Of a stretch of 64,000 nucleotides of DNA, positions 1-64,000 are shown one piece after another. The position numbers and the translations under genes are program-made. The notes below the pieces were generated by a model that did no database searches, was not told the DNA's origin, and saw nothing but the letters and a program-made list of their open reading frames with translations. Source of the stretch: Heteronotia binoei (Eukaryota); assembly GCF_032191835.1 (NCBI RefSeq), contig NC_083223.1, positions 252,340,001 through 252,404,000 of the forward strand. Direction: 5' to 3'. Position 1 is the stretch's first letter. Each line of letters begins with the position of its first letter.

Positions 1-141
1 GGCATCACCCACATAGCCCAAGTCTTTTCCATTGTAGCTCCGGCTCTATGGAATAGGCTCCTAGAAGAGGTGAGGGCCCCCCCTCCATGGAAAACTTCAG
101 GAGGCGCTGCCAGGGCTTTTGAGGGGAGTTAAATGGTAGCC

Positions 142-430
142 ATAGAACCATAGAATCACAGAGTTGGAAGGGGCTCAATGCATCCCTGAGCATCCCTGAC
201 AAGTGTTTGTTCAGCTGCTGCCTAAAGACTGCTGTTGAAGGGGAGCTCACCACCTCCCTAGGGAGCTGATTCCACTTTGAACAAACTGTAAACAAAGGTT
301 TTCCTAATATCCAGACGGTACCTTCCTGCCCTTAATTTAAACCCATTCTTGTGAGTCCTCTCCTCTGCTGCCAACAGGAACGGCTCCCTGCCCTCCTCTA
401 AGTGACAGCCCTTCAAATACTTAGAGAGAG
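142..430 (-). mobile_element. CR1 LINE 3' fragment
   Basis: catagaatcacagagttggaagg...tgacagcccttcaaatactt resembles the reverse complement of a CR1 3' end; boundaries approximate. Confidence 0.6.
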
Positions 431-1028
431 AAATCTGGTCAGTTTCAACAGTGGGTTTTCCTCCTTTGCCAGCCTGCCTTACTGTTCCGTTTCATTCAAC
501 AAATGAATGTTAAAATGCATGCGCAAAATCTGAACCACAAAGATTTAAATGGAAGGAGCTTGCTGGATGCTACTGCTCAGCTGCAATAGGACAACTGTGT
601 AAATTTTAAAATAAGCTTTGGATGCCACCCCTCACAACATGTTCTACCCTGATTTAGAAAAGTGTGGTCTTTAACATTGTAGCTGCTGAATAAATACAAC
701 GGAGAAAAAAGAATGGTACGTAAGGCAGGCACAAAATCCAAGGTCAAAATTAAAGGCTTGCTGCTCTGAAAATCTGCAGTAAAATGTGCACGTGTAATAG
801 ACCCAGAAGTCAAAACACAGAACTGAAGCAAACACGGTAAATGACACAAAATTATATAGGATCCAGCTTATGGCAGTCTATACGCAGTAGTATGGACCAC
901 AGTCCTTAATAGTTTGTCCAAGTAAATTTGTGAATAATTTTGTGCAGTGCTACCCTATTGCCTTGGTAGAAAAGCCCTCTTGAAAATTATTTTTCCACAT
1001 TGCAAACTCAGCCACATTGCAAATTTAC

Positions 1029-4000
1029 CTTTTAGCCTTTCTCTCTGCCAGCCCCTGGAACTCTGGGGCAGAATTTGAAGCCAGCAAGGAGCTGGGGGTG
1101 GGGAGGGGAGTAATATGAAGGAGGAGGAATGCTCAGCTTTGAAGATGAATGTCAGTTCTCGGCTGCACCCTGCTGGTTTTCTGGCAGAAGACTAGCCACG
1201 ACCTTTTTGGCATCAGCCTAACCCAAATGGGCCAAGTGTCTTGTTAGGCAGCAGAAAGGGAATGCAGTGGCTTTCCAGGTTGCTCACAGATGGTGCCAAG
1301 GGTCAGCATGGTGAGGCAATTGCCTAGGCCCATCTTTCTAGCAAAGGGCCCACTGCAAATTGGAGACAGACAGCCCATATGCTCCTTAGAAGCTACTTAC
1401 AAATATTGCCTGTGCTGTCCCAGGGGCAATATCTCATTTCCTGATGGGAAAAAAGCACGGTTCTTTTGTTCTCCTGACACCGAGGGGGCCTAAAAAGGGG
1501 CAAAACACTTGTGCTCTGTACTCTCCTCCAGGGTGTGTCTGTGCATGCACATGAAGAGCAGTGTGCTTACCGGAAGAGGGCAGCATTTGGAGGCATACTG
1601 GCTGATCCCCCCCACACCCCGCCGCCCCCCCCCCCCAGCAGATGACGCTTAATAGCCCACTATGTCCCAATGCTAATGCAATCCACATAGTCCGTTCCCC
1701 AAGTCCAAAAACGGAAAACCAAGGGCTCTCACTTTCATATCCAGTTCTGTGAGAGACAGAGACATGGGGAGGGGAGGGCGGGATTAGTGTCTCAAATCAG
1801 GAGAGCCTAGGAGTCATTTTGGGACCATTGTCCTTTATTCCTTTCCTTCCTCCTATCCTCACAACAACCCTAAGAGGCAGGTCAGGCCGACAGACAAAAA
1901 TGGGCCCTATGTAAGAAATCACTGGGAGGAGAATTGCTCTTCTTCTAAATTTTTAACAAACGTGCGGCACTGTGAGTGTCAATGTGTTGAGAATCCCAAT
2001 GAAGACAGATGGAGACCATCTCCATTTAGCCATGAAGCTTTCTTGGAGAACCAGTCATTCCTTCTCAATCTAACATACTTAACAGGGTTGTTGTTAGGGT
2101 AATAAGAGGAGAGGGCTTCTCAGGGGAAAGTGGGATAAAAATGTACTAGATGGAAAATTATTTCAAAGGTAACCATGTTGGTCTGCAATAGAACAGTTAG
2201 AGACCAACAAAAGTTACTGGACTCAAATCCAGATGGAATATGAGGAAGATCAGGAAGGACAAGTGGGAGTTAGGACCCAGGAGACAGGTGGGGAGAGGAA
2301 GAGGAATTACCTGAGCAGGTTATGTGCTGAAAGGGTTGCCAGAGAAGCAATTTCAGTTCGCATTGCCTAAAGCAGAAGAACATTGCCTTCTGTAATCACA
2401 CATGCAACTTTTTAAATTAAAAAATGAAATTAATTACATTTTGAGGGCAGCCTGCCTGCTCCTCTTCTGAGAGACGGATAGGATCTTTCAATGTCACTTG
2501 TTGGTTGATGTTAGCTTTGGCTCTGTGATAGAACATCTGCTTGGCATGCAGAAGGTCCCAAGTTCAGTCCCAAGCATCTCCAGTTAAAAAGAATTAAGTA
2601 CTCTCTCTCTCTCTCTAGGTGCTGTGAAATACCTCTGCATAAGACCCTGGACAGCTGCTGCTAATTGGAACAGACAGTGTATTTACCACAATCAGCCCTG
2701 GACTGACCATGAAGCAAAATAAGCACATGCTTTTTGCACCAAGGGAAGGGGGGCACCACAGAGGTTCCCCCCCCCCCAGCTATCATGCCCTTAACTCTTT
2801 CAATGCCACACTCAACTTTAGTGTTAAATATATATTTAACAAGTTGACATTTAATATAGTTGTGGGGTTTGGCCTGGAAGAAAACTGAAGTTTTAATCTC
2901 TTATTTCACCTTCATGTCTTGTCAGTTATGTTTTAGGGCGTGTGAGCAAGAGCCCCCTATTTTTACTCATATACAGACATCGTGATTACTAGTTTGGGTG
3001 CCAAGGTGCCTGTAAATTCAACTCACACACATCTGCTTGAAGACATAAGTTTTATCTACTGTTCTGAGAGACTTATGTGGATACCAGGGGGCTCATCTTT
3101 ACAGCAGCATCCTCTACTTCTTAATGGGGGCTAACCAGGAATGGTGACAAGCTCCCAGCCGCTCCATGCGGGCACAGTCTTGGCCGTTGCAGTGGAAGAA
3201 GTCGCACCACCATAAGCTGTCCAGTCAAGCGGTTTCCAGCCCGTTCCATGAAGGCTACATACCAATGGTGACAGCACTAAACTCTTCCTGCCCAGCCAGA
3301 CTCCATGATAGAGAAATGAAAGGCTCGCATATCCAACAGCAGCTGCTTCAACATCTGCATAAGGCAATTAAGCTTAACTTGGGCAGATTGCCCAAGCCTT
3401 TGTCTAATGGAACTCTAGACAAAGAATGGTGCCAGCCAGAGGAGGAAGAAGAGGAAAACCGCCTGAATCCAAGAGCCAGAGCTATTGTGTAAACCAGGTG
3501 TCACCTTAGATATTGATTTGGCCCTCTATTGTCATTTTAGATACTTGTGTTAATCCCCTTCACCCAGACCTGACCACCCACACTGTCATTTTGGAGCCTC
3601 CTCTTCTCTGAGGTAATATACCATGTGATACAGCATCATGTGCCATCTGACCCTGTGTCATAAGCCCCTGGACCGCCTACCCCCTAAGGGCTCAAGGTAG
3701 TCTTTACAACCTCTGACCCAACGCCCCAGATGTGTGCATCTGACAGTACTCCTACCCTGCTGTGTAGATATACCCCTCCCCCCCCATACCTGATCAGTTG
3801 AGGGTCCTCCCCAATATTCCTTTATGTCGCCATTGGAGCCTTCCTTGAAGACTCTCTCTCTCGGCTTGGCTTCGCGAACGAAGATTTAAGAAGGGTGCAA
3901 TAGTCCACGTTTGCTGCAGGCTCGCTGGTGGCTGACAAGACCAATGCGGGACAGGCAGGTCCGGCCACAGTAGCTGCAGGGAAAAGTCTGATTTGGGGTT

Positions 4001-6742
4001 GGTGCTGTAGCAGTGCGATTCTTCCTCAATCTCCTTTTGTCCTCAAGACCAGCTATGCGTGCGTTCTCAAAGGAAGAGACAGCCTGGTGGATGGTGTGCC
4101 TCCATGCTTTGCGATCTGAGGCTAGGTCAGACCACTGGTGATGGTTGATGTGACAGGTGCTAAGGGATTTCTTCAAGGAGTCCTTGTACCTCTTCTTTGG
4201 TGCCCCTCTATTTCGATGGCCGGTGGAGAGTTCGCCATACAGGGCAATCTTGGGAAGGCGGTGGTTTTCCATCCTAGAAATATGCCCTGCCCAGCGCAGC
4301 TGCGTCTTCAACAGCAGTGCCTCGATGCTGGTAACCTCTGCCCGCTTGAGGACTTCAGTGTTGGTCACAAAGTCACTCCAGTGGATGTTGAGGATGGTGC
4401 GAAGGCAGCGCTGATGAAAGCGCTCAAGGAGTCGCAGGTGATGACGGTATAAAACCCACGATTCGGAGCCATAGATGAGGGTTGTCATCACAACAGCTTT
4501 GTAAACATTGATCTTTGTGCCTTTTTTCAGATGCTTGTTGCTCCACACTCTTTTGTGCAGTCGGCCAAATGCACGGTTTGCCTTTGCCAGCCTGTTGTCA
4601 ATCTCCTTGTCGATCTTGGCATCTGAGGAGATGATGCACCCCAGGTAGCTGAACTGCTGGACTGTCTTCAGAACTGATTCACCCACAGTGATGCAAGGAG
4701 GGTGATAATCTTCCTGGGGTGCAGGCTGGTGGAGAACTTCTGTCTTCTTCAGACTAACTTCTAGGCCGAATAGCTTGGCAGCCTCTGCAAAGCAGGACGT
4801 CATATGCTGCAGAGCTGATGCCGAGTGGGAGATGAGTGCAGCATCATCAGCAAACAGTAGCTCTCGGATGAGTTTTTCCATTGTCTTGGAGTGTGCCTTT
4901 AGTCGCCTCAGGTTGAACAGGCTGCCATCGGTGCGATAGCGGATGTAGACACCATAGTCCTCATCTAGATCTACTGCGGCTCTTTGAAGCATCATGCTAA
5001 AGAAGATCGTAAAGAGAGTTGGCGCAAGAACGCAGCCTTGCTTTACACCTGTGCCTATTGGGAAGGACTCCGAGAGGTCGTTGCAGTGTCTGACTTGGCC
5101 TCGCTGGTCTTCGTGTAGCTGGATGATCATGCTGAGGAACCTTGGGGGACATCCTAAACGTTCCAAGATTTGCCACAGGCCTTTCCTGCTAACGGTATCG
5201 AAAGCTTTGGTAAGGTCGACAAAAGTCACATACAGACCCTTGTTCTGTTCCCTGCATTTCTCTTGCAGCTGCCTGAGAACAAATACCTTGAAGACTACGA
5301 TAGGCAAATATTACCCTGTTTGTCCACCTCGTGTTTACCCCTGTCCATTTCAACACTATTTTCTTAGGCCTGTATGTTTGTTGTATGATTTTATACCCTT
5401 GTATATGCCTATGTTTTTACAATAAAAACCCCTTGATTGTTAGACCATACCTCCTTGTTATTGGGTGATTTCCCAATGAGAAATCCTCTGTATACACAGA
5501 TTCATAAGATCTCGCTAAAGCCTAACTGCCAACCTGTTAATTCCCAAGACTAAATTTTAGGGCAATTTAGGAACAGGCGTTAGTTGGCCTTAATCCAGCC
5601 CTGACCAGAGAGCCAGTTTGGTGTAGAGCAGGGTTTCCCAGACTTTTCTTTCCTGTGGCCCGGTTAATTTTACACTTCTCCTTCGTGGCCCACTAAAATT
5701 TGGGGGTGGAGCCAAGAGACTTTGGTGGTGCAGTCAGAAGACAGGAATTATGTCATTTCCTCTGGTTTCAAGGGCCAAGTGATGTCACTTCTGGGGCATA
5801 CTGAACCACTGAATCCACCTTTTCCTGTGATGTCACTTCCAGGGTACTCCCCCAAACCTGTCTCTTCTGAAGTAACTTCGTTTTCAGAAAAATCTCTCTG
5901 AAACTCATGCTGAGCCAAAATGGGGGTGGAAAGTGGGTGGTCCTCTCTTTCCACTCCCACACCTGCATGCACCTGTTTGTGTGTTCTTCTCCAGCTTGCA
6001 AGCACTCCTAATGCCCATGTTCAATTGCCTGCACCACCTACACACCCCTTCCTCAACAGCACTGGTCAGTGTATGCAGTTGGGAGTGCTGTTGCCATTCC
6101 CATCAGGAATGACAGCACTGTGTATCACCCACACTGGGCCCTGGCAGCTGCTCTACCTCAAAATATGCTGAAACATTTAGTAGGCCCTTCCTTCAGCTGC
6201 TACTTCTGGAACCCTGCCTCAAGCTACAACCAAGTTTGCTTGGTTTTAGGAAAATCTTTTGACAGCTATTTTTCATACTTTTCTTTGGCTGAAACACTGG
6301 GAAATTGCTGTGAAAGACAGCCGAGAATTGTACTGCAATTAATGAATTAATTTCCAGTTATATGAAGTTCATACAAGCTTTTCTGTAGTTATCCCAAAAA
6401 GGATATTTATGAGGGGCCTGCAGCTTTTTACTGGCTGTGTTTCCCATGCCTTTAAAAGCAACCTGTTTTGCAGATATTTAGCCAGTGAACTTCTTTCATT
6501 CTTTTTAATATCTATAGGAGTTTAATTTTGGTGTCAGACAGCTGTTAAAAGCAGGACCAGTAAAATGGTGCCAAGTTCATAGTACCATCACTTCCAGTGC
6601 TGTTGAGATATACTGCAGTAATCTCCAATAATCTCTTTCTGCCCCACACCTGTCACTCTCACTCACTCACACAGAAATCTCATAGAAAGGCCAGCTGGCT
6701 ACAACTGGGGGTGCCAACTTTTCATTGGCAGAGCTCCTATGT
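1029..6742 (-). CDS. Putative multi-exon gene of small exons, product unidentified
   Basis: Candidate exons 6742-6671, 6307-6279, 3354-3263, 2702-2687, 2466-2438, 2326-2311, 1746-1733, 1062-1029. Each has a YAG acceptor and GT donor, and they join into 100 stop-free codons. Exons were picked by eye; no homolog recognised. Confidence 0.4.
3488..5600 (+). mobile_element. Possible solo LTR split by the RTE insertion (~3488-3853 plus ~5297-5600)
   Basis: TG start, pyrimidine-rich body, AATAAA near 5421; no TSD found. Confidence 0.3.
3854..5285 (-). mobile_element. RTE-clade LINE, 5'-truncated, open RT ORF with C-terminal C2HC-type zinc finger
   Basis: ORF 3886-5307 (FVDLTKAFDTV, GVKQGCVLAP, LLFADD, CSYCGRTCLSRIGLVSHQRAC); (GA)n tail; 11-bp TSD CCTTGAAGACT at 3843-3853 and 5286-5296. 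Confidence 0.95.
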
Positions 6743-7687
6743 CTGCAACAACAGTATGATGAACAGAAAAGTCTCATCCAGTAAAAATGGAAGGAAAGAA
6801 AGGGAAAGAAGGAAATAGGAGAGGAAAAGAAGTCATGGAAAGAAAGAACATAAGAGGAGCTATGTTGGATCAGGCCAGTGGACTATCCAGTAAAAAATTC
6901 TCTCATACAATGCCCAAAAAGCACCAGAATGTCCACCAGTGGGGTCAGGGCACTAGAAGCCCTCCCACTGTTGCTTCCTCCCCTCCCAGCACCAAGAATA
7001 CAAACNNNNNNNNNNNNNNNNNNNNNNNNNNNNNNNNNNNNNNNNNNNNNNNNNNNNNNNNNNNNNNNNNNNNNNNNNNNNNNNNNNNNNNNNNNNNNNN
7101 NNNNNNNNNNNNNNNNNNNNNNNNNNNNNNNNNNNNNNNNNNNNNNNNNNNNNNNNNNCTTTCTCACCATCAGATGACCCCAGCCAGCAACAATTCTGCC
7201 CAGGGGTCATTTGGTAAAAAAAATAGCTACTGGAATGCCCACTCCCTGCCCCTCCTGGCTGAAAAACACACACCCTTCTTTACCTCCCAGGCCTCCCGGG
7301 GAAATCTCCCCAAAAGAGCACATGAACGCACATGACAGCTCATACCTTGAAGAACACTTCATGGGTCTAAAGTGCCAGTGGACTCCAGCTTTTCTCTTAA
7401 ACACTGGGAGGGGGGGAGAAGGAAGGAGAGGCAGCCCAGCTCCTCTCCGCACAACAGAGATGGGGGAAGGAAGGAAGCCAAACAGAGCTCAGGCTTTGCA
7501 GCCTGTGTCAATCTTCAAGGCTAGCTTTTCTCTGCACAACAGAGAGACGGGAAGGAAGGAAGCAGAGCAGAGGTCATGCTTTGCTAGGGTGGGGTGGGGT
7601 GGGGCTAGCTTTGGCTTTTCTTGTGACCCGGTAGTGAGGCTTCTGTGGCCTGGTACTGGGTCACGACCCTGGAAATGGGAAACACTG
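5629..7687. mobile_element. hAT-like terminal inverted repeats (one composite element or two half-elements)
   Basis: CAGGGTTTCCCA at 5629 vs TGGGAAACACTG ending 7687 (11/12 inverted match); flanks GTGTAGAG and ATGTAGAG. Confidence 0.5.
7006..7158. other. Assembly gap (153 N)
   Basis: Run of N. Confidence 1.
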
Positions 7688-7692
7688 ATGTA

Positions 7693-7968
7693 GAGAGCCA
7701 GTTTGGTGTAGTGGTTAAGTGCACACTCTTATCTGGGAGAACCAGGTTTGATTCCCCACTCCTCCACTTGCACCTGCTGGAATGGCCTTGGATCAGCCAT
7801 AGCTCTCGTAGGACTTGTCCTTGGAAGGGCAGCTGCTGGAAGAGCTCCCTCAGCCCCACCTACCTCACAAGGAGTTTGTTGTTGTGGGGGGGGGGAGGTA
7901 AAGATTATGACTGCTCTAGGACTGAGATTCAGAGTATAGAGTGGGATATAAATCCAGTATCTTCTTCG
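7693..7968 (+). mobile_element. tRNA-head SINE (gagagccagtttggtgtagtggttaag family); other copies ~17123-17395 (+), ~42221-42500 (+), ~45900-46173 (-)
   Basis: A/B-box-like head and a shared body ending in a (TCT)n tail; copies align by eye. Confidence 0.8.
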
Positions 7969-8221
7969 TCTTCTACCACAATGGACTAATGCTCTGATTC
8001 AAGTGGATAGCTGTGTTGGTCTGAAGCAGTAGAACAAAGTTCAAGACCAGTGGCATCTTTAAGCCCAACAAAGTTTAATTCTGGGTAGAAGCACACTTCT
8101 TCAGTGTGCATGCACATGAAAGCTTCTACCCAGAATTAAATTTTGCTGTTCTTAAAGGTGCCACTGGACTTGAAGTTTGTTCTCCTGCTTCAGTATAAGT
8201 TAGTGTTATGTGTATTCCTAA

Positions 8222-8398
8222 AAAGGTAAAGGTAGTCCCCTGTGCAAGCACCAGTAGTTTTTCGACTCTGGGGTGACGTTGCTTTCACAACGATTTCATG
8301 GCATACTCTTTACGCGGTTGTGTGCCATTGCCTTCCCCAGTCATCTACACTTTCCCCCCAGCAAGCTGGGTACTCATTTTACCGACCTCGGAAGGATC
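8222..8398 (-). mobile_element. Sauria-type SINE, partial
   Basis: aaaggtaaaggtagtcccctgtgcaagcacc, the reverse complement of the (ACCTTT)n BovB-like tail. Confidence 0.85.
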
Positions 8399-8849
8399 CC
8401 TAGTGGGTAGCAAATACTGGGAAATTCAGACAGATTCGGGTGACCAGCTGTGTTGGTCTGAGCAGTAGAACAAAGCAGGAGTCCAATGGTACATTTAAGT
8501 CACTGACTTGTTAACTGTTTTATTGGTTTCTCATGCAGATCTATCCAGATCAACTGTTCTTTCAATTTGTTAATTTCACTATTTTGCCATTGGATTCTAG
8601 CTCTGTACCACTTTGTATTATTTTCTTAACCACTCAGCACTGCTTACCGTACCCCATTCCATTATCTGATGAAATAAGCATGCACACGCTTACATTCTGA
8701 ATAAAACTCTGTTGGTCTAAAAGATGCTACTGAACTCCTACTTTGTTCTACTGGGAAATTCAGAAGCTAGAATGAAATAATATTATCTAGCTTTTATCAT
8801 CCACCGTTGGCTTTGCTGGCAGGAGGAAAGCCCTACACTGCAGGTGAGG

Positions 8850-9760
8850 AATCTGAGCATCCTTTAGTTCTTCAGGAAGGAGACCCCTCCGAGATTGGCC
8901 CTGCGTGCCCGGGGAAGAAAGGCTGCGCGGACCGCGTGCGGCGGCCAGCGGGAAGGCAGAGAGCGACCCTCCCTCTTTGCAGCCGGGCGCTTTTGCGCAG
9001 CTCCCAGGCGCCCAGGGAAGGCACAGGCGGCCAGCCTCCATTTCCCAGCCAGCCTCTCCGCCCTGGGGCAGCCCCCCTTCTTTTTTCAGGCCAGGCTTGG
9101 ACCAGCTGCGCCACAGCATCGCCTCGTGCACACCGGGCCGCCAGCGGAGCGCCCCTGACCAAAGCGCCCCCGAGCTCGCCTTGGCGCCGCCGGCTGCTCT
9201 CTGGCCAGAGCGCGAGAGGCGCTTCCTTCCCTCGCTCCCCTCCTCGTCCCGACTCCGCCACTTGGGGGCTTTGGGCCCCCTCCCATCACATGATGCAGCC
9301 GGAGAACATGGCGCAGGCCTAGGCAAGCCAGGCAGGTGGGCGCAGCGCGGGGTGGCGGCGGCGCGCCGAGCAGGAGACCGGCCGGGCTGTGCAGGTGAGG
9401 GGCCCGCGGGCGAGAAGGAGAGGGAAGCGCCGCCAGGCTCTCCGCGGCGGCGGCGGCTGCCTTATCCAGAGCCTGGGCCGGGTAGGACCTGGCGGTTCAC
9501 CGGAGGGGGTGGGGGCAGGAGGGTCGCCGAGCTTGGCGAGCTGCGCGGCGAGAAACCCTCTTCGTTGCTGCGCCTGCCCTGGGAAGGATGCGCGGGCGCC
9601 CGCCGGGCTGGGCCTGGGCTCCGGCTGCTTCCTGCCGGCTCTCTGGAGACGGCCTTGGCGGCCCTGAAAGCTACCGCTGCGGCCTGCTGCAAGGGTCTGC
9701 TGGGATCCCCGGGCAGAGTTCGCAGTCCAAAGAGCGTCTTGGGGCCCAGTCATAGGGTTT
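8850..9760. promoter_or_regulatory. CpG island; likely promoter and 5'UTR exon of the RBM gene, possibly bidirectional
   Basis: Very GC/CpG-rich; donor CAG|GTGAGG at 9394/9395 can pair with the acceptor at 10178/10179. Confidence 0.75.
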
Positions 9761-10209
9761 CCAACCTCCAGGTGACGGGTGGAGATCTCCCGGAATGATA
9801 GCTTGATCTCCAGACTACATACATCATTAATGTATTTATTTATTTAAAACATTTGTTCCATAAGAACATAAGAGAAGCCATGTTGCATCAGGCCAATGTC
9901 CCATCCAGTCCAACACTCTGTGTCACACAGTGGCCAAAAAAACCCAGGATACTAGAAGCCCACCTCTCCTGGAGAAAATGGCTGCTCTGGAAGGTGGCTG
10001 CATGTATGGCACTATCCCCTACCATAGTCCTTCCCCTCCCTAAAGCCCACCCTCCTAGGCTCCACCCTCAGATCTCCAGGTATTTCCAAACCCAGATGCT
10101 GGCAATAGAACCGGGCAGGTGAGGGGCCTCTAAATTGTATCCTGAGAGCTAACCCCCTCCTCCTGTCTTTTCATCAAGGGATTCCTGGCCAGGGGGCCCC
10201 TTCGCTGCC

Positions 10210-11166
10210 ATGGTGAAGATTTTTGTCGGGGGGCTGTCTCCAGTGGTCACGGCTGAAGAGCTGCGCAAGCTGTTTGAGCAGTATGGCCAGGTGAACGAGT
10301 GCGACATCCTGAAGAACTTTGCCTTTGTGCACATGGAGAAGGAGGATGAGGCGCACCAGGCCATCAGCTCCCTCCACAAAAGCGAGTTCTTCGGGGCCCA
10401 CTTGACCGTGGAGTATGCCACCTCCAAGATCCGTAATGCCACCAAGATCTACGTGGGCAACGTTTCTGCCAAGGCCACCACTGCCCAGATCAGGCAGCTC
10501 TTTGAAAGGTTTGGCAAAGTGGTAGAGTGCGACATCGTGAAGAACTACGCCTTCGTGCACATGGCGAAGGAGCGGGAAGCCATGGATGCCATCTTGAACC
10601 TGAACGACACCCCCTTGGAGGACCAGAAAATCTTTGTCACCCTCTCAAAGAGCAATGGCTCCCTCCGGGCCACTAAGGGGGCTGCTGTACCCACCCCACC
10701 GACCCCGACTCCGAGCTACTATTTCTCTAGGGGTCGCATTCCCACTCCTGCCACGACATACACTCCCTACTGCCCCAGGGCTTGGTACGACAGAGAGTAT
10801 TGTGACCGCTACTCCTACGAGCTCTACGACCGGGCCCGGGCAGCCTACGACAGGGCCTTGCCATCCGCAGCACCCGCCACCCCAGCTGCATACAGGGAAA
10901 GAAGCCCAGTGGGCAGGCGGACAGCAACCTCCACCGCCGTCATGGCCCAGTACACTGATCCTTATGCTGCCGCTGCAGCTGCTGCTGCTGCCGCCGCCGC
11001 CAACCAAACATACAGCCAAGCCTACAGCCAGCCTGGGTATGCAGCCGCCGCTGCTGCCGCCGCCGCCACATACTCCCAGTACAGCATTGGCACCGCCTAC
11101 AATGTGGCGGAATACTACGAGAGGTATGCCAGTGCCTACGCTGCCCAGTATGCGCAGACGTTCTGA
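10210..11166 (+). CDS. RBM4/RBM14-family RNA-binding protein: two RRMs, Tyr/Ala-rich tail, no CCHC knuckle
   Basis: 318-aa ORF with Kozak gccATGG; RRM1 KIFVGGL/KNFAFVHM, RRM2 KIYVGNV/KNYAFVHM; polyAla tracts; 5'UTR acceptor at 10178/10179 (ctaac branch plus pyrimidine tract); GTAAGT at 11185. Confidence 0.92.
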   Translation: MVKIFVGGLSPVVTAEELRKLFEQYGQVNECDILKNFAFVHMEKEDEAHQAISSLHKSEFFGAHLTVEYATSKIRNATKIYVGNVSAKATTAQIRQLFERFGKVVECDIVKNYAFVHMAKEREAMDAILNLNDTPLEDQKIFVTLSKSNGSLRATKGAAVPTPPTPTPSYYFSRGRIPTPATTYTPYCPRAWYDREYCDRYSYELYDRARAAYDRALPSAAPATPAAYRERSPVGRRTATSTAVMAQYTDPYAAAAAAAAAAAANQTYSQAYSQPGYAAAAAAAAATYSQYSIGTAYNVAEYYERYASAYAAQYAQTF

Positions 11167-12860
11167 CCATGGCCCATCCCAGCAGTAAGTGTTCAGAGGT
11201 CGTAGGTTGCATGCCAGGTGGCCGAGGTGGGGGAGGGCAGAAGGAATTACTCATGGGAATTCTAATCAGTGCCTGGAGCAAGCTGAACAGTGCACCCTGA
11301 CCTCTCTCTACCCTATTTCGGTAAACATGTGGGAGAAAAGGTGTTTCCCGAAGTGCAGTGGATGGGCCATCTCTTTGCTGGTCAATGCATGCATGCACAT
11401 GCAGGGCCACACATTGTGTCCAAACTGTGTACGTGTATATATGTAATATGTACATCTAAGTGGTGTAGATTTCTTTGCAGGCTCCTCCGTGCTTGTGCGA
11501 GGTAGCACCGAAGGCAAGGCTCTGAGACCCCCTTTGCCGACCATGCTCTAACCTGCGCTGATGTTTTAACGTCGGCTTCCTTTGAAGGTTGGTGATGCTG
11601 CCTTTTGGTTCACTGCTCCTCCTCCCCCTCTGCCTTCCCCTCTTTCCTCGTTTTATTATTTTTTCCCTCCTCCGCCCCCTCCCCTGATTTCATCCGGTCG
11701 TTACCGTAAAGCCTGCTTTGAAGAGCCGCCTCGCCAACCCCGCCTTGCGAACGAACCCGAAGATAAAATTTTGCTCGTAAGAAAACGTGTCCGTTTTTGA
11801 ACTTCCTGCCCAAAGCGACAGGCGCTTGCAGCCTCAGTCCACTCCGCTAGCTAACCGTTGCTTGCTGCGTGTTGCGTACCGAGCTCTCGTTCCTGGAGCA
11901 GAGCCGAGAAAAGCCACGAGCTCCGTAGCCAATGAAGCTTCCTTTGCTTTCGCTGTATTACCTGGGTACACCTTTCTTTGTATAACTGGTGAACAGAGTT
12001 TGTTCTTGTTGCCGCAACTTGTTTGATTTCTCTTTTTTCTTTTCGTTTTTAAAAAATTGTTGATTATTAAACGGCTTTTACAGAACCTCTCGCGTCTCGT
12101 CGTAAAATCAGCGTCGCTTGGATTATACCCCTTTGTCCGACTTTGCCCTGCCTTCGACCTCCGTCCTGCCTTCTGCATGGGGGGAACCGGCCACTGTCAT
12201 ATCCCGCTCCCGGCATTCGAACCGCCTCCCCGCCTCCGTTAACGTCCTTCCCTCTCCCTCCACTTCCCCTAAAGAGCATCGTCTGCTCCTCTCTCTTGCC
12301 TCCGCTGCTGTCACTAACCCCAGTTTCTAGCTCAGGGAGTTCAGGACCCTTTTTTGCCAAAATGTCAGTGCCTTGAGCCTCGTGTGCTAATGCTGGATTC
12401 CCACCTCTTTGGCTATGCCTTGAAACCCTGGGGTTGGTTTACAAACCGCCTGTGCCAAGCGCCCGTGTTTTAACCCTCTTTTTTCCCATTGACTCTCTTT
12501 CTGTGAACAGCCATGTCCGGAAGGCGCAAGGGGAAGGGATCTCGGGCAGAGCTGACCTGAAGCAAGACAGCGCCTTCTGTTCTGCCACCGGCCAGCTGAC
12601 CAGCACGAAGCTTCTCCAAGCACCCTGAGGGAGCCTTCGACCACTCCCCCCCCCTCCTCTCCTTCTCTTTAGAGTAGGCGCTGGAAAGAAAGGTGGGGGC
12701 TGGTGGGTGAATGCCACTTCTGCAGCCTGGCCAGAACGGATTGTCCCAGTAGGATTCTTACTTCTCTGAATTTCCCTTTCTCATCACCTGGGACAGAAAG
12801 GGTATGAGAAGAAAGCCCCAGGTTGTTTTACTGGAAGAGGGTGATGCAGCGCTTTGCTTT

Positions 12861-13038
12861 GCTTTTTTCTGTAGCAGGAACTCCTTTGCATATTAGACCA
12901 CACACCCCAGCTGTAGCCAATCATCCTGGAGCTTACAGTAGACCCTGTAAGAAGAGCCCTGTAAGCTCTTGGAGGATTGGTTACATCAGGGGTGTGTGGC
13001 CTAATATGCAAAGGAGTTCCTGCTTCAAAAAAGCCCTG
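12861..13038. mobile_element. Palindromic hAT MITE (CAGGGCTTTTT...AAAAAGCCCTG family)
   Basis: Near-perfect inverted arms; same family at 25724-25895, 37834-38020 and 47197-47395. Confidence 0.85.
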
Positions 13039-13877
13039 GGGTCATGTAGTTAGCGACACAGCTATGTGGTAGGCAGCTGTCACCATCCACTTGTGGCATT
13101 TTGAGTGCTAGAACTTTCCTTGCTATGAAGGGAACAAAATAGGCTCGAGTTTTGCTGGAGGTGGGGAGGAGGCCGACACTCTTCTGGGAGCTCATGGAAA
13201 TTAGAAGAATTAGCCCATCAAGCTGCTTCATAGGTTAGGTGCAGGATGGCAAACCAGATGCTTTCGGGAGACAGGCTAAGAGGTGTGCCCCCTCTTCAGG
13301 CAGTGGGTCAAGATGCACAGGTAGGGCATGCCCCCAACTCTAAGGGAGTGTCAGCAAAAGTATTACACTTGGCTAGTTTTTAATTTTTTTAAAAAAAGAA
13401 CAGACTTCCTACACTTTCACTAGTTGAGAGCATTTCAGCAGGGCCAGCTTTCTCCAGCATTGCAGGGCTAAAATTGCCTCATTCTGGACAATATTGAAAA
13501 GGATGGGAAATGGGAGAGCTGACAAAAAGAATCTTTTCTCTCTCCCAAAATACTAGAGCTCAAGGGCATCCATTGAAACCGATTGGGTGGTAGGTTCAGA
13601 ATGGACAAAAGGAGATACTACTTTATGCAGAGAGTTACTAAAATGTGGAATTCACTGCCCGAGGATGTAGTGATGTCTACAGGAATAAACAGCTTTAAAG
13701 GAGAATAAGGATAGGTCTATCAGTGGCAACTAGCCATGGTGACTGGCCAGAAAACCACATCAGGGGAAGGCCTCAGCATCTATGCCTGGTTGGTGGCCCT
13801 CCAAAAGAACTGGTTGGCCACTGTATGAGACTAGATGGACCATTGGTCTGGTCCAGCATGGCTGTTATGTTCTATTG

Positions 13878-14037
13878 TGGCTCAATGGAAGAGCTTCTGC
13901 TTTGCATGCAGAAGGTCCCAGGTTCAATCCCTGACATTTCCCGTTAACCTGAGACACAGGAAAGCCACTGCCAGTCTAAATAGGCAATACTGACAGATGG
14001 ACCAGTGGTCTGATTCACTATAAGGCAGTTTCATGTG
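13878..14037 (+). mobile_element. tRNA-derived SINE (gtggctcagtggtagagcatctgcttg family); other copies ~2515-2677, ~14755-14950, ~16064-16272, ~27818-28010, ~34778-34972
   Basis: tRNA-like A/B boxes followed by the shared body gagaccctggagagc-gctgccagtc-gagtagacaatactga. Confidence 0.8.
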
Positions 14038-14199
14038 TATAGGGAAGAAACAGGTGTAATACCCTCCTTAGTGGTCACATATTTTAGGCTAGTATTAAAA
14101 ATAGGGTGACAAGGGTGGTGGCTTGGGCAGGCCAGTAGGATATCTGGGTTTCCTTTTATGGTTGCCAGCTACTTAGTTGTCCTATTACTGCCCTGACTT

Positions 14200-14706
14200 T
14201 TACAGTGGAATCTTTTGAATGAAACGTGCTGAACACGCTTGACAGTGGGCTGCAGCCCATCTGTGCTTGTGTGCTGGCTGAACTTGAAGGCTCGGTTTTC
14301 TCAGAGAGAGTTTGAATAAAGCAGAAGGATGCGGGCTGTGAGATGGAAGCAGGCCAGCCCCTCCTGATCCCCCCTGGTTTGTTTTGGATCCCTCTGCCCC
14401 ATCCTTGAGGAGCTGTGGGGAACTGAGCAGCAGCTGCAGTTGGCTGATGGATTCCCTGGCAGCAGAGTCAGATCTCAACGCTGACCCACCTGGCATGGGG
14501 AAGCCAACTGGGTGAGGCCATTCGGGTAAGTACTCTTTCTCCTGTACAGCTAAGCCTGGGTGCCATAACAACGGAGCAGAGGGAACTGGCAGGGGGGCAG
14601 GGGACTTTGGAATAGAGCAGTCTCTCCAGGATGTACGTACAAGCTCCAAATTCCGCTTCAAGCTTTCTTGATGGTTGTGGCTGTTTTCCAGACCCCCTTC
14701 CCTCTA
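14200..14706 (-). other. Open Pro/Ser/Leu-rich frame; possible terminal exon or remnant of an unidentified gene
   Basis: More than 150 open codons in unique-looking sequence; no convincing acceptor or domain. Confidence 0.25.
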
Positions 14707-17700
14707 TCATACCAGATGGAAGCTAAGCTGAACAGCACACTAAGTGAGGCACGGACTGTGGCTCAGGATTAGAGCATCTGCTTGGCCTGCAGAGGGCCTC
14801 AGATTCAGTTCCAGCCACAAGGAGGATGGAGCAGGCAATACACAAGACCTCAGCCTGAGAGTCTGGAGAGCCACTGCCAGTCACAAGTAGATAACGTTGA
14901 GTTGACCTTGATATACCGAAGGTCTGACTCAGTGTAAGGTATCTGCACGTGTGGTAAGATGAAAATGCTCAGTAGGATGGTTCAGGGTGCATCTCCAGCC
15001 CTATCTCTTCTCTCCAAGCTGATTTGACTGGGCCCCCTATTCCCTCTCCTTCTCTGGGCCTTTCTGCCCTTCCCAAGAAGGGCTCTTGAGTTCTTCCTTG
15101 ATTGATTGGAGCCTTGTGGGATTCAGAGTCCTGAGCGTCTCCGTCTCCACCGGGAAGATTGCTTTGTTCAGGATTCTACAGGAGGAGAAGGTGTCACTTC
15201 AAAGGTGCAGGTACCCTCCCTCATGAAGTGATGAACGAGGTCAACAGCTTGCTGTGGAGGCTTTTGTAGCCTTTGCTATTTTATTAGCCACCGCCCCACA
15301 TTTGCAAAGAAAGTGAGGTAAAAAAAAATATTTTAAATAAATAAACTTAAAAAACTCTCCAGCTGTGCCCAGATTTGCCTTCCTTCTGTGGCTGTAGTAT
15401 TTCATGGTCTGGGGCATAACAGGGATTGGGCTGCCTCCTCCTCAAGCAGTGAAATGCGGAGATCAGCGATGCAAGATTATGGTGGTCAGGATTATGGTGT
15501 GCTCAATTCTAAAAGCTGCCACAACAGCTGCGTGGAACTGAACAAGAAAGGGGGGTTCTGCACTTCTCTCGGACTTAAAACATGATGCTGGAGAGGCAGA
15601 GTCGCTGCCCTGTGGGACTTAAGCTCAAGCATGGCCTTGTGTGTGAATTCAGCCACTGCCCATGGGCATCAAGACATACTGTGGTAGGGAGGGTTCCATG
15701 AGAGCCAGGGTATGTGGGGGAGCTTTGGGATGGCCGGTGAGTGCCAGAACTAGGTGTGAGCTCTGATAATAATAATAATAATAAAATTTTATTTATATCC
15801 CGCCCTCCCCGCTGAGGTGGGCTCAGGGCGGCTAACAACATTTCATAAAAATTATAAGAGTTTAAAATCACATTAACTTTAAAACATTCCAATTAATGAA
15901 GTATTATTATGGGATGGTTGAGCTGAGGACTGGGATGATGGCAAAAGGAACTGTGATAGTGGTTTGTGTGGTTTGCCTTCTCTCCAGCAAGGTGATGGGG
16001 TAACAAGACCAGGGAGAAGCAGCCACTTGGGGGCAGTGGCTAATGTCATTAGAACATTGGGGAGGGACAGTGGCTCAGTGGTAGAGCATCTGCTTGGTAA
16101 GCAGAAGGTCCCAGGTTCAATCCCCAGCATCTCCAACTAAAAGGGTCCAGGCAAATAGCTGTGAAAAACCTCAGCTTGAGACCCTGGAGAACTGCTGCCA
16201 GTCTGAGTAGACAATACTGACTTTGATGGACCGAGGGTCTGATTCAGTGTAAGGCAGCTTCATATGTTCATAAGGAGCACCCTACTGGTGGTCCATCTGG
16301 TCCAGCATCCTGTCTCTCACAATGGCCAACCAGTTCCTCTGGAGAGCCACCAACAGGGCACAGAGGCTGAGGACTTCCCTGATGTTGCCTCCTGGCTCTG
16401 TGATTCAGAGGTTTAGTGCCTCTGAACATGGAGGTTCCCCTCAGTCACCATGGCTAGTAGCCACTGATAGACCTGTCCTCCATGAATCTCTCTAATCCTC
16501 TTAGATTATCTAATCCCTTTGGATTTGCAGTATGGGGAGGGTAAGAGTGTGAGAATGATGGCCACAGACCAAGCACAGTTTCAGTAGTGCCACATGATTG
16601 CAGAACAAGTTAATCTTTGCTACAGTGATCCTTAGTGGTGGTGGTTTTGCTGTTTTGACTGCTGGTGGGAAATATGTAGTTATCTGCAAAGTGTTTGCAC
16701 CATAGGAACAAGAGACCTGGTGTATAAAGAGCTTCTCAAATCGTGGGCTTAAGAGCCGTGTCCTTTTAGGGCTGAGCCCAGTCTAGGAGAGAGGTGTCCA
16801 GATGGCCCCATCCCCAGCAGTTCCCATCCCTAGCAGAAGTTGTCTCAGTTCATTTTAGCAGTCAGAACTCACAGGATGATCTAGCCTGCTCCCACGTGGC
16901 TACAATTCCCTATTGTGTACTCATGATCATTGCAAGGCAAAGATATTTGCAACACAGCATTCATGTGAGGGTATTCTCGATGACCCTCATTGTATTTCCT
17001 CATCCCCCCTGCACCACCACCCCATATGCAGCCAGAGGGTTTCTTTGCTGGTTTAAAAAATGGTAGTGGGTATATTGTTATAGTCAGTCTTGGGATGCTG
17101 TAGGGATTTTGCCACAACCACAGCCAGTTTGGTTTAGTGGTTAAGTGTGCAGACTCATCTGGGAGAACTGGGTTTGATTCCCCACTCCTCCACTTGCAGC
17201 TGCTGGAATGGCCTTGGGTTAGCCATAGCTATTGCAGAGCTGTCCTTGAAAGGGCAGCTTCTGTGAGAGCTCTCTTAGCTGCACCTTCCTAACAGGATGT
17301 CTGTTGTGGGGGAGGAATGTAAAGGAGATTGTGAGCTGCTCTGAGATTCCCAAGATTTAGAGTGAAGGACGGGGTATAAATCCAATATCTTCTTTTAAGC
17401 CTGCAAAAAGGCTTTGAATGTTTTGGGGGCGGGGCATGGACACAAGAGGACATGGAGGGGAATAGGTACCACGTGGATGGAGGGGGATTGAAAATCCACC
17501 CCTTCCCATCCATATGGTGAGCAAATCCACTTTGACTATAATCTTCCAGTAAAGACTAGGACAAAACTAGTTTGGAAGCATTTCAGCAAACCTGGGGAAA
17601 CTGCAATGGCTGATGGAAAGAGAATGGCTGGAGAACAAAGTCACATGAATGCTCTGGGGAAAAAAACAACAAAACCCACCTTGCTACAGTTTGAGGGTCA

Positions 17701-17892
17701 TAGTGGAGTAAATCACTTGTATGAAAGGAGCCCTATGCACCATTCTTTCTGTTCCTGGACTGAAATTGCTTTCTGAAGTGGCATCCCAAGATGGCACGCA
17801 CATCATTAAAACTATGCTTGCTGAACAGATTAATACTTGGATTCATTCTTCATCCTTCAGCTCTGCTGAAGTGCCATGCAGCTGCTAAAACG

Positions 17893-18177
17893 TAAAGGTA
17901 GTCCCCTGTGCAAGCACCAGTCGTTTCCGACTCTGGGGTGACGTTGCTTTCACAATGTTTTTACAGCAGACTTTTTTACAGGGTGGTTTGCCATGGCCTT
18001 CCTCAGTCATCTACACTTTCCCCCCAGCAAGCTGGGTACTCGTTTTACCAACCTCAGAAGGATGGAAGGCTGAATCAACCTTGAGCCCGCTACCTGAACC
18101 CAGCTTTTGCTGGGATCGGACTCTGGTCGTGAGCAGAGTTTAGGACTGCAGTACTGCAGCTTTATCACTCTGTGCCA
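17893..18177 (-). mobile_element. Sauria-type SINE
   Basis: Full-length match to the other copies in the window. Confidence 0.9.
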
Positions 18178-18400
18178 TGCAGCTGTTAGCAGGGAAGAAT
18201 TGGACAAGAAGTTTCTAGGGGCAGTGCGCTTAACTGGCACTGTGCTAGGGCTACCAGCAGACAAATGTCCTGACCTTTTAATAGAGGCATAATAGAATGT
18301 TATTTAGCAGGTGACATGATTTCCCTCTGCCAGGAACAGCTTCAGCTGCCCCTGTTCATGTTGGTGTAGTGGTCAACAGTGTTGGGATAGTTCCTGGAAG

Positions 18401-18702
18401 GAAAGGAAAGGTCCCCTGTGCAAGCACCAGTCGTTTCCGACTCTGGGGTGACATTGCTTTCACAACGTTTTCACGGCAGCCTTTTTACATGGTGGTTTGC
18501 CATGGCCTTCCCCAGTCATCTTCACTATCCCCCCAGCAAGCTGGGTACTCATTTTACTGACCTCGGAAGGATGGAAGGCTGAGTCAACCTTGGGCCAGCT
18601 ACCTGAATCCAGCTTCCGCTGGAATCAAATTCAGGTTGTGAGCAGAGAGTTCAGACCACAGTACTGCAGAACTGCTGTTTTACCACTCTGCGTCAAGGGG
18701 CC
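18401..18702 (-). mobile_element. Sauria-type SINE inserted in another SINE
   Basis: 14-bp TSD ATAGTTCCTGGAAG at 18387-18400 and 18703-18716. Confidence 0.9.
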
Positions 18703-18989
18703 ATAGTTCCTGGAAGACCCAGGTTCAAATCCCCATCTGTGTTTTGGAAGCTGGCTTGGGTGAGCTTGGGCCAGTCACAGTCTCTTAGGCTAAGCTGCCT
18801 CACAGAGTTGTTGTCAGGATAAAAATGGAGGAAAGGAGATTATGTAAGCTGTTTTTGGTCCTCATTGGGGAGGAAGGTGGGTACAAATTAATGAAAAGCA
18901 TCTATATTAAGAGGGAAAATTTTCTCTAGGCTTGTTGGCAATTTTACTTCTTTTTAAAAAAAAAATCTTTGCTAAAAACAAAGATCTTT

Positions 18990-19370
18990 GACTTACAAAT
19001 GCATAAGAGGAGCATAAAATTGTATCATTCAATAACATTGTAAAAATAGTCAAAAATACTGCATAAAATAGCATGAACACAGAAATAATAACTAAATATG
19101 AGCCAACCAAATATACCCAGAAATGCGCCTCTCAGACCTTAAACAACTAAAAACGATGCCAAGAATGATAAGTGCAGTTGGAAGGAAGAATACATTGTTC
19201 TGACATAAAATTTAAAATCGGGGCCCAGATAGATCTAAACTTAATATGAGTACTGAATTCCAAAAGTTGTAGGAGTGTGGGAATGATGACCACGGACCAA
19301 GCACAGTTCCAATGGTGCCACATGATCGCAGAACGAATTAATCTTTGCAACAGTGATCCTGGGTGGTACT
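18990..19370 (-). mobile_element. Probable L1-like LINE 3' fragment (related fragment ~16540-16780)
   Basis: Translates to ...KFRSIWAPILNF, resembling the L1/Tx1 ORF2 C-terminal motif, followed by an A-rich tail. Confidence 0.45.
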
Positions 19371-20539
19371 GGTACTGTTAGATTTTACTAATTTTACTTC
19401 TGATAAGTACAAATACACTAGTGTTTAGAAATTACATGAAGGTCAATACGAAATGATTTTTAAAAAGATACCTTGGGGACTGAGATGGGAGGTGTGATAA
19501 AAATAATGTGAGCGTGTTTCGATGCATTTCCTTTTTTAAAAGTTCTATTTTTTTATAAACAATCCTTCGCTGTAAGAGAAGTTACTCGTTCCCCCTCCCC
19601 ACAAGCATTAATATCCCACCCCCGGTCTCTTAAACCTAAACGTGATATTCATCATAGGATACGGCGCTTGCTGTTCAAATGCTGTTTGTTGCGAAGCTTT
19701 TAAAAACACAAGAGCTTTCACAGATATTCAGCAGCTTCCCAAGCTAGTTTCTTTTGTATCTTGAAGGCACGATTATTTCAAAGCACAATGAAATGGATAG
19801 TTAAATCTTCAAGAGCTTCATTTGAACGTTTGCATTGCTATTTATTTCCACCGCTCTTACCCCAATACAAATATTGCTACCTAGTATAATTGGAAACCGG
19901 AAACTACGTTAAAGCACCAGTAAGACTTTAGCCCGTAGGGAGATAGAAGTGGTACCATAGAGTTGCAGCGTTGCTCTAGCTTTCTGGGCTGGCTGTTCCT
20001 TTAAGTTTCCTGCAATGGGCGGGACTTGGTAGGGAATGGGGTTAGAGCGCTAAGGACTGCTAACACAACTTCCGGTAGCTGACAACGGGAGGAGAGGTAG
20101 AAATACCTAGGAATTCCACAGAAACTACACTCGGGACAATGGAACCCCCAGAGTGAACCCCCCAAAGTGTTTAGGGGGAGGTGTTTGTGAATTTCCTGCA
20201 TTGTGCCGGGGGTTGGACTAGATGACCCTAGTGGTCCCTTTCAACTCTATGATTAAAGCATTGGTTTCTTATCTCACTACGCATGCTAAGGTCATTCAGT
20301 TCTCGCATCTGTTTATTTACGCCATTATTATACTGTTTAATGTTCGGGTTTTTCGTCTATTTGTTTCAAATTAGACCCACGATTTCAAGATATTTTTTTT
20401 AATGTTTTAAAAATAAATCTATTCACCTTTCAGGTGCTAAAATGCTCCTCTTTTGTTTCTGCTGCAGATTAACACGAGGTTGAATTATTTTCTGGAATCT
20501 AATAAAACTCTGGGTTTTTATACAATATGTAAACATTAT

Positions 20540-20950
20540 GGACTCCTCCGGTCCCACTTAGGATGTCCAGAACGGCAATCGGAAGTGAGAGTTGCACGGA
20601 ACTCTTTGTTTATCTACCTCTTTGAGAGATCATATGCGGAGGCCTGAGGGGCGGGGCCGAAGGAGCCTAGGTCCAGCGTGACTGCGGGGGAAGTGCTGCG
20701 AGCTCGGGTGAGCTATGGGGTTGCTCAGCATCCTGAAGAAGATGCGGCAGAAAGAGCGCGAGCTGCGACTGCTCATGCTGTATCCTTCTGCGAGGAGAGA
20801 GAGTGCTTCGATATCCCTGTACTTTCTCCAGCACTCGCCTTACTCCGGTTTATTAGCGGGAGTACCGACCATCTGATACGTCATTAGAGTAGCAGTTGTT
20901 TTAAAATAGCGCCTGTCGAACTGCGCCGGGTAGTTTCAGCAGGGGGTTTA
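20540..20950 (+). promoter_or_regulatory. ARL2 CpG-island promoter
   Basis: CpG-rich; CGGAAGT (ETS) near 20580; GGGGCGGGG near 20648. Confidence 0.7.
20715..20779 (+). CDS. ARL2: ARL2 exon 1 (MGLLSILKKMRQKERELRLLM)
   Basis: Matches the ARL2 N-terminus; donor GTATCCTT. Confidence 0.96.
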
Positions 20951-21945
20951 CTAAAATGCCTCTGTACATGTAGTTCCTAATTGGAACTGCCAACTCTGGT
21001 TTGGGAGTTTCTGGAGATTTGGAGGTGATGCTGTATCAGGAAGGTGGATTTGGGGGGAGGGGCAGAACAGTGGCAAACTCTAGCTTGGTAAATTCTTAGA
21101 AATTTGGGGTGGTTACTGGCAATGCTGTAATATAGGAAAGGAAAGGAACTCTGCACAGATAATGTTGAGTCTGGCCTTCCAAATTGGCATTTTGTGCAGG
21201 GTAGTTGATCTCTGTAGTCTGGTGATTGCTTGTAATTCTTAGAGAGCTCCAGGCACTACCTTGAGATTGGTTACTCAATGCCTATGCCTTACCTGCAACA
21301 AAGGGAATACCTGTTGGACAGCTGTGTTAATCTGTAGCACTAGGAGTCTGGTGGCACCTAACATTTATCCCACTGTAAGCTTGCATGCCTCAGATCTCAG
21401 TCAGATGCATCAAACTGTATGCCAAATAGGTGGGTGCTTTTTATTTACAACAGAAAGGGAGGAGGGGAGATGCTTAAAAGAAGATATAGTAGGGAAAGTA
21501 ACTACTTCACTTGGAAGGGATGACATCCATCCCAACTGTTGTTAGAGGGGAAACCAAGTAGGATTAATTTAAAATCTGGTGGATTTTGCATTGGGTTCTT
21601 TGCATTGCTTTAAGACAGTGACTTTCGGACCAGCACTTAATTAAAATATTCATCCATTAGATTCTAAATAGTGTAATTTTTTAATGTCAGAATTGGTGTA
21701 CATACCTCTGATCATGTACAGAGTGCAAGTGCTCCATCCTTGAGTAACCAAGATTCCTTGTATAACAAAGGGAGTATTTCTATGCACATAATGGAGTTCT
21801 TGGTTTGACTAATCACAGTTGTCATTTTTTAAATCAGACAGGCTTTTAGCATTCTATGGCAGTTTTGAGAAAATTTAAGCAAAGCTCTCTCTGTAGACTC
21901 CTTTTTTCTCCTATGTTGTGTTCTCCTTAACTCATTCTTCTGCAG

Positions 21946-22056
21946 GGGCTTAGACAATGCTGGCAAAACCACCATCCTGAAGAAGTTCAATGGGGATGAT
22001 ATTGACACCATCTCACCCACATTAGGGTTCAACATCAAGACGCTGGAGCATCGTGG
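21946..22056 (+). CDS. ARL2: ARL2 exon 2 (P-loop GLDNAGKT)
   Basis: AG/GT bounded, in phase. Confidence 0.97.
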
Positions 22057-22636
22057 GTGAGCCCTCCAGTTCTCCTAAGCTACTTTAGGCCAGAAGGAAG
22101 GCTATAGCTTGGTCTTCCTCTTGCTGTTTCTCCTCCTTGCGATACCCTGGCACTCTCTCCCAATGCTCCCTCCCTCTGTGGAGTCTTGTGAGCAAAAATT
22201 CTACTTTGTGAGCCACTGGCATTAGAGTTGTGAGCTACTGCATAAATTAGTTTGCTCCGGGGGCACTTTTCCTAAGCTAAGACAAAATGTGTGAGCCAGA
22301 TGCTAAAAAACTGTGAGCTAGCTCACACTAACTCAGCTTGGAACACTGCTCTCCTCTGTGTTTCCAGTGATCTTGTTTCAGAGGGTAGCTGTGCTGGTGT
22401 AGGAGCTAGATTCAAGTTCAGTTGCATCTTAAGAGTTTTTTTGGGATTCTGAGAGTCAAAGCTTCTCTTGTCAGATATCAATGAAGGGAACTTTGACTCC
22501 CAAAAGTTTATATCCCAAAAATCGTGTTGGCCTCTAAGGTGCAACTGTACCCAAATCTGGCTCCTCGCTGAACTAAACTTATTCAGTCTGAGCCAGTTTT
22601 TAAATCCTTCCTACCCAACGTGGCATCTCTTTGCAG

Positions 22637-22799
22637 CTTCAAGCTGAACATCTGGGATGTGGGGGGCCAGAAGTCCCTGCGCTCTTACTGGAGGAACTAC
22701 TTTGAGAGCACGGATGGCCTCATCTGGGTGGTAGACAGTGCCGACCGCCAGCGTCTGGAGGACTGCAAAAGGGAACTGCAGAGCCTTCTGGTGGAAGAG
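22637..22799 (+). CDS. ARL2: ARL2 exon 3 (WDVGGQ)
   Basis: [27 protein letters not shown]...LLVEE. Confidence 0.97.
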
Positions 22800-22985
22800 G
22801 TAGGAGCTATGTGGGGGAGGGCAGCAGGTAGTAGGTGACCCCCCCCCCCAAGGCCTGCAGTAGGGATGGCACCGGCCCCATTGCTGCAAATCTGGACTGG
22901 AGTGGGAAAAGCATATGGGCATTCCAAGGAATAAGGTGTGCGTGGGGGGTGTATAACACTTACTATCTGCTTGTTTCTCCAACAG

Positions 22986-23066
22986 CGCTTGGCAGGAGCC
23001 ACCTTGATCATCTTTGCCAATAAACAGGACCTGCCAGGGGCCCTAAGTGCTAACGCCATCCAAGAG
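22986..23066 (+). CDS. ARL2: ARL2 exon 4 (NKQD)
   Basis: [27 protein letters not shown]. Confidence 0.97.
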
Positions 23067-23384
23067 GTGAGAGCCAGTGGCCATACTGGGGCATGGTAGG
23101 ATCAGTACACAGGTGGGGGTGGACTGGGCACAACAAAATGAACACAACAAAATGAGCAGGGATCATCAGGGATGCTGCAGGCTTAATCCTTCATTGAGCA
23201 GGGGGGTTGGACTAGATGGCCTGTACGGCCCCTTCCAACTCTATGATTCTATGAGGAAATGACAGCTGCGAAGAAATCTGACACATTAAAAACAGTAATG
23301 CAGTTTAAGAAGCCAGAAAAAGGCTTGTTTGCTCAATAATCAAGATAATCAAGCATGAACTTTCTCTATAAGCTACAATGACTA

Positions 23385-23510
23385 AACGAGCTATAATACT
23401 CTGGCCACACCTTGTGAGAAGACAAAATTCCCTGGAAAAGACAATCCTGCAAGGAAAAGCTGAAGGCAGCAAGGAAAGAGAGAAGACCCAACATAAGATG
23501 GATGGACTCA
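23385..23510 (+). mobile_element. BovB-type RTE 3' fragment
   Basis: ccctggaaaagacaatcctgcaaggaaaagctgaaggcagcaagg...agatggatggactca. Confidence 0.55.
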
Positions 23511-23960
23511 CAGAATCATAGAGTTGGAAGGGACTTCCGGGGTCATCTAGTCCAGCCTCCTGCACAATGCAGGAAATTCACAAGTACCTCCCCCTAAATT
23601 CACAGGATCAGTATTGCTGTCAGATGGCTATCTAGCCTCTGTTTAAAAACCCCCAAAGAAGGAGAGGACCACCTCCTGAGGAAGCCTGATCCACTGGAGA
23701 ACTGCTCTAAGGGTCAGGAAGTTCTTGCTAATGTTTAGCCAAAAACTCTTTTGATTTAACTTCAACCCATTGGTTCTGGGACAACAGAAAACACTCTGCA
23801 CCATCCTCTAGATGACAGCCCTTCAAGTACTTGAAGATGGTGATCATATCACCTCTCAGTTGTCTCCTCTTCAGGCTAAACATACCCACCTCCTTCAGCC
23901 TTTCCTCATAGGACTTGGTTTCCAGACCTCTCACCATCTTCGTTGTTCTCCTCTAGACAA
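23511..23960 (-). mobile_element. CR1 LINE 3' fragment (similar pieces ~37150-37360, ~44520-44810)
   Basis: [43 protein letters not shown] is the CR1 RT C-terminus. Confidence 0.85.
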
Positions 23961-25064
23961 ATTTCATCTTGTCAATCTGCTTCTTAAATCAATTGTCAAG
24001 TCAAGTCAAATTTTTGTTGTATTAGCCATTGGCCATAGCAAGATTGGAAAACTTTCAAGTACTACAAAAAAATTACAGTAAATACCATAAAGCTAAAACT
24101 ACAATCACATGAATAAAATGATAAAATTCGACAGTAAGATGGGAATAAGATAAACGGGTCTACAGGTTAGCCCTTATGAGACTGCCCTGGTTCTGAACGT
24201 CTTAGCAGCAAAAGCAAAAAGAGCAATTTTATAGGATACAAATTCATCTATATCTGATAACAAGTATATAATCTTCTGCTTTTCAGAATACACATTTATA
24301 GTAAATAAAATTCCAGCCAAAAATTTATCTTGGTGCATTGTACAACAGACAAGATTGAATCAATTGAGGCAACCGCAGCCCCCCGTTTTTAAGATCTGAG
24401 CAAGGCGGTTAATGATAAGGATGCTTTGGAAGTCATTAATTGGTAGGGTTGCCATATGCTGGAAGCAACCTGATGGCACTTAACACACATCCACACAAAA
24501 CACACACAATACATCCTGACATTGCTGCCTGAATTGGATGAGAGACGTGGCAGCCCTTCTTTCAGTTGGCAGCCTGTTCCATGAAGATGGGGCCACCCCA
24601 GGATAGATTTCTGCCCTGACAACCTTTATTTATTTATTTACACTTACAGTCCACCTTTTTCACTGGAACTCAAGGCAGATTACTCAGAGTGAGTTCATAC
24701 AGTTGATGGATGATACATTCAATAAACAGTGCAATAGGATTAGGTTTGTAGAACCAACCAGACATCTGAAAACAACTGCAGCAAAACATTTAAGTATTAA
24801 CATGACACCTTACATGAATTTCTAGAACCTGGAGCTGGTTCCTGAGTGGGAACTGGGGCCCTAGTGACATTTTACCCTTGGCCGGAGTCCTCTCCAGCTG
24901 GGCAGATATCCAGCACCTCTGGGGTTCTGAGAATATAGCTGGTGGTGGGGTTAAGGTGGGTTTTTTTGTTTCAGGGCCCTTAGTGCAGCCCCTGCCTGCT
25001 CTTTGGGCCTTCTGCAGACCTTGCAGGAGGTTCACCCTCTTTCTGATTTTTCTACCTTTTCTAG

Positions 25065-25199
25065 GTTTTGGACCTGGACAGCATCCATAGCCACCATTGG
25101 TGTATCCAAGGCTGCAGCGCTTACACTGGAGAGAATTTGCTAGCAGGCATCGACTGGCTATTGGATGATATCTCCAGCCGGATATTCACAGCAGACTGA
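25065..25199 (+). CDS. ARL2: ARL2 exon 5 to stop
   Basis: [44 protein letters not shown]; total CDS 555 nt = 184 aa. Confidence 0.97.
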
Positions 25200-25486
25200 G
25201 TCACAGTAGGGGCAGGTGTACCCCGCCACCCCCATGCACGTGTGTAGCTGGGGGCTCAGACTCCATTTATCAGCCACTAAGACAGCTGGGCCTGCCCTCT
25301 GACCCAGGATGCAGTTTGGCCATGAGCATCTTCCAGATCAAAGTCTGGGGCAGGGACTGTTTCTGCTGAGCATGGTCCTTGGACAGGTCTTGGCTGCAAA
25401 GGAGCAGAGTTGGGATGCTGGGGGCAAGGGAGAAGAGGCTTCCTTCTCCCTATTCTCTGTATGGAGTTGTATCCCGTGTATATCTT

Positions 25487-25492
25487 AATAAA
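25487..25492 (+). terminator. Probable ARL2 polyadenylation signal
   Basis: AATAAA ~290 nt after the stop, followed by T/GT-rich sequence. Confidence 0.65.
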
Positions 25493-26009
25493 GCTGCTGC
25501 TATGATTCAGATGTATGCTGCATTTTTAGTTTTCTAGACTTTGTATATATTTTGAGCCCCTGTCTCTGGACTGATCTTCTAATCACCTTGACTGAGCATC
25601 ATTTTAACCCAGAGAAGGTTTCATTTACTGGTACAGAAGGCAGAAGATCTGCTATGCTTATATAGCTCTTGTCATGCCTATGGCTCACTGGCAGCCTGGA
25701 TGTTTAACTATCAGGTACTTATCCAGGGCTTTTTTTTTGCAGCAGGAACTCATTTGCATATCAGGCCACACCCCCTTGATGTAGCCAATCCTCCAAGAGC
25801 TTACAGGGCCTACTGTAAGCGGCTGGAGGATTGGCTACATCAGGGTTATGTGGCCTAATATGCAAAGGAGTTCCTGCTACAAAAAAAAAGCCCTGCTCAT
25901 AACCAACCTTCTGGAAAGTGCTGGCATAGAAAGTTGGGTTGATGCAAACTACTTTTCTTGAGTAGGGGTCAGTTGCTAAAACTGAGTGCTTGTAGGCCTC
26001 TGTAATGGT

Positions 26010-26350
26010 CCAGGTTAACCTGATCTCAAGCTAAGTAGGGTCAGCCCTGGTTAGTATTTGGATGGGAGACCACCAATGCTCCCTATAAGTTGTGGAGTCT
26101 TGTGAGCAAAAACTCTACTTTGTGAGCTATTGGCATTAAAGTCGTGAGCTACTGCATAAATTAGTTTGCTCTGGGGCCATTTTTCCTGAGCCAAGACAAA
26201 AATGTGTGAGCTGGGGGCTGTGAGCTAGCTCACACTAAGCTTAAAAGGAAAACTGGAGACCACCAAGAAATACCACAGTCACTATGCAGAGGAAGGCAAT
26301 GGTAAACCATCTCTGTCTCTTCCCTTGAAAGCCCGACGAAGTCACCATAA
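26010..26350 (+). mobile_element. 5S-rRNA-derived SINE interrupted by a hAT MITE (26074-26255)
   Basis: cctgatctc...aagctaag.agggtcagccctggttagtatttggatgggagaccacc head; MITE flanked by 8-bp TSD GAGACCAC; related minus copies ~29472-29662 and ~32445-32610. Confidence 0.7.
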
Positions 26351-26403
26351 TTTTGCAGTAGAAATTGTAGGTTTATAATATGGGAAGTTTATAATATGGG
26401 AAG

Positions 26404-27527
26404 CTGCAGTAGATCTAGATGATGACGATGGTGTCTACATCCGCTATCGCACCGATGGCAGCCTGTTAAACCTGAGGCGACTAAAGGCTCACTCCAAGAC
26501 AATGGAAAAACTCATCCGAGAGCTACTGTTTGCTGAGGATGCTGCACTCGTCTCCCACTCGGTATCAGCTCTGCAGCATATGACGTCCTGCTTTGCAGAG
26601 GCTGCCAAGCTATTCGGCCTAGAAGTTAGTCTGAAGAAGACAGAAGTTCTCCACCAGCCTGCACCCCAGGAAGATTATCACCCTCCCTGCATCACTGTGG
26701 GTGAATCAGTTCTGAAGACAGTCCAGCAGTTCAGCTACCTGGGGTGCATCATCTCCTCAGATGCTAAGATCGACAAGGAGATTGACAACAGGCTGGCAAA
26801 GGCAAACCGTGCCTTTGGCCGACTGCACAAAAGAGTGTGGAGCAACAAGCATCTGAAAAAAGGCACAAAGATCAATGTTTACAAAGCGGTTGTGATGACA
26901 ACCCTCATCTACGGCTCTGAATCGTGGGTTTTATACCGTCATCACCTGCGACTCCTTGAGCGCTTTCATCAGCGCTGCCTTCGCACCATCCTCAACATCC
27001 ACTGGAGTGACTTTGTGACCAACACTGAAGTTCTCAAGCGGGCGGAGGTTACCAGCATCGAGGCACTGCTGTTGAAGACGCAGCTGCGCTGGGCAGGGCA
27101 TATTTCTAGGATGGAAAACCACCGCCTTCCCAAGATTGCCCTGTATGGCGAACTCTCCACCGGCCATCGAAATAGAGGGGCACCAAAGAAGAGGTACAAG
27201 GACTCCTTGAAGAAATCCCTTGGCACCTGTCGCATCAACCATCACCAGTGGTCTGACCTAGCCTCAGATCGCAAAGCATGGAGGCACACCATCCACCAGG
27301 CTGTTTCTTCTTTTGAGAACGCACGCATAGCTGGCCTTGAGGACAAAAGGAGATTGAGGAAGAATCGCACTGCTACAGCACCAACCCTAAATCAGACTTT
27401 TCCCTGCAGCCACTGTGGCCAGACCTGCCTGTCCCGCATTGGTCTTGTCAGCCACCAGCGAGCCTGCAGCAGACGTGGACTATTGCACCCTTCTTAAATC
27501 TTCGTTCGCGAAGCCAAGCCGAGAGAG
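26404..27527 (+). mobile_element. RTE-clade LINE, 5'-truncated, same family as 3854-5285
   Basis: ORF 26502-27497; catalytic FADD reads FAED; (GA)n tail; TSD AATATGGGAAG at 26393-26403 and 27528-27538. Confidence 0.95.
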
Positions 27528-28298
27528 AATATGGGAAGGCACACAGATTTCTGTCTAGCTATTTTTATCTTGTCCCTTCTAATGTGTACATGGCTCTTCC
27601 GCCTTCTCTTATGTCCCCACAACAGCCCACGTTAGGTGGCTTAGATGAACTAGCCCAAGTTCATCCAGTGAACTTCATGTCTAAATAAGGTTCTGAATCC
27701 AGGTACCCAGGTCTTAGCTACACCACCGGAGTGGTTCTTAGTGGCTAGACAGAGAAATCATCCTGCTTCTGGGAGTGGCTTATCCTCTCTGGATATTTTC
27801 AAGAAAAGCCTTGGGTAGGCAATGGGCCGTGGCTTAAAAGAGAGCACCTGAGTTGCAGACAAAAGGCTTTAATCCCAGTCCCCAGCATCTCCTCTTCAAA
27901 GATTCCAAGTAGCTGGTGCAGAGAAGACCTGAGACCCTGGAGAGTGTCTGAATCAGAGGGCACAATATTAGGATTGATAGACCAATGGTTTGATTAATTC
28001 TAAAGTATCTATATAGGTAAGGGTGCTTCTGGAACGGTATTGATCTCCCAGAATAAAGGTCAAAGCAAGTAAGTCAAGATGTTTGTATGGAACTGGTATT
28101 TGAAAGGCAGGGGTCATGTTCCTGGGCTACATGTGACTGTGTTTCAAGCATCTGCTCTTTCTAGTCTCCCGCTGGCAAGACCATAGGCATGGGATAACTG
28201 AGCTAAAAAGACTCTGCAAAGGCCCATGACTGTGTGTTTGCAGTCTTATCCAGTTGCAGGAAAGGCTGAAACTAAAACCCTTGTATCATTATCTAGAT

Positions 28299-29100
28299 CA
28301 GGGGTCCACAACCTTTTCAGAACCTGTGGTCCTCTGCAGAATTCTAATGCAGCGGGTGGAATCAATCACAAAATGGCTACTGCAGGAGGAGGAGTCACAC
28401 CAGGCCTGTAGCTACGAGGGGGTCTGTGGGGGCCCTGCCCCCCTGACTTCCTGTTGGGTGCCCTGTCTCAGGTGCCCCTATCCTTCCCCCTCCCCCACCA
28501 TGGGTGTAAAAGCTGAGAGACTGGGGGCTCCTCCTCCTTCTCCCCATGATTTAAATTGCATGGGAGAGGTATCTAGGAGCAGCCACTGCTCTCCCCAGAC
28601 CTTTAAATGGTGTGGAGGGGCAGTGGCTGCCACTGGGTACCTCTCCCATGTAATTTAAATCACTGGGGAGGGAGGGGATAGCCCCCAGCTTTCACCTCTG
28701 CTAGCCCCCAGGTGGTTGCAGAGGTGGGGAAGGGGCAGAAGGGAAGGTCACTGAGTCGGGTGCCCCGGGTTAGAGCCATGGTGGCCAGGGGAGGGGAGCT
28801 GTTAAGTGCCCCCTGACTTTTTAATATGCTCCCTGACTTTTAAAATCCTGGTTACGGGCCTGAGTCACACACAGGAAACCCAAGTGCGGAGAAGAGGGGT
28901 AATTTTAAAAATGCACTGGGAAAGGAGAGAGGATAAAACCAACCCTGTAGTGGTAGGGGCTGTTGAAACAATGTTATTTTAATTGGCACAGCCAATCACA
29001 TCTCTAGTGGCTGCTGAGATTCCATGGTGGGCAAAACCACATCCACTTTTTAAAAATACTTGGTGGGTAACATGGTGCAAGCACCAAGGTAGGGACCTCA
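28299..29100. mobile_element. hAT element containing a second hAT-like element (28401-28862)
   Basis: Outer TSD ATCTAGAT (28291-28298, 29101-29108); inner TSD AGTCACAC (28393-28400, 28863-28870). Confidence 0.85.
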
Positions 29101-31219
29101 ATCTAGATGGAACCTCCAGATTTATAGACAGGATACCTTTGCCTAATTTGTTGGATGCTTGGAACCAAGAAGATATGGTTCTTGGTTTTATTGCTATGTT
29201 TTCAGAGACAACTAGCAGATCAATCTTGGAAAAAGGATGTTGGATGAGACAACTTTTGGTGGCAACTATGGCTTCAGGGATTAGAGCACTGCTTGCGTTG
29301 AAGAACTCCCAAGTTTAGTCTCCAGCTAAAAGATTGAAAGACTAAAAGTGAAAGACTGAGCCCCTGGGGAGTTGCCTCCAGTCAGAGCAGAGATTGCTGA
29401 TCCAGCAAGGCAATGGTTTCCCAAGTTCTGTTTCTGCATTTCAAATATTAGCTGATCCATAAAGTTTTTTTTTGCTGTCAAATCACAGCTGACTTATGAT
29501 GACCCAGTGAGGCTTTTCAAGGCAAGAGACATTCAGAAGTGGTTTGCCACTGTCTGCATAGCAACTCTGGACTTCCTTGCCGGTCTCCCATCCATGTACT
29601 TACTGGACTGCTTTGTGTCAGATCTGATGAGACTGGGCTAGCCTCGGCCATCCAGGTCAGGAGGACCCATAAAATCTACTTCTCACTAACTCTGGACTTT
29701 TTTTTTTTGGTCTTATATGTGTGTGGGGTAGTGGGGAGATGATGATATTCTTATTTGGAGAACCGCTGAGTTAAGATTGTTTTTGAAATGGGATCTATTT
29801 CTAAACACACTATTTTCTGATCTACCATTGCAGTGCCTCAGAAAGTGTGGGTCCAGGAGGCTGTGGGTATCAAGTATGTCCATCATCTTCCACACTGCTG
29901 GTGGCTGGGAGTGAGCAAATGCCCTGAGAACTAATGGGGGTGTCAGCTGAAGGATGGGGTGGAGGCATGGCTGCTCTCTCCTACCTTTTCCCACCACAGC
30001 GGTTGGGGGGGGGGCTCCTGAGCCTCCTCTCCTAGCTCATGAGTTTTAAACCATGATCCACCTAACAGAGGGTTGTGTGACCCACTTCTCAATTTGAGAA
30101 TCATTGTGTTGATAATCTTGTGGACAACCACTGCAAAAGGCCACCTGCAGGGCACCCAGAATTGCCAGGCTTGAGTTTTAAGCTTTACACATTGCTTAAG
30201 GATTTCCTTGTACTGCCAGCATGGTGTAGTGGTTTTGAGGTCAGCCATGGGATGACTGGGTTCAAATCCCTGATCTGCCATAGGAGTTTGTTGTGGCCTT
30301 AGATGAGTAACTCTCACAACAGCCTGACAGGGTTGTTATGAGAATAAAATGGAGAAGAGAACGGAAGCAAAGAGACCCTTCTTTTGCAAGCCACAACCAA
30401 GGCAAGAGGCCTGAATTTCTAACAGGAGCAGGGCTGGGACTTAAGCCAGCTCAGAGCACTGGGCATGCTTGCATGTGACCCTTGATTCGTTGTAGGCTTT
30501 ATTCTAAGCTCCCCCACCCCACCAGCCAGAGCAGCAGCCTCTCTGCTATCTGTGATCACATGCACCAGATTATTTCTAACCCAAAGCAAGGAAGAGAGGG
30601 GAGAGCCAGGGAAGTAAGACCATGTCCTTTTTATTTCACCCTCCCCCCCCCTTCTCATTAATTTTAAGGAACATCTTTGCTCCTGGTTTAATTCCACATG
30701 ACATGCCCTGCTGCACAAAAAAAATGTTTTCTCCCACTGCACAAAGCTGAGCAAGCAACTGAAGGGTGGAATAAAAACACACTGCATGCTCTCAGACAGC
30801 CCCATGCCTTCCCCATCTTTACTGACACTATTTTTAAAAAGTCCATTTAAACAGCAATATACCCTCACCAACCCAACCTTCCCCAAGGCTATCCTCCAGG
30901 GCAACAGAGAAAGGTGTGGAACTACCAAGAAGAGAAGAGCAGAGCCAGAAATCCTGGCTGCGTGAGTGACGGGGAGAGGCAGCGCATGTTTCTAGTCTAG
31001 ATTGCCAGCCTCATCACACAAGTCAGCAAGCCCTATTTTCGCTCAATGGGACTTGCTTCTGAGTTATTATGCTTCGGCCGGGACTGCTTTACGCAAGATC
31101 CTGTTTAACTCCATCATTTCTCATTTTTGCATCATACGCAATATCCTGATTAATTTATTTTTCCTCACCGCCGTGCAATACTAAATCCAGCCCTTTGCAG
31201 AGGAGCCCTGCCCCTTAGC

Positions 31220-31760
31220 TTTCCTGAGTAGCCGCAGTGTCGCACTTTGTAGACACTCCCTCGACCCTACCTTGTCTCAAGGCTCTGGAGCTATCAGCTA
31301 CGCATGCGCTTTGAGTGGAAGGCTTGGACGCGCAGTCGCGACTCGAACAGCCCATCGCGCTCTTGCTTTTGGCCGCTGCTGTCTACGCGGGGAGTTCTGG
31401 ATTTAAAGGGGCCGCAACGTCCAAAAGGGCGTTGGGATGTCCCGTCGGGCGAAGGATGAGTACCACCGGCATTACACCGTCACCGACACCCGAACCCACC
31501 CCAAAGGCTACACTGAGTACAAAGTGACCGCCAAGGTGAGGCAAGGGTTATTGGGGACCCCGCATCTCTCCAATCCCATATTCAGAGGAGGAGGCGAAGT
31601 ATCAATAGGGCTTCTGTCTGTTCCAAGTCTCCCGTCGTGGATCTTGCTTCCAGCGCCTGCAGCCGATCCAGGAACAGCAGGGCGCAAGACCCTCTGTACA
31701 TGTGCAGAGTACTTTCTTCCTCCGGTGCGGTTCCCCGGCAGGTTCTGAGCTGCGAGTTGC
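31220..31760 (+). promoter_or_regulatory. SNX15 CpG-island promoter
   Basis: CpG-rich; CGCATGCGC (NRF1-like) at 31301. Confidence 0.7.
31437..31535 (+). CDS. SNX15: SNX15 exon 1 (PX domain start)
   Basis: MSRRAKDEYHRHYTVTDTRTHPKGYTEYKVTAK; donor AAG|GTGAGG. Confidence 0.95.
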
Positions 31761-32072
31761 AACCCCCCACCCAACACACACGGTTTTCAAAGAATCGCTG
31801 TTGAAGGCAGAGCTCCGACAGAACTGTTGCAGGGGGACCTGTGAGAAATAAAGTAAAGGAGCCTGCTTTGCCACTCCCCTTCCTGAAATAGTAAAAGTTG
31901 GGGGTGGGGGGAGAGACATGATCCCCTGCCCCTCTGGATAAATAAACATTACATTTTAGCTGGTTTTAATGAGGTATGTTGATCAGGAGAAAAGCAGGAT
32001 AAGTTTAAAAAATTAAAACTAGACCACAAGTCTTGTCATCTCAACATCTTGCTCTTTTTCTCTCTCCCCCAG

Positions 32073-32108
32073 TTTGTCTCAAAAGTGAATCCAGAAGATG
32101 TCAAGGAG
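32073..32108 (+). CDS. SNX15: SNX15 exon 2
   Basis: FVSKVNPEDVKE; AG/GT bounded. Confidence 0.93.
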
Positions 32109-32730
32109 GTATGTCCACGTTTATATTTGTCTTACAGATTATGCTAGATGCAGATGGGAGGAACTGACTTTGATTTGCCCAGGTACAGAGGGTGCTTCCC
32201 TTGGCTGCATATCTTACCAGTAGTTCAGGGGATAATAGAGCAATATTGGTAGGTTCCCAGAGAGCCAGATGGGCACTTTGTACCTTGAGTGAATCACGTG
32301 TAACTTCCATCAGGGCATATCCTCTTTAGTGTGGCATCAAATTTTTCTGCAGAACAAGGCTGGATAGATGTGCAGCGGTCCCGCACAAGATGAATCTGTG
32401 AAGATGAGGTGGGAGGGGTGTCAGAACAGTGTATGTAAGTTTTGTCAAGTCACAACTGCCTTACAATGACCACAATAAGGGGCTTTTAAGGCAAGAGAGA
32501 TGCAGAGGTGGTTTACCATGGTCTTCCTCTCAAGAGCCTTCCTTGGTGATTTCCCATCTAAGTACTGACCCTGATTAGCTTCTGAACTCTGACAAGATTG
32601 GGCTATGCTATACCATCCCACACCCTAACTTCTTCATGTGGAGGTGTTATTTCTTGGCAGGAGCCCCATGTTGCGGTGTGCACTGAAAAGCTCTCTGTAT
32701 TGGCTGTGTTTCCCATATTTCATCCTACAG

Positions 32731-32851
32731 ATTGTGGTCTGGAAACGGTACAGCGACTTTAAGAAGCTGCATGGAGACCTGGCTTACACCCACCGTAACC
32801 TCTTCCGGCGCTTGGAGGACTTTCCTCCTTTCCCCAAAGCCCAAGTCTTTG
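32731..32851 (+). CDS. SNX15: SNX15 exon 3 (PX core)
   Basis: IVVWKRYSDFKKLHGDLAYTHRNLFRR...FPKAQVF. Confidence 0.95.
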
Positions 32852-34116
32852 GTGAGGAGCTGAACTGAGCTGGGTGGGAAAGATACTTGCTGATCTCTCA
32901 TTCCTGAAGTAGGAATTCTGTGGTGACTGCATTTTTCAGGACCCTAAAGTCTATCAATAGCTTCTCCCTTTGAAAGGAACTTGGACTGTGTCCTCTGAAT
33001 ATCCAGTGCTGGGAACAAGGGAGATGGCCAGGGTCTTTCTGGGAAATTTTCCAGGGTGATCGGTCTGGCTACTTCTGGAAATAGAATGCGTAGTATTACT
33101 AGAAATAAGCAGATCTGTTGTTTTGATCCCTCAAAGCCTTTCTACTGATGGTGGGAGGGGAATGACCCAGGTGTTTGGGGCAGGGAGGGAGGAGATGTGC
33201 TAGATTTCATAGTGCTTTTCAGGGTGACTTCCTTCTGGACCAAAACACTTGTTGGGTTGCTTAGGAGAAAGAGGGCCTTAGGTCACTTTTTGGAGTCTAA
33301 GGACCTAACTCTACACTGCATTGCTTAGGGATACATCCCAGGTCCCACCAAACCAGATATGTGCTGGATATTTTCTGTGTTGAAGCATTGTTCTCAGGGG
33401 CATGGTGAACTGGTTCAGATTAAGCCCAGAGAGTGGCTTAAGACTTCCACACGCACCATTTCCCCAAACTTGAAATTGTCTCAGTGAGCTGCTGTTTGCC
33501 TCATCAGGGAAACTTTATAGACTGTGAGTGTATATGTAGTCCAGTACATGCAAGTTTTCCAGTGGAAAAAAGAGCTCCCCAGGTGGTGGTATCAACTGTT
33601 GGTAATATGATGGTTTCAGGTGGTGGTAAACAGTGTTTAATTTAAGCTGAGTTAGTGTGAGCTAGCATAGTTCTTTAGCCTCTGGCTCACACATTTTTGT
33701 CTTAGTTCAGGAAAAATAGCCCCAGAGCAAACTAATTTATGCAGTAGCTCACAATTTTAATGCCAGTAGCTTACAAAGCAGAGGTGTTGCTCACAAGACT
33801 CCACAGCTTAGAGGGAGTATTGGTGGTAAATGGTGCAAAAGGAAATGCTTAGGTCACTCTCCCTGTGTTTCGTGGTCTCAATCTGAATCCGGTCTCTGTT
33901 TACTAGAGTATTAACATGGAACTCTCAGCAATTGTCTGATTCAACAGGCCCCAGAATGGACAGGTAAACTAAAATATGTAGGCAGGCTCTAGAGTCCTGG
34001 AAAAATGTTGCCAAGCTTGCAAAGGGAAGCGTCTTGCAAATCCATATATACTCCAGATAGGGTGACGCAGCAGCAGTTCTGGCACTTAATGTGATGCGGG
34101 ACTCTTTTCCCTGCAG

Positions 34117-34232
34117 GCCGATTTGAGCCCAAGGTGATAGAGGAGCGGAGAAAGGCTGCTGAGGTCATGCTGCGTTTCACAGTGCACATCCCCGCTTTGA
34201 ACAACAGTCCACAGCTCAAGGAATTCTTCCGG
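34117..34232 (+). CDS. SNX15: SNX15 exon 4
   Basis: RFEPKVIEERRKAAEVMLRFTVHIPALNNSPQLKEFFR. Confidence 0.95.
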
Positions 34233-34524
34233 GTATTTTGGCTGGGCAGATGGAGGAGGGAGGTTGGAGATGGCTCTTGGCCACTGGATCCTCCCAGGGG
34301 GGTCCCATTGAGTCTTCATAGAGGTGGGGGAAGGAGGGGCTGCTAGGGATTTGAGAGTTGTACTATGGCTCCTTGATCCCCTCCTTGGTTGCAGAATGGA
34401 GGTGCTGGGTCCTGACCCCCAGTCCACCTGTGAGTTCGAGGTGTGATTCATGACCTGCTCCCCATCCCAAGATGAAAAATCTACTTATGCCTCTGTGCTT
34501 ACGCTGCTGCTTTCTCTCTCACAG

Positions 34525-34741
34525 GGTGGGGAGGGGAGGAGACCTTTGGAAAACTGTGACCTGCCTTCTCTGCCTCCCCCTCTGATCCCCGTGCCGTCAG
34601 AAGGCGTGGAGCCCGGCGAGGATGCTCTGGCTTCTGATGTGGACCATGGACTCCTGGATCTGGACTCAGAGCCTGATCACTGCAGAGCTACAGAAGCAGC
34701 AAGGAAAGACTGTGATCTGGAGCCCCCAGTGAAGGAGGGAG
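34525..34741 (+). CDS. SNX15: SNX15 exon 5
   Basis: GGEGRRPL...LPPPLIPVP; donor G|GTAAGC; in phase. Confidence 0.88.
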
Positions 34742-35688
34742 GTAAGCTTTCTGGTCCTTGTCTTCTAAAGGAGCTGCGGCTCAGTGATGGAGCAGCTGCT
34801 TGGCATGGCAAAGGTCCCAGGTTCAAACCTGGGTGTCTCCAGTTAAAAGGATTGGGCAGCAGGTGATGTGAAAAACCTCTGACTGACACCCTGGGGAGCT
34901 GCTGCCAGCCTGAGCAGACAATACTGACCTTGTTGGACTTAGGATCTGACTCAGCAGAAATCAGCTTCATATGGAATGCTGAGGCTGAATTTTCTAATCT
35001 GCTTCTCTTCTGTGGGGAGCTGCTTATTAGCAGTGGCGGAGAGGCATGTTGTGTGTCCTTGCATGCAACTTTCTCATGCATTGTTTTGCACAAGTTGGAA
35101 CTTTGCAAGCAACAGACCACCACCCCATGTTTGTGTTGGGATGGAAGAGAAATGTTGTATGAATGGAAGATTTTTCCTCTCCCACCTCCACTCAGGCTTC
35201 TGTGGAACTGGCTCCAGGGCAATCCCTCTTTGCTGCATGCTTTGGTAATAAAACCTAACTGCAAATAGGCACCTTTCCAAGTACAGAACCTTGCAAGGCT
35301 TGGAGTGAGGATTGTTGACGTCCTTGGGACTTCTAGTATTGATAATGAGGCCTTCAGGTTCCTAATCTGCAGCTTCAGAGGCTTGTGTGTGCATTGTGGC
35401 AGCTTGCAGGGGACTGATATGGCCAAATATTATCAGCAGGTCTGCAATCCAAAAGCGGGAGGGAGAGCTTCAGCTTTAAATCTGGCAAATCTGGAACAGA
35501 TGCAGTTTCGGGCTTGTGGGGAGAAAACCCCACTCTTAAAGAATATTGGGAAATATGTAGGCAGGCTCTACTGGGAAAGAATATTGCTGAATGGGAGAAG
35601 CTTCCTGCACCCCTGCCTTGCCTGCTTTGAGAGCCCCTTATTCTCCCCTTGTCATCATTGCCTAGCCTAATCAGTGTTCCTGGCACAG

Positions 35689-35847
35689 GGGACCACTCCT
35701 CACCCCGAAACTGTGAAGATGAAGCCCTGGATGCTCTTTTTGCTTGCGCTGGGGAGGAGGAGGAGGAAGAGAAAGAAATGAGCTCGCCTTCCCGCTCCCT
35801 CCTGTCAGTCCAGGAGCTGGCCTTGTTTGACCCCTTCGCTGAGGAAG
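35689..35847 (+). CDS. SNX15: SNX15 exon 6
   Basis: ...EALDALF...ELALFDPFAEE; only in-phase acceptor, with branch-like CTAAT at 35667. Confidence 0.85.
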
Positions 35848-36143
35848 GTAGGTGGGTTAATGGATGCTGTTGGTGAGCAGCTGGGCTCTGTGTGGTTTTG
35901 GCCAAGTTTGGGTTGGTCTTCATTGGGGGTGGGGAATAAACCAGGAGGCAGAACTGGGATTCTTTGTGTATTGTCCCTAAAGTCCTCCATGAATCTCCTG
36001 CTGGAGAGGATCTTTTGCGAGGCAATTGTGTGATTTTAGATAATGGCCTTCACTTAAGGGGCGTGTGTGAACAAAGTCGTCAAGCCAGGAGGGGAAGACA
36101 AAGAGTTTGCATTCCTAGCCTTCTCCCTGTTGCTCAGCCTCAG

Positions 36144-36383
36144 GTGCAGCCAGCTCGTCCCCTGCTCGTGCTGCCTTGGAAGATGTACCAGCACCTTCTT
36201 CCCCAAGCACAGGAATTCTGCAGCCAGCCCAGGCGGGAGCAGCCACATCAGATCCTGGTGCATACCTACCTTTGGCCACTGAGCGTATCAAGCACGCCTT
36301 GGAGAGCGAAGTGGCTGAAGACTATGAGGGGGCTTTCCATGGCTACCGCAGCGGCGTTGACTTGCTGCTTCAGGGCCTGCAAG
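36144..36383 (+). CDS. SNX15: SNX15 exon 7 (MIT domain start)
   Basis: AYLPLATERIKHALESEVAEDYEGAFHGYRSGVDLLLQGLQ; alternative in-frame start at 36138. Confidence 0.88.
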
Positions 36384-38125
36384 GTACGGGGATTGCTTAC
36401 CTCTGATGTGCAGAGCTGGTCACGTGACTTTGCCCCATGTGAGAGGGTGAGGAAGCTGTCTGTATAGGAGCTCTGTTTTCCATGTCACAAGGCTGCAGTC
36501 CTTATTTGGACTTGGACTTGCTTCCAAGTAAGGAAGTGTAAATAAGAAGAAAGGAAGAGCTCTGCTGGATCAGACCACTGGTCCGTCTAGTCCAGCATCC
36601 TGTCCCACACAGTGGCCAACCAGTTCCTCTCAAGGGCCAGTAACAGGACATAGAGGCCAAAGTCTTCCCCTGACAAACATAATACAGGAAGAGCCCTGCT
36701 GGATCACACCAGTGGTCCAGCTTCCTGTCTTGCATAGTGGCCAACCAGTTTCTCTGGACAGCCAACAACAGGGCATAGAGGCCGAGGCCTTCCCCTGACG
36801 TTGACTCCTGGCTCTGGGATTCAGAGGTTGACTGCCTCTGAACACAGAGGTTTCCCAGTTCCCATGGCTAGTAGCCACTGATAGACCTCTCCTCCATGAA
36901 TCTATCTAATCCTTTTAAAGCTGTCCATCACTACATGCTCTGGCAACAAATTCCACATTTTAATCACTCCCTGTGTTAAGAATTTCCTTTTTTCATCTTG
37001 AGTCTACTGTCTGTTGACTTTCTCTCTCCTTTTGAGGTATCTGGGCCTACCTCTCGCCTTAATGAATGGTCCTTTTTTGTGAGCACTGAAGTGTGGATAA
37101 ATAACACAGGGAGCATCCCTCTGATGAAGGCTCAGACCCAAACAATGCACATTTCATAGAATCAAAGAGTTGGAAGGGACCTCCAGGGTCATCTAGTCCA
37201 ACCCCCTGCACAATGCTCTCCTTTCTTGGAGGTTTTAAAGAGGCTAGATGGCCATCTGACAGCAATGAAGATCCTGTGAATTTAGGGGGAGGTATTTGTG
37301 AGTTTCCTGCATTGTCTAGATGACCCTGGAGGTCCCTTTCAACTCTATGATTCTATGAAATGTGCATTGTCTGAGTCTGAGCCTTCATCAGAGGGATGCT
37401 GCCTGTGTTCATTTCCAGATGTACCATCTTCTTTCCAAGGTGGGGGAGGTGAGGTACTGCTTCTGGATGACGGCGGCTGAGACTGGCCTTGGCTCCCTGT
37501 TGTCTGTATGGAACTGGCAACATTGCTAAACCATCTCTGCTCCCCTGAGGACATTTTAAAAAATCAATCCTGCTTTTAAAACAGAGTTCTTAATTGCGTA
37601 GATGTTCTTTTTGCATTATTTTTAAAGGGTGCTGCTTGCACGGGTGGCACATACCTGTGGTCCCCCCCCCCATATATGGATGAAAACTGAATGCGGGTTG
37701 GAGGAGAAAAATATGAGGCAGAGTCCTGCTTTAGAGGCACATCTGTACTCACCTTAATTTGGGGTGTGCCTTTTCCCGCCACCTTTTACGCTTTCTTGTA
37801 CCTGAACAGTAGATTCTGCTCTTACGTGTTTATCAGGGCTTTTTTTTGTAGCTGGAGCTCCTTTGCATATTAGGCCACACCCCTGATGTAGCCAATCCTC
37901 CAAGCGCTTACAATAGGCCCTGTAGGAAGAGCCCTGTAAGCTCTTGGAGGATTGGCTACATCGGGGGGGGGGGGTGTAGCCTAATATGCAAAGGAGTTCC
38001 AGCTACAAAAAAAGGCCCTGTGTGTTTTGATATGAAGTGTGGTCTTTGGGCTGTTGCTGTGAAGAGCTCTGAGCTTGTAGGGCTTGGCTCACCCCTATAC
38101 CTCACTCCTTCCTTCCTGTTTTCAG

Positions 38126-38232
38126 GGGACCCAGATGCAGCCCGTAGGGAGGCTGTGAAGAAGAAGACAGCAGAATACCTGCGGAGGGCTGAGGAGATCT
38201 TTCAGCAGCATCTGAAGCATCTACAACTTTGA
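38126..38232 (+). CDS. SNX15: SNX15 exon 8 to stop (MIT end)
   Basis: DPDAARREAVKKKTAEYLRRAEEIFQQHLKHLQL*. Confidence 0.93.
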
Positions 38233-41200
38233 GAGGTGGCTTCCAAGGCACTCCTGGTGGGCACATGCCAGAGTGGCGTCCATTGCTGAGTTGCTGTCAC
38301 CACCACTGCCTTGGGACGAGACCAACCTGTTCCTTCAGTAGCCACTGCCCTTCTCCTGGCACTGCCTGGCCAGAGCAGACTTGACCCCTCCACTTTCCCT
38401 TGCTGTACTCTCTGTGGGTGGAGGATTTAATCTATGCTGTCCAAAGACATGTTTGTAAACCTTTCCAATGCCCCGTTTTAATTTATACCCATTGCATCTA
38501 CCTTCACTTTGGATGTTCACTCTGTGAGGCGGGGATGTGGGAGAAGTGGAGTAGGTCACTCACTTAGTTGGGACTGGGAGATGATATGAGCACTGTAGCA
38601 CCCGGATCCTAAATACTGGGACAGCAAAGGGAGGTTTCCCTGTTCCTGCAATCTCCTTCCTCTCGGTTTAAAGTAGAAAACCGAAGATCAAACTTGCTTT
38701 TTGCCAAGAGTGGAGCTGCTGAATCAAGGTTTGTATCTGGAGCTATTGAAACCCAGAATCTCCCTCCGTACATGGAACTGCTTTACACAAAATGAGAGCA
38801 TTGGTTCATCACAGTCAGTATTGTCTGCTCAGTCTGGCAACAACTCTCCAGAGTCTTAGGTAGAGGCTTTTCATATCAACTACTGCCTGGTTCTTGTAAC
38901 TGCAGATTTCGGAGACCGAATTTGTGACCTTCTGCATGCACAGCAGATGCTTTTCTACTGAACCACAGCACCAGGTAGAATGAAATTAATTAGCATTAGG
39001 CTTAAAACAGATAAAAGGAAGTCTTTCTTCACTCAAAGAATAATTGACATATGGAATTCACTGCCACAGGAAGTAGTGGCAGCTACAAGCATAGACAGCT
39101 TCAAGACATGGAATAGAAGTCCATTAGTGGCTATTAGCTACAAGGTATAGATGCAGCTCTATCTGGGGCAGTATTCTTGGTGCCTGGGGGGCAACAGTGG
39201 GAGGGATTCTGGAGTTCTGGCACTGCTGGTGGAACTTCTGATGGCACCACTGCCCCCCAGGCAGTACTAGATGAGTCATTGGCCTGATCCAACATGGCTT
39301 CTCTTATTTTCTTATAAGCACCAGGGTTAGAGAGCTTACTTTCGGTGTGGCGTGGCGTGAAATCATCCACCCCATTTCCTTTGCCTATAACTTAACAGCC
39401 TACAAGCCATACGGCAGAGTATTTTATAAGTGGTTTGTAGCTGCATAGATAAATACAGCTAAGTCACGTGTGCAGTTTTAAAATCTTGCCTGACAATAAT
39501 ATCTTTAGTTTCTCTTGTTCTGAAATATTCTGTAGATGATCAATCCAGGGAGTAATATATTGGTTACACAGTGAAATATAAGGGAGAAAAGTAAAGATCC
39601 ACCCCGCTTGGAGAGAAGCAAAAAAAAAAAAAAATCCATTGTGTGTTGTACCTGTGAGATGCTTCATCAACAGAGTAATAATTGAGTCTATTAGCACTAA
39701 CACGATTTCTAGAATATAAACTTTTAAAGAGTCAAAGTTCCTTTTGTCAGATACCCTGGAAATCTTGGTGGTCTTTAGAGTGCTAATGCCAGAGCTGGCT
39801 CATGGAAGTAGGCCGGGTAGGCGGCTGCTTAGGGCGCCACCCTACCTGGTGGCACTGCTGGGCGCTCCCCCCATGAGCTGGGCCGGGGCTCTGGTCCCAT
39901 GCGTCTTGCAAGGCATGCGGGAGACAACCACCGGCTCCCCACTCCCATCAGCAGAGGAAGGGGCTTGCGTCCCATGTGCCTTATGAGGTGGGTGGGAGGC
40001 GACCGCAGGTTCCCCCGCCTCCCCCCCCCATCAGCCTTCCTGCATTGCAGGATGCCTGAGCAGGGGACTGGGCTTGCATCTGCTCGTGGAACACAACTGT
40101 CAGCTCCCCTCACCTCCCCTATCAGGAAGCCTGAGGGGGGCTGCTTGATAATGTCACTTTTTGTGATGTCATCGTGCCGTGCGCTTGCAAATGATTTCTT
40201 TCTAAAAGAAGATGGGGGGTGGGGGGCGCTAAGCTTGGGTCTGCCTCCAGTGGCAGAAAACCCAGCGCCGGCCCTGTTTACTGCAGATGAACACAGCTAC
40301 CTGCCTGAAACCACCTTCACCAACAGATGTGCTCAGGGGTCATTTTGTAGAAAAAATAGTTGGTGGAGCTTATTAGCATCACTCATTAGCATATGCCGCC
40401 CCCTCAGCCAAAAGCAACCTGATGCAAGAAAGGAAAGCCCTGGGCGAGCGAGGTCTGCTTGGGCTGGCTAGAGATCCAGCCAACCCAAGCAGGCCTCGCT
40501 CACCTGGGGCTCTCCTTGGCCACCCCGCCCCCCAACACTCAAAAAGTCAGCAAGCCACCTGCCACCCAGAATCACATAAGAAGTGGAGAAAGGGTGTCCT
40601 AGGCTTCTCCAGGGGTTAATGAGGGCTGCTGGGGTGTGACAAAGCCCTTGGTGGCTGCCTGCCTGCCTGCTCTCCTAATCCAGGGATTGTTATGCAGCTG
40701 CACCTACTACTCAATGGACAAGGTAGATGTGGAGGAAGAGGGGGAACCCTCAGAAAGGCTCAGGAGCTTTGCTCCTGTGAGCTCCTACTGAATCCAAGGC
40801 TTGGATGTGCTCCATTTTGCTTCCCCGTTTCCACTGTTTTGTCAGTGATCCCTAGAAGGATACAATAAGGATAGATGGCACAGTCCCATACGTGTTGACT
40901 CAGAATTACATCCCACTAAGTACAACAGCAGTTAACAAGAAAAGAAAAAAATAAGTACAACAGCAGTTACTCCCCTGCAAATTGTGCTCAGGGCTGTAGC
41001 CAGAGGAAGAATCTTGCAGAAAGCTCCTTGTTCACAAACATTCAGCTTAAGGACAATGATGCAAGGGATGATCAGTGCTGAGGAGGCCAGCGAACCAGCT
41101 GTCTGAGCTTCCAGCACCAACGCTCCCTTCTGACTGGCTCCCACTTGCAGCTCCTCCAGAAAAGCTGAATTACATTCCATCAACACTGGATAGAATCAGT

Positions 41201-41731
41201 GTGCTTTGTGTTTGGGGGTAGAATCATATGACAGCTGACTCATGTAGCTTCTGGCTGCAGAGAGTAGCATTCAGCTGCTATTGTTAAAAAGAGATTCCAG
41301 GGAAGGGAGGGGGTGGAAGCTACAATGAGGCTTCCAGCAACACAATGCAGCCGGTTTTATGGTCAACACAGAGAGCCTTTGCATACTTTCTCTATGTAAC
41401 CTCTTGTATTATGTGAGTGCATTTTAGATGGCAGGAGGGATCGCCTTAGCAGCATATTCCAAAGGACGCATCTCAATTTTCACATACTCCCAAGCAATTT
41501 TAACACTGATAGCAGGTGGCTCTGGAGTAGAAGGTGTTGTTATGGTGGGAGCAAAACAACCCCTGAACGATTCCAGTGGGATATGTGATGTCCTTTTTGC
41601 AAAAATATAAACCTTAACCGCTACTGTTTTCACCACCAGTGTGTTTTAAACTCTCTTTTAAAAAACATCTGCAAGGGAGTGGCTTTCCAGTTAAGCCAGG
41701 ACCTTTTTTTTTTTAACAGGGGGCTTATGAC

Positions 41732-41925
41732 CAGTGTTCCCTCTAAGCTGAGTTCATGTGAGTTAACTCACAATTTTTTAGCCTCTGGTTCGCACATTTT
41801 TTGTCTAGCTCGGGAAAGATAGCTCCAGAGCACACTAATTTATGCAGTAGCTCACAATTTTAATGCCTGTAGCTCACAAAGTAGAATTTTTGCTTACAAG
41901 ACTCCACAGCCTAGAGGGAGCATTG
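41732..41925. mobile_element. hAT MITE (CAGTGTTCCC...GGGAACATTG family); also ~22160-22348, ~33640-33822, 58754-58948
   Basis: TIRs; 8-bp TSD CTTATGAC/CTTATGAT here and TTCCCAAC/TTCTCAAC at the 58.8-kb copy. Confidence 0.85.
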
Positions 41926-43399
41926 CTTATGATGACCCCCATTGGGTTTTCAAAGGGATGGACAGAGGTAGTTTGCCCTTGCCTGCCTCTGCGCAGCAAC
42001 CCTGGCCTTTCTTGGAAGTCTTAGTTTCCAAGAGTTGATGTGACTGAGCAATCCGTGATCATTCCTGGGTCTGGTTTTTAGCAATCTACTGTAAAGCATG
42101 AATTCTGTTATGAATACCCATTTTCCTTCTGCCCTTCTTCCAAAGAGCTCAGAATGGTGTGTATGGTTTTCCCTTCACTGTGTCATGTCCACAACAATCC
42201 TGTGAGGCAGATTAAGCAGAGAGCCAGTTTGGTGTAGTGGTTAAGTGTGCGGACTCTTATCTGGGAGAACTGGGTTTGATTCCCCACTCCTCCACTTGCA
42301 CCTGCTGGCATGGCCTTGGGTCAGCCAGAGCTCTGGCAGAGGTTGTCCTTGAAAGGGCAGCTGCTGTGAGAGCCCTCTCCAGCCCCACCCACCTCACAGG
42401 GTGTCTGTTGTGGGGGAGGAAGGTAAAGGAGATTGTGAGCCGCTCTGAGACTCTTTGGAGTGGAGGGCGGGATATAAATCCAATATCTTCTTCTTCTTCT
42501 TAAGTGGCTGGCTCAAGGTTGCCTAGCAAGTTTCATGGCAGATTGGGGAGGAGGACTTGAACTGGAGTCTCTGAGAATAACATTCTTAACTATTATGCCT
42601 CTAAGAGTTGTCCAATGAATATGAAATCTATAACAGAATTTCCTAGTTGAGGCAGACTAGCAGCCATGATTTCAGAAAGGCTAGAAGAAAAATGGGTAAG
42701 AGTCAGGTGCCTGAAAATTTTGGCCTAAGGAATGAGTGTTTGCAAAAAGCCATCTGTTAGCCAATCAGTTGCAATTTGGTGGCAGAAACTGTTTCCGAAA
42801 TGCTGATGAAATACGGGGGTTACAGAATGCTCAAATGCACATGACACGGAATTTGCCTGATGAGAAACAAAGTTATACACAGAGCTTTTTTATCTTTGCA
42901 GAACTAATATGAGTCCTTTATTTAATGAGCTCCATTCTAGCCAGGATAGAGACAGGATTCTAATCTCATTAACTAGCTTTGGATGGGTGGAGGTGCAAGA
43001 TGCATGTCCTGTTCTCATGGTGCCAAGGTGGAGAAGAAGAGTAGAGATAGAAGGTGTCAGCTGGAACGAACAGTTTGATTTGAGTCCCATAGAAACCAAC
43101 AAGAGTTTCAGTGTGTAAACTTTCAAGAGTATAAGCACCCTTTGTGAGACGTGTCTGGTATCTCAGAAACATGGTGAAATGTGTAAAATCTATCGGATAC
43201 AGTCATTCCTGGATATAAGTGCTATAGGCAGGACAGGGAAGTGGAGGTATTATGGGTGGGTGGAGGTGTTACACTGTACATTGAAAAGTGCATAGAATCT
43301 AGTAAGTTAGAAAAGGAGGTGGAAGGGGTTGCTAAAAATATCAAGACAAACATTTTTTAAAAAAATGTATCTGCAGCAGGAAACCAGCCGGAGAAGCAG

Positions 43400-44335
43400 A
43401 AGGGTCTTTGTATGACAAAGGGTTTAAGGGTATTCTAAGGAGAGGATATGGCAGAAAAGCGTAATTACTTTTTTGCTTCTATGTTCACTGTGGAAAGTGT
43501 GGGATACATACTCAGGCCATAGTCAATATTTTCAGGAAGGGAGTTTGAAGAACTAAGCCAGATTGAGGGGACCAGAGATGAAGTTCTAGACCTACTGGTG
43601 AAAAAGGCAAACTCTGTGTTAGGGATTATTAGGAAAGGGATTGAGAATAAAACGTCTGACATTGTAATGCCCCTGTATAGATCTATAGTGCAGCCTTATT
43701 TGGAATACTGTGTACAATTTTGGTCACTGTTATCTCAAAAAGGACATCACAGAGTTGGAAATAGTAAAGAAGAGGGCAACAACGATCAGGGGGTTGGAGA
43801 AGCACCTTCCCTTTGAAGAAAGGCTGAGGAGTCTGAGACTTTTCAGTGTAGAAGAGAGACAACTAAAGGGGGGCATGATAGAGGTTTATAAAATTATGCA
43901 TGGGTAGAGAGATTTGACAGAAATTTTTCTTTCTCTCCCAAAAATACTAGAACTCAAGGGCATCCAGTGAACCTGATGGGCAGTAGATTCAGGACAGACG
44001 AAAGGAAATACTTTTTAATATAAAGAGTGATTAAAATGTGGAATTCACTGCCTAACCCTAACCACAGGAATAGTTTTTTAAAAGTATTCGATAGATTCAT
44101 GGAGGAGAGTTCTACAAGTAGGCTACTAGCCATGGTGACTGAGGAAGGCCTCCACATTCAGAGGCTCAAATCCTCTGAATCCCAGAGCAAAAGAGGCAAC
44201 GTCAGGGGAAGGCTTTGGTCTCTGTGCCCTGTTCTTGACCCTCCAGTAGAATTGGTTGGCCATGTCCACTGTGTGAATCAGAATGCTGGACAAGATGGGC
44301 AATTGGTCTCATCCAGCAGGGCTCTTCTTATGTGC
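43400..44335 (+). mobile_element. CR1 LINE 3' portion
   Basis: KKANSVLGIIRKGIENK...LYRSIVQPYLEYCVQFWS; ends agggctcttcttatgt; same 3' end at ~6845-7005, ~13560-13875, ~36540-36960, ~39040-39320, ~46300-46620, ~55735-55920. Confidence 0.85.
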
Positions 44336-47196
44336 TACTGCAGTGCAGACCTACACAGCTACCATCTGAAACAAATTGGAAGGAAGGAATATTCCCTGAG
44401 AGCAGCAATCTACATGTCAAAGATATAATTTCAGAGCTGTAGAAGGGAAGGTCTTGATTTATTTGCCTCTTGGGTTCTCTACAGTGCCTCTCTGAATTCT
44501 GTGGCAAAGAGACAATGCAAAGTCCTTAGAATCAAAGTTGGAAGGGACCCCAGGGTCATCTAGTCCAACCCCCTGCACAATGCAGGAAATTTACAATGGC
44601 TCCCCCTAAATTCACAGGATCTGCATTGCTATCAGATGGCCATCTAGCTTCTGTTTAAAAACCTCCAAGGAAGGAGAGCCCACCACCTTCTGAGGAAGGC
44701 TGTTCCACTGAGGAACCGCTCTGACTGTCAGGAAGTTCTTCCTAATGTTGAACCGGAAACACTTTTGATGTAATTTCAACTCATTGGTTTTGGTCCTACC
44801 TTCTGGGGCTTGCCTTCTCCTTCTGTTCAATATTCCTTCTACTCACTATTTCTTCTCCTTCATTATTTCTAAAATTTGATGGCAACTTTGATGTGGATTG
44901 GAGAAATCTAGACACTTAAAGACTTAACTTTTTACTGAACTGTGAAAGAAGGCTGAACATCTTAACAGTGCCCTCTCGTGGTGATTTTGAGGGCTATGCG
45001 GTGGATGGATCACTATACAGAGCTCTCTTCACAGTCACCAGAGACCCGTCTCTCTTTCTCATGCCAGGCAAGAGAGAGAGCTCCAGTCCTCTGCCCTGCA
45101 TTACAAAGGTTTGGGAGGCCAGCTACACATCAGCTTCTGCACAGGAAGGATGGTGGTCCTCTCCTCTCATCCAGTACCAAAAGCATCCCATGATGGGATG
45201 AAAGCCTTTCAATCCAGCAACAGGATGGCTGAAACAGCACCCTGGATTGTAAGCACGTGCAACAACTTGCTGGAACATAGTCTGCGTACAAAGTAAGTCA
45301 TTAGGAAAGCTGCTCTTTTTTAATGTGACACTGGACATTCACAATGTTTGTTGCTGTGAAAATGCAGCTACCTGTTATGCAAGCAACAGGTTGAAACTCG
45401 TTCAAACCCTAACAGCCCAACAGACAGGAAATATAAAAAGGGCTGTTTTGCATAGCAGTTGCAATTCTAGCCACTCTCAGCACTGAGAGTTCAAACTGGA
45501 ATCCTGCAAGGACTCTGTCTCACCCAAGGACCATCTTCCCTCTCCATGATCTTCAAGGAATCCTGGACCACAACCTCTCTTCTTGTCAGACAAACAAAGT
45601 ATATTTTACATTCTCATCTTTTATTTCCCATTTAGGCAGAACCTGCTCCCACCCCACTATTTTTATATAGGACTAGATTGTGCACTGGCTTCCTCTGGGT
45701 GTATATGATTTTCTGCTAGACCAACTGCTTGGTTTGGATTGACTTTATTCTGTCCCTTTTATTCTAAATAAAATAGTAGTATTTAAATGGTCTTTGCCTC
45801 CTGCCGTTTTTGAGAACACAGTGCCAAGGTTGACCCATGTTACATAGGCTTAAAATCCTCACCCCACAAAAAAACCACAGACTGCTTTAAGTGCACTTAA
45901 GAAAGGAGAAGACTGCAGATTTATACTCTGCCTTCTCTCTGAATCAGAGACTCAGAGTGGCTTACAATCTCCTATATCTTCTCCCCCCACAACAGGCACC
46001 TTGTGAGGTGGGTGGGGCTGAGAGGGCTCTTGCAGCAGCTGCCCTTTCAAGGACAACCTTTGCCAGAGCTATGGCTGACCCAAGGCCATTCCAGCAGCTT
46101 TAAGTGGATGAGGGGAAACAAATCTGATTCTCCCAGATAAGAGTCTGCACACTTAACCACTACACCAAACTGGCATGTACCTGGATACAAGGAGCAGTTT
46201 GTTAAACTGTATATAAAAGGTAACTAGTAAAGAAGAAAAAAATGAAGTATGAAAAATCTGTCAAAATAAAAAAGCAATGTATTTTTTTAAAAGATGCAGA
46301 TAAGAACGTGCATTGTAAGAGAAGCCATGTTGGATCAGGCCAATGGCCTATTCAGTTCAAAACTCTGTGTAACAGTGGCCAGAAATCAGGTGCCATCAGA
46401 AGGTCCACCAGCAAGGCCAGAACTCCAAAAGCCGTCCCACTGTTGCCCTCCAAGCACCAAGAATACAGAGCATCACTGCCCCAGACATAATAGTGTTCCA
46501 TTTATACCTTGTGGCTAATAGCTACTGATGGACCTCTGCTCCATATATTTATCCAGTCCCCTCCTGCAGTTGTCTAAGCTTGTGGCTACTATCACTTCAA
46601 GAGGGGATTGGATAAACAAATGGAGCAGATAGAGTCAAGTGGGTACTCAAGAGTGACTGAGGCAACAGAACAAAGTTTGAGTCCAGTAGACCTTTAAGAC
46701 CAACAAAGATTAATCCTGACACTTCATCGTCCTGTACCAGATGAAGTGTGCTTAGAGAGCACACAAAAGCTTACGTTCTGAATTAAACTAAGTTGGTCTT
46801 AAAGGTGCAACTTGACTATTTTGTTCTGCTTTTTCATATTATAACACAAGGAGTTCTGTTCTGGTGTGCCTGTCCCAGTTAGACACAACAGGCAAGGTTC
46901 TTATTAGTAACAGGAGAAAAATTTATTCAAATAAAAAGAAAAGCCAGCAGAAACGGCACAGCAATTCGCAGACTAAGGAAAAATGCTGCCCTTATATAAT
47001 ACACAACATCTGTCAATCATTTCTGAGCAGCCTCAAGGAACCATATTTCATTTCATTAAATATATAACATTGTTTACCAGTCACTTGAACCACACAGTAG
47101 GAGCAAAAGTATTAGCAAAAGACCAGGTGGTGCTGTTGGCCCAGATGTCATTATAGAGCTACATCTTTGTTCAAGTTATATTAAATGCTGCACACC

Positions 47197-47395
47197 CAGG
47201 GCTTTTTTTGAGCAGGAACGCACAGGAATGCCATTCCGGCTGGCTTGGCATCAGGGGGTGTGGCCTAATATGCAAAGGAGTTTCTGCTGGGCTTATTCTA
47301 CAAAAAAGCCCTATACAAAACAATGGTGATGTCAGGGGGTGTGGCCTAATATGAAAATGAGTTCCTGCTGGGCCTTTTCTACAAAAAAAGCCCTG
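47197..47395. mobile_element. hAT MITE inside the ERV 3' LTR region
   Basis: Exact 8-bp TSD TGCACACC (47189-47196, 47396-47403). Confidence 0.9.
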
Positions 47396-47763
47396 TGCAC
47401 ACCCAACAATCAGTTACACTTAGGAGGTGTACCATGAGAAGAACTGATTATCTACATAGATTATCTTTCCATCCATTATGAAAACCAATTTCTGAAGACT
47501 CATTGGTAGCCCTTATCCAGCCACAGCATGAAAAGGTAATCCCTTGTGCAAGCACCAGTCTGTGGTGACGCCGCATCACGACATTTTCATGACAAACTGA
47601 CATAATGAACACAGATTTCAAAAAATGGCTTTAAACTGCCCTCCCCTTTTATTCCATTGGGGGTTTATAAACAAATAGGGTTTCCTTGGGCACAACAAGA
47701 TGCTGTTAATCTTCTATTTTCTTCTACAACTCCTAACAAATCTCAAGCTTAAATTTCAATTAA

Positions 47764-48062
47764 AAAGGTAAAGTAAAGGCAGTCCCCTGTGAAAGCACCA
47801 GTCATTTCCAACTCTGAGGTGACGTTGCTTTCACAACAATTTCACAGCAGACTTTTTACAGGGTGGTTTGCCATGGCCTTCCCCAGTCATCTACACTTCC
47901 CCCCAGCAAGCTGGGTACTCATTTTATCGACCTCGGAAGGATGGAAGGCTGAGTCAACCTGAGCTGACTACCTGAAACCAGCTTCCGCCGGGATCAAACT
48001 CAGGTTGTGAGCAGAGAGTTCAGACTGCAGTACTGCAGCTTTACCACTCTGCGCCACAGGAC
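47764..48062 (-). mobile_element. Sauria-type SINE inside the ERV 3' region
   Basis: Matches the other copies. Confidence 0.9.
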
Positions 48063-48489
48063 TCATTAAATTTCAATTACTTTATGGCTAAGTGGGCCCC
48101 TCTCAACTATTTCTAATCAAACGTGTGGACACATGATTTTCTACCAAACCCCCTTAGGCTACCCCCTCTCCTATAGGTCAATATCCCATTTAGGGTCTGG
48201 TATTTTCCCCAGCATTGCCACATCATGTAATAAATATATCCTCTGACCATCCCAGTACCAATCTGTGCCAATGGATATGGGTTTATCCTTACATCTTGTT
48301 TCTATTCTTCTGCTTCTCCAACTGAACCCAATAATGTGCACACACAAACTGGTTTTTCCAAGCTTTCCAGAATCCTCACACCCAGCCCCCAAATAATTTA
48401 ATATACTGGTCCCATTTCAGTTGGGCTGGATCCTTCTGAATAGAGAGTGTAAGTCACTGAGGGAATCTGTGCTCCAGGACTTGTCTGCC

Positions 48490-48925
48490 TCAGCCCTGTT
48501 GGCTTGAGATGGATCTTCCACTCAACAGGCTTCTTTGCCCTGATAGGATGAATCCACACAGGCTGACCCTCAACCTTAACTGCACTGTGAGACACTAGCA
48601 AGACCTAGACTAGTCATTTTCACTCTAGCTGGAGAGGTTTCGTGCCTTCACATAAACCCAATCACTGGCTGAAAAGAATGGACTGGAGCATCAAAGTGGT
48701 AAGGGCTGCTGGACAATGGCAAACCTGTGAAGGGAAGACGGACAAAACTGCAAAGCAATCACGTTTCTTTGACACAGCATCTCCAACATTTAAAGTCACC
48801 CTCCCCTTGGGTTTTAATATAGGAAAAGGGGACATCCAAAAGCCGTTTCAAAAGGAGATAACCCTAACTTCCCTTTGGAGCTGTCCAAATTCAAGTTGGT
48901 GCCAAAGTCAAAGTCTGTGGTGAAG
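48490..48925 (-). pseudogene. Retroviral integrase C-terminal remnant
   Basis: With frameshifts: PQTLTLAPT*IWTAPKG/KLGLSPFETAFGCP, DAPVHSFQP/DWVYVK, AVKVEGQPVWIHPIRAK. Confidence 0.85.
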
Positions 48926-48934
48926 TCATGCGTG

Positions 48935-49550
48935 TTTCATTGTGCTTGAAGATTTCTTCTTGGCTGAAATAATAAGGCTCTGTATAACTTGAGAGTAGCA
49001 AAGTCATTCAGAGACTGCCAAAGAGGCGCCATATCAGAGTAGCAGCAGAACTTTGATTCTTCCTGAAAACTCTCTGATGTGGTGTTTCAAAATAAACAAG
49101 GATGAGCCGAGGCTTTGCATTTGGGCAGTCTCTGTGCTGTCTCATTCAAGGTGCAAATTGTATTTTAACAGAATGCTGCCTTTCCAAAATCCCATTTTCT
49201 TTGTTAAAACTCTGTATACAGTATTTTCAAAATTCTCTTCAGGCACATCTAAAAACCTGAGACGTGTTTTGCTTCCTGCATACCCTATTTGTTTAATGTA
49301 GTCATAAATGCCATGAGTTTCTCTTCTTGACTGTACAAACCCTGTTTGCAATTGTTCAATTTCACTCCACACTACTGGAGATTTCATCAATGGATTGTTT
49401 CAAGGCACTGACATGCCGCCTTAGTTCAAAGAGTTCCATTTCAATTTGACTGATTCCCTGAAGTTCCTTAAAGATCATTTCCATAACATCATGGGTTTGG
49501 CTGATACAACCTGCTGAACCTGTTGAACTTCAAAGGTGTTTAACTTCTGA
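48935..49550 (-). pseudogene. LINE-1 ORF1p-like (Transposase_22-type) coiled-coil/RRM/CTD remnant
   Basis: Heptad-like [35 protein letters not shown], then [19 protein letters not shown]...[17 protein letters not shown]; recognised by motif pattern only. Confidence 0.6.
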
Positions 49551-52186
49551 TGGCATACAGTCCGATCTAAAAAACTTGCTCCCAAGGCCCCAAGTTTTAT
49601 TTTTTACATGCTGAGCTTGGATTCTGAAGAGAAACATTCCTGGCTCTTCTTCCATGTCTGTATTTCCACACAGCACCAAGCTTTAAGCTATGCAAAATGT
49701 GTTCACCCTCAGAGCTTTCATCAGAGGGCATGGCTACTCAAGTTATTTCTGCTGCGCCTCACCGGCATTGTGTGCCACATGTATATGCTGCTCTGGCCTT
49801 TGATTTCACTTAAGGATTAGTCCACTTACAATTGCTACCTGATGGTTGAAAGTTGGGGAGAAGGAAGATACTTTCTATTTTGGTACTATTTTCCAATTTA
49901 TATGTAAACATTCCGTAACCTTTTCTCACACTAAATTACTATCAAAGTTTTTGTGTTATCTGACAGCAAATCAGTAGGCTATGGAAATTCGCAAGCTGGG
50001 AAAATGTGATTCATAGGAAGCAATAACATACTGTAAACTGCACTGAAGTTATGTTCTACAGCATCACCTTGATTTACTTCATTCATCTGGTTGACCCATT
50101 CAGTTGGAAGGGAGGTTAACGATAATATTCTCCAAAGATATTCTTTGTTTTCTAGGCACATCGCATTTTGATTAACAACAATAAATACAGACTCACTAAA
50201 AGCCAGAGGAAATGTAGGGCCGGATTATACAGAACTCACACAAGACTCATAGTTCAGGAAAAACATTTCATCTCAAACACAGCATTCCAACAGATCTTTA
50301 CAGAAAGAAAGCTGAATTAAAAACAGTGCTGGAGTTCCATTCAAGAGATCCATGTCAGCAACCTGATAAGCTTGTGCTCCCAATACTTTCGGAGGCAGTT
50401 CTTTAATTGTAATTTCTATCAAGGATAATGACTTTAACACTGACAGCTCATTTGACATGAGTTTTTTTTAAGGCTTGCAACAACACATTAGTACTTCTGA
50501 ACTTTGCTGCTACCTTATTCAATTGCAGCTCCCACAAAACCAACCATTCCTTTCCATATAGCTTTCAGAACAATATCAGAAACATCTTTTCCAACTGCAA
50601 TGAAGCCATCCTGGATTGTATTTATAAATGTATTGGCATGTTTACAAAAGTAAGATGGACTAGTAATCACAGAATACTAAACAGCTTCTAAAGGAAGTAC
50701 AACTTTGTATTCCTTGATAAAACTCAAAATACCGGTTCCCCTGGAACTTCCACTAGTGCAGGTACATAACATCCTACAGGCTTTCAATGTACCATGGCAG
50801 ACCCTTCCACAGTTGCCTGTGGAACAGAAATCAGGATATTTCCTTTTTGGAATCCCTGTTACTTCAAGAATGGTCCTGAATTCAAGCACAGGAGGAGAAG
50901 AGGTGGAATAATTCCTGCCATTAATTTCTTATGAATTGAAATGCTGTTTCCTGGGGCCAGAAGGATATAACTATGGGATTGGATAATTAGTGGCAGCTCC
51001 ACATATTCCATTTACTGAGTCTAAATTATCTACTCCCGTTTTACATGAGCCCTTCCCTTTTTCAGATCCTGAGGGATGCCTGTTATAAACATTTTTCTGA
51101 ACATTTTAACCAGCCTTTACAGATTTAACTCTGTGGACCACAATCATTAAGCATTCCTGAGCCAGTTAAAGCACACTTCCAAAAGCTCACAAAATCATGT
51201 TCCTTATAGTTCTTCTCATGCCACACAAAATTCAACAAATTTCTAACAGTCACAAAGTCATCACAAAATCATAAGTTCCAGCTACTCCAAAGTGCAGCAC
51301 AGCAGCAGTTTTCCCACAGAATATCCTTCAACCATACAATCCGGAGGAGGACAACGGTTTAATCGTTTATTGTGTGCTGCTTTACAGTTAGGAGGATAAT
51401 TATGGCAAACTACACTGCCAAAATTAGGGAAATGCAGCACAGGCTGGAGTGGCAAGACTCCGGAATCCAAAGTCTTGCAGCTTGGATCAATGCTTTGGAA
51501 CAAGCGCTAAACTCCCGTTACCCAGCCTTGTCAGGAAACCTGTGGAACCATGGGGGAGAAGGAAGGCCAGGAGGCCCTTCTTCAAGCCATACTTACCCCC
51601 ACCCTTGGCAGTCAAGGCTGAACACCCCTTACACTACTCAGGGGCCACACAGGGGAGCCATCCCCACATTCCCATCTCTGGCACCATCACATGGTAAGGG
51701 GCCACTCAGGTGTGCGAGGTGCTGCCCTGACTCAAAATTTTCTGACCCCCTCCCCAAAATCCTGAGTCAGGGAAGACACTGTTTTCTGACAGGGAGCCCT
51801 CAGTATCGGCAAAGGCAAGAAAAGTCTGAGGCCACATTTTGGAACAATCATCTACCCCTGCCAATTTGGAACCACTGGTGGCTCACCCAGTTTTACATTT
51901 ATTAAAAGGGAATTTCAATCCCTCTCAAATTATCCCTTAAAGGGCCAATCCCCTGAAAATGGGCCAATCCCTTAAAAAGGGTATCCAAAAATGTTCTCAC
52001 CTATCTTCCATCACCTCAGTGCCTCAAGACATCAACGTGGTTCCCCCCCCCCCCAAAAAAATCTCCTGTTACTAAAACCTCTTCAAGGGACACACAACTT
52101 TTCATGCGGCCTGAGATCAGGAGTGTGGCCTCAAAGGTTCCAGGTGCCATCCAGTCATCCTTAGCTCAGGCCACTGACCAGAAGGT

Positions 52187-52203
52187 GTCCCATCTGGTCG
52201 CCA
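52187..52203 (-). other. Primer-binding site complementary to tRNA-Arg
   Basis: TGGCGACCAGATGGGAC, 4 nt after the LTR end (...TTACA); one base shorter than TGGCGACCCAGATGGGAC, the tRNA-Arg(CCG) complement as recalled. Confidence 0.8.
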
Positions 52204-52490
52204 AAATTGTAATACAAAGGGTTCTGTTCTGGTGTGCCCGTCCCCATTAGACACAACAGGCGACATTGCCCTTATATAACGTTGCATCTGTCAATCATTT
52301 CTGAGCAGCCTCAATACATAGTTTCCTTATGTGGCAAGCATTTGAGCGGGAAACCAGTCACTATGAAAAACATGTAAATGAGAAGCCTTTCCCGCCCAAT
52401 CTTTCAATGTGGAGAAGAGATCGTGTGTGTGTAGTTTCCTCTGAAGCAAAGTCCAGGCACGTTTCAGACCAACCAAAAAAAATTCCAAGG

Positions 52491-52753
52491 TGTAATGTAC
52501 TGAGTGACTAGACGTGTTGAAGGCAACATGCTTTATTAGCGAGTTCATCACAAAGCGAGGCAACGTGGGCCTGGTCGATTATATACATACCCCAACAACC
52601 CTCAGTCTGGCCAGGTCCAATCCTGGCCAGTTAAACTTCCCGCCACAGATCTTGATTGGCGGAGCGTATTTGCCGAGGTACATCCGGGACCAGTGGTGAC
52701 CCCCCTAGCGTCTGCCGTGTTGTACTTTCGGGACTGAAATGCAAGACACAACA
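52491..52753 (-). mobile_element. Gypsy solo LTR related to the LTR at 59966-60238
   Basis: TGTAATGTAC...ACAACA; 5-bp TSD CAAGG; shares tccaatcctggcc and aaacttcccgccacagatcttgattgg with the other LTR. Confidence 0.9.
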
Positions 52754-53049
52754 CAAGGCATTTTATTCAATTTTTTTATTCACGGTGCTTCTAGAGTCTG
52801 GAGACAAATCTAAAGGTTTGTTTCGTGTTTTTGTTTCCCAGCAGCAAGGACAGCGCTCAGCACAGGCGCGCTTGGATTAGAAGGGTCTGCATAGAAAACT
52901 CCGCCGGCTCCCTTCCCGGACCTTTCCTCTTCCATTTCACGTGGGCTGCGATCACACATTCTAAAATAGATAATGCACTTTCAATCCACTTTCTAACTGG
53001 ATTTACTGTGTAAACTGGCAAAATCCAGTTGCAAAGTGCATTATTTAGC

Positions 53050-53800
53050 ATGCGTGATTTATCTCAGCCAAGGTAGGCACTCCAATTCCAACGCGACACC
53101 CGAGGCGCTGCCCCTCCACGCCGAACGGGGCGTCGTCACAAAGAAGCCGAAAGGGCTGCTTCTTTCCGGGCGACCGCGTTTGTTGCCGCCCCTTGCCCTG
53201 CCTTCCGCAGCATGGGCGGCTTCGAGGAGGTCCCCGCGGGCACTTGCCAGGAGATGTGCCCAGCCGGCGAGCTGGTGCGGCGGCGGCGCCAGAAACGGCT
53301 GCACATCTTGGAGCTGGGGCCGCCCGAGCAGGCGGTGAAGGAGTACTCACGGCCTGCCGCCGGCAAGGAGTGCCCGCGGCCAGAAGAGTTGCGTCCGCCG
53401 CCAGTGCTGCTGGCCACGGTGCGGCACCTGCTGGGCGAAGCGGCCCGCCGGCGTCCCGACGTGTCCGCAGCGGAGCAGTGCGCCTTCATCACCGACCGCC
53501 TGCGCGCCGTGCGCCTCGACCTCACGGTGCAGCGTGTGTCCGGCCTGGCCTGCGCTGCAGTCCTCGAGCGCTCCCTCGTCTACCTGCTCCGCGCAGGACA
53601 CCAGCTCTGCGGGGAGCCAGCGGCCCGCTTCGACGCCCACTTGCACCGAGCCCAGGTCCAGGAGTGCTTCGCCGCCCTGCGCCGAGCCTACCGGCACGAG
53701 GAGGACGACCGCGCCGCCGCCCAGCCCCTCTTCCAAGCGCTCTTCTTGCTGTACAACTTGGGTAAGCGGAGGGAGGCTGGGCCGGGTGGGTAGGATGGTG
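53050..53800 (+). promoter_or_regulatory. SAC3D1 CpG island
   Basis: High CpG density covering the promoter and exon 1. Confidence 0.75.
53212..53761 (+). CDS. SAC3D1: SAC3D1 exon 1 (SAC3/GANP domain)
   Basis: GTCQEMCPAGE, AVKEYSRPAAGK, LRPPPVLLATVRHL, FITDRLRAVRLDL; donor G|GTAAGC. Confidence 0.95.
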
Positions 53801-54601
53801 GGCAAGATTTGTGATGGGAGAGGTGCCTGGGTCCGTCCAGCGTCCCACTGTCGCAGTCTCCCGGTGGCCTCAGAGAGCGCCATTCATTCCCTTCCCGGCC
53901 CCTATGCAGTGCAGGAATAATCAGACTGGTCTGTCTTGCAGGATTGTTGTACGGATTGCATGAGAATGTGTGAGAAGGGCTTTGAAGTGGCTTCAATCGA
54001 ACGGGAAGCAACCTCCCCATTGCCTTTGTTTTGGCAGTAAACTCTCATCACTTAACAGTGTGTGGGAACGTGGGAGGGATGAAACCTCTCAACACCCCTC
54101 TCCCTCTCCACAGGGTACATCATTTCACCGGGCATGCTTCCCCATGGATCTATATGTGGGCGCTCTTTCCTGGCTGCACATCATAGGTGTCTGCAAAGAC
54201 TGTGGCCTTCTCAGTATTTTTATAGCTGTTTGGTTTATCTTGCTAGGCAGCTTACAATGCAAATGTAAATCAAACTGCTATAAAAATACTGAAAAAAACC
54301 AGTCTCTCCACTAAGCTGCCTTGTGACTCAATAAAAGAAGCTGCGGCGCTCAGTTTACCTGAGCAAGGCTGTTAACGATAGGATGTTTGGGATGTCATTA
54401 ATGTATAGCAAAGTAGAAAGGCAGCTAATAAATGTGTTAAATAAATAAGCAAATAATAAAATAACTAAATAAAACATTCAGCTTTAGGATCCAGTCAAGT
54501 GTTCCAGGAAATCTCCTGGGATGTCCCCGTGCAAATGCTGACTGTAAGGACTGGAAATAGCACCAATGTGACTTTGTGTTATTTTCCTCTCCTATCCACA
54601 G

Positions 54602-55065
54602 GTGCCCCAGATGCTCTCTGGCAGATTTTACAGCTCCCCAATCACATCCGAGCTTCCCCTGAACTTTCCACAGCACGAGCGATCAACTTGGCTTACTTGG
54701 AGCACAACTTTGCCCGCTTCTTCCGCCTGGCTCGGAAGCTGCCCTACCTGCAGAGCTGTGCCCTCCATCCACACTTGGCCAGGGCCCGTCGCCTAGCCCT
54801 GCTCACCTTCAGCCATGGCTTCAGTAGCAGGAACTGCCGCTACCCTTTGGATCGGCTGGCCCACCTGCTAGCTGTAGACAGCCTTGAGGAGGCTGAGGCA
54901 TTGTGCCAGGCACAGGGTTTGACGATGCTGGAGGGAAGTGTCATCTTCCAGAAAGGATCTTTCAAGGACTCTGGTCCCCTAAATCACAGCCCTTCGTGCC
55001 TGCTTGTAGATAGGAAGTGGGGACAGACCACTCTTCAGGAGTTCACAGAGGGTGTCTGTAGCTGA
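54602..55065 (+). CDS. SAC3D1: SAC3D1 exon 2 to stop
   Basis: NFARFFRLARKLPYLQSCALH...RRLALLTFSHGFSSRNCRYPL; total 1014 nt = 337 aa. Confidence 0.95.
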
Positions 55066-58000
55066 ATGGAAAGACCAACATCTGTTCTGAGGGGTGGTGT
55101 TGTCCCCCTTGGTCATCCCAAGTTGTGGTTGTCTCTACATAGGTGGCAAAGTGAGGTGGGAGAATGGATTCTTTTGTTTCCATGAGGCAGAGTGATGTAG
55201 GCCTCATTTTGCTGACCGTTTGCACTAGGTGCAGAGAAGGAAGGAACCATTGGGTGGCTTTGGACAACCATTTACCTCACTGGGATGGCTTAATTGGTAA
55301 CACGTTGTGAGGGTACCTGCCCACCTCTTCCTTCTTTTGTGTAGATTTGGAGGGACAGCCACCACATTCTGTCTTGTGGTTCAATTCCCTGTCCAGGGAG
55401 CTGCTATCAAAGCCTTTAAGCCAAGAAAAAGGCACGGGCCTCAGGGCTATCTGGTGTCAAAGGGTGCTCTTGCTTTCTTTTCAGGCCAGCACTCTGCTTT
55501 GGCAGTGAGGTATGTCTGGCTGCTGGAAGCAATTTTGCCTGCCTACACACTACTAGGTGCCTCATGCAAGACTTTGGGGGTGTGAAGAGATGCTTCCTAG
55601 TAGGAATGCTGAGTAAGAGTAACACACCTTCCTTTCTTGTGGTGTGTTCTTGTTTGGATTTTGAGCAACTGAGACTTAGCTAAGCTTTGAGAGAAGGAGG
55701 AAATGCAGCAGAGAATGGAATTATGAACATAATAACACAAGAGAAGCAATGTTGGATCAGGCCAATGGCCCATCCAGTCCAACACTCTGTATCACACAGT
55801 GGTCAAAAACCAGGTGCCATCTGGAGGTCCATCAGCGGGGCCAGAACTCCAGAAGCCTTCTCACTGTTGCCCTCTAAGCACCAAGTAAACAGAGTGCCAC
55901 TACACCAGACATGGTGTTCCAGCCAAAGGGGCGTGAGCACACATTATTCTCTTCCACAGTGACTGTTCTTAAAATATGATAGCTCTTCTGAAGTGTTCTC
56001 TAAACTAAATCTTTTTTCTTTGCAAAAGTGTATTCATTCTTTTCCATTGCCTCTTTCCAATAAGATACAGTTCCAAGTAGATGCAGGAAACTCCTGTTCA
56101 GGGGATCCTTCACATGCTAGACTTCTTGGGAGTCAATCCACAAGCACTGGAATCAGTTTGGACATGTTTCTGTCACATGTCTGCTCTCTACATTTTCACC
56201 ATTGTTGGGTCAGTTTATTTTTTTTCTGCATGTACCTTAAATAATCAGGATTTTCAAGGGAAGGTACTGTTGTTATTGGTGACATCAATGATGGTGTCAC
56301 AGCACACACACACACACACACTCCAAACATGTCAATATAGCATTGTAGATAGGCTTAGCAGGTTCTATGAATTCCTAGCTTTCATTTTTTTTTTAAAAAA
56401 AAGGTAAATCTTTACTTGCTTCCTTCATGGAGATATAAGGAGGAAGGGGATAGAGCTTTACTTTTTAAAAAAATGAAAGCTGGGAACCTGCTAGGCGTAT
56501 CATTATGATGCTATTTTAGTGCCTTTGAAAATAAAAATCAAAACCACTTGTCTTCAGGGTGGGCAGAGAGGGAGTGGGTTGATAGTCCAATCATTGGAAG
56601 GGTGGGATGGCATTGAGCAGGAGGGACAAAACCACAGGAAGGAAAGGAAAAAGCTGACTCAAAATCAGCTTCCAGAACCGGAGGTGGGGGGCAAAAAACA
56701 AAAAGGCACAAAAATGTGCACAGAAATCAGGGTACGCTGAAGCAATATAGGGAAGGACTGATGGGAAATGCAAAAAAGCTATATGTTTAGCAGTAAAGCG
56801 GGGTGAGGATAGGCATGCTTGAAGAAACTTCTGCCTAAATAGGTGGCTTTCTTGACCACCTGTTCACAGAGGATACCTTTCTTTCTCTCTCTCTCTGCTT
56901 CTGAACTTTGTTTTGCCATCCAATCTCATATCTCCAGTTTCTCCCTAAACTAACTAACCTTTTGGTCCATCTCTTGCTTGACTATTGCAAAGCCCTCTTC
57001 TTTGACCTTCTCACTCTCCTCTAGCCAGCAATCTGCCATCAAAATCATTCACTACTGCTGTTATTATAAATGACTGTTCATGAAGTAATGGCACTATATG
57101 TATCTGCTTACTTACCTCATTGGCTATATGTTATTTGTTGTTATTTAAGATTAATAAAACTTTATTATTTAAAAAATCGTTCCCTACTTTTCTACTTCTG
57201 AAAGTGTGGCACCCCTCCTCAAATCCTTAACATTGGCTGCCTTGCCTTCAAGCTCTCTGTGGTCTTGCCACCCCCCATCTCCCTACTCTCATATCCCAGT
57301 TTGTGACCCTTAGCCAACTCCTCCCTTTCTGCCCCTAATGTCTGGAATTGCTTTCCAGAACACCTTTGTGAAGCCTACTCTTACTTCCTTCAAATCCTCC
57401 TGTAGGGACCCATTTTTCCCCATGAAACCTTTGGCACAAAGTCTTCCTTGATGAAACTATGCGTAATTGAAATTCAACCACAGCCTTGCATTTGTCAAAT
57501 GTTAAGCATCTCTGGGTGGGGATCCACCTAAACATCAAGTATGCTGCAAATAAGTTGCTTGAGCTTCTATTTCTGACAAAGCTCCGAGTCAAACTAGCTG
57601 CCAGAGGGATCACTATCCATTTCTCAGTGCCCATGATGGGAGTTGCTCTACCCACACATCTCTTTGTTGCTCCAACTGTGGTCAAATAGAGATAAAAATG
57701 ATAGAATGGGTGGCATAAGACATTTATATGCAAATGAGTTGCAGCTGCGGCCAATCCGCTAGAAGGATGCAGATTCACCAGCCGCTGATTAAAGCCTTTT
57801 CAACCCCGGCCCTGGCCTGGTGGAATCAGCTCCCTATGGAAATTTGGGCCCTACTGGACTTACTACCCTTCCAAAGGGCCTGCAAAACAGAGCTATTCCA
57901 TCAGGCTTTTGGTTGAGGCAAGCGGGCATCCTTACCTTACTGCTTATATTGAACAGACCTCCCTGTGCTGATCAATTATTTGGACTGCTAGATATCAGGC

Positions 58001-59269
58001 CTACAGCTATGAAATCTGTGACCCCTATGATATTTATATCTTAATTTATAAAACGCGCTGTACCATCCATGCTGCATATTTTGATTGTTTGTTGATTGTT
58101 TTATGGTTTTATTGTTGGATTTTTACTGTTTTATCATGCTTGTGATCCGCCCTGAGCCCATTATGGGGAAGGGCGGACTATAAATCTACTAAAAAAATTA
58201 ATAAATTAATGAATACAATATAGAGTTGATTGTTATCAGCGTATTGATGACACTCAAACCCCAAAGAGCTGTTCAATGACTGTTTCAGCATCCTGAACAG
58301 TGGTAACTTTTACTCTCTCAAACAACTCTTCCCTATTAAAAAGCTTAAGATCCTTCCTAAGGAATGCCATATTAACTATATTATCCTGACATATAAACAT
58401 ACGCTGTTGATAGACTCCCAGAAACCTCTGCAATGCTGCCTCTAACTTTCTTAGAATCCCTCCTCATAACTCACCTTTCCCACAGAAAATCTTGGCCAAA
58501 ATTAAGCTTGAAGATGAATAACAAAAGATGCTTTCACTGGTCTCCTTTGCATTATATCTTTATATGGTCAGGGCAAGGACCAGTTTGCTATGCACCATGC
58601 ACACTGATGTAGCATTATAAATAATCATCATATACCCCTACTGCAGTCCATCTGAAGAAAATGGCTGCTTTGGAAGGTAGACAGTCTACCATAGACTCTA
58701 TATGGCATCATACCCTATTGAAGAAGTCTCCAAATTTCCGGGTATTTCCCAACCAATGTTCCCTCTAAGCTGAGTTAGTGTGAGCTAGCTCACAATTTTT
58801 TAGCCTCCAACTCACACATTTTTGTCTCAGTTCAGGAAAAATGACCCTAGAACAAACTAATTTATGCAGTAGCTCACAATTTTAATGCCAGTAGCTCACA
58901 ATAGTAGAATTTTTGCTCACAAGACTCCACAGCTTAGAGGGAACATTGTTCTCAACCCAGACTGATAACCCTAAACTGGATTCATTGATGTAGTTAGGCC
59001 AAGATAAAATGCAGCCCAAACAAGATGTAGATTGAGAAGGCTGATCTGCTGGAAGGTGCTGATTTAAGGATAATCTTCAAATTAGCAGATTAAATAGTAT
59101 TGTTTTTACTGCAGCCTGAAGAATTTTTTTGGAACATTTTATGCTGGGCCACTCACAGCAAGAGACAGGAAGTGTGGGAATAACTTTTTTTGGCAGTTCG
59201 GTAATGTTCAGTGTTTCATTGTCTTAGATATCCCTCACTGTGTAATCACACTAGACTATATAATGGTGC

Positions 59270-59930
59270 TATTTGATTCTTTTTCACCTAGAGTATTGTG
59301 TTCACTTTTGGGCACCATCATTTAAGAAGGATATAGACAACCTAGAATATGTCCAGAGGAGGGCAACAAAAATGGTGAGGGGTCTGGAGACTGAGTCCTA
59401 TATGAAAAAAGATTGAAGGAGCTGGGTATGTTTAGCCTGGAGAGATGAATGAGAGCTGATATGACAACCATCTACAAGTACCTGAAGGCCTGTCATGCAG
59501 GAGTGGCCAACGGTAGCTCTCCAGATGTTTTTTGCCTACAACTCCCATCAGCCCCAGCCATTGGCCATGCTGGCTGAGGCTGATGGGAGTTGTAGGCAAA
59601 AAACATCTGGAGAACGACTGTTGGCCACCCCTGATATAGAGGATGGTGCAAAATTGTTTTCTGTGACCCCAGAAGGTCAGACCAGAACTAACAGTTTGAA
59701 ATTAATTTAAAAAAAAAAAACCAACTGACCAAACATTAGGAAGAACTTCCTGACACAGTGGTTCCTCAGTGGAACAGGCTTCCTCGGGAGGTGGTGGGCT
59801 CTCTTTCTTTGGAGGTTTTTAAACAGAGGCTAGATGGCCACATGACAACAATGCTGATTTTGTGAATGAACTTAGGCAGATCATGGGAAGGAGGACAAGA
59901 AGGGCTGCATCAGTGCTTAGTTCTCGTGGC
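59270..59930 (+). mobile_element. CR1 3' fragment interrupted by a palindromic MITE (59498-59633)
   Basis: agtattgtgttcacttttgggcaccatcatttaagaagg...; the MITE has inverted arms caggagtggccaac / gttggccacccctg. Confidence 0.8.
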
Positions 59931-59965
59931 CCTGTCTTACATATCTTAAGGAAGCGCTGCTCACC

Positions 59966-60238
59966 TGTAATGTACTCGGAGACAAGATGTGTTGAAGACA
60001 ACATACTTTATTAGCTGGTACATCACAAGATGGGAACGCGGGCCGGGACCCGCTTTATATACACTTTATCCTGGAACAGCCCCTGGACTGCCCAGTCCAA
60101 TCCTGGCCCGTCAAACTTCCCGCCACAGATCTTGATTGGTGGGGACCTTTCGCGCGCTGCGCCCGGTGACCTGGGGATTCCCCTGGTTGCCTCTGATGCA
60201 GGACCGCGTGGTGCTTTCATTCAGCACAAGATGCTACA
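59966..60238 (-). mobile_element. Gypsy 3' LTR
   Basis: TG...CA ends; polypurine tract immediately adjacent (60239-60250, AGGGGGGGGAG on minus); AATAAA and TATA on minus. Confidence 0.9.
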
Positions 60239-60251
60239 CTCCCCCCCCTAG

Positions 60252-63200
60252 TTAAGGTACATAGTCCTGTAAGTACGCTGGAGCCCTGCGCTTCCGCGTC
60301 AAACGTCTTGGTGCCGCTTGTGGCGATGGAGCGGTCCCCGTGGTGGGGATCCCCTCCTGTGGATTCAATTCCGCTGGCGTATCGGCTGGTTCTGCTGGCT
60401 GATCCGGATTGGCTGGTCTCAGGGAAACGTATGTTGGTAGGGTCGGCCCAGGCGATTCCAACTCCGGTGTGTCTGTTGTTGGTTCCCCGCTATCTGCTTC
60501 TCCCGCCCCGTTCGGTTCCTCGGGCAAGGTGCAGCGCCGCATCTGATCGATGTGTCTCCGTAGGATCTGACCCCCCTCGGTCGCTACTTCGTATGAACGA
60601 GACCCCGTCACTCTCAGCACCCTGCCGGCCACCCACTCCAGACCGCTCGCGAAATTCTTCGCGTACACTGGGTCCCCCGGAAAGAACCCCCGTGTTGCTT
60701 CCCTGATTTTGGGTGACCCGCGGACGTCCGTGGCCCTGTCTGGGTGTAGTCTGTCTAACCGTGTTGTTAGCTTTCTACCCATTAGGAGTTCCGCGGGGCT
60801 AGACCCTGTTACTGTGTTGGGTGTGATCCTGTTGTAGAACAGAAAGGCGGCCAGTCGGTGGTCCCAGTCCCCTTGTATGATGCGACTCAGTGCTTCTTTG
60901 GTCGTCCTCACCATGCGTTCAGCCTGGCCGTTGATGGCCGGGTGAAAGGGGGCTGACCTTATGTGGTGTATGAGGTACCGGCTGATAAACTCCCTAAACT
61001 CCCTTGAGGTAAACGCGGTCCCGTTGTCGGTGACCAGGGTGTCGGGAATCCTGTGGGTGCAAAAGACCCTCCTCATGGCTTTGACTGCTGCTGCCGTGGA
61101 GGTGGATGCAACGGGGATCACCTCCAGCCATTTCGTGTAAGAGTCGACCAGGATGAAGAAGATCTGCCCCTGGTACGGCCCGGCGAAATCCAAATGGAGG
61201 CGGGACCATGGCCGGCGGTTAGACTCCCAGCGGTGGACTGGTGCACTGGGCGGATCGGGTCTAGACTCCTGGCATGTCTGACACTGGCGCACCCACCCCT
61301 CAATCTCCTCATCCATGCCTGGCCACTACACATAGCTGCGGGCCAGCGCTTTCATCCTTACTATCCCCGGGTGGGTTTCATGTAAGGCCTCTAGGACTAG
61401 TTTGCGCAACGGGGGTGGGGGGGACACCACCACTCTACTTCCCCAGAGTATGCATCCCTTATATGCGGAGAGCTCATCCCTGCGCGATGCGAAGGGCCTG
61501 AACTCGCTGTCCAGCTTACCCGTTGGCCACCCCTTACCCACCCAGTCCAGAACCCATGCAAGGATGCGGTCCCTGCTCGTGGCCCGAGCTACCTCCGCTG
61601 CGTGGAGGGGCCGCTCGGGCAGGGACTCCAGGAGCATCACCATGTGGGCCGGGGCTGGGGCTGGGTCCGTTGAGGGAAGCGGCAGGCAGCTAAGAGCGTC
61701 CACATGGCCCATGGCTTTGCCCGGGCGGTGTATCAGGGCATAGGTGTATGAATTTAAAAATTGATTCCATCTCAGAACCCGCTGCTACATGATTTGTGGG
61801 GTCTGACGGTCTGGGGCGAGGAGACCCAGGAGCGGCTTGTGGTCCGTGGTGATGGTGAAACGCCTACCGTATAGGTAATCGTTGAATTTGTGTACCCCCG
61901 CCACGATAGCCAAAGCCTCCTTATCAATCTGCGCATAGTTGCGCTCAGCCGGGGTCAGAGTTCTTGAGTAATATGCCACCGGAACCTCCCTCCCGTCCAG
62001 GAGTTGGTGCCGCAGGACTGCCCCCACCCCATATGGGGAAGCATCGCAAGCCAGGATTAGCGGCAGCGCTTCGTCGAAATGGTGGAGCACTGCGTTTGAA
62101 ACAAGGAGGTCTTTTACCACCTGAAACGCAGCGGCTTGTCTCTTTCCCCAAACCCACGGGGCCTGTTTGTCAAGCAGCCTGTGGAGTGGTTCTGCCACGG
62201 CCGCTTTGTGGGGGAAGAACGAGTGGTAGAAATTCAATAACCCCAAAAAACTTTGGAGCTCTGCCTTGCACGTGGGGGCCGGGGCTTGGACGATGGCTCT
62301 GGTCTTGTCTTCAGTCGGGTGGATCTCTGCTGCATCTACGGCGAACCCCAGGAACTCCACCCACGTACCCCCAGCAAACATTTTTCTTTTTTGACTTTAA
62401 GGCCCGCCGCTTGGAACCTGCGGAGCACTTCCCTCAGGCGGCTGCTGAACTCCTGGGCGTCCGGGGCGGCGATTAAAACATCATCAAAGAACGGCTGCAC
62501 TCCGGGGATCCCTTTAAGGAGAGAGTCCATTATGCTCTGAAAAATCCCCGAAGCCACACTAACCCCAAACTGAAGCCTTCGCACCCTGAAAGCCCCCCGG
62601 TGGGTGACGATGGTCTGCGCCTCGGCGGTCTTGCCGTCGACCGGTAATTGCTGGTATGCTTGGGCTAGATCCAGCTTACCAAAGATTTTGGACTCAGCCA
62701 AGGCCGCCAGTACGTGGCTGACCACTGGGACTGGGTAGGGGTTGTCTTGGAGTGCTTTGTTGATTGTGCACTTGTAATCTGCACAAATCCTCACGTCCCC
62801 ATTGGGCTTTACCGGTGTGACTATGGGAGTTTCCCAGGCCGCATAGGACACCGGTTCGAGAACCCCCTGGGCTGTGAGGCGGTCCAGCTCCGCCTCGATC
62901 TTTGGCTTTAGGGCGAACGGGACCCACCTCACCTTGAGCCGGATTGGTCTGACCAGTGGATCGAGCGGCAGGGTGATGGGCGGTCCCTTGTAACTCCCCA
63001 GGGACCCATCGAAAACAGCTGGGAATTCCCGGCAGACATCCTCAAAACTACCCGCCTGCACTTGCTCTACCCCCACTAGCTGGATTCCTAGTGGTTGGAA
63101 CCAGGCCAGCCCCAGTAAGGTCGTGAGCTGGCGCTTGACCACCAATATGTCCAGAGGACCCCTGAAGTCCCCCCTCTCCACGTTTACCCGGGCCCAGCCC

Positions 63201-63988
63201 ACAATGTGCACAGGGTTTTTTTGGAAGTCCCGCAGCACGAAGTCGGCCGGCCTCGTTTGGAGGCGTCGGCGGGGGCACGGTTTCTTAAGAGTCTCCTCCG
63301 AAATAATGGAAATGGAGGAGCCCGAGTCCACTTCCATGAGGCATGGATTGCCCTCGATGAGGACCTTCAATTTAACCTTGTCAGGGGTGGAGAGGGGCAA
63401 GTTTAATACCTGCAGGCTGGTTGATGCTGTCATGTGTGCCTCTGCTGAGTCGTGATGCGCTGACGGTTGCCGGTAGCTGTTCTTGGCCCGGCACGCTCGA
63501 GCAATGTGGCCTGTCTTTCCGCAGCTGCGGCAGTCCATGTTGCGGTACGGACAGTCCCTTCTCTCATGGGGGTCGCCGCAGCTGGCGCACTTGGTGGTGG
63601 AGGGTCTCTCCGTTGCACGTTGCCTCGTGGGGGCTCTTGGGTTTGCTCTTTGGGGCTGCCGGAGTTGGAAAGCCTCTTCCTCCTCCCGGTAGCCCGGCGC
63701 CATTTCTTCTTGGTGGACTGCCTCACCACGTGGGTGGCTGTATGCTCGGGTAGCCCTCTCGAAGGCCGTTGCCTCGTTGAAGGCTTCTTGGAGGGTGAGC
63801 TCTTCCTTGGCGAAAAGCTTCTGCTGCAGCCTTTCGTCTCGGAGGCCCCAGACGAATCGATCCCTCAGGGCCTCCTCACGTTTGTCGAACTCGCAGTTCC
63901 CCGCGATTTGGTGGAGAGCGGCCAGGTAGACCGCCGCCGTTTCCCAAGTCTTCTGATCCCTCTTGTGGAAGAGGAATCTGCGGGCCAC
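60252..63988 (-). mobile_element. Gypsy/Ty3 gag-pol, nearly intact; continues beyond the window
   Basis: Gag with two CCHC-like knuckles, protease VDSGS, RT FFDDVLI, RNase H DASPYGVGAVL, integrase RLHLDFAGP/TDNG/QAERMV; one frameshift (~62336-62381) and two in-frame TAG (61785, 61326). Confidence 0.95.
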
Positions 63989-64000
63989 GATGGACGGTTG

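Follow-up and report, generated by a model that had tools for sequence, protein, structure and literature searches.

A decayed ERV1-type element in a gecko genome carries fragments of host RIF1 mRNA and UNC13C RNA

In defective transducing retroviruses, the class known for oncogene capture, host exons replace viral coding sequence and the virus depends on a helper. A second described system is the LTR-mediated retrocopy, which the available part of Tan et al. (2016; PMC5131818) portrays as a partial gene copy flanked by LTR sequence and marked by microsimilarity; such copies can combine two to four genes, and some have been retroposed again. Among reptiles, crocodilian ERVs have captured the mRNAs of KIT-ligand (CrocERV29) and nectin3 (CrocERV31), according to the accessible portion of PMC4299795.

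We analyzed a 64,000-nucleotide stretch of DNA (C1:252340001-252404000 of a 2.6-Gb genome; hereafter “the window”) whose genes have their closest named homologues in geckos, as judged by protein searches. It holds an old, dead, non-coding and non-autonomous ERV1-type LTR element that carries pieces of two host genes. In the features given in the available part of Tan et al. (2016; PMC5131818), the element resembles an LTR-mediated retrocopy: it bears intron-free, 3'-truncated partial mRNA with discontinuous LTR-element flanks and no poly(A) tail or target-site duplication (TSD) of the cargo's own, it draws on two or more parental genes, and it was retroposed again non-autonomously. It shares with CrocERV29 and CrocERV31 a reptilian ERV as carrier, an mRNA cargo and several copies; the crocodilian elements, however, are described in that portion of PMC4299795 as belonging to non-ERV1 lineages and each holding one gene whose intact ORF is under purifying selection, whereas the window element carries two genes, fragmentary and neutrally decayed. 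As in defective transducing retroviruses, host exons stand in place of viral coding sequence, but the window element has no open fusion frame, and no provirus remnant was found upstream of the UNC13C exon. Our literature search returned no description of host mRNA in a gecko ERV and none of an ERV-borne RIF1 retrocopy. The element is thus a new case of known LTR-mediated multi-gene capture, not a new kind of element. Its importance is modest: it extends such capture to a lizard ERV, with one chimera inserted at least twice.

Architecture of the element and its relatives

The element occupies positions 52406-46840 of the window on the minus strand. The original prediction had set its start too far inside and had left out a truncated 3' LTR at 47036-46840 that belongs to it. 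A repeat comparison within the window pairs 52206-52314 with 46838-47036, and we set the LTR bounds by alignment to the LTRs of a related provirus on C10 and to five other genomic LTRs. The 5' LTR (52208-52406, minus strand) runs from TG at 52406 to CA at 52208, lacks ~95 internal bp, and is preceded by ACAT, a candidate 4-bp TSD. The 3' LTR (46840-47036, minus strand) is missing its first ~100 bp together with the PPT and the env TM region, and is followed by ATAT, which leaves one mismatch in the TSD when the flanks are compared. We infer that the 3' LTR start, PPT and env TM region were deleted after insertion. A provirus copies both of its U3s from one template, so the LTR deletions postdate insertion, and large later deletions are therefore ordinary at this locus.

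Inward of the 5' LTR, a primer-binding site (PBS; 52187-52203, minus strand) matches the 3' end of genomic tRNA-Arg(CCG) at 17 of 18 nt, one base being absent. The leader that follows (51848-52186, minus strand) is common to the C10 copy and to another copy at C1:174.7 Mb, and contains a splice-donor-like GATAG/GTGAGA at 52001/52000, with a similar site in the C1:174.7 Mb copy. The predicted 5' LTR, Arg PBS and donor are therefore all in place, and paired TG...CA LTRs, a tRNA PBS and a 4-bp TSD mark the element as an ERV1-type provirus. Mismatches within the LTR pairs amount to 14 of 104 columns (13%) in the window and 18 of 113 (16%) in the C10 provirus, which presumably corresponds to tens of millions of years whichever of the usual reptile rates is applied.

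Beyond the leader lies a ~490-bp insertion (51351-51847, minus strand) that has TTGT at both borders, matches four dispersed loci, and is missing from both the C10 and the C1:174.7 Mb copies. A peptide within it (WPQ...EGS) had been read as MA-like, but it matches neither Pfam nor any of three intact gag frames, and that reading is abandoned. Next comes a “body” segment (50951-51350, minus strand), common to the C10 and C1:174.7 Mb copies and to a relative on C8 (68% identity), with no gag or pol match. The host cargo follows, and then the C-terminal ~140 codons of an ERV1-type pol (48488-48965, minus strand; tblastn), comprising the end of the integrase core and the C-terminal domain in frameshifted form. 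The integrase predicted to follow the ORF1p module is hence partly borne out: the sequence is integrase-like, but ERV frames from 30 and then five genomic loci match the window only at 48876-48488, equivalent to pol aa ~1052-1186 of ~1200, and the catalytic triad is absent. In tblastn with the genome's MLVIN_C-bearing pols, this tail gives three colinear blocks (E 2e-4 to 7e-3). MLVIN_C matches the C8 relative at E 5e-5, under the cut-off, while Pfam is silent for the window pieces, and a protein search of the same genome with the integrase-tail frame returns only itself.

Neither Pfam nor genomic ERV frames detect protease, RT, RNase H or catalytic integrase within the element, in agreement with the prediction for the first three. 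ERV frames of the 30 plus five loci likewise give no gag match in the window, and env-side matches that are marginal at best. Across the six X-read frames of 47100-52202, Pfam reports a single weak match, to ORF29 (E 0.35), and none to Transposase_22, rve or MLVIN_C; on smaller window pieces it reports weak coiled-coil matches or ORF29 alone. The 3' interior (47037-48487, minus strand), common to the C10 copy, is likely a decayed env surface region, to judge from sequence, because it continues into the TM-like frame of a fragment at C20:28.386 Mb. Flank comparison identifies two later insertions within it: a SINE-like repeat (47762-48065, minus strand; 13-bp TSD AATTGAAATTTAA), possibly a Sauria SINE, and a MITE-like repeat (47197-47395, no strand assigned) with terminal inverted repeats and an 8-bp TSD, GGTGTGCA.

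A genome search with window positions 48100-52203 yielded 29 matches from 14 scored candidates; such searches score only the best candidates, so all copy counts are lower bounds. The provirus at C10:42.6875-42.6903 Mb has its own LTR pair, a perfect ATAT/ATAT TSD, and flanks unrelated to those of the window. It shows the same body-RIF1 join as the window, and a deletion at a GAAG homology has removed everything from RIF1 aa ~676 to the end of the integrase, including the whole UNC13C slot, so this copy cannot order the two captures. The copy at C1:174.696 Mb consists of LTR, leader and body, followed by unrelated DNA. In the C8 relative (68-73% identity), the body is joined directly to the integrase tail without cargo, which suggests an empty backbone, although this relative could itself be a deletion product. 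Around each of eight further LTR loci, a stretch of 17-18 kb contains nothing that matches leader, body, cargo or integrase, and these loci look like solo LTRs; two of them have a 29-60 nt match to the 3' end. The PBS-plus-leader pattern matches four places, three of which are real copies and one, on C13, has no surrounding element. A parent autonomous virus was not found, as the long frames of five ERV loci match the pol tail alone and none has the window's PBS; the two element/cargo joins consequently carry no homology score.

Host cargo from RIF1 and UNC13C

The first part of the cargo had been described as a long unknown frame. It is spliced RIF1 mRNA, free of introns, whose exons lie on C16. 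The fragment at 49979-50735 (minus strand) covers aa ~452-710 with stops and indels and corresponds to one exon's tail plus seven further exons at C16:16.529-16.538 Mb. Seven abutting blocks (50690-49979) match C16 stretches that lie 0.1-3.3 kb apart, with AG/GT at or a few bases from the ends of six of the seven, and of the seventh too after extension. The X-read frame matches 781 proteins at E<=1e-20, with RIF1 best at 81%, and the Rif1_N domain (PF12231) is present in all of the best 120 of these 781. Divergence from the host exons, ~15% overall, is 15.2% over 772 nt. The 5' part of the RIF1 piece (50736-50950, plus strand; about aa 400-450) is inverted in the window, and the C10 copy lacks this inversion. 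Positions 50736-50800 match the preceding RIF1 exon weakly except over the final 12 nt, with 5 of 500 shuffles reaching the score. That the inverted segment is a RIF1 intron was ruled out; the mapping places it in an exon. A PDB search with the RIF1 piece gave no match.

The second part (48968-49980, minus strand) derives from the first coding exon of UNC13C at C19:45.7156-45.7183 Mb. It comprises seven pieces, namely two of 5' UTR and aa ~19-34, ~85-102, 128-384, 509-539 and 840-847, separated by six internal deletions of 72-902 nt (in order 81, 72, 153, 77, 376 and 902 nt). The main block is 84% identical over 783 nt to its C19 source, which is one long open frame with 97% identity to gecko UNC13C over aa 200-430 and 84-93% identity to the other 119 homologues listed. 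In the element, the start codon is deleted, and the main block (aa 128-384) carries 12 indels and differences spread 21/25/39 over the three codon positions. A genome search with the exon matches the gene and the window alone (two candidates scored), and no second element bearing UNC13C was found in our genome searches. The microhomologies at the deletions are, in order, 0, 2, 3, 1, 9 and 0 nt; one of the six is thus long, and because the other five have no telling homology, the deletions are no proof of RT jumps.

Both cargoes are in sense orientation to the element, apart from the later RIF1 inversion, and both are cut at either end. RIF1 stops at aa 710 of ~2390 and UNC13C at aa 847 of ~2200, each far short of its mRNA 3' end, and neither a poly(A) tail nor a TSD of the cargo's own is seen at the joins. 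Together they are flanked, in the same orientation, by one LTR family, with 5' LTR, PBS, leader and body on one side and integrase tail, env-like region and LTR on the other. The join between them coincides with the end of a RIF1 exon and follows TTTTCAG of UNC13C, a splice-like position. A re-created donor at this site was considered and ruled out; the next RIF1 exon starts CC.

The RIF1 pieces of the window and C10 copies decayed neutrally. Element-only substitutions are spread over the codon positions as 16/11/17 in the window and 13/17/18 in C10. Of 13 residues at which both copies differ from the host, 12 match other lizards, none is element-specific when set against host and outgroups together, and one is unclear, so almost no change is common to the element branch. 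The even spread and the lack of element-specific residues together indicate that both copies arrived at their loci shortly after capture and decayed thereafter.

The ORF1p-like domain of host UNC13C

An L1 ORF1p-like coil, RRM and CTD had been predicted within the element. The coil and RRM likeness holds, at ~49530-49079, but its source is the host UNC13C exon, the RRM is truncated and there is no CTD. Pfam finds no Transposase_22 match in the window's own frames, and it scores the domain in host UNC13C at 22.6 bits against a cut-off of 22.4 for a 200-aa piece (19.5 bits for the 887-aa frame). A six-row profile of the host region matches the human ORF1p chains 2ykp/2yko in the PDB at E 1e-6. 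For a predicted model of this region (mean pLDDT 72, six-row alignment), the top Foldseek hits listed are all ORF1p, with a best E of 3.6e-5 and a TM-score to the RRM chain of about 0.6. By these Pfam, PDB, model and Foldseek results, host UNC13C holds a coiled coil followed by an ORF1p-type RRM. A cluster-representative search gave 792 hits at E<=0.001; among ten that we looked up, two were named UNC13B (anole and horse), while the other eight had no name or were listed as uncharacterised. The element's copy breaks off at aa 384 of UNC13C, short of the final helix and strand of the RRM in the model, and continues with UNC13C aa 509-539 and 840-847 rather than a CTD. By Pfam and cargo mapping, the element contains no CTD, L1 ORF2 or poly(A) tail.

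The ORF1p-like domain of UNC13C is already known in print. The methods of PMC12129022 (presumably Kitao et al. 2025) and of its preprint call the canonical UNC13C exon probably homologous to L1 ORF1, and its authors left this unanalysed. The exon is the one captured here, and our Pfam, PDB and Foldseek results agree with that remark; the available text of PMC12129022 concerns the host gene and makes no mention of capture of the exon by an LTR element. The ORF1p resemblance in the element thus comes from an old L1-ORF1p-like domain of UNC13C, which likely had no role in the element. Outside the element, this domain of Munc13-3 is conserved at 84-97% across the tetrapods listed and occurs also in UNC13B isoforms. 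For annotation, the case is a warning that an ORF1p profile hit within an ERV can stem from a host gene.

Origin of the chimera

We regard it as probable that this dead ERV1-type element gained its RIF1 mRNA and UNC13C exon pieces through capture, likely by RT template switching between co-packaged RNAs at short homologies. At the RIF1/UNC13C join, RIF1 reads ...CCACAG/CCCAC and UNC13C ...TTTCAG/CCAAC, giving a CAGCC microhomology. The next RIF1 exon begins CCCAC, so in the spliced RIF1 mRNA the homology extends across the join. Its length is 5 nt exact, or 7 of 8 nt, with chances of 0.006 and 0.003 for a random pair, and at this one join it parallels the microsimilarity described in the available part of Tan et al. 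(2016; PMC5131818). A helper ERV active in the germ line would have copied a backbone that already lacked gag-pro-RT. RT would have switched among the element RNA, UNC13C RNA and RIF1 mRNA before returning to the element, within a single round or over two. At least two insertions of the RIF1-bearing form would have taken place close together in time, and the RIF1 inversion, the LTR and env deletions, three repeat insertions and probably several of the UNC13C deletions would have followed.

The main rival to template switching is splicing, in which RIF1 and UNC13C were joined by trans-splicing, or by read-through splicing that began in a provirus lying upstream of the exon of UNC13C, before the chimeric RNA was captured. 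The break lies exactly at a RIF1 donor (CAG/gtaag) and right after UNC13C gattttcAG, as splicing would have it. Yet the homology runs past the exon end into the CCCAC of the next RIF1 exon, that exon offers no GT for a re-created donor, and RIF1 and UNC13C lie on different contigs. Moreover, in the ~210 kb covered upstream of the UNC13C exon, which reach to within ~35 kb of the contig's end, no trace of LTR, leader, body, RIF1 or integrase was found, and the sole match there is to the 3' interior (69 nt, 71%). We therefore favour template switching and judge splicing unlikely. Quite improbable is a sequence of events in which LINE-made processed pseudogenes of RIF1 and UNC13C landed in a provirus already in place and later lost parts through deletion. 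Later insertions and deletions are clear at the window locus, and the RIF1 5' inversion resembles twin priming, but both pieces end far from the mRNA 3' ends with no poly(A) or TSD seen, and the same RIF1 join occurs in two independently inserted proviruses, one of which (C10) lacks the inversion. For RIF1, the C10 copy largely refutes this explanation.

The original prediction was right that a non-autonomous LTR element had its gag-pol replaced by captured cargo and that this is not an L1 insertion. It had the cargo wrong, which is host RIF1 and UNC13C RNA, with nothing LINE-derived and no RNA-chaperone gene. In the proposed genome-wide comparison, the C10 provirus shares the LTR family and the RIF1 cargo, and the ORF1p module was found in no second element. 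The reading in which gag gave way to a captured, functional RNA-chaperone gene of the L1 ORF1p type draws on the match of the module's host source to L1 ORF1p in Transposase_22, PDB and Foldseek comparisons. This reading is refuted as to origin, and we give it almost no credence: the DNA is 84% identical to UNC13C, including UTR and parts outside the ORF1p likeness, the start codon is deleted, the RRM is cut, the main block has 12 indels, and the UNC13C exon search finds the gene and the window alone.

As a fossil, the element points to the likely presence of RIF1 and UNC13C RNAs in germ-line cells that harboured active ERV particles. RIF1 is reported, in the available part of PMC10366267, to silence ERVs in mouse stem cells. 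It is conceivable, though very improbable, that the RIF1 HEAT-region cargo, acting as a decoy peptide or giving rise to small RNAs, weakened the silencing of the element and so aided its spread, with the UNC13C piece as a second, possibly trans-spliced, passenger. If so, the RIF1 capture would represent ERV counter-defence by theft of a host gene.

The ORF1p-like domain and the host UNC13C gene

The coil and RRM domain encoded by host UNC13C (G000:C19:45716880-45717420, on contig C19; residues ~234-413) matches L1 ORF1p by both profile and fold, a likeness already in print for UNC13C (PMC12129022). UNC13B isoforms from anole and horse contain a region related to this domain, with 33-34% identity.

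Copies and relatives elsewhere in the genome

Within the RIF1 cargo of the second RIF1-bearing provirus, on contig C10, lies an A/T-rich insertion of ~300 bp (L032:6297-6590), bounded on both sides by an 11-bp duplication, TCAATGTACCA. Immediately upstream of this provirus' 5' LTR, 36 bp (L032:7414-7449) match the 3' interior of the element (window 48143-48178) at 92%, possibly as the remnant of an adjacent copy. Two relatives of the element's interior, each without LTRs, are found on C8 (L037:3000-5950) and C20 (L135:7900-9430), and both keep env TM-like remnants, whereas the window copy has lost them. MLV-type integrase ends number at least 150 in this genome. Many of them sit inside open pol frames of ~1200 residues, and these represent young ERV1 families, separate from the element.

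Neighboring features in the window

A GC-rich, plus-strand exon with a SAC3/GANP domain (window 53188-53790; domain E 1e-45), which is probably part of SAC3D1, lies back to back with the element, the exon's start being ~800 bp away from the 5' LTR. The window also holds two copies, ~79% alike, of an LTR-like repeat (52490-52760 and 59966-60200) whose minus-strand end reads ...TACA; this repeat belongs to a family other than the element's.

Follow-up and report, generated by a model that had tools for sequence, protein, structure and literature searches.

A stretch of the genome of the gecko Heteronotia binoei carries a signal of decayed coding sequence on its minus strand, and the question that it raises is what was once encoded there. 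The signal lies at 51300-49560 of the window, by which we mean the whole 64,000-nucleotide stretch of DNA analysed. A preliminary description had placed it inside an ERV, and it does sit between two LTRs; it had been read as one unidentified frame of about 550 codons, running on into an 'ORF1p-like module' to give about 750, and its proposed identity was a captured host gene, a viral gene, or a new accessory protein or ORF1 N-terminal domain. All of the peptides quoted at that stage are found in the minus-strand translation, and the count of seven stops on the frame path through 50889-49920 is confirmed. Stops are also fewer than at random, as had been proposed: single-frame shuffles of the same 323 codons gave 22.8 +/- 4.4 stops, with seven or fewer in 0 of 2000, although shuffles of this kind allow no frame switches and overstate the contrast.

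The decayed coding sequence is real but it can be identified, since 51300-49560 is a mosaic of a gag remnant, an inverted block, RIF1 cDNA and UNC13C. To judge from its sequence, the coding signal is that of a dead, intron-free RIF1 fragment and a UNC13C fragment inside an old endogenous retrovirus. The locus is an LTR-mediated chimeric retrocopy, the product of a process that is already known, here in a gecko; it is not a new protein. When 49560-51300 was searched against the gecko's own genome, 19 matches were obtained, distributed over five places. The reading that we regard as highly probable is of a decayed, non-coding chimeric retrocopy in a gamma-like ERV, whose host RNAs were likely captured by reverse transcriptase switching. 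The captured host gene was therefore the right option, in the form of RIF1, matched exon by exon, together with UNC13C; the same exon-by-exon match to the host refutes the viral gene, the new accessory protein and the ORF1 N-terminal domain. The features are given below in the 5' to 3' order of the element, with C16 and C19 the contigs of the parent RIF1 and UNC13C genes, C10 that of a second copy of the chimera and C8 that of a host-free relative.

52208..52406, minus strand: 5' LTR, with an internal deletion relative to solo LTRs of the family; two blocks match the 3' LTR at 93/104 sites
52187..52203, minus strand: primer-binding site for tRNA-Arg(CCG), lacking one base of the 18-nt complement
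51351..52186, minus strand: leader with later repeat insertions
50964..51350, minus strand: gag remnant (matrix-like N-terminus, LYP-motif region), frameshifted
50728..50963, plus strand: inverted block, on the opposite strand to the rest when set against C16 and C10
50835-50963, in the inverted block: first ~130 nt of a RIF1 exon
50824-50834, in the inverted block: last 11 nt of the preceding RIF1 exon
50736-50823, in the inverted block: ~90 nt of non-RIF1 sequence, likely gag, with no match to the upstream RIF1 exon
49979..50727, minus strand: spliced RIF1 cDNA, sense, its 3' limit exactly at an exon 3' end
48988..49978, minus strand: UNC13C leader and N-terminal coding exon, 73-89% identical to C19:45716503-45718281
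about 49520-49070, minus strand: the former 'ORF1p-like module', 84% identical in DNA to the UNC13C exon
48480..48987, minus strand: pol remnant (C-terminal part of integrase), at the DNA level 62-79% identical to the C8 relative
47060..48479, minus strand: env-region remnant, common to the C10 copy
48070-47770: high-copy SINE-like repeat interrupting the env-region remnant
47400-47197: short palindromic repeat interrupting the env-region remnant
46840..47056, minus strand: 3' LTR with its 5' part deleted; last bases TA, one change from CA

Fragments of two host genes

Including its inverted part, the RIF1-derived span covers 50963-49979 and corresponds to residues ~407-710 of the protein, with eight introns precisely absent. 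Pieces that are consecutive in the element are scattered over 9 kb of contig C16, where eight parent exons (C16:16528702-16537758, all AG/GT-bounded) splice to a stop-free frame of 300 codons. The seven introns between these exons amount to 8155 nt and all are missing from the element. The element also retains the last 11 nt of the preceding exon, which in the gene lies across a further intron of 6.3 kb. All seven exon junctions are continuous in the window copy; the C10 copy likewise crosses 7/7 and stops 5 nt past the last. The longest open piece of the window's RIF1 part found RIF1 only (5/10 candidates, E 7e-26 to 2e-23). The C16 gene also has, further downstream, an exon identical to P0126, a protein of 2379 aa with the source name Heteronotia binoei RIF1, and the spliced eight-exon piece equals residues 411-710 of this protein. 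The fragment is internal to RIF1, with the Pfam Rif1_N domain (48-387 in P0003) lying before it, and at its ends neither poly(A) nor a target-site duplication was seen. A PDB sequence search with the RIF1 piece gave no match, and a Pfam scan of the window's own RIF1 and UNC13C pieces gave no meaningful one. Pfam matches to Peptidase_M99_m and ORF29 in pieces of the window were dismissed as weak and below the cut-off, the ORF29 stretch being a high-copy repeat.

The second host piece derives from an exon of 1013 codons on C19, for which the best 120 of 468 matches are to UNC13C or to unnamed UNC13-domain proteins. In the element it has suffered six deletions of 30-376 nt and has lost its start codon; splicing was rejected as the source of these deletions, there being no GT-AG ends or consistent repeats. 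It was found at the parent gene and in the window only, in a genome search that gives a lower bound. Over 293 columns it is 78.5-79.5% identical to two geckos, as against 68-73% to 12 other vertebrates. The host exon has a sub-threshold Transposase_22 match (E 0.0011), and the L1-ORF1-like exon of UNC13C has already been noted, and left unstudied, by others (PMC12129022). Compared with that exon, the ORF1p-like module is a copy, here a deleted and frameshifted passenger; unlike L1 ORF1p and L1TD1-like proteins, it is neither a LINE ORF1 nor a free-standing domesticated ORF1 gene. The host exon itself (C19; L026 3093-6134, minus strand) combines an L1-ORF1-like coiled coil with an RRM-like stretch and is kept from geckos to amphibians.

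The two host pieces meet at a single point. RIF1 stops exactly at an exon donor, and UNC13C starts 160 nt before its ATG, just past an AG; another AG is present 73 nt further upstream. The trinucleotide CAG is common to both sides. The position of the joint is ambiguous by 4 nt, and a switch placed at random would come that close to an exon end in about 3.5% of cases. Between splicing of a chimeric RNA and a switch at the shared CAG the odds are close to even, with a slight lean to splicing, because the joint unites a RIF1 donor with a UNC13C AG and would seldom do so by chance.

That the stretch encoded a new accessory protein of a virus, or an ORF1-like one, of 550-750 codons is scarcely credible, because every part of what had been said to resemble no known retroviral protein is assigned: the upstream part to gag, the middle to RIF1, and the downstream part with the ORF1p-like module to UNC13C. 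The few stops along the chosen frame path and the ORF1p-like similarity downstream would suit such a protein, but that path is partly antisense, the peptide VLEFRT...YPDF (50889-50830) having been taken as coding at a point where RIF1 reads on the plus strand. A single frame is not found either upstream, where 51300-50890 has 7/13/8 stops in the three minus frames over 137 codons, or downstream, where 49979-49560 has 8/12/8 over 140 codons. Nor does the frame run on into the module: that of RIF1 would reach its end within 15 codons of entering the untranslated leader of UNC13C, and the start codon further on is deleted.

The carrier retrovirus

The element has LTRs with TG...CA ends plus a tRNA primer site, and the matching tRNA 3' end occurs at a single genome site, on C13, which ARAGORN calls as tRNA-Arg(ccg). 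It is flanked by ACAT on the 5' side and ATAT on the 3' side, likely a 4-bp target-site duplication; a solo LTR at C1:250.1 Mb fits a duplication of 5 bp and not 4, and target-site length is not uniform in the family. A query of LTR plus leader gave 16 genome matches, mostly at LTR-only loci; within the leader, 51902-51637 has matches at unrelated loci on C11 and C1.

The coding remnants are read by way of relatives. The window aligns to the host-free C8 relative in the gag, integrase and env regions. In tblastx its gag remnant matched this relative at E 7e-12 (linked HSPs) and a 630-aa gag on C21 at E 0.003; the latter contains Pfam Gag_p30 (E 4.5e-19). The C8 gag frame finds 10 loci, and the two that were tested both match Gag_p30 (E 4.5e-19 and 5.6e-13), while a PDB sequence search with the C8 gag piece gave no match. 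The C8 relative has a matrix-like frame and an integrase C-terminus, the latter matching MLVIN_C at E 6.5e-6 with 26.2 bits, below the cut-off of 29.2. A CWVC motif read by eye in the env regions of the window and of C10 is, we assume, the env CxxC motif. Env-like motifs were also read by eye in the C8 relative, and the motifs of all three may be of gamma type (CxxC, immunosuppressive domain, CX6C). No Pfam match was obtained in the three env frames tested overall, nor in the two frames tested from the window's own integrase and env pieces. In none of the copies, those of the window, C10, C8 and C1:174.70 Mb, was a reverse transcriptase found. The element resembles class I (gamma-like) ERVs in its TG...CA LTRs, its tRNA-Arg primer site and perhaps its env remnants and, via its relatives, in a Gag_p30 gag and an MLV-type integrase C-terminus; with no reverse transcriptase left, the class I (gamma-like) assignment is a putative one that rests on the gag and integrase of these relatives.

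Two of these relatives have features of their own. The gag at C21:40.33 Mb (L079 55-1947, minus strand) is open for 630 codons, with Gag_p30 and a zinc-knuckle-like motif; no long pol frame is present in the 8 kb downstream and an internal part of its capsid looks deleted. The C8 ERV remnant is adjoined by a Copia-like integrase/reverse-transcriptase frame (C8; L068 5137-7200, plus strand), its family read from motifs.

Probable capture, copying and rival routes

In the window gag breaks off before the capsid and pol picks up at the integrase C-terminus, and the host pieces apparently occupy the place of capsid, protease, reverse transcriptase and most of integrase, a replacement that is not strictly separable from later deletion. 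No host-free family member spans either of the ERV/host junctions: the C8 relative is interrupted or too distant there, and a third element, at C1:174.70 Mb, stops short, ending in gag before the RIF1 joint.

RIF1 sequence was found by genome searches at three places at least, these being the parent gene, the window and C10. The C10 copy lies between LTRs of its own, with an ATAT/ATAT flank, and has the same gag/RIF1 junction as the window, and no similarity was found between the flanks of the two copies over 2 kb on each side. An unlinked insertion with that gag/RIF1 junction shows that the chimera was retrotransposed after capture. C10 goes from RIF1 to the end of pol, so that the last RIF1 exon, UNC13C and the integrase piece are missing in one gap, which is as compatible with stepwise capture, RIF1 before UNC13C, as with capture of both together. 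The ~290 nt by which its gag side is longer belong to a high-copy repeat that came in later and duplicated its target site. A 37-nt copy of env-region sequence (89% identical) lies at C10:42690449-42690413, ~65 nt outside the C10 5' LTR.

The C10 copy also explains the inverted block. It retains the original orientation where the window is inverted, and in it the ~90-nt non-RIF1 stretch runs directly on from gag; the score of that stretch against the upstream RIF1 exon was equalled by 134 of 500 shuffles. Twin priming by L1 typically leaves a 5' inversion. In the window, however, the inversion covers the gag/RIF1 joint and it is missing from C10, and it is therefore later than the capture and not a product of twin priming.

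This bears on the possibility that LINEs made a RIF1 processed pseudogene, and a separate UNC13C one, in a resident ERV that later lost its middle and was then copied through its LTRs. LINE-type elements exist in the genome, big deletions are common in both copies and the inversion has the look of twin priming, but we hold this history to be improbable: the RIF1 piece is internal, with no poly(A) or target-site duplication at its ends, the inversion postdates capture, and two genes are joined at a single point. Segmental duplication or an assembly chimera deserves next to no credence, for although ATAT-like flanks occur at both copies, introns are absent, the flanks are unlike, and the copies are ~80% identical to each other and 76-91% identical to the gene pieces.

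Under the favoured reading of capture by reverse transcription, the enzyme would have switched onto co-packaged host RNAs, passing from gag onto a spliced RIF1 mRNA ~11 nt before an exon end, then onto a UNC13C RNA and back to pol, with the RIF1/UNC13C joint probably completed by splicing of the chimeric RNA. The defective RNA would have been packaged in trans and, tens of millions of years ago, would have inserted two or more times in the germ line of a gecko, after which the copies rotted, with the inversion in the window and with deletions.

LTR-mediated chimeric retrocopies have been surveyed in fly, mosquito, zebrafish and chicken as well as in mouse and human (Tan et al. 2016, PMC5131818), and multi-parent cases include the mouse four-gene 'Super' retrocopy, maize Bs1 and human HERV-K/FAM8A1 (PMC5131818). 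The gecko locus is like the retrocopies of that survey in that a partial, intron-free host mRNA without poly(A) lies between discontinuous parts of an LTR element, more than one parent gene is involved and further rounds of retroposition have followed. It is unlike them in being far older and more decayed, and in a host/host joint at an exon end plus AG, which suggests a splice. Retrocopies of this kind also have microsimilarity where the template was switched and are transcribed from the LTR; at the gecko locus such a similarity is seen in the CAG that RIF1 and UNC13C have in common. An L1-type processed pseudogene would have the mRNA 3' end with poly(A) and a target-site duplication of its own; the gecko RIF1 piece has neither and is joined to UNC13C. 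Transducing retroviruses carry gag-host fusions, and the gecko element resembles them in having host sequence in the gag register, in place of pol; unlike them, it has no open frame, sign of selection or oncogene. In a literature search covering sources outside the subscription journals, neither this locus nor any squamate example turned up. The locus extends two-gene LTR-mediated retroposition to a gecko and its insertion is a datable marker. It also carries a caution: 'ORF1p-like' matches can be UNC13C, and the antisense of coding DNA can mimic open frames.

Decay, selection and age

Both copies are decayed. For the RIF1 part the counts are 6 stops with 8 frameshifting indels in the window and 0 stops with 4 frameshifting indels in C10; the UNC13C part of the window has 2 stops and 11 frameshifting indels. 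Window-specific RIF1 changes (48 of 711 sites) are synonymous in 16/48 cases against 13.8 expected (p 0.52), and the 38 that are specific to C10 in 11/38 against 11.7 expected (p 1). Host-side RIF1 changes, at 25/48 synonymous against 15.1 expected (p 0.003), show constraint. Both copies decay neutrally, on a test of low power with 48 and 38 changes. The raw pN/pS values of 0.61 and 0.75 for copy-specific changes reflect transition bias, and pairwise dN/dS of 0.35-0.42 between copies and host arises because the host gene is constrained. Unlike a functional retrogene, therefore, the locus has no open frame, and no purifying selection was seen on the copies.

The gag-side frame is in register with the RIF1 frame in both copies. 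A fusion of the two could once have served the virus as a decoy against RIF1-dependent proviral silencing in the germ line, and it would be of interest as a case of a retrovirus borrowing part of its own silencer if the Gag-RIF1 frame had been selected. According to PMC9343540, which cites Li et al. 2017, RIF1 silences ERVs, MERVL among them, in mouse ES cells via its N-terminal HEAT region. The gecko chimera was, moreover, copied at least twice. We nevertheless think a useful fusion very improbable. Register would arise by chance 1 in 3 times, and the gag frame from which it is read depends on a weak LYP-motif alignment; only two copies were found, the captured piece starts past the Pfam Rif1_N domain, and nothing was found on RIF1 and ERVs in reptiles. 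Neither terminal branch departs from neutrality, and the stem branch has only three shared derived residues, too few for a selection test.

The origin of the captured sequence was examined in a RIF1 protein tree of 20 rows, chosen from the 120 matches listed, plus the two copies with X at their breaks. The copies are sisters (83% ultrafast bootstrap) and fall inside the geckos (96%), within which branching is unsupported (27-61%). Capture from a non-gecko was rejected: scorable gecko-fixed RIF1 residues are present at 4/4 and 6/6 positions, and UNC13C is closest to geckos. Of the 21 positions at which the two copies both depart from the host residue, the host state is derived in 17, the copy state in 3, and 1 is ambiguous. 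The fossil thus keeps early-gecko RIF1 sequence that is older than 17 residue changes of the host lineage. Identity of the dead copies to the RIF1 of their own host is 79-80%, lower than the 82-84% to that of five or six other geckos, and residues 411-710 of the host protein (P0126) changed faster than in other geckos.

The distance between the LTRs is 0.117, or ~0.06 per LTR, over 104 sites only. This matches the window-specific change in RIF1 and indicates that decay came after insertion. If substitutions are assumed to accumulate at 1-2.5 x 10^-9 per site per year, the insertion would be roughly 25-60 million years old.

The neighbourhood of the element includes a SAC3/GANP-family gene of two exons at 53077-55065 on the plus strand (Pfam E 1e-45 and 4e-30), presumably SAC3D1. 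It is arranged head-to-head with the ERV, whose 5' LTR lies ~800 nt upstream of the first ATG, and its GC-rich promoter could drive read-through into the ERV. Just upstream of the 5' LTR is an unrelated solo-LTR-like element (52494-52753, minus strand) with TG...CA ends and TATA- and AATAAA-like motifs, flanked by a 5-bp direct repeat. Elsewhere in the window, 3855-4981 and 26402-27528 are inverted copies of a young LINE fragment, 1127 nt long and 98% identical, with a reverse-transcriptase-like frame of 387 codons.
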